Positions 1 to 3,913 of a DNA stretch of 3,913 nucleotides are shown in pieces. The position numbers and the translations under genes were made by a program. Within the stretch, counting starts at the first letter, position 1. The number at the start of each line of letters is the position of its first letter. Source of the stretch: a virus (lineage: Duplodnaviria > Heunggongvirae > Uroviricota > Caudoviricetes). Location: the IMG/VR virus record IMGVR_UViG_2684622669_000022, positions 1-3,913 of that record, one strand, 5' to 3'. The notes beneath the pieces are model-generated. The model was not told where the DNA came from and made no database searches. It saw nothing but the letters and a program-made list of their open reading frames with translations.

Positions 1-171
1 ATGCAACAGTTCGCTATTGCAGGGGCGGCATCGGTTCGCCCTTTCAACCCGATTTTATCGGTACAGCATTCACGAAAAAATATTTTAACCGGAGCAGACT
101 TTAAACAACCAAGAATGAAAAGTTTGCTCGAAAAGCTTTGGGATATTTTGAAACAACAAGGCCGTCCATGA
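1..171 (+). CDS. cIII: Small protein (56 aa), probable CIII-like lysogeny regulator (FtsH/HflB protease inhibitor family)
   Basis: Frame 1 is open from ATG at 1 to TGA at 169-171; it is absent from the ORF track only because it is below the size cut-off. Translation: MQQFAIAGAASVRPFNPILSVQHSRKNILTGADFKQPRMKSLLEKLWDILKQQGRP. The N-terminal MQxxAIAG and C-terminal SLLE...LxDILxQxGxP resemble lambda CIII as I recall it (MQYAIAG...ESLLERITRKLRDGWKRLIDILNQPGVP). Its position upstream of the recombination genes matches the lambda pL order. The window may truncate an upstream extension. Confidence 0.45.
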   Translation: MQQFAIAGAASVRPFNPILSVQHSRKNILTGADFKQPRMKSLLEKLWDILKQQGRP

Positions 172-338
172 GTTTTACAGATAACTGGTCAGACGAAGAA
201 TTCATTCGTCAGATGAAAGAATTAATCGGTAACGAAGGAGATATTCATGTCACTTGCAACCACAGTGAAGGAGAGCAAGTTACAGAGACGCATGTACACG
301 CAGCAGGCGTTAATGTATCGCCAGAAGGGAGATCGTGA
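168..338 (+). CDS. Hypothetical small protein (56 aa), in the position occupied by kil/gam in lambda
   Basis: ATG at 168 overlaps the upstream stop as ATGA (168-171), suggesting translational coupling. Open to TGA at 336-338. The ORF track starts it at an upstream TTG (138), which I consider less likely. No recognisable motif. Confidence 0.45.
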   Translation: MSFTDNWSDEEFIRQMKELIGNEGDIHVTCNHSEGEQVTETHVHAAGVNVSPEGRS

Positions 339-425
339 AGGTGTTCGCGTATTTTTAAATGCGGCAAAGACTGAAGTATTAAATCAGCGTTATTTCCTTG
401 GGCCATGTCCATTCTGAGGTGAATT

Positions 426-1133
426 ATGGATTTGAACAAATTCGATGAGCCATTCAGCCCTGAAGATATCGAATGGCGAATACAGCAAAGCGGTAAAACA
501 CGCGATGGCAAGGTGTGGGCTATGGTGCTGGCTTATGTCACGAACAGGGCAATCATGAAACGCCTGGACGATGTTTGCGGCAAAGCAGGATGGCGCAATG
601 AATACCGCGATATTCCCAACAACGGAGGCGTTGAATGCGGCATATCAATCAGGATTGATTCCGAATGGGTAACCAAATGGGATGCTGCTGAAAACACGCA
701 GGTAGAAGCCGTCAAAGGTGGTCGTTCCGGCGCAATGAAGCGCGCTGCCGTTCAGTGGGGAATCGGTCGGTATCTGTATAACCTTGAGGAAGGTTTCGCA
801 CAAACATCTCTCGATAAAAAGCAGGGGTGGCACAGGGCAAAACTGAAGGATGGAACAGGATTTTACTGGCTCCCTCCATCGCTGCCGGGATGGGCAATCC
901 CAGCATCAGATAACAAACCATCACCAGAAAATACCAACCAGAAATCTCCATCGGTTGACTGCGAACAAATCCTGAAAGACTTCAGCGATTATGCATCAAC
1001 AGAAACTGACAAGAAAAAACTCATCGAGCGTTATCAGCGTGACTGGCAATTAATGGCTGGCAACGAGGAGGCGCAGGCTAAATGCGTTCAGGTAATGAAC
1101 ATCAGAGTTAACGAACTAAAACAGGCGGCATAA
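426..1133 (+). CDS. Rad52-family (Sak-like) single-strand annealing recombinase
   Basis: 235-aa ORF with Shine-Dalgarno GAGGTG at 416-421. It contains the block AVKGGRSGAMKRAAVQWGIGRYLY, which matches the conserved KRAxxxFGxGxYLY signature of phage Rad52-like annealing proteins, and an upstream GxxGW motif. It sits directly before ssb, as is usual for phage recombination modules. Confidence 0.8.
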   Translation: MDLNKFDEPFSPEDIEWRIQQSGKTRDGKVWAMVLAYVTNRAIMKRLDDVCGKAGWRNEYRDIPNNGGVECGISIRIDSEWVTKWDAAENTQVEAVKGGRSGAMKRAAVQWGIGRYLYNLEEGFAQTSLDKKQGWHRAKLKDGTGFYWLPPSLPGWAIPASDNKPSPENTNQKSPSVDCEQILKDFSDYASTETDKKKLIERYQRDWQLMAGNEEAQAKCVQVMNIRVNELKQAA

Positions 1134-1640
1134 ATGGCAAGCAGAGGCGTAAATAAGGTGATTATCCTTGGTCGGGTAGGACAAGACCCGGAAGTTCGAT
1201 ACTCACCATCAGGAACAGCGTTCGCTAACCTGACAATAGCCACGTCAGAACAATGGCGAGATAAAAATACTGGCGAGCAAAAGGAATTGACTGAATGGCA
1301 TCGTGTTGCTGTATCCGGGAAACTGGCTGAGGTCGTGGGGCAGTATGTGAAAAAAGGTGATCAGATTTATTTCGAGGGAATGCTGAGAACCAGAAAGTGG
1401 AAAGACCAGTCAGGGCAAGACCGTTACACAACCGAGGTTCATGTCGGAATTAATGGCGTGATGCAAATGCTTGGCGGCATTGGCGACAGCAAACAACAAG
1501 CAGCCAGCAGGCAATCACAGAAGCCACAGCAGCAATCATCACCAGCACAACACAACGAACCTCCGATGGATTTTGACGACGATATACCCTTTGCACCAGT
1601 AACTCTCCCCTTCCCTCGTCACGCTATTCACGCAATTTAA
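1134..1640 (+). CDS. ssb: Single-stranded DNA-binding protein (phage SSB) with a 15-residue extension after the DDDIPF tip
   Basis: N-terminal OB-fold region ([23 protein letters not shown]...[15 protein letters not shown]...[19 protein letters not shown]...MQMLGG) is near-collinear with E. coli SSB. A short Q/S-rich linker is followed by [11 protein letters not shown]. The start ATG directly abuts the upstream TAA (1131-1133). Confidence 0.95.
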
Positions 1641-1642
1641 TC

Positions 1643-1647
1643 AGGAG
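1643..1647 (+). promoter_or_regulatory. Shine-Dalgarno (AGGAG) for the 1654 ORF
   Basis: AGGAG lies 6 nt upstream of ATG 1654. Confidence 0.6.
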
Positions 1648-1653
1648 AAAATC

Positions 1654-1950
1654 ATGCCAGCGCCTCTGTATGGTGCGGATGACCCGCGCCGCTGTTCCGG
1701 CAATTCCGTATCGGAGGTGCTGGATAAATTCAGAAAAAACTACGATCGAATAATGTCTCTACCGCAGGAAACGAAAGAGGAAAAGGAATTTCGCCACTGT
1801 ATATGGCTTGCAGAGAAAGAAGAACGCGAGCGAATTTACCAGACATCAATCCGACCATTCCGCAAAGCCACATATACCCACTTCCCTGAATATATCGACC
1901 CGCGCCTGCGTAATTACCGCTCACGCTATGGCGCTATCAGTAATGACTGA
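1654..1950 (+). CDS. Hypothetical prophage protein (98 aa)
   Basis: ATG start with a good Shine-Dalgarno. Lys/Glu/Arg-rich sequence with no motif I recognise. Co-oriented and tightly packed within the operon. Confidence 0.7.
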
Positions 1951-1960
1951 GGAATTTACC

Positions 1961-2125
1961 ATGAGAGGACTTGCATACAATCCCGGCATTCTTCCGGAAG
2001 AAATGATTATTCGCCAACGCGTAAAGCCAATGCCATCGAGAGAGGAATTGCTTAAGAGAAATTCTTCTCCGTCAGTGAATCAAAACAAATATCTGAATGC
2101 GATGTGGCGGAGTGGGAAGAAATGA
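1961..2125 (+). CDS. Hypothetical small protein (54 aa)
   Basis: ATG at 1961 is preceded by GAGGA (1949-1953) at 7-nt spacing. The ORF track extends this frame back to 1808, but that extension overlaps the 98-aa gene and has no ribosome-binding site. Its stop overlaps the next gene's ATG as ATGA (2122-2125). Confidence 0.5.
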
Positions 2126-2640
2126 AACGAATGACACTAATTGAGATGGATGGATTTCTGAAAGGTAAATGCATCTCATGTGATTTAAAGGTTAACGAAA
2201 CAAATGCTGAATATATGGTGCGTAAATTTGCTGAAGCTGAGGCCAAGTGCGCGGCGCTGGCAGCGGAGAATGCGGGGCTGAAGTCTGGCGCTATGGACGA
2301 AATCAAGGTTATCAACCGTGGAGGGCAGGCATATTGCGTAAAAGATGGAGTGCAAGTTAATCCCATGTATGCAAGAGGGTGGAATGACTATCGCGCAAAG
2401 TTTCTGCAATCAGACACCCCAGCCACCGATGCTTTCCTGGCTGAAGTACGAGCGCAGGGCGTGGATGCTGCTATAGAAGCTGCAAAAAATCTGGTGGCCC
2501 AAGAATATGAGTATAAGGATTTCAAAGCGGCGCAGAGTGATTGCTGTATGCACCCTGGTTCAGACCTGGTAGGGAAGGTTGAAATGACTGAGTGGTTAGT
2601 TGACTTTGCTTCCCAGCTTCGCAAAGGAGTGCGGTCATGA
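2122..2640 (+). CDS. Hypothetical prophage protein (172 aa, several Cys residues)
   Basis: ATG 2122 is preceded by GGAG (2109-2112). The ORF track begins at GTG 2104; I prefer ATG 2122 because of the ATGA overlap with the upstream stop. Contains CISC, YCVKDG and DCCMH; no family recognised. Confidence 0.7.
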
Positions 2641-3305
2641 GCAACATCGATAAACGCGCATTACGTCATAGCGCAGAAAGCATAATCGGCATTCTGGAAA
2701 ACATTGCCGGGTTCGAACCATCTGATATCGACGGCGACTCTGTAGAGCTCCGCTTTGAAACTGAGGACGGTTTCGATACTGGTTGTGACGTTAGCATTGT
2801 TGACCAGTGCCAGAAAACCGCTGATGTAGTTCGGGCGCTGCTGGATGAGCTGGAAAGAAACCAGCAATACATCAAACGCCGCGACCAGGAGAACGAGGAT
2901 ATTGCGCTAACGGTAGGGAAGCTGCGTGTTGAGCTGGAAGCCGCAGAGAACAACCTTATTGATAGTGAGTGCCATGTTGCTGAACTGGAAGAAGCGCTAC
3001 ACGATAAGCAGGCGTTACTTGAAGCATCAGAGAAGCGCATAGCAGAACTGGAAGCCGAACTTGTAAGCCAGACTTACAAGTTGAACGAGCTGTCGGGCAA
3101 CTCTCCGGTAACTCCGGATGGTTGGATAAGCTGTAGTGATCGAATGCCAAGCGAAGAAGATGTTTTGGTTTATTGCTCAGACACAAAAGAGCAGATGGTA
3201 GGGTTTCACAAAGGTAAAGGGTTATTTCAATTCTTTTACATGAATGGTGTTGAGGGGGTATGTGAGCCGTCACACTGGATGCCGCTACCAGAGCCTCCAC
3301 TTTGA
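2637..3305 (+). CDS. Ea22-like coiled-coil protein with a DUF551-like C-terminal domain
   Basis: ATG 2637 overlaps the upstream stop as ATGA and is preceded by AAGGAG (2624-2629). The protein has three parts: an N-terminal domain, a central Glu/Leu-rich heptad region (LDELERNQQ...AELEEALHDKQALLEASEKRIAELEAEL), and a C-terminal module ending in HWMPLPEPPL. That ending resembles the DUF551 tail of enterobacterial prophage Ead/Ea22-like proteins as I recall them. Confidence 0.75.
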   Translation: MSNIDKRALRHSAESIIGILENIAGFEPSDIDGDSVELRFETEDGFDTGCDVSIVDQCQKTADVVRALLDELERNQQYIKRRDQENEDIALTVGKLRVELEAAENNLIDSECHVAELEEALHDKQALLEASEKRIAELEAELVSQTYKLNELSGNSPVTPDGWISCSDRMPSEEDVLVYCSDTKEQMVGFHKGKGLFQFFYMNGVEGVCEPSHWMPLPEPPL

Positions 3306-3389
3306 AAGCGAAGCTTATACATATCTTTTACATCAGCAATCTATTGTTAATCTCCAATCAATGTTACGTTGTCATCTCACTCATGCTTT

Positions 3390-3394
3390 GGAGG
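3390..3394 (+). promoter_or_regulatory. Shine-Dalgarno (GGAGG) for the zinc-ribbon ORF
   Basis: GGAGG lies 7 nt upstream of ATG 3402; it is the best consensus match in the window. Confidence 0.65.
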
Positions 3395-3401
3395 TAGTGA
3401 T

Positions 3402-3581
3402 ATGTCTTGTCCAAAATGCGGTTCTGGAAATATTGCAAAAGAAAAAACAATGCGTGGATGGTCTGGTGATTATGTGTGCTGCGATTGCGGATACAACGAC
3501 TCTAAAGACGCATTTGGAGAGCGTGGTAAAAACGAGTTTGTTAAAATTAATAAAGAACGCGAAGGCAACGAAAAAAGCTAA
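3402..3581 (+). CDS. Small zinc-ribbon protein (59 aa; CPKC ... CCDC)
   Basis: MSCPKCGSGNIAKEKTMRGWSGDYVCCDCGY has two Cys pairs about 20 residues apart, followed by a Lys/Glu-rich tail. Strong Shine-Dalgarno. The ORF track starts it at TTG 3369, but ATG 3402 has the ribosome-binding site. It is the last gene before the terminator and xis, the position of ea8.5 in lambda. Confidence 0.7.
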   Translation: MSCPKCGSGNIAKEKTMRGWSGDYVCCDCGYNDSKDAFGERGKNEFVKINKEREGNEKS

Positions 3582-3645
3582 TTTATTTATTCATATATTA
3601 ATACAATGTAACCAATATTCGAATTGAAGAACTGAAAGAACACCA

Positions 3646-3668
3646 AGCCGCCTGATGGCGGTTTTTTA
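3646..3668 (+). terminator. Rho-independent terminator (GC stem, UGAU loop, T-tract)
   Basis: GCCGCC (3647-3652) pairs with GGCGG (3657-3661) around the loop TGAT, followed by six T residues (3662-3667). The reverse strand has no T-run after the hairpin, so it should act only on + strand transcripts. Confidence 0.6.
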
Positions 3669-3712
3669 TTGCCTGATTTGCAGGTTCGATTCCCTATTCG
3701 GAGATAGCACTC

Positions 3713-3913
3713 ATGCAACACGAACTACAACCTGATTCACTGGTTGATTTGAAATTCATCATGGCTGATACTGGCTTTGGTAAAACCTTCATCTATGACC
3801 GGATTAAGTCCGGAGACCTGCCTAAAGCTAAAGTTATCCACGGGCGAGCAAGATGGTTATATCGTGACCATTGTGAATTCAAAAATAAGCTCTTAAGCCG
3901 CGCCAATGGGTAA
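3713..3913 (+). CDS. xis: AlpA-family excisionase / phage DNA-binding regulator (Xis)
   Basis: 66-aa ORF with GGAGA (3700-3704) 8 nt upstream. LVDLKFIMADTGFGKTFIYDRIKSGDLPKAKVIHGRARWLYRDHCEF fits the AlpA/Vis-type winged-helix pattern. It lies at the distal end of the early-left operon, where xis precedes int in lambdoid phages. Confidence 0.8.
   Translation: MQHELQPDSLVDLKFIMADTGFGKTFIYDRIKSGDLPKAKVIHGRARWLYRDHCEFKNKLLSRANG

Follow-up and report, generated by a model that had tools for sequence, protein, structure and literature searches.

An internal DDDIPF tip followed by a conserved C-terminal peptide in a prophage single-stranded DNA-binding protein, and an HNH endonuclease insertion point at their boundary

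The window, i.e., the whole stretch of 3,913 nucleotides that was analyzed, carries a bacterial-type ssb gene in the early-left (PL) operon of a lambdoid/P22-like prophage. The ATG of ssb adjoins the stop codon of an annealase gene, and abc2 starts 13 nt 3' of ssb. The features of this locus are as follows.

426..1133, + strand: Rad52-like (PHROG "Erf-like") single-strand annealing protein (PF04098, E = 7e-26; phrog_1097, E = 6.5e-130)
1134..1640, + strand: ssb, bacterial-type SSB of 168 aa (ORF; PF00436, E = 1.6e-36; TIGR00621, E = 4.5e-49)
1149..1475, + strand: OB-fold single-stranded DNA (ssDNA)-binding domain, approximately residues 6-114 (Pfam, residues 6-104; AF2 strands, 8-114)
1476..1559, + strand: Gln/Pro-rich disordered linker, approximately residues 115-142 (composition; AF2 pLDDT <50 from residue 114)
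1560..1592, + strand: acidic tip, residues 143-153, internal (same letters as the E. coli SSB C terminus)
1565..1589, + strand: 25-nt stretch beside the insertion point, a candidate homing/recognition site and co-conversion tract
1592..1593, + strand: Phe/Ala codon boundary, the insertion point of an HNH endonuclease gene in related phages, empty in the window
1593..1637, + strand: post-tip tail, residues 154-168, conserved short linear motif, Enterobacterales class (recurrence, selection)
1638..1640, + strand: TAA stop of ssb, directly followed by a mosaic boundary to the downstream module
1654..1950, + strand: abc2, anti-RecBCD protein 2 (PF11043, E = 4e-62; Abc2 annotated in HK75, Sf6, and epsilon34)

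The gene is annotated as ssb in HK75, epsilon34, and E. coli RefSeq genomes, and its product exceeds the TIGR00621 threshold, the full-length profile stopping exactly at residue 153. An AF2 monomer model shows a five-strand OB fold with a helix at residues 63-71, the strands between residues 8 and 114 having pLDDT values of 72 to 88, while residues 114-168, tail included, fall below 50 and are predicted to be disordered. Like the E. coli-type homotetrameric SSB (PF00436/TIGR00621), the window SSB thus has an N-terminal OB fold, a disordered Gln/Pro-rich linker, and then the letters D-F-D-D-D-I-P-F, with a tip (residues 143-153) that equals the C termini of the solved SSB chains 7f2n and 1eqq. 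In the E. coli-type protein the tip is terminal, whereas in the window SSB it is internal, with 15 conserved residues after Phe153 and no alpha-carboxylate at that Phe (PMC10164576). As the preliminary description had read directly from the sequence, Phe153 (TTT, 1590-1592) is followed by GCA at 1593-1595, and the frame runs through 15 codons (1593-1637) before TAA at 1638-1640; GCA is indeed at least two substitutions away from every stop codon. Downstream of TAA, otherwise identical loci carry either the abc2 spacer (TCAGGAGAAAATC ATG) or a DnaQ-like exonuclease cassette (GGACTTAC ATG). P22 Abc1 was considered as the source of the tail, with ssb in the abc1 position, and was rejected, as similarity to P22 begins only at 1644, past the ssb stop.

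An identical ssb gene is present in phages HK75, mEp235, and mEpX2, the ssb genes of epsilon34 and g341c match that of the window at 89% of nucleotides, and the window gene was found in approximately 304 of 5,426 complete E. coli genomes. The sequencing or assembly error that had been left open earlier, as well as chance read-through, is ruled out because the same ORF is 99 to 100% identical across independent phages and many E. coli genomes. A recent nonsense reversion had been judged unlikely, and this judgment is borne out by the same ORF in independent phages and hundreds of E. coli genomes and by the exact length that is kept. An error, or the recent loss of a stop codon in one genome alone, is therefore refuted and of negligible probability, with nothing in its favor but the prior expectation of a terminal DDDIPF against identical sequence in many independent phage and bacterial assemblies.

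The extension, which could have been taken for an oddity private to one gene, proved to be a conserved, selected, and portable module. When other prophage SSBs were aligned, as had been proposed, the 15-residue tail recurred with conservative changes in approximately 110 of the 120 top homologue clusters (Enterobacterales, many genera; bodies 66 to 100% identical), and its length was exact even where the SSB body was only 66 to 75% identical. In an unbiased sample of 80 FDDDIPF sites in phages, the motif was internal at 23 (29%); the earlier statement that most phage SSBs end with DDDIPF accordingly holds for approximately 71% of this sample and fails for the rest. The tip stays invariant or nearly so in tailed proteins: F147, P152, and F153 are invariant in alignment A1, with D148-I151 conserved at 90% or more, and in the tail P155 and L158 are invariant in the same alignment. 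Conserved positions span the whole tail (P2, L5, P8, R9, H10, and I12). No solved structure containing the tail was found, nor was a description of the extension in the searchable literature, literal peptide strings included; it goes unmentioned in the Hna and DARNA papers, which deal with phage SSBs.

We then asked what is conserved by comparing distinct DNA haplotypes joined in minimum spanning trees, a rough method in which saturated synonymous sites make each ratio approximate. The nonsynonymous/synonymous ratio of the tail was 0.31 among 50 class-1 haplotypes (P = 1.5e-16), with 1.24 and 2.15 in the wrong frames, and 0.29 among 37 distinct class-2 haplotypes (P = 4e-11); out-of-frame ratios for the two classes together ranged from 1.2 to 2.3. 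Turnover at synonymous tail sites was heavy, approximately 100 synonymous changes over approximately 10 sites with the amino acids kept, so that the peptide, not the DNA, is the conserved thing. The tail is under purifying selection at the protein level. These data bear on the alternative that DNA or RNA is conserved instead, as a homing-endonuclease site, a mosaic "boundary sequence," or a translational-coupling element. The region is indeed a mosaic junction and an endonuclease insertion site, and tail DNA is nearly identical in many phages of E. coli and Salmonella despite differences of 11 to 25% between their ssb bodies; as the main cause of conservation, however, this alternative is refuted by the synonymous turnover and by a signal confined to the ssb frame, the ribosome-binding sites of both abc2 and the exonuclease lie 3' of the ssb stop, and we regard it as highly improbable.

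The boundary between tip and tail is also where related phages carry an additional gene, a link that the preliminary description had not made: the insertion lies exactly at the Phe/Ala codon boundary. In Sf6, IME10, Bas106, and the loci L063-65 and L083-86, ssb ends as ...IPF*, followed by a spacer of 9 to 16 nt and then an HNH ORF that reads ...KPIYPDE[E/A] near its end and finishes with the displaced ssb tail residues. The window tail is identical to the C terminus of Sf6 gp26 and of Bas106_0032, and the GenBank note for Sf6 records "14 contiguous amino acids identical to E. coli SSB." Compared to the window, the Sf6/IME10/Bas106-type SSB (…NFDDSDIPF*) has the same annealase-ssb-abc2 order, an OB domain approximately 77% identical, and the same tail codons in the locus, but there the tail codons belong to the gp26-type HNH ORF and the SSB ends canonically, while the window arrangement is uninterrupted. 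In L063-65, the ssb body is 99 to 100% identical to that of the window with the HNH gene after the Phe, and presence or absence of the HNH gene at one precise site between near-identical alleles was the rule in 90 of 90 sources. The HNH gene at Phe/Ala thus gives ssb a stop and reads out through the displaced tail codons. Because the inserted gene supplies the ssb stop and takes over the tail codons, the canonical-looking Sf6-type SSBs (...DIPF*) are the derived state.

The sequence beside the insertion point is consistent with homing. L063 has one mismatch to the window in the first 431 nt of ssb and then mismatches at 1565, 1569, 1571, 1574, 1580, 1583, 1586, and 1589, i.e., endonuclease-bearing alleles have 8 substitutions within the 25 nt from 1565 to 1589 in a gene otherwise approximately 99% identical; such altered flanking sequence in the endonuclease-bearing allele is a mark of homing. 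The same patch occurs in L087 with a different endonuclease. The ssb-locus HNH genes, with this dense substitution patch beside the site and with decay products, resemble free-standing phage HNH homing endonucleases, which show presence or absence at a fixed site (T4 mobE, PMC2790892; nuclease genes at exchange boundaries, PMC10448857). Unlike the known free-standing genes, the ssb-locus gene sits inside a coding sequence and cuts the host gene to a functional canonical form, and this putative homing endonuclease borrows the displaced 3' codons. The gene decays by deletion, as in the remnant of phiKp_30 and the SSB-HNH chimeras P0131 and P0134, and HNH-exonuclease chimeras were found as well (P0144, P0173, P0180, and P0183). 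It is unannotated in 99 E. coli RefSeq genomes; a sequence-profile search of the family against the PDB returned nothing, and fold searches gave weak HNH matches only. L327, which has two copies of tip plus tail, was considered as an endonuclease insertion and rejected, being a tandem duplication.

This arrangement raises the alternative of a neutral scar, in which the tail would derive from the HNH gene, an in-frame deletion of the ssb stop and most of the endonuclease having fused the last 14 to 15 codons to ssb as tolerated junk. Consistent with this are the identity of the tail to the C termini of Sf6 gp26 and Bas106_0032 and the deletions just described. Several observations oppose it. 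Purifying selection acts on the tail in the SSB frame; SSBs carry the tail in far greater diversity and far more widely than HNH proteins do; and the tail is present on unrelated scaffolds and among host clades that have no such HNH gene nearby. The core of the HNH family ends ...KPIY, followed by unrelated short ends except at the ssb locus, where the tail is common to two HNH lineages only 43% identical, and where a complete tailed ssb precedes the HNH gene, the HNH protein has a C terminus of its own. In the HNH model the tail is disordered and lies outside the HNH fold. The surveys, selection tests, and HNH model together largely refute a deletion scar, which we consider very improbable; the comparison of sequences indicates instead that the tail is most probably ancestral to ssb and not HNH derived.

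We next considered which proteins carry the module. Tip plus tail was found on classical SSBs, two divergent PF00436 scaffolds, phrog_743 SSBs, gp2.5-like SSBs (L203 has FDDDIPF plus a class-1-like tail), and proteins of unknown function; scaffolds were assigned by Pfam and PHROGs, as single-linkage clustering merged all of them via the common C terminus. Tail classes are distinct for Enterobacterales, Pseudomonas, Vibrio/Pseudoalteromonas, Pasteurellaceae, and alphaproteobacteria, with two different ones in Pseudomonas, and classes cross scaffolds. Class-1 tails follow the pattern P-[VI]-[TG]-L-x-[FY], the class-2 and class-4 tails read APLHHLAGA and APISRLLLNII, respectively, and alphaproteobacterial tails read APE[VF]R. 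In 3.27 Mb of phage DNA, 165 distinct tailed C termini were all located directly after the tip, part of the tail survey having required [AS]-P directly after the Phe by construction; the sole exceptions were the HNH ORFs inserted after the tip, and no tail was found on any other phage protein. Clustering of neighbors across the tail-bearing loci revealed no gene family common to all, which led us to reject a dedicated phage partner encoded next door, and the neighboring recombinase family differs between tailed loci (Rad52-like, Sak4-like, and others). Altogether, the tail is real, old, conserved as a peptide, disordered, fused to the tip, portable between scaffolds, and of a class that follows the host clade.

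What the tail does can be considered against the known function of the tip. SSB partner pockets require the free carboxylate of the terminal Phe (PMC10164576, PMC5872125), and phage SSB tips recruit cognate annealases (PMC5928155). The HK620 SSB, which like that of the window is a temperate-phage SSB encoded beside its annealase, needs its C-terminal NDYPPF to stimulate the cognate annealase, which establishes the tips of phage SSBs as functional docking elements (Hutinet et al. 2018, PMC5928155); its tip is terminal with no post-tip tail described, and its annealase is Sak4 rather than Rad52-like. T7 gp2.5, whose fold is unrelated to that of the window SSB, has an acidic tail ending in the aromatic Phe232 that docks into partners, and, as summarized in a recent report, deletion of the terminal Phe abolishes the polymerase interaction (bioRxiv 10.64898/2026.02.22.705581).

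With Phe153 internal, the free alpha-carboxylate would be lost, leaving the "basic lip" of host SSB partners (ExoI, RecQ, PriA, chi, RecG, and DnaG) without its anchor and the phage SSB uncoupled from the general host SSB interactome; the earlier argument that an internal DDDIPF lacks the carboxylate which partners hold agrees with established knowledge (PMC10164576). This loss may be incomplete, since some tip-binding pockets also take an internal Phe, as Red-beta does with lambda Exo Phe94 (PMC6393309). Strict conservation of both tip and tail argues that the tip may still be used and that the tail probably has a specific partner, because a pure cap needs no conserved sequence; the two could form a two-part ligand for one particular putative partner. 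A host protein seems a more likely partner than a phage protein because tail classes go with host clades and no phage gene is a constant neighbor, although this tracking could instead stem from recombination among phages with a common host, and the two tail classes of Pseudomonas weaken a model with a single host partner. We infer that the tail takes away the free carboxylate of the Phe and provides a second contact, one specific to the host; ssDNA coated by the phage SSB may thereby be marked apart from that coated by host SSB in the recombination and replication driven by the annealase and Abc2. The earlier suggestions of mixed tetramers with host SSB and of shielding from nucleases are speculative. 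The tail is not essential, since in the viable phages Sf6, IME10, and Bas106 it is separated from the SSB. That the 15 codons encode a functional C-terminal "post-tip tail" motif, ancestral in this prophage ssb gene and a member of a widespread family of phage SSB tails, is the explanation we favor, at about even chances.

Two other functions were weighed against this explanation. The better surviving of these is turnover or masking, in which the apolar C terminus would be a degron that shortens the life of the phage SSB through a host AAA+ or tail-specific protease, or a pro-peptide whose timely removal unmasks DDDIPF-COOH. The last residues are small or hydrophobic in every major tail class (…HAIHAI, …ALLLAM, …LLLNII, and …HLAGA), ends that may resemble the ClpX signals ssrA (…LAA) and MuA (…RRKKAI); the tail is always the extreme C terminus and lies within a disordered region, and strict conservation of the tip would be sensible if the tip were exposed later. 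Yet in the 3.27 Mb no other phage protein has such a tail, i.e., the tails do not transfer to unrelated proteins as a degron does and are not autonomous signals; conserved positions run through the whole tail, beyond the last 3 to 5 residues; the APE[VF]R tails of alphaproteobacteria are not apolar; and no known protease site is evident at Phe/Ala. This function is, in our estimate, unlikely.

Somewhat less likely still is that the tail is a docking motif for a known hub, such as the beta sliding clamp, or for the annealase or Abc2 of the phage. The beta-clamp-binding consensus is QL[SD]LF or QLxLxL. The class-1 pattern has the hydrophobic spacing of clamp-binding hexapeptides, PVTLPF presumably resembling the Hda/Pol IV-type hexapeptide QLSLPL/QLVLGL, but compared to the consensus, the signature Gln is absent, Pro replacing it in class 1, and the class-2 and class-4 tails are off pattern and lack the spacing. 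The recruitment of cognate annealases by phage SSB tips is a precedent for a phage partner (PMC5928155), against which stand the varying recombinase family and the lack of a constant neighbor.

Taking the favored explanation of a functional post-tip motif further, we tentatively propose a joint reading, itself possible rather than probable, in three parts. Post-tip tails would act as a host-clade-specific "address label" by which a plug that is promiscuous and carboxylate dependent becomes a selective ligand in two parts; ssDNA bound by the phage SSB would be handled differently, either because one host factor is recruited or blocked or because immunity that senses SSB is evaded; and homing endonucleases would find a safe place to insert between tip and tail, since the SSB still works there in its canonical form.

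The C-terminal tip of SSB is among the best-characterized protein-recruitment signals in bacteria, and according to textbook structural work it must be terminal for partners to grip its carboxylate. In phages, a large minority of the SSB tips proved to be internal, with selected, host-group-specific, and portable tails, and phages thus appear to modify this recruitment signal in a way that we did not find described in the searchable literature. This raises the question of how phages keep the host SSB interactome apart from the transactions of their own ssDNA, or redirect that interactome. The finding bears on recombineering, in which annealase-SSB compatibility depends on the tip, on the growing list of defense systems triggered by phage SSBs, and on annotation, as the tail lies beyond all SSB profiles; the locus is also an example of a putative homing endonuclease gene inserted inside a coding sequence with the gene not destroyed. 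If true, the joint reading would reveal an undescribed layer of phage-host conflict at the SSB hub, involving about a quarter of phage DDDIPF-type SSBs.

The window covers a segment of the early-left operon in a prophage of the lambdoid/P22-like kind, with the following features.

426-1133, Rad52-like annealase
1134-1640, ssb
1654-1950, abc2, anti-RecBCD
2104-2640, ORF of 178 aa between a small HK97 gp38-like ORF and the Ead/Ea22 gene, without Pfam or NCBIfam match
2637-3305, Ead/Ea22-DUF551 protein, a single ORF with an Ead/Ea22-like coiled-coil N-terminus and a C-terminal DUF551 domain
3402-3581, Lar-like zinc-ribbon protein of 59 aa (match below the Pfam cut-off)
3645-3664, strong intrinsic-terminator-like hairpin, AAGCCGCC-TGAT-GGCGGTTT plus a T-run, 3' of the Lar-like gene
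3713-3913 (window end), small protein, possibly excisionase-like, whose helix-turn-helix match is weak and under the Pfam cut-off (HTH_17, E 0.008)

A single sigma-70-like promoter match was observed in window 1-3913, compared to 5.1 ± 2.4 expected from shuffles, a scarcity that fits a location inside a long operon whose transcription starts at a PL promoter further upstream. In ssb, the codon of Phe153 that ends the acidic tip DDDIPF (TTT, 1590-1592) is followed by GCA CCA GTA and onward for 15 residues until the TAA stop (1638-1640), in full agreement with the frame as read in the preliminary description. These tail residues fall outside any SSB model because the full-length profile TIGR00621 stops at residue 153; no PDB chain carries the tail, and residues 114-168 are predicted to be disordered (AF2). 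No description of post-tip tails was found in the searchable literature, where most subscription journals are absent; a 14-residue identity was already remarked by the Sf6 annotators in 2004.

That the extension might be a sequencing or assembly error, as initially considered, is ruled out by its recurrence in phages, E. coli genomes and homologue clusters. Phages HK75, mEp235 and mEpX2 match the window at 99-100% identity over the 567 bases of ssb and the abc2 start, and this query was covered over at least 80% of its length in 304 of 5,426 complete E. coli genomes. At 89% nucleotide identity, the same 168-aa SSB is encoded by the Salmonella phages epsilon34 and g341c. When 5.8 billion proteins were searched, about 110 of the 120 top homologue clusters extended DDDIPF by exactly 15 residues, the genera being Klebsiella, Citrobacter, Enterobacter, Salmonella, Kluyvera, Pluralibacter and Phytobacter, SSB bodies 66-100% identical to that of the window, and conservative tail substitutions, e.g., SPVGLQYGKHRVYAL, APVGLPYPRHCIYLI and APIGLQFSRHSIHAI.

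In IMG/VR, 190 ORFs were recovered with a degenerate DNA pattern for F-D-D-D-I-P-F-[AS]-P, which constrains this part of the survey to [AS]-P after Phe. Two large classes of tail stood out. Class 1 tails have 15 residues, AP[VI][TG]L[PQM][FY]P[RS]H.I..[ILV], and class 2 tails have 9, AP[LM]H[HY]L[AN]G[AG], each followed by a stop. Tails were found on classical SSBs, on two divergent PF00436 scaffolds (MAINTITISG... and MPTLTDIGRIG...), on phrog_743 SSBs and on a gp2.5-like SSB; proteins without known function, PVP-SE1 gp39 among them, bear tails as well, and the tip-tail module may recruit non-SSB proteins too. Across 3.27 Mb from 416 loci, tail motifs stood at 165 distinct C-termini, always directly behind the acidic tip, the only exceptions being inserted endonuclease ORFs. 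Where a tail is present, the tip varies little or not at all, and no neighbouring gene family was common to tail-bearing loci. A clamp-binding-like motif fits the tail only partly, matching class 1 in part but missing the Gln. A degron or pro-peptide is disfavoured by the confinement of tails in the 3.27 Mb to positions behind the tip or on the inserted ORFs, and by conservation that spans the whole tail. At three loci, L115 (Salmonella phage PVP-SE1 gp39), L187 and L203, FDDDIPF precedes a class-1-like tail (APIGLQYGRNFIHCI, APIGLQEGRLFLHMI); their phrog_4477 and phrog_2544 proteins are not recognisable OB-fold SSBs, and the set also holds the gp2.5-like SSB. In a Rheinheimera MAG (L327, 5680-6330), about 548 nt are tandemly duplicated, among them the ssb 3' end (tip and tail) and the 129-aa gene that follows it, whose N-terminus resembles a signal peptide; tip and tail are therefore present a second time, as an orphan copy.

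To measure selection on the tail beyond AP, changes were counted along minimum spanning trees built from the distinct DNA haplotypes. With synonymous sites saturated and the estimates therefore rough, class 1 gave 105.5 synonymous changes at 10.1 sites and 92.5 nonsynonymous changes at 28.9 sites, an in-frame ratio of 0.31 (binomial P 1.5e-16) versus 1.24 and 2.15 in the wrong frames, and class 2 gave 64.2 at 5.6 sites and 50.8 at 15.4 sites, an in-frame ratio of 0.29 (binomial P 4e-11) versus 1.52 and 2.29. Low ratios in frame against values above 1 out of frame refute a DNA-level element; the conserved entity is the tail peptide, not the DNA. In the window's SSB, which is of the bacterial type, a conserved C-terminal motif turns the defining terminal tip into an internal one.

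An unconstrained FDDDIPF scan of viral contigs yielded 80 sites, followed by a stop in 57, an AP/SP tail in 17 and another short extension in 6, including a recurrent ...G[AG]GVSWRAM type; with 23 of 80 sites not followed by a stop, 29% of these tips are internal. In species-representative bacterial genomes, tail class follows host clade rather than scaffold: Enterobacterales carry the window's class; Pseudomonas carries APLHHLAGA on two unrelated scaffolds as well as APISRLLLNII; Vibrio, Pseudoalteromonas and Oceanisphaera carry AP[IL]GLQ[YF]PALL..M; Pasteurellaceae carry APVHHSHSKITIYSI; and Alphaproteobacteria carry APE[VFHW]R. Recombination among phages with a common host could account for part of this tracking. 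The VSWRAM-type extension (15 residues, ...G[AG]GVSW[RS]AM) was seen at L226, L249, L268, L319 and L337, from Gallionella and metagenomes, and the 5-residue APE[VFH]R extension at the alphaproteobacterial loci L338, L364, L400 and L415, while a single extension, at L254 (AFAFATPLGSILAGLVLAGLVIAA, then a stop), looks like a transmembrane segment.

In phages Sf6, IME10 and Bas106, ssb ends canonically in ...NFDDSDIPF, and 9 nt past it starts a 159-aa ORF (Sf6 gp26, annotated "endonuclease") whose C-terminus is the window's tail. Among the window and 89 fetched loci, an ssb stopping after ...IPF was followed without exception by an endonuclease gene 9-16 nt later, and an ssb with no adjoining endonuclease gene always had the tail. 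The junction lies exactly between the Phe and Ala codons, and several endonuclease ORFs have all 15 tail residues. L063-65 share 99-100% identity with the window in the ssb body and have, at the same point, an endonuclease of a second lineage with only 43% identity to gp26; a single mismatch to the window in the first 431 nt of ssb is followed by 8 within 1565-1589 that turn the tip into PMNFDDEIPF and a stop, and downstream of this patch the tail and abc2 return to about 99% identity. The 8-substitution patch recurs in L087, together with an endonuclease-like ORF of a third, unrelated kind. This ORF, of about 126 aa (...HLCDNPSCVNPEHL...), lies in about 630 nt between the ssb stop (...NFDDEIPF) and an abc2-like gene, and the tail codons are wholly absent from the locus. 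Decay products were also seen: phiKp_30 retains a remnant of the endonuclease gene, and both SSB-HNH and HNH-exonuclease chimeras occur, all of which capture the gene in the course of its decay. The remnant is 200 nt long (L005, 2351-2554), and the chimeras (P0131, P0134, P0144, P0173, P0180 and P0183) join an SSB N-terminus to an HNH C-terminus or an HNH N-terminus to a 3'-5' exonuclease C-terminus. Presence or absence at one fixed site, a flank that is altered or co-converted, and decay products are what free-standing homing endonuclease genes are expected to show, and comparable cases are on record (PMC2790892; PMC10448857). A second presence/absence polymorphism at the ssb 3' end is a 549-nt DnaQ-like 3'-5' exonuclease cassette: of loci that are identical apart from it, some have it between ssb and abc2 and some do not, with its boundary directly after the ssb stop at window 1641 (versus L002 3508-4079 and L013/L014).

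The nuclease assignment of the gp26-type protein is only moderately supported: sequence searches of Pfam, NCBIfam and PDB gave no match, and it matches PHROG phrog_2340 "endonuclease" (E 2.6e-47), shows an invariant C..C / HH / C..H..H pattern in the family alignment and has a very confident AF2 model (pLDDT 94). With no Pfam or NCBIfam model, this confidently folding protein goes systematically unannotated. Its gene is present in 99 of 5,426 complete E. coli genomes (hits H121-H128; Sf6 gp26 itself is L004 1984-2463), where the RefSeq/PGAP feature under it is "none".

Our first reading of the boundary was a deletion scar, in which the ssb stop and most of the endonuclease gene were lost and the last endonuclease codons fused to ssb; it was dropped on the following evidence. 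The conserved core of the endonuclease family stops at ...WHKxNKPIY, followed in most members by short unrelated ends, and only copies at the ssb boundary, including the two lineages 43% identical, read into the tail. In the endonuclease model, pLDDT is 97-98 to about residue 140, then 79, then 54 across the tail. A gp26-family gene after a complete tailed ssb (L317, Sodalis) or after ...DDDIPFN and a stop (L292) has its own unrelated C-terminus, and among SSBs the tails vary far more, and are spread far more widely, than among endonucleases. On these four grounds the tail belongs to ssb and a neutral scar is refuted; because of them, the uninterrupted tailed ssb of the window is taken as the ancestral arrangement and the canonical-looking Sf6-type SSB as derived, the insertion bringing a stop codon and borrowing the displaced tail codons. 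On the endonuclease-borne tail of L085 (3' end ...GCACCTGTAACTTTCCCC...), the otherwise invariant Leu at tail position 5 is Phe (APVTFPFPRH...), which hints, from too few cases, at relaxed constraint once the tail is detached from SSB.

In SSB partner sites, the terminal Phe enters a hydrophobic pocket, a basic lip holds its alpha-carboxyl group and a basic ridge receives the Asp residues, and loss of the terminal Phe abolishes partner binding and is lethal (PMC10164576; PMC5872125). In the tailed SSB a peptide bond would replace the Phe carboxylate, and generic host partners should bind it poorly because the free carboxylate is gone. The HK620 SSB tip recruits its cognate annealase Sak4 (PMC5928155), and the SSB-tip pocket of Red-beta accepts an internal Phe of lambda Exo (PMC6393309). 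The tail is not essential, since Sf6-type phages live without it on their SSB. A mere cap would require neither a tail sequence conserved by host class nor an invariant tip. The most economical reading of the tailed SSB is that tip and tail would form a two-part ligand of altered specificity, whose candidate partner is more likely a host factor.

Follow-up and report, generated by a model that had tools for sequence, protein, structure and literature searches.

What do two small open reading frames directly behind the ssb gene of a lambdoid prophage encode, and what might they contribute to the phage? The two ORFs, of 98 and 54 amino acids (ORF98 and ORF54), occupy positions 1654–2125 of a 3913-nt stretch of viral DNA (IMG/VR record IMGVR_UViG_2684622669_000022), which was analyzed at its full length and is called the window here. 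An earlier note, made from the sequence alone, had described both as uncharacterised and probably expressed, and had assigned no family to either. Our best explanation, with a probability of about 0.75 for the whole including both gene identities, is that the interval comprises two genes that are transcribed together as part of a lambdoid prophage's early-left (PL) operon and are located at the distal end of a recombination module of the HK75 type. ORF98 is an already well-studied protein, the anti-RecBCD protein Abc2, and ORF54 is an already catalogued DUF, namely DUF2737.

The gene order is that of phage HK75 (Erf-like, SSB, Abc2), and the window represents a lambdoid recombination module of the standard HK75 type. 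Such Rec modules consist of an annealing protein, an SSB, and an anti-RecBCD protein (Abc2), with no nuclease (PMC12315714). The window starts with a CIII-like ORF (1–171) and an Arf-like ORF of 56 aa on the plus strand (168–338), which is identical to HK75 gp33 and was aligned with HK75 gp33, HK446 gp33, and P22 Arf. These are followed on the plus strand by the gene for an Erf-like single-strand annealing protein of the Rad52 family, i.e., the recombinase served by Abc2 (426–1133; PF04098, E = 7e-26; phrog_1097, E = 6.5e-130), and by the gene for a phage SSB of the HK75 gp31 type, which shares 100% identity with its HK75 counterpart (1134–1640; PF00436, E = 1.6e-36). ORF98 (1654–1950, plus strand; ATG at 1654, TGA at 1948–1950) is separated by 13 nt from the end of ssb at 1640. 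Its Shine–Dalgarno sequence, AGGAG, can be read at 1643–1647 of the plus strand, 6 nt before the ATG. ORF54 (1961–2125, plus strand; ATG at 1961, TGA at 2123–2125) follows, and its Shine–Dalgarno sequence, GAGGA (1949–1953, plus strand), overlaps the abc2 stop codon and ends 7 nt before the ATG. The ORF54 stop codon in turn overlaps the start codon at 2122 of the next plus-strand gene within an ATGA (2122–2125). This gene, ORF172, encodes a 172-aa protein of the EaE/Oad2 family (2122–2640; phrog_614). Further downstream, we found an ORF for an Ead/Ea22 plus DUF551 protein (2637–3305), a small zinc-ribbon ORF (3402–3581), and an excisionase-like ORF (3713–3913).

Start codons and Shine–Dalgarno sequences are located exactly where the earlier note had placed them. 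The first intrinsic terminator-like hairpin with a T-run downstream of ORF98 and ORF54 is found at 3645–3664. As no other site on the plus strand looks convincingly like a terminator, and this one lies far 3' of both genes, the packing within one operon, which had been described before, is confirmed. Both ORFs are very likely expressed. The same region is present with 100% identity in the IMG/VR contig L005, and the chromosome of EPEC E2348/69 shows the same arrangement, with the PGAP labels 'phage anti-RecBCD protein' and, for the next gene, 'DUF2737 family protein'. Since the window holds 49 ORFs of at least 30 aa, ORF size alone is not significant, and gene status rests on homology and selection. 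A search of the whole window against Rfam (E up to 1) returned 0 matches, so that no known RNA element accounts for the conservation.

ORF98 is almost certainly Abc2, the P22-type anti-RecBCD protein, and by homology would share its RecC-binding mechanism. It matched PF11043 (Anti-RecBCD_p2) with an E-value of 4.3e-62 and 206.8 bits (cut-off 25), with residues 1–98 on positions 1–97 of the 97-position profile, and phrog_656 ('abc2 anti-RecBCD') with an E-value of 8e-57. The match to the P22 Abc2 chain of PDB entries 8B1T/8B1U (E = 1.4e-56; residues 1–98 on 1–97) showed about 90% identity over the full length, and the Abc2 proteins of phages IME10 and ECO26.1 3-1 are 100% identical to ORF98. 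No NCBIfam model matched ORF98 or ORF54. The Chi-recognition ('inactivated helicase') domains of host RecC are bound by the N-terminal helical part of P22 Abc2 (residues 3–66), and its Pro68 engages PpiB, a prolyl isomerase of the host; the helicase and nuclease of RecBCD are not blocked, and late steps are redirected (PMC9836394).

To define RecC contacts, we used the 15 Abc2 residues with hydrogen bonds or salt bridges in the deposited RecBCD–Abc2 contact table. All 15 of these polar contact residues are identical in ORF98 (A3, R13, C14, S15, G16, Y30, I33, M34, L36, E39, K41, K44, E45, R47, and H48), and they are largely conserved over 56 unique Abc2 sequences. The PpiB-engaging Pro68 is kept as well, inside the motif I-R-P-F-R-K. 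Within residues 1–64, the sole difference from P22 affects the non-contact position 32 (L32R), and the differences between the two proteins cluster in the last third of the chain, for which the structure shows disorder. The in-frame pN/pS of Abc2 was 0.34–0.41. As all contacts and Pro68 are identical to those of the solved complex, the mechanism described for P22 can be transferred to ORF98. The N-terminal part of ORF98 would bind host RecC, and Pro68 would engage PpiB. RecBCD re-programmed in this way would ignore Chi, would presumably work for the phage annealing protein, and would spare phage DNA ends.

ORF54 can be regarded, with very little doubt, as a genuine and expressed member of the DUF2737 family, judging from profile matches and from the selection described below. 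Residues 1–52 aligned with positions 1–52 of the 53-position PF10930 (DUF2737) profile (E = 1.2e-28; 99.2 bits, cut-off 25), and phrog_1117, a family with no assigned function, was matched over the full length (E = 1.6e-35). ORF54 is the same gene as P22 orf56, HK97 gp38, HK75 gp29, HK446 gp28, and ES18 gp44, and DUF2737 is routinely annotated by PGAP and RefSeq. PF11043 and PF10930 thus supply the families that the earlier note had not recognised. The term 'uncharacterised' does not apply to ORF98, as Abc2 ranks with the best-studied anti-RecBCD proteins of phages and cryo-EM structures of it are available; ORF54 is catalogued with no function assigned. Likewise, the proposal that small proteins in this position act on host proteins such as nucleases fits ORF98, given the homology to Abc2 and its action on RecBCD, whereas for ORF54 we can only infer such a role.

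In an alignment of 51 DUF2737 sequences, the N-terminal half varies, whereas the core is nearly invariant (P-x-P-S/T-R-E-E-L-x-x-R-N-S-F-P/G-S-V/P-N/D-x-N-K/R-Y/H-L). Seven of eight core residues are kept in ORF54 (P25, E29, R33, N34, S35, N42, and L45), and the eighth, Phe36, is replaced by Ser. Across 161 family representatives, this position is occupied by Phe in 159 and by Leu in two, and Ser does not occur. The allele of the window carries A13E in addition to F36S. The F36S allele is also found in the IMG/VR locus L005 and in several genomes, including EPEC E2348/69, and its presence in the latter indicates that it circulates. It may be impaired. ORF54 is strongly basic, with 11 Lys/Arg versus 4 Glu and a net charge of +7.

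AlphaFold2 gave models of ORF54 with a pLDDT of 62 and a pTM of 0.22 from 14 sequences, and with a pLDDT of 71.6 and a pTM of 0.27 from 51 sequences. In the latter, short and locally confident helices flank the RNSF loop, and no confident global fold was obtained from either input. Foldseek returned 0 matches for the model in the PDB, and a PDB sequence search, conducted with ORF54 alone and with the 51-sequence profile, returned only a chance match to the engrailed homeodomain (E = 0.6). Due to the low-confidence models and the lack of Foldseek matches, we draw no fold-based inference for ORF54. The models suggest that ORF54 probably folds on binding. The remote-homology and structure-prediction checks recommended by the earlier note have accordingly provided families for both ORFs, but neither a fold nor a PDB match for ORF54. 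In the literature searched, DUF2737 appears in a single paper and there as an annotation label only, and DUF2737 sequence fragments were not found in the supplements of an accessory-gene screen (10.1101/2023.04.06.535777). A P22 deletion study is uninformative on DUF2737, the eaC–eaE deletion being non-viable (PMC11016777).

DUF2737 was detected in 1368 of 5426 complete E. coli genomes (~25%) and in 681 phage records. It is therefore well conserved in related prophages, contrary to the lack of conservation that the earlier note had named as an argument against the two ORFs. Its host range is narrow: an exhaustive profile search against 1.84 billion representative proteins yielded only 100 DUF2737 clusters, and a scan with one genome per species gave five loci from Escherichia or Shimwellia and one probable contaminant. 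Virulent Guernseyvirinae (Jerseyvirus, Kagunavirus), together with similar metagenomic phages, account for about two-thirds of the phage records in which DUF2737 was detected. In these phages, it is part of a series of small genes between endolysin and small terminase (terS), far from repair genes. It has no Abc2, EaE-like neighbor, or adjoining recombination genes there, yet its protein core is conserved and it still overlaps the following gene. Several database entries were set aside. The longer DUF2737 'fusion' proteins (P0139–P0145 and P0108) look like gene-calling artefacts, caused by upstream in-frame extension or by read-through into the next gene, and P0209, retrieved by the exhaustive DUF2737 search, is an unrelated repeat protein. 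The depositor label 'RNA polymerase inhibitor' of a Kagunavirus cluster has no Pfam support and was not used as evidence.

In temperate phages, the gene lies in a conserved neighborhood. As the sampled loci are the best search matches, and the sample is thus biased towards close relatives, the following counts apply to such a set: abc2 is located at most 400 nt upstream of DUF2737 in 87 of 92 temperate-type loci, and an EaE/Oad2-like gene lies directly downstream in 88 of 92. The DUF2737 stop codon overlaps the next start codon (ATGA or GTGA) in 90 of 92 loci, virulent phages included. Where abc2 and DUF2737 are adjacent, their spacer is almost always 10 nt. Several loci depart from this arrangement. 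A DUF5405-type gene is inserted between abc2 and DUF2737 in ES18, HK446, and L089, and mEp021 has a distant Abc2-like gene that is not followed by DUF2737. In L079–L082 and L084, RecT, a Mu-Gam-like protein (Sipho_Gp157), and a 104-aa helix-turn-helix protein replace Erf, SSB, and Abc2, and DUF2737 followed by the EaE-like gene is still present despite the missing abc2. We considered the 104-aa protein as a possible relative of P22 Abc1 and rejected this candidate, as BLASTP gave no alignment between the two.

The downstream neighbor connects ORF54 to a locus that has been studied in HK75 and HK446. ORF172 shows 47% identity to HK446 gp27 (E = 7e-32) and local identity of 37% to P22 EaE. According to a 2026 preprint on this system, gp33 triggers the abortive-infection nuclease OLD of P2, and HK446 gp27, i.e., Oad2, a relative of P22 EaE, inhibits OLD and is reported to be sufficient on its own; a homolog of Oad2 from HK75 with 54% identity does not inhibit OLD (10.64898/2026.07.10.737580). 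The trigger, HK75 gp33, corresponds to positions 168–338 of the window. In HK446, gp27 overlaps the stop codon of the DUF2737 gene, gp28. The 'Rec locus' constructs used in that work comprised gp33, Erf, gp31, and Abc2, and the DUF2737 gene was left out (10.64898/2026.07.10.737580).

Given these data, several explanations for ORF54 have to be weighed. The idea that it is a chance ORF, a conserved spacer, or a dead allele could draw on its shortness, on the lack of a confident fold, and on the Ser at the nearly invariant position 36 together with A13E. It is, however, hard to reconcile with the pattern of selection. Over 55 unique DNA sequences, pN/pS was 0.18 in frame versus 2.16 and 1.29 in the other frames (an earlier estimate gave 0.12 in frame), and purifying selection spans the whole of ORF54 rather than just its 3' end. 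Moreover, the ORF is intact with 54–60 aa in all 88 DUF2737 loci checked, the motif is common to phage groups that match only at the protein level (tblastn), the Shine–Dalgarno sequence is strong and ideally spaced, and the F36S allele persists in several genomes, E2348/69 among them. A non-coding or spurious ORF54 is thus essentially excluded, and we consider this explanation highly improbable. ORF54 could instead serve the downstream gene, either as a translational-coupling leader or as a partner of the variable EaE/Oad2-type gene, with DUF2737 and EaE forming the unit. The nearly universal ATGA/GTGA overlap, which extends to virulent phages, and the EaE/Oad2-like gene in 88 of 92 temperate loci would fit such a role, and so would the persistence of the pair where abc2 is separated (ES18 and HK446) or replaced (L079 type). 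Furthermore, the gene directly 3' of DUF2737 in HK446 encodes the anti-OLD protein Oad2, and the last codons of ORF54 (W-R-S-G-K-K) include the sequence GGAG at a distance of 9 nt from the downstream ATG. Yet Oad2 alone is reported to suffice against OLD (10.64898/2026.07.10.737580), amino-acid-level selection is seen along the entire ORF, and the core remains conserved in virulent phages, in which the next gene is unrelated to EaE. As SETP7 gp65, located 3' of DUF2737 in Jerseyvirus, is not EaE/Oad2-like, a universal DUF2737–EaE cassette was rejected. We therefore regard a role in the service of the downstream gene as unlikely.

An accessory function in the hijacking of RecBCD by Abc2 is an equally obvious candidate: ORF54 might stabilize Abc2, join the RecBCD–Abc2–PpiB complex, or link this complex to Erf/SSB. 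This is suggested by the close and evenly spaced abc2 upstream and by the nearly equal numbers of near-full-length phage records (224 for Abc2 versus 223 for DUF2737) with the same organism breakdown. In addition, the loci lacking abc2 still carry an anti-RecBCD-type Mu-Gam-like protein in the upstream module, and Abc2 expressed alone is reported to be unstable, with a disordered C-terminus (PMC9836394). The tight linkage is, however, fitted equally well by shared function and by shared ancestry of a mosaic block. The RecBCD–Abc2 complex was formed and solved by cryo-EM without the DUF2737 protein (PMC9836394), an inserted gene between abc2 and DUF2737 is tolerated in ES18 and HK446, mEp021 has its distant Abc2-like gene without DUF2737, and DUF2737 is kept in virulent phages of the Guernseyvirinae type that have neither Abc2 nor adjoining recombination genes. 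Hence, an Abc2 accessory also appears improbable. The reading that we prefer, tentatively, is that ORF54 might be an autonomous small early protein directed at the host, serving takeover or counter-defence and folding on contact with its target. ORF54 is probably autonomous, as DUF2737 occurs without either neighbor in virulent Guernseyvirinae, and the autonomous role fits best because virulent phages that infect the same hosts keep the gene without Abc2/EaE, because the host range of the gene is narrow, and because the protein has no independent fold. As such a factor, ORF54 would fold onto an enterobacterial host target and would not be an obligate cofactor of Abc2; ribosomes ending ORF54 would pass directly to the next gene via the ATGA overlap. 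A more specific and rather doubtful proposal is that DUF2737 could be a counter-defence or host-takeover peptide that neutralizes a system guarding RecBCD, or a conserved enterobacterial protein, via its R-E-E-L-x-x-R-N-S-F loop. Together with this goes the equally doubtful idea of a hotspot in which phages would stack RecBCD manipulators and inhibitors of those defences that sense RecBCD manipulation, with DUF2737 between abc2 and EaE/Oad2. If DUF2737 acted in this way, virulent Guernseyvirinae would carry it because their hosts exert the same pressure.

For annotation, these results mean that ORF98 should carry the name abc2. Among the prophage genes of E. coli and Salmonella, DUF2737 ranks with the most frequent ones, and it is nothing surprising in itself. 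The remaining value of the locus lies in ORF54, which is under purifying selection and has family members in temperate lambdoid as well as virulent Guernsey-type phages. Its locus has been identified in recent work as a hotspot of RecBCD manipulators (Abc2 and gp33) and inhibitors of RecBCD-guarding defences (Oad2), and DUF2737 is a cheap and well-defined candidate for a deletion or expression screen.

Comparison with known systems places both genes more precisely. T7 gp5.9, lambda Gam, and Mu Gam are likewise small proteins made early, with genes that lie within or next to recombination modules, and the DUF2737 gene adjoins abc2 or Mu-Gam-like genes; however, PDB sequence, profile, and Foldseek searches showed no similarity of ORF54 to them in sequence or fold. 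By mimicking DNA, T7 gp5.9 competes for the DNA-binding site of RecBCD (PMC9836394). A RecBCD inhibitor of this type was rejected for ORF54, as a protein with a net charge of +7 cannot be a DNA mimic. With P22 orf56, HK97 gp38, HK75 gp29, HK446 gp28, and ES18 gp44, ORF54 shares its length, the core motif, the place after abc2, and the overlap with an EaE-type gene, and it differs from them by Ser in place of the nearly invariant Phe36 and by Glu in place of Ala13. Although ORF54 itself is unrelated to Oad2 (HK446 gp27) and P22 EaE, the translationally coupled ORF172 is a 47%-identical relative in the same counter-defence hotspot. Compared with P22 Abc2, ORF98 has 98 instead of 97 aa, both lengths being common among Abc2 proteins; one residue is inserted and several are exchanged in the C-terminal third, the disordered part. 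In P22, abc2 is preceded by abc1, whereas ORF98 is preceded by the SSB gene, as in modules of the HK75 type and not of the P22 type. In both phages, however, the gene is located distally in the recombination module of the PL operon and has the same 3' neighbor, orf56/DUF2737.

Upstream of the annealing-protein gene erf, two 56-aa ORFs lie on the plus strand in different frames (168-338 and 247-417) and have 92 nt in common. The first is Arf-like and its product is identical to HK75 gp33, for which a role as trigger of the P2 abortive-infection nuclease OLD has been reported (preprint 10.64898/2026.07.10.737580). The second is preceded by a strong Shine-Dalgarno sequence (AAGGAG), matches phrog_1723 over its full length, and ends so close to erf that the start of the latter follows 9 nt beyond. 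This second ORF was unbroken in all 36 unique sequences obtained from 58 loci, and its pN/pS was 0.18-0.29 in its own frame, whereas the alternative frames, among them that of gp33 inside the overlap, gave 0.8-3.0. It is absent from the annotations of HK75, HK446, and the EPEC chromosome E2348/69.

At 2122-2640 (plus strand), a gene of the P22 EaE family is translationally coupled to ORF54, the 54-aa DUF2737 ORF. Its product is 47% identical (E 7e-32) to HK446 gp27 (Oad2), recently reported to inhibit the P2 OLD defence (10.64898/2026.07.10.737580). The first 38 residues and one 14-residue motif are conserved between loci, whereas the middle of the protein varies strongly from locus to locus. 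Inhibition of OLD is reportedly not shared by the homolog from HK75 (10.64898/2026.07.10.737580), so that the protein encoded in the window may or may not have this activity.

ORF54 itself carries an unusual allele. Codon 36 (TCT, 2066-2068, plus strand) encodes Ser at a position that is almost always Phe in the family (159 Phe, two Leu, and no Ser among 161 family representatives), and codon 13 (1997-1999, plus strand) encodes Glu in place of Ala. Since F36S is common to the window, the IMG/VR locus L005, and EPEC E2348/69, it is a rare but circulating variant. Elsewhere in the family, some proteins from public genomes (P0001, P0012, and P0131) have a portion of the DUF2737 core repeated internally as a short tandem duplication, for example PFPTREELMKRNSFPTREELMKRNSFPG in P0131 and a duplicated stretch of 15 residues in P0001; either genuine variation or errors of assembly may account for this. 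A DUF2737 gene was also located at 4941-5093 of an 18,987-bp contig assigned to Taishania pollutisoli (L090, NZ_JACVEL010000022.1). The encoded protein is 98% identical to its counterpart in the Salmonella Jerseyvirus SETP7, and a contaminated assembly, with phage or enterobacterial sequence in it, seems likelier than a true occurrence in this species. In the Kagunavirus fEg-Eco06 (L004), the third gene after DUF2737 (3554-3739) bears the depositor label 'RNA polymerase inhibitor (similar to 2LMC_A)', for which Pfam searches at E-values up to 0.01 gave no support.

Immediately ahead of the terminator, a plus-strand ORF of 59 aa (3402-3581) encodes a zinc-ribbon protein with the pattern Cys-X2-Cys ... 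Cys-X2-Cys. Its match to the restriction-alleviation family Lar (PF14354) remained below threshold (23.4 bits, cut-off 28.6), and it matches phrog_2945, a family without assigned function, over the full length. Homologs with 86-100% identity are present in many related loci, including P22, where the counterpart occupies the position annotated as eaG.

Chi sites (GCTGGTGG) were not found on either strand of the window (1-3913), which is uninformative by itself, as only 0.11 sites are expected by chance in a stretch this short. Still, the result does fit the reported scarcity of Chi in phages with an anti-RecBCD gene, which mostly contain few such sites (PMC12315714).

As read from the sequence, the SSB encoded at 1134-1640 carries the acidic tip motif D-F-D-D-D-I-P-F internally, followed by 15 further residues. 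In E. coli SSB, a motif of this type forms the extreme C-terminus and serves as the docking site for partner proteins. Because the tip is internal in the phage protein, unlike in its E. coli counterpart, partner binding may be altered.

Follow-up and report, generated by a model that had tools for sequence, protein, structure and literature searches.

A modular coiled-coil protein of the EaE/HkaH/Oad2 family in the early-left operon of a P22-like prophage, with a possible role in the inhibition of immune effectors

The EaE/HkaH/Oad2 family and its locus

The best described relative of the gene studied here is oad2, encoding gp27 of phage HK446, which was reported to inhibit the abortive-infection nuclease OLD of P2 directly (bioRxiv 10.64898/2026.07.10.737580, July 2026). 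According to this preprint, which describes Oad2 as related to EaE of P22, HK446 gp27 rescues OLD toxicity, abolishes OLD defence, is pulled down with OLD and blocks the cleavage of tRNA by the OLD tetramer, whereby Oad2 expressed alone from a plasmid is sufficient for the activity. The HK75 homologue, 54% identical to Oad2, exhibited no OLD inhibition, and gp33 was reported to be sufficient to trigger P2 OLD (10.64898/2026.07.10.737580). Our comparison of gp27 with HK75_28 gave 54% identity, the preprint's own figure, which identifies the genes meant there. HK446 gp27 comprises 175 aa, and its gene is located directly 3' of a DUF2737 gene with a 4-nt overlap.

Further described relatives are EaE of P22 (P22gp32), HkaH of HK620 and gp37 of HK97. 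In one study no viable particles were obtained from a P22 prophage deleted from eaC to eaE, a result that cannot be attributed to a single gene (PMC11016777). The Ea22 protein of lambda and its variants in Stx phages (Ead_Ea22) are encoded in the early-left 'ea' region, too; lambda Ea22 is tetrameric and consists of a short N-terminal region, a coiled coil and a portable C-terminal domain (PMC10834534). In E. coli K-12 the cryptic prophage CPS-53/KplE1 encodes YfdS, and phenotypes were reported for yfdS and for yfdQRST (PMC4776307, PMC3105296).

The window, i.e. the whole stretch of 3,913 nucleotides that was analysed, is the early-left (PL) operon of a P22-like/lambdoid prophage and forms a single block of small co-directional genes on the + strand. 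Scans with Rfam and for promoters detected neither an RNA family nor an internal promoter. The following features were assigned:

1-171, + strand: ORF of the cIII family
168..338, + strand: homologue of HK75/HK446 gp33 (phrog_2123, 4e-40, score equal to that of HK75_33)
426-1133, + strand: Rad52/Erf-type annealing protein
1134-1640, + strand: SSB
1654..1950, + strand: Abc2 anti-RecBCD gene (PF11043, 4.3e-62)
1961..2125, + strand: DUF2737 gene, 54 aa, coupled upstream gene, homologue of P22 orf56 and HK446 gp28 (Pfam, 1.2e-28)
2122..2640, + strand: the gene under study, encoding a modular coiled-coil protein of 172 aa of the EaE/HkaH/Oad2 family (phrog_614; profile and pairwise matches)
2637..3305, + strand: coupled downstream gene, 222 aa, with an Ead_Ea22 N-terminal part, a coiled coil and a C-terminal DUF551
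3402-3581, + strand: small zinc-ribbon ORF
3645-3674: terminator-like hairpin
3713-3913, + strand: TorI-type excisionase gene

The gene at 2122-2640 is predicted to be transcribed in the PL operon, directly 3' of the recombination and anti-RecBCD genes. The order abc2 - orf56/DUF2737 - eaE known from P22 is the same as in the window, and the order abc2 - DUF2737 - gene of this family, with an ATGA overlap, is common to HK446, HK75 and P22. The DUF2737 product shows 72% identity to P22 orf56. The product of 2637-3305 is the Ea22-type protein of the window (Pfam Ead_Ea22 1.3e-21, DUF551 2.9e-18), with 66% identity over 53 aa to P22 EaD. Positions 168-2467 match the HK75 genome at 97.6%. Based on this match HK75_28 had been taken as a counterpart of the first 115 aa of our protein, which we rejected as the pairwise identity is only 49%. 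The ORF at 247-417 lies in a frame other than that of the gp33 homologue at 168-338.

Several Escherichia albertii assemblies encode a protein identical to ours in all 172 aa. The E. albertii prophage carrying it adjoins dsdC-dsdX-dsdA, as does CPS-53/KplE1 in E. coli K-12; the chromosomal neighbourhood is thus common to our gene and yfdS and includes a TorI-like xis adjoining dsdC.

The initial annotation could not place the protein in a family. Our profile search assigned it to phrog_614 with a full-length match (1.1e-55; aa 1-171 aligned to profile positions 27-210 of 214), and this is the best and full-length family for HK446 gp27 (8.3e-53) and HK75_28 (1.2e-60), too. The pairwise identity is 47% over 138 aa to HK446 gp27 (E 7e-32) and 49% over 121 aa to HK75_28, while P22 EaE is matched through two conserved stretches (E 9e-10, 37% identity over 82 aa). 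In a tblastn search against phage genomes the matching genes were annotated as EaE, eae-like or hkaH. It is thus nearly certain that the protein belongs to the EaE/HkaH/Oad2 family, and it is a homologue of P22 EaE and HK620 HkaH in both position and sequence. P22 EaE shares the coiled-coil core and a ten-residue stretch ending in (V/M)RAQ with our protein, but has another N-terminal module and other cassettes. Pfam yielded no family for the protein at E<=0.1, including Ead_Ea22 (PF13935) and DUF551, searches of NCBIfam and PADLOC gave no match, and a search with the C-terminal 77 aa retrieved only 31 proteins, mostly fragments. A link to the Ead proteins exists through phrog_368, which connects the C-terminal part with proteins whose N-terminus is of the Ead type; Pfam Ead_Ea22 itself is carried by 5 of 150 family representatives.

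The ORF runs from the ATG at 2122 to the TGA at 2638-2640, and its frame is open upstream as far as a GTG at 2104. Homologues begin with MKQM(S/T)LIEMDGF and a GGAG is located at 2109-2112, which supports ATG 2122 as the probable true start. All elements described for the ORF before could be found again, namely the 172 codons, the ATGA overlaps on both sides and the motifs CISC (aa 17-20), YCVKDG (aa 71-76) and DCCMH (aa 140-144) as well as the Ala-rich stretch of 17 residues (aa 37-53).

Of 8,000 candidates, more than 7,800 were scored as homologues, and 842 cluster representatives of an exhaustive library matched at E<=1e-3. Parts of the gene were matched in 1,101 of 5,426 complete E. coli genomes; at least 80% of it was present in only 20 of them. 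The frame is unbroken in relatives with 96% nucleotide identity, so neither a lack of conservation nor a disrupted frame, which would have spoken against the ORF, was observed. These relatives differ by 11-13 non-synonymous and 8 synonymous codon changes, and non-synonymous change appears to be elevated among them (11 vs 8 synonymous codons). In the two conserved islands described below, the major-allele frequency is 0.82 at third codon positions vs 0.97-0.98 at first and second positions, and 28 DNA variants encode only 7 peptides. The higher variation of third positions indicates selection on the protein and rules out that the islands are recombination linkers kept only as DNA. These results confirm the ORF as a real gene and not a chance ORF. 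The family itself is already known and abundant, and its members are mostly annotated as hypothetical; the window adds one combination of cassettes to it.

Constant scaffold and exchangeable cassettes

The alignments, which included close as well as distant relatives, showed a mosaic: judged by sequence conservation, a constant scaffold carries two variable cassettes (aa 55-98 and aa 115-161). Constant parts of the scaffold are the N module, the coiled coil, a helix with a 16-residue motif and the tail FAxQLRKG. The identity at each residue was profiled with 150 cluster representatives as the sample, resulting in the following parts:

2122..2235, + strand: portable N module, aa 1-38, common to Oad2, YfdS and relatives carrying HNH or Acb1
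2236..2283, + strand: coiled-coil core with a 15-residue motif, aa 39-54, 70-84% identity in the 150 representatives
2284..2415, + strand: variable middle cassette, aa 55-98, about 35% identity and a cassette-type distribution in the 150 representatives
2416..2463, + strand: conserved island of 16 residues, aa 99-114, start of helix 1 of the C-terminal domain, 70-87% identity
2464..2604, + strand: variable C-terminal cassette, aa 115-161, putative tip of the three-helix domain, shared by about 20% of the representatives
2605..2640, + strand: conserved tail of 11 residues with the coupling signal (Shine-Dalgarno AAGGAG at 2624-2629, ATGA at 2637-2640)

The N module was found in about 57% of the 150 representatives. 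With Oad2 33 of its 38 residues are identical. The module is of the YfdS type, MxxxxxEM(D/E)GFL(K/R)GKC...NETNAEY, and identity to YfdS of K-12 amounts to 73% over 44 aa (aa 3-46), comprising the N module and the start of the coiled coil. Behind this point YfdS continues into DUF551 whereas our protein continues into the helical domain beginning with the 16-residue island, and there is no alignment past aa 46. The shared N module explains the PGAP name 'YfdS family phage-associated protein' of WP_497753459.1, which is 93% identical to our protein (tblastn).

In the coiled-coil core L46 and L53 occupy heptad position d and a nearly invariant N50 occupies position a. A polar Asn that is conserved in position a sets the register of a coiled coil and favours parallel oligomers of low order. 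With a single heptad register (L46 at d, N50 at a) 88-93% of the a and d positions are hydrophobic in our protein, in Oad2 and in the relatives P0034 and P0045, and the lengths of the four coiled coils differ by exactly 21 or 28 aa, i.e. by three or four heptads. A 21-aa (three-heptad) stretch of the Oad2 coiled coil is absent from our protein.

The middle cassette contains YCVKDG and a foldon-like hairpin of 11 residues. Eight of these 11 residues are identical to the T4 fibritin foldon sequence RDGQAYVRKDG, with a Gln at the position of the foldon core Trp. The pairwise E value of 3e-4 for our protein and the T4 foldon is valid for a tiny search space only; in a PDB-wide sequence search T4 fibritin was the sole match, with a non-significant E of 1.5. 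In the comparison with Ea22 neither of the proteins searched matched any solved chain by sequence.

The middle slot of the scaffold can be occupied differently. P0191 from Enterobacter cloacae shows a Pfam match to Acb1 in this slot (32.1 bits, curated cutoff 27), and two HxT motifs are present there. Its scaffold is the same as that of our protein, including an N module with 76% identity, both conserved islands and the tail. Acb1 is the anti-CBASS 2H phosphodiesterase, and while P0191 carries an Acb1-like domain, the slot of our protein is short and without an enzyme signature.

Structure prediction, proposed for the protein before, succeeded for the C-terminal part and gave a poor model of the remainder as a monomer. 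The AF2 model of the full-length monomer has a mean pLDDT of 63 with low confidence for aa 1-98, including beta strands predicted at aa 62-79. For aa 96-172 a three-helix domain was predicted with confidence (pLDDT 88.7, pTM 0.74), and the helix at aa 100-128 exceeds a pLDDT of 85. Helix 1 and helix 3 are antiparallel in this model; from this topology, not from coordinates, we infer a base in which the tail packs against the conserved start of the helix, with the variable cassette as the tip. A Foldseek search of the full-length model against the PDB gave nothing at E<=0.001, and the fold searches yielded only generic helical matches without functional information.

Oad2 shares with our protein the full-length match to phrog_614, the location in an Erf/Abc2 locus behind a DUF2737 gene that it overlaps by ATGA, LAAENAG(L/M) followed by a 16-residue stretch, and the tail QLRKG. 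The middle cassette (aa 55-98) and the C-terminal cassette (in this comparison aa 113-162) of our protein are unrelated to those of Oad2: no alignment extends past aa 112, and aa 55-95 gave only a weak gapped alignment. HK75_28 possesses the N module and the coiled coil as in Oad2 but differs in both cassettes. Since this homologue was reported to be inactive, the specificity for OLD should lie in the cassettes. Our protein and Oad2 are distinguished by these two cassettes as well; inhibition of P2 OLD by our protein is thus improbable, and another partner is predicted.

Proposed function and alternative explanations

By analogy to Oad2 we tentatively propose that the protein could be an oligomeric binder, expressed early, which inhibits an immune effector of the host or of a resident prophage with a specificity given by its cassettes; we consider this reading plausible, if somewhat short of an even chance. 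The heptads predict that the coiled coil would render the protein oligomeric. In the helical domain, which is antiparallel, the base would consist of the conserved helix and the tail, and the tip of the variable cassette. The cassettes would bind one specific protein of the host or of a resident prophage. The most probable partner would be an immune effector triggered by the recombination and anti-RecBCD functions of the phage itself. Binding may keep this effector inactive, as reported for Oad2 acting on the tRNase activity of the P2 OLD tetramer. Translation of the gene is coupled to the DUF2737 gene on the 5' side and, via the Shine-Dalgarno sequence embedded in the tail, to the next gene on the 3' side.

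An anti-defence role is supported by the operon itself, which encodes a homologue of the OLD trigger gp33 as well as Abc2. The Acb1-like domain in the scaffold of P0191 may be an independent hint at an anti-defence use. The functional datum of the family comes from one preprint and from a member differing from our protein in both cassettes, which would limit the analogy. Furthermore, for Ea22 and YfdS, which have the same architecture, the reported connections are to lysogeny, to oxidative stress and to the initiation of replication instead of to defence (PMC10834534, PMC4776307, PMC3105296), and this speaks against anti-defence.

A more far-reaching version, which we regard as possible but doubtful, is that the EaE/Oad2 scaffold is a general plug-in platform for anti-defence in temperate phages of enterobacteria and that the variant in the window neutralises an immune system sensing the gp33/Abc2/Erf recombination functions of the phage itself. 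The constant oligomerising coiled coil and the helical base would then display two exchangeable slots, each of them occupied either by a part binding one immune protein or by a complete enzyme, e.g. the Acb1-like phosphodiesterase of P0191. Candidate partners of our protein would be an OLD-family nuclease other than that of P2 or a retron. If the platform exists, E. coli prophages with their thousands of cassette combinations would constitute a catalogue of inhibitor specificities. If the cassette sets the immune partner, a common prophage gene family would become a readable source of anti-defence specificities and would help to explain which lambdoid or Stx-type phages establish in which strains. 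Taken alone, our gene is unremarkable, an accessory gene in an early-left operon of the P22 type.

Alternatively it might be that the protein is a modulator of the lysis-lysogeny decision of the Ea22 type, i.e. an oligomeric coiled coil whose C-terminal domain binds a regulatory or stress factor of the host without any link to immunity. This explanation appears unlikely. The three-part architecture is that of lambda Ea22 (PMC10834534), both genes belong to the same early-left 'ea' region, and the connection through phrog_368 and through the five representatives with Ead_Ea22 points in this direction, too. Our protein itself shows no match to Ead_Ea22, however, and the only biochemistry within phrog_614 is the inhibition of immunity. 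Moreover, this explanation describes a phenotype more than a mechanism and could be the same activity seen from another angle.

Less probable still is a role as partner or adaptor of the DUF2737 protein, with the N module as binding site for the 54-aa product and both proteins jointly affecting recombination or the control of RecBCD. The gene order abc2 - DUF2737 - EaE is kept from P22 to HK446, and in a descriptive count of loci a DUF2737 gene was found directly 5' with an ATGA overlap in 39 of the 41 loci with the N module but in none of the 43 without it. This linkage may, however, only mark a mosaic boundary inside the gene, behind the N module. YfdS of K-12 possesses the N module and comes after yfdR instead of DUF2737, and the reported sufficiency of Oad2 alone argues against this role, too.

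We consider it improbable that the protein modulates host physiology from the prophage in the manner of YfdS, by affecting oxidative-stress tolerance or by inhibiting DnaA-dependent initiation. The PGAP name of the 93%-identical protein, the 73%-identical N module and the phenotypes reported for yfdS and yfdQRST would fit such a role. But the similarity comprises only aa 3-46, and the C-terminal DUF551 of YfdS is absent from our protein. In the yfdQRST work DnaA was bound by YfdR, not by YfdS, and our gene belongs to the repressed PL operon with no promoter-like site nearby.

Cys/His motifs and coupled gene junctions

The Cys/His clusters had suggested a metal-binding protein. In the 150 representatives C20 is identical in 6%, C142 in 13% and H144 in 17%, while C17, C43 and C72 merely track their own modules. 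CISC is replaced by CIPR, CIPS or CIPC in relatives with more than 90% identity. DCCMH sits inside the variable C-terminal cassette and is confined to one type of it, in which only the first Cys recurs. We searched the family alignments for a conserved CxxC or Cys/His ligand pair and found none, so that metal binding is not supported.

The second suggestion, a fixed stoichiometry with the downstream Ea22-like protein, was derived from the ATGA overlaps. The ATGA at 2122-2125 joins the stop of the DUF2737 gene to the start of ours, and the ATGA at 2637-2640 joins the stop of ours to the start of the following gene. AAGGAG is located within the tail codons CGC AAA GGA GTG, at 2624-2629, 7 nt before the ATG at 2637. 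An ATGA or GTGA junction on the downstream side was detected in 82 of 84 related loci (GTGA in 62, ATGA in 20), a set including many near-identical prophages, whose counts are thus descriptive and not independent. GGAG is present in every variant of the tail, including non-homologous ones, and the first Gly codon is always GGA. The conservation of 'RKGG' is thus in part that of a ribosome-binding site for whatever gene comes next. The tail is thereby an exception to the constraint acting on protein only, since the Shine-Dalgarno constraint is evident at the DNA/RNA level.

Coupling on both sides is thus borne out by the junctions and by the embedded Shine-Dalgarno sequence, but the junction is portable and does not indicate a dedicated partnership with an Ead protein: it is kept regardless of which gene comes next, and another ATGA overlap occurs at 168-171, which makes it a general feature of the operon instead of evidence for a complex of two proteins. 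The neighbourhood of an Ead-like gene, too, turned out to be frequent yet not obligatory. Among the 78 loci with enough downstream sequence an Ead-like coiled-coil gene was the next ORF in 38, was located further downstream in 28 and was absent in 12, and no such gene is present in HK446 and HK75.

A Cys/His metal-binding protein forming a complex with the downstream Ea22-like protein in fixed stoichiometry is therefore very improbable: the start-stop overlap with its embedded Shine-Dalgarno sequence, the frequent Ead-like neighbour and the common pool of modules used by both proteins would agree with it, but the Cys and His residues are not conserved, and HK446 lacks an Ead-like gene, yet Oad2 is active alone from a plasmid. 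One E. albertii genome encodes exactly this 172-aa protein directly upstream of a different Ead-like gene.

Conserved tail and middle slot of the 172-aa EaE/HkaH/Oad2-family protein

The codons for the conserved tail LRKG(G/V) of the 172-aa protein (ORF 2122-2640, tail at 2605-2640) have a second role: AAGGAG (2624-2629) within them is the next gene's Shine-Dalgarno sequence. In every tail variant, found across 84 loci, the first Gly codon is GGA.

Right behind the coiled coil, 8 of the 11 residues at aa 64-74 (window 2311-2343) are identical to the foldon hairpin RDGQAYVRKDG of T4 fibritin. In a PDB-wide comparison this match is not significant (E 1.5), and the Trp of the foldon is replaced by Gln.

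A relative from Enterobacter cloacae (P0191, HED5661350.1) exhibits the same scaffold, with an Acb1-like (anti-CBASS 2H phosphodiesterase) domain in the middle slot. The domain scored 32.1 bits (cutoff 27) and contains the motifs HLT and HVT.

Overlapping ORFs at the start of the window

Three ORFs follow each other closely at this end:

1-171, + strand, matching the cIII PHROG (phrog_550, 1e-22)
168-338, + strand, 56 aa, matching phrog_2123 (4e-40), annotated in PHROG as 'recombinase'
247-417, + strand, 56 aa, matching phrog_1723 (4.5e-34), annotated in PHROG as 'recombinase'

Despite its match to the cIII PHROG, the first ORF occupies the position of kil in HK75. It overlaps by an ATGA (168-171) with ORF 168-338, the homologue of gp33 of HK75/HK446. 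This gp33 was described as a trigger of the P2 abortive-infection nuclease OLD in a preprint (10.64898/2026.07.10.737580).

ORFs 168-338 and 247-417 share 92 nt in different frames, each matching a separate PHROG, and which of them is picked by the gene callers differs between genomes. The pair phrog_2123/phrog_1723 represents either two true genes or mis-called ORFs behind one PHROG.

Some otherwise near-identical prophages carry an additional gene between ssb and abc2, encoding a 3'-5' exonuclease (Rv2179c-like; 7968-8516, 2968-3516 and 2971-3519 in the related loci L088, L001 and L002, respectively). This gene is absent from the window.

Zinc-ribbon ORF, hairpin and excisionase

The other end comprises the following features:

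3402-3581, + strand, zinc-ribbon ORF of 59 aa with four Cys (phrog_2945, 1.7e-31)
3645-3674, terminator-like hairpin behind this ORF, the sole strong one within the window
3713-3913, TorI-type excisionase, the last gene of the window, with 100% identity by tblastn to an E. coli W gene annotated torI

Matches of the zinc-ribbon ORF to the restriction-alleviation protein Lar were weak and sub-threshold (Pfam 7e-5, 23.4 bits, cutoff 28.6). The excisionase gene is adjoined by dsdC-dsdX-dsdA, and this end has no integrase (window positions 3713-3913 and related prophage loci L088-L091). The cryptic prophage CPS-53/KplE1 of E. coli K-12 shows the same site and layout as this integrase-free end.

Follow-up and report, generated by a model that had tools for sequence, protein, structure and literature searches.

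The segment at positions 2637-3305 (+) of the window, as we call the whole 3,913-nt stretch of DNA that was analysed, is a real gene that encodes an Ea22-like protein made of an N-terminal module, a coiled-coil stalk and a C-terminal DUF551 domain. It is an already annotated member of a described family with a described architecture, and represents no new kind of system. We consider it reasonably probable that its product is an accessory protein of the Ea22 family in which an oligomeric stalk presents DUF551 binding heads, and which damps lytic growth. The gene and its parts are located as follows:

2637..3305 (+): complete Ea22-like gene, 222 aa plus stop codon (ORF, Pfam Ead_Ea22 and DUF551, identical NCBI protein)
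2622..2640 (+): ribosome-binding site (AGGAG) and ATGA start/stop overlap with ORF 2122-2640 (read from the sequence)
2637..2822 (+): N-terminal module, aa 1-62, with a conserved first helix and then a variable alpha/beta part (AlphaFold2 model, relatives)
2829..3092 (+): coiled-coil stalk, aa 65-152, 13 heptads in one register (heptad table, periodicity test, AlphaFold2 helix)
2931..3054 (+): three exact GARCTGGAAG decamers (2931, 2982, 3045) that read in frame as Glu-Leu-Glu (sequence match, shuffles)
3093..3122 (+): flexible linker SGNSPVTPDG, aa 153-162 (AlphaFold2 pLDDT, conservation)
3123..3302 (+): DUF551 C-terminal domain, aa 163-222, modelled as a five-stranded small beta-barrel
3149..3266 (+): variable DUF551 core, ORF nt 513-630, between DNA blocks kept in relatives (DNA and protein alignments)

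The Ea22-like Gene and Its Assignment

The ORF list of the window gives 2637-3305 (+) as a 222-aa ORF with an ATG start. An AGGAG Shine-Dalgarno sequence is read 7 nt 5′ of this ATG, which overlaps the TGA of the upstream ORF as ATGA. The same 4-nt overlap with the upstream ORF is present in the gene calls on contigs L004 and L005 and also in the E. coli relative L001, and the coordinates of the gene are identical in independent gene calls on three public contigs. Alignment with the relatives in lambda, Phi24B and E. coli gave 40 nucleotide substitutions, and 30 of these are third-position changes in the 2637-3305 frame; as the third codon positions of this frame and of the antisense ORF 2666-3040 (-) coincide, the pattern cannot separate these two frames.

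Both NCBI and UniRef hold a protein that is 100% identical to the product, named “ead/Ea22-like family protein [Escherichia albertii]” (P0001). The preliminary description had proposed, from the letters alone, an Ea22-like tripartite protein with a DUF551-type tail, and Pfam matched both families far above their cut-offs. PF13935 (Ead_Ea22) scores 78.1 bits (cut-off 27) over aa 2-139, covering profile positions 1-139 of 139, and PF04448 (DUF551) scores 66.9 bits (cut-off 22) over aa 162-221, covering profile positions 1-67 of 68. The tripartite plan thus stands, with an Ead_Ea22 match, a coiled coil and a separate C-terminal beta domain on a mobile linker; the sequence that had been quoted for the C-terminal ~60 residues is correct as well, and corresponds to the DUF551 match.

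Other searches were less informative. PHROGs returned families of unknown function only. NCBIfam and PADLOC profiles gave only sub-threshold matches, to coiled-coil parts of SMC, Rad50, JetC and LmuB, and this resemblance was rejected as compositional. A PDB sequence search with the protein produced coiled-coil noise only; the tail is therefore without a solved relative.

The Coiled-Coil Stalk and Its DNA Reiterations

The central segment of the protein contains 19% Glu and 17% Leu, and its heptad register is unbroken over aa 65-152, which corresponds to 13 heptads. Of the 13 residues at heptad position a (V L I N V L L V L L I L L), 12 are strongly hydrophobic and none is charged. At position d (L N R I L A S L K S L Q L), only 6 of 13 are strongly hydrophobic, so that the oligomeric state cannot be read from the sequence. 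The hydrophobic power at period 3.5 was matched by 3 of 2000 shuffles, and AlphaFold2, run on a 52-sequence alignment, models a single helix from aa 54 to aa 153 with a block-mean pLDDT of 90-98 over aa 71-140. Heptads, periodicity and the confident helix all agree with what had been said of the central ~90 residues, namely that they are heptad-like and rich in Glu and Leu, and confirm the coiled coil.

The protein as a whole has a net charge of -27. The 90 residues of the stalk contribute -12 to it, a usual value for a coiled coil, and the idea of a DNA mimic, which the net charge had raised, was set aside.

Reiterations of GAGCTGGAAG/GAACTGGAAG had also been pointed out in the DNA of the stalk near 2931, 2982 and 3045, and exact GARCTGGAAG decamers were found at precisely those positions; three matches occurred in 0 of 200 shuffles. 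Allowing one mismatch adds a fourth copy at 2847. In frame, each of the four reads Glu-Leu-Glu (aa 71-73, 99-101, 116-118 and 137-139), and the DNA reiteration therefore mirrors a protein motif and not a DNA element. That the decamers instead serve a function in the DNA itself, for example in protein binding or recombination, and are not a by-product of coding, appears extremely improbable. Three exact copies exceed by far the ~0.01 expected by chance, but all copies read Glu-Leu-Glu in frame inside the heptad repeat, their spacing is irregular (84, 51 and 63 nt), they occupy a single strand, and the substitutions across the region are coding-like, with 30 of 40 at the third codon position.

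The antisense ORF 2666-3040 (-) lies opposite the coiled-coil codons. It would encode a Ser-rich product of 124 aa, which matches phrog_13760 (E = 1e-36) and no Pfam family. We did not accept it as a gene. The frame was judged to be a by-product of the Glu/Leu/Ala codons, and probably represents a shadow ORF that has been called as a gene in some phage annotations.

The N-Terminal Module, the Linker and the DUF551 Domain

In the N-terminal module, residues M1, I4, L9, R10, A13 and E14 are near-invariant. The AlphaFold2 model of this module (pLDDT about 65-77) has residues 6-23 as a helix and residues 35-41 and 47-53 as strands. At the other end of the stalk, the linker falls below a pLDDT of 50 over aa 154-159, and its sequence is kept across relatives.

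The tail is modelled with a pLDDT of 90.8. When the model was compared by Foldseek with BFVD, its neighbours were almost only DUF551 proteins (best E = 7.6e-5, TM 0.74). Among solved structures, the nearest were Tudor, PWWP, SH3, KOW and Sm domains. The DUF551 fold is thus predicted, from the model, to be a small SH3/Tudor-like beta-barrel and not a known zinc fold; the likeness to Tudor, SH3, PWWP and Sm barrels is one of modelled structure only. The flanks of the domain have the form W-x7-P at its start and (T/S)HW-x-PLP-x-PP at its C-terminal end, and W163, P171, W214, L217 and P221 are invariant or nearly so in sets of 50 and 143 aligned domains.

Four proteins of 749-2519 aa (P0121, P0142, P0174 and P0190) were top-scoring against the 68-aa tail through 11-24 short stretches each. 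P0121 (2519 aa, 24 stretches), P0142 and P0174 were rejected as relatives, as they are repetitive, match many unrelated Pfam families and contain no significant stretch; P0190 follows the same multi-stretch pattern as these three scanned proteins. All four look like repetitive or low-complexity artefacts of the library.

Cysteine and Histidine Residues of the DUF551 Domain

The spaced Cys and His residues of the C-terminal module had been suggested to form a metal site. Taken in its full form, this would make the module a Cys/His metal-binding (zinc) domain with the metal central to its function, which we regard as distinctly unlikely. Within the DUF551 core subtype of this protein, Cys180, Cys209 and His213 are certainly well conserved (94, 96 and 95% of 142 representative domains), and so are possible acidic fourth ligands (D175 87%, D182 87%, E185 95%). 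However, in the same 142 domains Cys166 reaches only 44% (Val in most of the others) and His191 only 24%, so that neither is conserved, and both vary even among close relatives, leaving three Cys/His positions and not the four of a four-ligand family. Even position 180 is occupied by Val, Ser or Arg in a few members of the subtype that keep Cys209.

Outside this subtype the residues disappear. Ea22-like proteins such as P0003, P0010, P0034, P0037, P0039, P0043, P0100 and others carry DUF551 alleles without both cysteines, the YfdS domain of K-12 has none, and YfdS and the Cys-less alleles still match DUF551; in these other cores, only the flanks are kept (W163 to P171; T/S-H-W214-MPLPEPP). As Cys180, Cys209 and His213 are confined to one core subtype while the other cores are Cys-less, a family-wide metal site is refuted. 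The five-stranded barrel, as modelled, would also resemble domains that are metal-independent (Tudor, PWWP, SH3, KOW, Sm). A Cys2-His(-acid) site specific to this subtype is unlikely.

Comparison with Known Ea22 and DUF551 Proteins

The combination of Ead_Ea22 and DUF551 defines the Ea22_V2 type of Stx phages (Goddard et al., 2024, PMC10834534), whose members include vb_24B_6c of Phi24B and L0140 of 933W. The Phi24B protein shares both Pfam domains with the protein described here (BLAST E = 5e-66). The stalks of the two are about 95% identical, both have the linker SGNSPVTPDGWISCS(D/E)RMP and the end HWMPLPEPP, and both genes lie in the early-left operon upstream of xis. They differ in length (222 aa here, 301 aa in Phi24B), since the present protein lacks a 63-aa segment that Phi24B has between stalk and linker, and in their N-terminal modules and DUF551 core subtypes. 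The adjoining recombination modules are also different: Rad52-like/SSB/Abc2 here, Exo/Bet/Gam in the Ea22_V2 Stx phages.

The protein also aligns with lambda Ea22 (NP_040612; BLASTP E = 4e-22). Both proteins match Ead_Ea22 and have the same tripartite plan of an N-terminal segment, a coiled coil and a C-terminal domain. Residues 68-101 (LLDELERNQQYIKRRDQENEDIALTVGKLRVELE) are nearly identical to lambda Ea22, as is the block LLDE-ERNQQYIKRRDQENEDIALTVGKLRVELE. The lambda stalk is shorter, and the lambda protein has no DUF551 tail: it ends in an alpha/beta domain that is dimeric and whose structure was determined by NMR (PMC10834534). The earlier attribution of a DUF551-type tail to Ead/Ea22-like proteins consequently holds for the protein under study, but has to be narrowed, such a tail being a feature of Ea22_V2 that lambda Ea22 lacks.

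YfdS, a small protein of the K-12 prophage CPS-53, is likewise encoded upstream of torI and ends in a DUF551 domain. Its Cys-less domain barely exceeds the DUF551 threshold (22.2 bits, cut-off 22) and has no pairwise similarity to the tail of the present protein, and its N-terminus resembles that of the neighbouring ORF 2122-2640, not that of the Ea22-like protein.

Exchange of Modules among Relatives

The modules of the protein (aa 1-62, 63-152 and 153-222) were compared separately with those of 120 listed relatives. Among these, the N-terminal module is either 82-100% identical or undetectable, the stalk is 86-98% identical or else about 49-67% identical with changes in length, and the tail is 91-100% identical, 36-62% identical where another DUF551 core is present, or absent. 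All three are at least 98% identical only in the E. albertii proteins P0001 and P0002. As judged by these identities, the three modules assort independently among relatives.

At the DNA level, identity to Phi24B and E. coli ATCC 43886 extends over ORF nt 198-512 and resumes at about nt 631-637 through 669, so that a non-matching DUF551 core (nt 513-630) is bracketed by identical DNA blocks. The protein alignment correspondingly has unrelated cores between the conserved flanks W163..P171 and H213-W214-MPLPEPP. Points of module exchange are thereby mapped to aa 62/63, aa 152/153 and ORF nt 512/631. None of 5426 complete E. coli genomes searched covers at least 80% of the gene. Partial DNA matches are found in 2952 of them, at up to 15 places per genome, and genes of the Ea22 type are in this sense very common.

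The same tail, 97-99% identical, is also fused to other N-termini. Among these are dATP/dGTP pyrophosphohydrolases (DUF550/DUF551) of E. coli prophages, e.g., P0284, which share the linker as well and whose N-terminal part is a MazG-like pyrophosphohydrolase and not an Ea22 stalk. When the tail subtype was clustered at 50%, 141 of 144 representatives matched DUF551, 5 of them also Ead_Ea22 and 1 a pyrophosphohydrolase; no further Pfam family was found in any of the 144. Among 142 representative proteins, 92% have DUF551 at the C-terminus and 20 are no longer than 100 aa, i.e., stand-alone. This mostly C-terminal and sometimes stand-alone occurrence suggests that the head has a function of its own.

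Operon Context and Proposed Function

The window belongs to a lambdoid/P22-like prophage of Escherichia albertii that is integrated beside dsdC. The gene order is cI, a HigB-like gene with two ORFs, N, small ORFs, the genes for a Rad52-like annealing protein, SSB, Abc2 and DUF2737, the 172-aa ORF, the Ea22-like gene, a gene for a 59-aa Lar-like zinc ribbon and torI, followed by the host genes dsdC-dsdX-dsdA. The Ea22-like gene is thus found in the early-left operon, with recombination genes on one side and the xis-type gene torI on the other. Three consecutive genes (1961-2125, 2122-2640 and 2637-3305) have start/stop overlaps of the ATGA form, from which it follows that the three are translationally coupled.

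The lysis-lysogeny decision, to which lambda Ea22 had been linked in the preliminary description, is also where the literature places these proteins (PMC7093339, PMC10834534). When ea22 is deleted from lambda or Phi24B, the latent period shortens and the burst grows, fewer host cells survive, and lysogenisation is altered (Dydecka et al., 2020, PMC7093339). In Stx phages, few genes are transcribed as early or as strongly as those of this type, which sway the outcome between lysis, hence toxin release, and lysogeny (PMC7093339). Full-length lambda Ea22 and P27 Ea22 are tetramers, and yeast two-hybrid surveys with lambda Ea22 yielded no partner, none being known for any Ea22 protein (PMC10834534).

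Taking these data together with the domains of the protein, the following mode of action may be proposed. The gene would be transcribed from the early-left operon (from pL, with N antitermination) after the recombination genes, and its translation would be coupled to that of the upstream gene. The stalk, a parallel coiled coil roughly 13 nm long with some 13 heptads, would drive oligomerisation, presumably into a tetramer by analogy with the purified lambda and P27 proteins. Each small acidic DUF551 beta-barrel would hang on a flexible Pro-rich linker, and the stalk would display two to four such heads, which may bind a putative host or phage partner. The net effect would be to slow lytic development and to favour host survival and lysogeny, as with the ea22 genes of lambda and Phi24B. 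From these analogies we infer the state of oligomerisation, the role of DUF551 in binding and the pro-lysogenic phenotype; since the N-terminal module, the DUF551 core and the 63-aa segment differ from the Phi24B protein that was tested, transfer of the phenotype is uncertain.

A different reading would place the protein in an arms race, where it would either counter defence systems or exclude competing phages, its swappable DUF551 core conferring specificity and its coiled coil avidity. Several observations would fit: the extreme shuffling of modules, with N-terminal module, coiled coil and tail each independent and of all-or-none identity; the replacement of the DUF551 core as a cassette between conserved DNA flanks; the presence of an identical tail on other scaffolds, including the dATP/dGTP pyrophosphohydrolase; the neighbouring anti-RecBCD gene abc2 and Lar-like restriction-alleviation zinc ribbon; the acidic nature of the protein (net charge -27); and the wide distribution of parts of the gene, which match 2952 of the 5426 complete E. 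coli genomes and as many as 15 places in one genome. Yet mosaicism is general in the non-essential region of lambdoid phages and is alone no sign of an arms race, PADLOC gave no real match beyond the weak ones to coiled-coil parts of LmuB and JetC, and in the literature no paper ties Ea22 or DUF551 to defence or anti-defence. We therefore hold this reading to be rather unlikely.

A more specific proposal can be made for the head. DUF551 would be a cassette-type specificity module with a hypervariable core and invariant protein and DNA flanks, swapped by recombination among Ea22 stalks, a dNTP pyrophosphohydrolase and stand-alone proteins, and its different cores would target different proteins of host defence systems or competitor phages. 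We deem this proposal unlikely as it stands. If it were true, proteins of the Ea22 type would constitute a large unrecognised family of multivalent inhibitors, and the subtype with Cys180, Cys209 and His213 could be a metal-dependent variant.

The copy described here is a naturally compact variant, in which the 63-aa insert is missing and the DUF551 core is of the Cys/Cys/His kind. Such a short variant, together with the map of exchange points, could help to design chimeras that locate the active module.

Other Features of the Window and of the Source Prophage

The recombination module at 426-1950 (+) encodes a Rad52/Rad22-family annealing protein (“Erf-like” in PHROG), SSB and a P22-type anti-RecBCD protein, Abc2, and its DNA is 97-98% identical to phages HK75, mEpX2 and Huey. 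No phage record covers at least 80% of the window, which is a mosaic.

ORF 2122-2640 (+) encodes 172 aa and matches phrog_614 and no Pfam family. Its true start is ATG 2122, which makes an ATGA overlap with the stop of the DUF2737 gene, and not the GTG at 2104 given in the program-made ORF list. Over its first 44 residues the product shares 73% identity with the start of YfdS from K-12, and the C-terminal part is unrelated to the DUF551 domain of YfdS; it is therefore another module-swapped protein.

Downstream of the Ea22-like gene, 3402-3581 (+) encodes a 59-aa CxxC...CxxC zinc ribbon, named Eag protein in RefSeq and weakly matching Lar restriction-alleviation proteins. It is the one clear candidate for a metal-binding protein in the window. 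A different frame, 3244-3627 (+), matches the same phrog_2945 as this gene (E = 6.5e-17). As two differing frames match phrog_2945, this suggests that the family contains mis-framed members. A terminator-like element (3645-3664, +), made of a GC-rich hairpin with a run of T after it, separates the zinc-ribbon gene from torI and would terminate the early-left transcript unless this is antiterminated.

The torI gene (3713-3913, +) encodes a protein 100% identical to TorI of the cryptic K-12 prophage CPS-53/KplE1, which is an excisionase and TorR inhibitor. CPS-53 holds the same chromosomal site in K-12, both prophages adjoining dsdC-dsdXA. In the source prophage (contig L004, 3885-5226), the HigB-toxin-like gene that lies between cI and N together with two ORFs lacking a Pfam match may be a moron, or else a toxin-antitoxin or defence insert.

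Follow-up and report, generated by a model that had tools for sequence, protein, structure and literature searches.

On sequence comparison, the 59-codon gene near the 3' end of the DNA analyzed here is eaG, known from phage P22, and its product is predicted to be a small zinc-ribbon protein. Our preferred reading, to which we give a probability of about 40%, is that EaG serves host takeover or counter-defence by binding a protein target. The flagged gene corresponds to eaG of P22, to hkaD of HK620, to the PGAP product "Eag protein" and to phrog_2945.

The stretch analyzed (3,913 nucleotides, referred to as the window) comes from a P22/Sf6/HK620-like lambdoid phage or prophage, of whose early-left operon it spans the distal part. 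It begins with a small recombinase-associated gene (positions 247-417), followed by genes for an Erf/Rad52-like annealase (426-1133), a single-stranded DNA-binding protein (SSB; 1134-1640), the anti-RecBCD protein Abc2 (1654-1950), a DUF2737 protein (1961-2125) and an unnamed protein of 178 codons (2104 or 2122 to 2640). The upstream neighbour of eaG encodes an Ead/Ea22-like protein with a DUF551 domain (2637-3305, plus strand; Pfam Ead_Ea22, 1.3e-21, and DUF551, 2.9e-18). After eaG itself (3402-3581, plus strand), which was assigned from phrog_2945, identity to named EaG proteins, an AF2 model and signs of selection, comes a TorI-type excisionase gene (3713-3913, plus strand; hkaC in HK620), recognized from the HK620 annotation and phrog_66 (excisionase). 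In an identical E. coli locus, PGAP names the excisionase gene torI. TorI stands for TorR inhibitor, and the torI module without eaG matches more than 2,900 E. coli genomes, K-12 KplE1 included. The HK620 record places a promoter annotated as cII activated 5' of the TorI gene (about 3668-3706); the annotated cII site reads TTGC-N5-TTGC at 3669-3681, while the lambda spacing is TTGC-N6-TTGC. The 178-codon open reading frame (ORF) was listed with a GTG start at 2104 that has no Shine-Dalgarno (SD) sequence. Its start is more likely ATG 2122, because this codon overlaps the DUF2737 stop (ATGA) and is preceded by GGAGTGGGAAG.

The gene is already known and has been annotated since GenBank L06296. 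The window protein matched phrog_2945 over residues 1-58 (E = 1.7e-31), a group that PHROGs labels as unknown function, and was identical to the proteins of Huey and HK629 (100%), with 98% identity to HK620 HkaD and 95% to P22 EaG. At the nucleotide level, HK620 was 99.3% identical over a 413-nt region (3300-3712) and P22 97.6% identical over 3300-3671. The leader, ribosome-binding site and terminator are shared with P22 and HK620 as well, whereas the flanks differ: Ead/DUF551 upstream and TorI downstream in the window, EaA and EaC in P22. Curated product labels read "EaG, putative" or "EaG(?)" (original P22 record), with a terminator placed directly after the gene. PGAP reports an "Eag protein" in 329 of 5,426 complete E. 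coli genomes (~6%), and eaG is among the prophage genes of O104:H4 outbreak strains. Full-text literature searches for functional work on EaG or hkaD returned annotation tables only, in keeping with the original prediction, which had described the role as unknown. eaG is a nonessential accessory gene and lies distally in the early-left (pL) operon.

Read from ATG 3402 to TAA 3579-3581 on the plus strand, eaG translates to MSCPKCGSGNIAKEKTMRGWSGDYVCCDCGYNDSKDAFGERGKNEFVKINKEREGNEKS (59 aa). An SD sequence, GGAGG (3390-3394, plus strand), is separated from the ATG by the 7-nt spacer TAGTGAT, so the predicted protein length, motif and spacing all agree with our coordinates. Pairing of this site with the 3' end of 16S rRNA was scored at -10.6 kcal/mol; the remaining eight of the nine gene starts scored gave weaker values, from -8.8 to +0.3 kcal/mol. 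The proposal that eaG has the strongest ribosome-binding site in the window is thus borne out among gene starts, SD-like strings as strong or stronger being present inside genes at 1064 and 3252. The gene had also been described as the last one before a terminator, and a rho-independent terminator equivalent to lambda t'I (3645-3670, plus strand) indeed starts 63 nt past its stop codon. It was located by a terminator scan, a centroid fold and the annotation of P22 records, and no other strong plus-strand terminator is present in the window's 3' half. Its sequence is AAGCCGCC-TGAT-GGCGGTTT followed by a T-run, which gives an 8-bp GC-rich stem and a 4-nt loop.

Searches with a word-indexed method yielded mostly near-identical proteins, together with frameshifted copies that slip at A-runs. 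True homologues, at 30 to 70% identity, were obtained by an exhaustive HMMER search and a profile search. They came from Cronobacter, Enterobacter, Yersinia, Serratia, Salmonella, Vibrio, Colwellia and metagenomes. Residues C3, P4, C6, S8, K13, G22, D23, C26, C29 and F38 were invariant in 12 diverse members. Across 39 members, C6, D23, C26 and C29 were invariant and K13 and G22 nearly so; C3 was invariant save in the most remote subgroup, whose first knuckle appears to be C-x-H and which retains "KEYYLGSQTGDYVC..CG". The motifs in the window protein are C3-P-K-C6 and C26-C27-D28-C29. Position 27 varies among homologues (G, V, S, D, L, E or N), and the ligand set is therefore C3, C6, C26 and C29, with the "CC" being incidental. 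A lack of cysteine conservation in homologues had been named as what would speak against the original prediction. The four ligand cysteines are kept, and the CPKC...CCDC zinc ribbon stands with respect to these but not with respect to C27. The family signature is CPxCGS-x4-K[ED]-x4/5-G-x-[ST]-G-D-Y-[VI]-C-x2-CG ... F, all residues of which are present in the window protein. Its K-[ED]-x5-G-x-[ST]-G-D-Y-[VI]-C-x2-C-G portion and the cysteines are kept down to about 30% identity.

Close eaG alleles are more than 95% identical and hence carry little selective information, frameshifted copies occur in databases, and the leader is conserved at least as well as the ORF. These observations could be taken to mean that the ORF is hitch-hiking or decaying sequence, conserved only through the recent spread of a DNA cassette. 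We consider this very improbable, given that homologues at 30 to 57% identity in unrelated contexts keep the length, start, SD sequence, zinc ligands and GDY motif. In distant pairs, pN was about 0.32 and pS 0.65 to 0.8 (synonymous sites being saturated), with a corrected omega of 0.14 to 0.34 where computable. As pN lies well under the saturated pS, EaG is a selected protein. The ORF was intact in 76 of 78 IMG/VR contigs, with amino acid changes concentrated in residues 40-57, and in divergent homologues the eaG reading frame alone stays open. Judging from these comparisons, eaG encodes a real protein under purifying selection.

Two other frames are also fully open across eaG in the E. coli and P22 alleles, namely the +1 frame, with an ORF of 127 codons (3244-3627), and one antisense frame. 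Both contain stops in most divergent homologues, and from this pattern they are probably noncoding. The frameshifted copies (P0010, P0016, P0018, P0026, P0027, P0029, P0033 and P0034) can pose as "divergent homologues"; the slippage sites are the A6 runs at 3442-3447 and 3571-3576. A -1 shift at GAAAAAAGC joins EaG to the frame of an orf55 remnant (…KKLIYLFIYENNVTNIRIEELKEHQAA) in P22/HK620-type alleles, and in the window the -1 frame after GAAAAAAGC ends after 8 codons at TAA 3599-3601. We rejected a programmed -1 frameshift at this site. The fused forms are rare singletons in databases, and they most likely result from mutation or homopolymer sequencing error. A further match, P0039 (3,904 aa; HMMER E = 7e-10), consists of Ser/Asp/Pro-rich repeats without CxxC pairs and was discarded as a compositional false positive.

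Residues 1-38 are predicted to form one C4 zinc ribbon, its ligands being C3, C6, C26 and C29. The AF2 model, based on the 39-sequence alignment, has a zinc ribbon at residues 1-40 with strands at 11-15 and 21-26 (pLDDT of 76 to 82) and, at residues 41-59, a disordered, K/E-rich, variable tail of mixed charge. No helix is present in the confident part of the model. Together with the conserved cysteines, the modelled fold agrees with the earlier description of a small zinc-ribbon protein. Some C(P)XCG micro-proteins are reported not to bind zinc (PMC11241148). The conserved nonligand residues cluster in the hairpin between the knuckles, where they form a patch of S8, K13, E/D14, G19, W/Q20, S/T21, G22, D23, Y24 and F38. 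By reading the sequence, we counted 5 basic and 5 acidic ionizable side chains in the ribbon, which is thus balanced, and the whole-protein pI is 6.2 to 8.3 in the E. coli/P22 alleles. The top neighbours in fold searches were all generic zinc ribbons with nonsignificant scores.

A binder seems more plausible to us than an enzyme or a DNA-binding protein because EaG has about 38 folded residues, the strongest ribosome-binding site of the operon, balanced charge and clustered hairpin residues. A protein target is favored by the small size, the near-neutral charge, the abundance signal, the mosaic and sporadic distribution and the company of Abc2, Ral, Kil and Gam. The early-operon context in the window places the anti-RecBCD protein Abc2, Erf and SSB nearby, and Ral, Gam, Kil and cIII accompany eaG in other prophages. 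Under the protein-target reading, EaG would be translated efficiently, early after infection or induction, and would act stoichiometrically as a small binding module. The conserved face of the hairpin, containing the GDY motif, may dock onto a host or competitor protein and modulate or inhibit it. EaG would then serve host takeover or counter-defence as an accessory factor, in the manner of the neighbours Abc2, Ral, Kil and Gam in the operon, and would be neither an enzyme nor a regulator of integration or excision.

Alternatively, EaG may be directed at nucleic acids: the ribbon and its charged tail could bind DNA or RNA, or they could dock onto RNA polymerase or the ribosome and in this way tune host or phage expression. 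Zinc ribbons are just as often nucleic acid or RNA polymerase/ribosome binders, and the best weak sequence matches of EaG were to TFIIB/TFS ribbons and to the archaeal ribosome-associated HVO_2753/aS21 ribbon (all subthreshold). In several homologues, moreover, the tail is strongly basic and carries a K-W-K-L-K motif (pI of 9 to 10), which fits nucleic acid binding better. We regard a nucleic acid-directed role as rather doubtful.

The HVO_2753/aS21 (PF07754) and TFIIB/TFS ribbons share the CPxCG-x19-CxxCG spacing with EaG. HVO_2753 has two ribbon motifs (four CxxC), whereas EaG has one, which aligns only to the second motif. Membership in the HVO_2753/aS21 family was rejected, as the scores were 21.2 bits versus 33.2 for PF07754 and 18 versus 80 for NF041909 and the knuckles alone matched. 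To our knowledge, neither HVO_2753/aS21-type nor TFIIB/TFS ribbons have a functional link to bacteria or phages. The PADLOC defence models gave only spurious matches to Cas12 zinc-ribbon fragments (E > 0.004).

Another family that EaG resembles is Lar/RalR. EaG could in principle be a divergent protein of this type, alleviating type I restriction like the Lar protein of Rac or acting as a small DNase toxin like RalR. Lar_restr_allev was the top Pfam match (E = 7e-5), 8 of 12 members matched it, and the same assignment is precomputed for many cluster representatives. EaG and RalR aligned by BLASTP at an E value of 0.001, and Rac RalR occupies an analogous slot between recT and xisR. Lar/RalR is likewise a small (64 aa) prophage C4 zinc ribbon with an N-terminal CPxCG, encoded between recombination genes and xis. 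Both curated thresholds were missed, however: with PF14354 the score of 23.4 bits fell short of the gathering score (28.6), and for TIGR03655 (anti_R_Lar) homologues reached 16.4 to 19.9 bits against a cut-off of 39.6, with no match of the window protein at E ≤ 0.01. RalR itself gave 53.5 bits. Profile-profile comparison of EaG and Lar gave a probability of 10 to 30% with the knuckles alone aligned. Lar has a C-terminal helix motif, W-N-x-R, after the second knuckle, and no residue replaces W50, N51 or R53 in the alignment of that family. The motif is absent from 39 of 39 EaG-family sequences, and the GDY signature of EaG is absent from Lar. A Yersinia prophage (L010) carries a bona fide Lar gene two genes upstream of the EaG homologue in the same operon, and Ral and EaG co-occur in other prophages; hence, these are not interchangeable alternatives. 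A promoter scan and Rfam revealed no antisense promoter or RalA-like RNA at eaG. EaG is therefore not a member of the Lar family, as it falls below both thresholds and has no W-N-x-R, and it is unlikely to be a functional substitute for Lar. We regard the Lar/RalR-type reading as a whole as improbable.

The original prediction had compared the position of the gene with that of lambda ea8.5, noting that a positional match is not evidence of homology. Indeed, neither lambda Ea8.5 nor Orf55 has sequence similarity to EaG: BLASTP of Ea8.5 against EaG gave no alignment at E ≤ 100, and the hhalign probability was 0.8%. In lambda, ea8.5 and orf55 (lambdap35) both lie between ea22 and xis, Ea8.5 has a hybrid homeodomain/zinc-finger fold, and Orf55 is a small alpha/beta protein (PMC8614690). 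The helical Ea8.5 thus differs from EaG, for which the model predicts an all-beta zinc ribbon and a disordered tail. What the lambda genes do share with eaG is the interval from an ea22-like gene to the excisionase gene. The comparison with an ea8.5 slot just upstream of xis holds for this interval and fails in its details, as lambda has two genes there and the neighbour in the window is a TorI-type gene rather than lambda xis. A trace of the lambda arrangement is present 3' of eaG. Sixty nucleotides at 3608-3668 are identical in the window, lambda (NC_001416, 29106-29165), P22 and HK620, and in lambda this segment encodes the Orf55 C terminus and the t'I terminator. This 60-nt identity identifies the noncoding 3'-end remnant of orf55 (3608-3656, plus strand; ending in ...VTNIRIEELKEHQAA* in lambda), the frame of which is closed in the window by TAA 3599-3601. 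From the identity and the closed frame, we infer that ea8.5 and most of orf55 gave way to the eaG cassette, and that the final ~47 nt of orf55 persist 3' of eaG together with the t'I terminator. On the evidence of the alignment, the remnant marks an old recombination joint. A similar "portion of orf55" has been described in phage 933W (PMC8614690).

eaG travels as a low-GC cassette of ~375 bp that is shuffled among many lambdoid backbones via conserved joints. The cassette (3296-3671, plus strand) comprises the C-terminal DUF551 joint, the leader, eaG, the orf55 remnant and the terminator, and its GC content is 36%, compared to 46% for the window. Compared with the window without gaps, 78 IMG/VR loci had identities of 0.95 to 1.00 from about 3295 to about 3671, dropping to 0.25 to 0.46 in both flanks. 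The left joint consists of the last ~10 codons (HWMPLPEPPL) of the upstream gene, the C terminus of DUF551, and the variable upstream ORF ends in this motif in about 80 of 82 loci. Diverse upstream ORFs of about 65 to 417 codons, in the window (3276-3305) and in loci L024-L103, have the common end (T/S)HWMPLPEPPL, which looks like a conserved "linker" for mosaic exchange. On the right, the joint is the orf55/t'I remnant and the cassette ends with the terminator. At least five different modules are found 3' of the terminator, among them torI, the P22 eaC type and the lambda xis type, and the K-12 KplE1 prophage carries the torI module but lacks the eaG cassette. We rejected the DUF551 protein as a functional partner of EaG, since the upstream neighbours of divergent copies are not DUF551 proteins. 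The linkage is tight in E. coli/Salmonella phages and lost in divergent homologues, and it therefore reflects a recombination joint and not a partnership.

Between the joint and eaG lies an untranslated leader of 96 nt with 35% GC (3306-3401, plus strand). Such a gap is unusual in this operon, whose other genes abut or overlap. The leader is 98 to 100% identical in the 78 loci, above the 3' half of the ORF. A consensus scan detected no sigma-70 promoter in it; the best promoter-like candidate read by hand was TTGTTA (3344-3349), N15 and TGtTACGTT (3362-3370). As the leader has no convincing promoter, expression is most simply explained by read-through from pL. We also rejected an RNA element in the leader: Rfam gave no match, and the predicted structure was no better than that of shuffled sequences (z = +0.77). 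In the minimum free-energy fold, CUCCAA (3352-3357) pairs with the SD sequence across a 30-nt loop, a pairing without further support. Morons are self-contained promoter-gene-terminator insertions in phage genomes. Like these, eaG is a discrete low-GC cassette with a leader, a strong ribosome-binding site and a terminator, set between conserved joints; unlike these, its leader in the window has no convincing sigma-70 promoter by the consensus scan. A Yersinia homologue (L009-L011, 4850-5260) is more moron-like, being bracketed by two hairpin terminators with a perfect TATAAT upstream.

In HK620-, P22- and lambda-like prophages, eaG directly precedes a terminator and a promoter, after which come torI/xis and int. 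The gene might for this reason help to control integration and excision or the lysis-lysogeny decision, as reported for genes of the lambda exo-xis region. The contexts of some divergent homologues speak against such a role. While those of Cronobacter and Yersinia prophages follow a 100- to 150-nt gap in early-left operons, others sit between Ead-like genes and NinB/NinG/Q in the early-right nin region, one within a lytic-type replication module, and one in a Vibrio island without int or xis (L012). The nin, replication and Vibrio contexts indicate that eaG is not functionally tied to xis/int. The variety of at least five unrelated modules 3' of the cassette also counts against this role, and EaG has no homology to any studied exo-xis protein. 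We therefore consider a part in integration or the lysis-lysogeny decision quite unlikely.

A binder of a host or competitor protein remains our preferred reading. In a broader version, which we think rather doubtful, EaG would found a widespread family of phage zinc-ribbon micro-proteins whose members inhibit a host immunity or core-machinery protein stoichiometrically and form a new inhibitor class, and the cassette, with its invariant leader, would be a mobile, independently regulated counter-defence unit exchanged via the DUF551 and orf55/t'I joints. Should a host defence or core enzyme prove to be inhibited by EaG, the protein would provide a minimal inhibitor scaffold of 38 residues; otherwise, eaG is a routine accessory gene, one of many encoding conserved, well-expressed lambdoid accessory micro-proteins that have been annotated for decades. 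To the existing annotation, this analysis adds the true ligand set, the family signature and a GDY hairpin patch for mutagenesis. It also excludes membership in the Ea8.5, Orf55, Lar and aS21 families and defines the ~375-bp cassette with its joints as independent of xis/int.

Some individual loci had features of their own. In the Vibrio island (L012), the family member stands alone, with a SNIPE/T5orf172 nuclease gene on one side and DUF4238/KAP-NTPase genes on the other, and in L013 the remote C-x-H variant P0093 is flanked by an ImmA-like peptidase gene and a Multi_ubiq/ThiF/BubE (Bub-like) operon. Directly 3' of the EaG homologue in the Cronobacter prophages (L006-L008, about 5185-5240), TTGACA and then TACTGTATATAAATACAGT occur, the latter being a near-perfect LexA (SOS) box before an unannotated ORF of 84 aa. 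In a degraded prophage of E. coli KBN10P04869 (L015; NZ_CP026473), a truncated nin-region metallophosphoesterase gene is joined 5 nt before the eaG ATG. This deletion removes the leader and the SD sequence, and eaG, an HTH/excisionase gene and a pseudogenized integrase gene remain.
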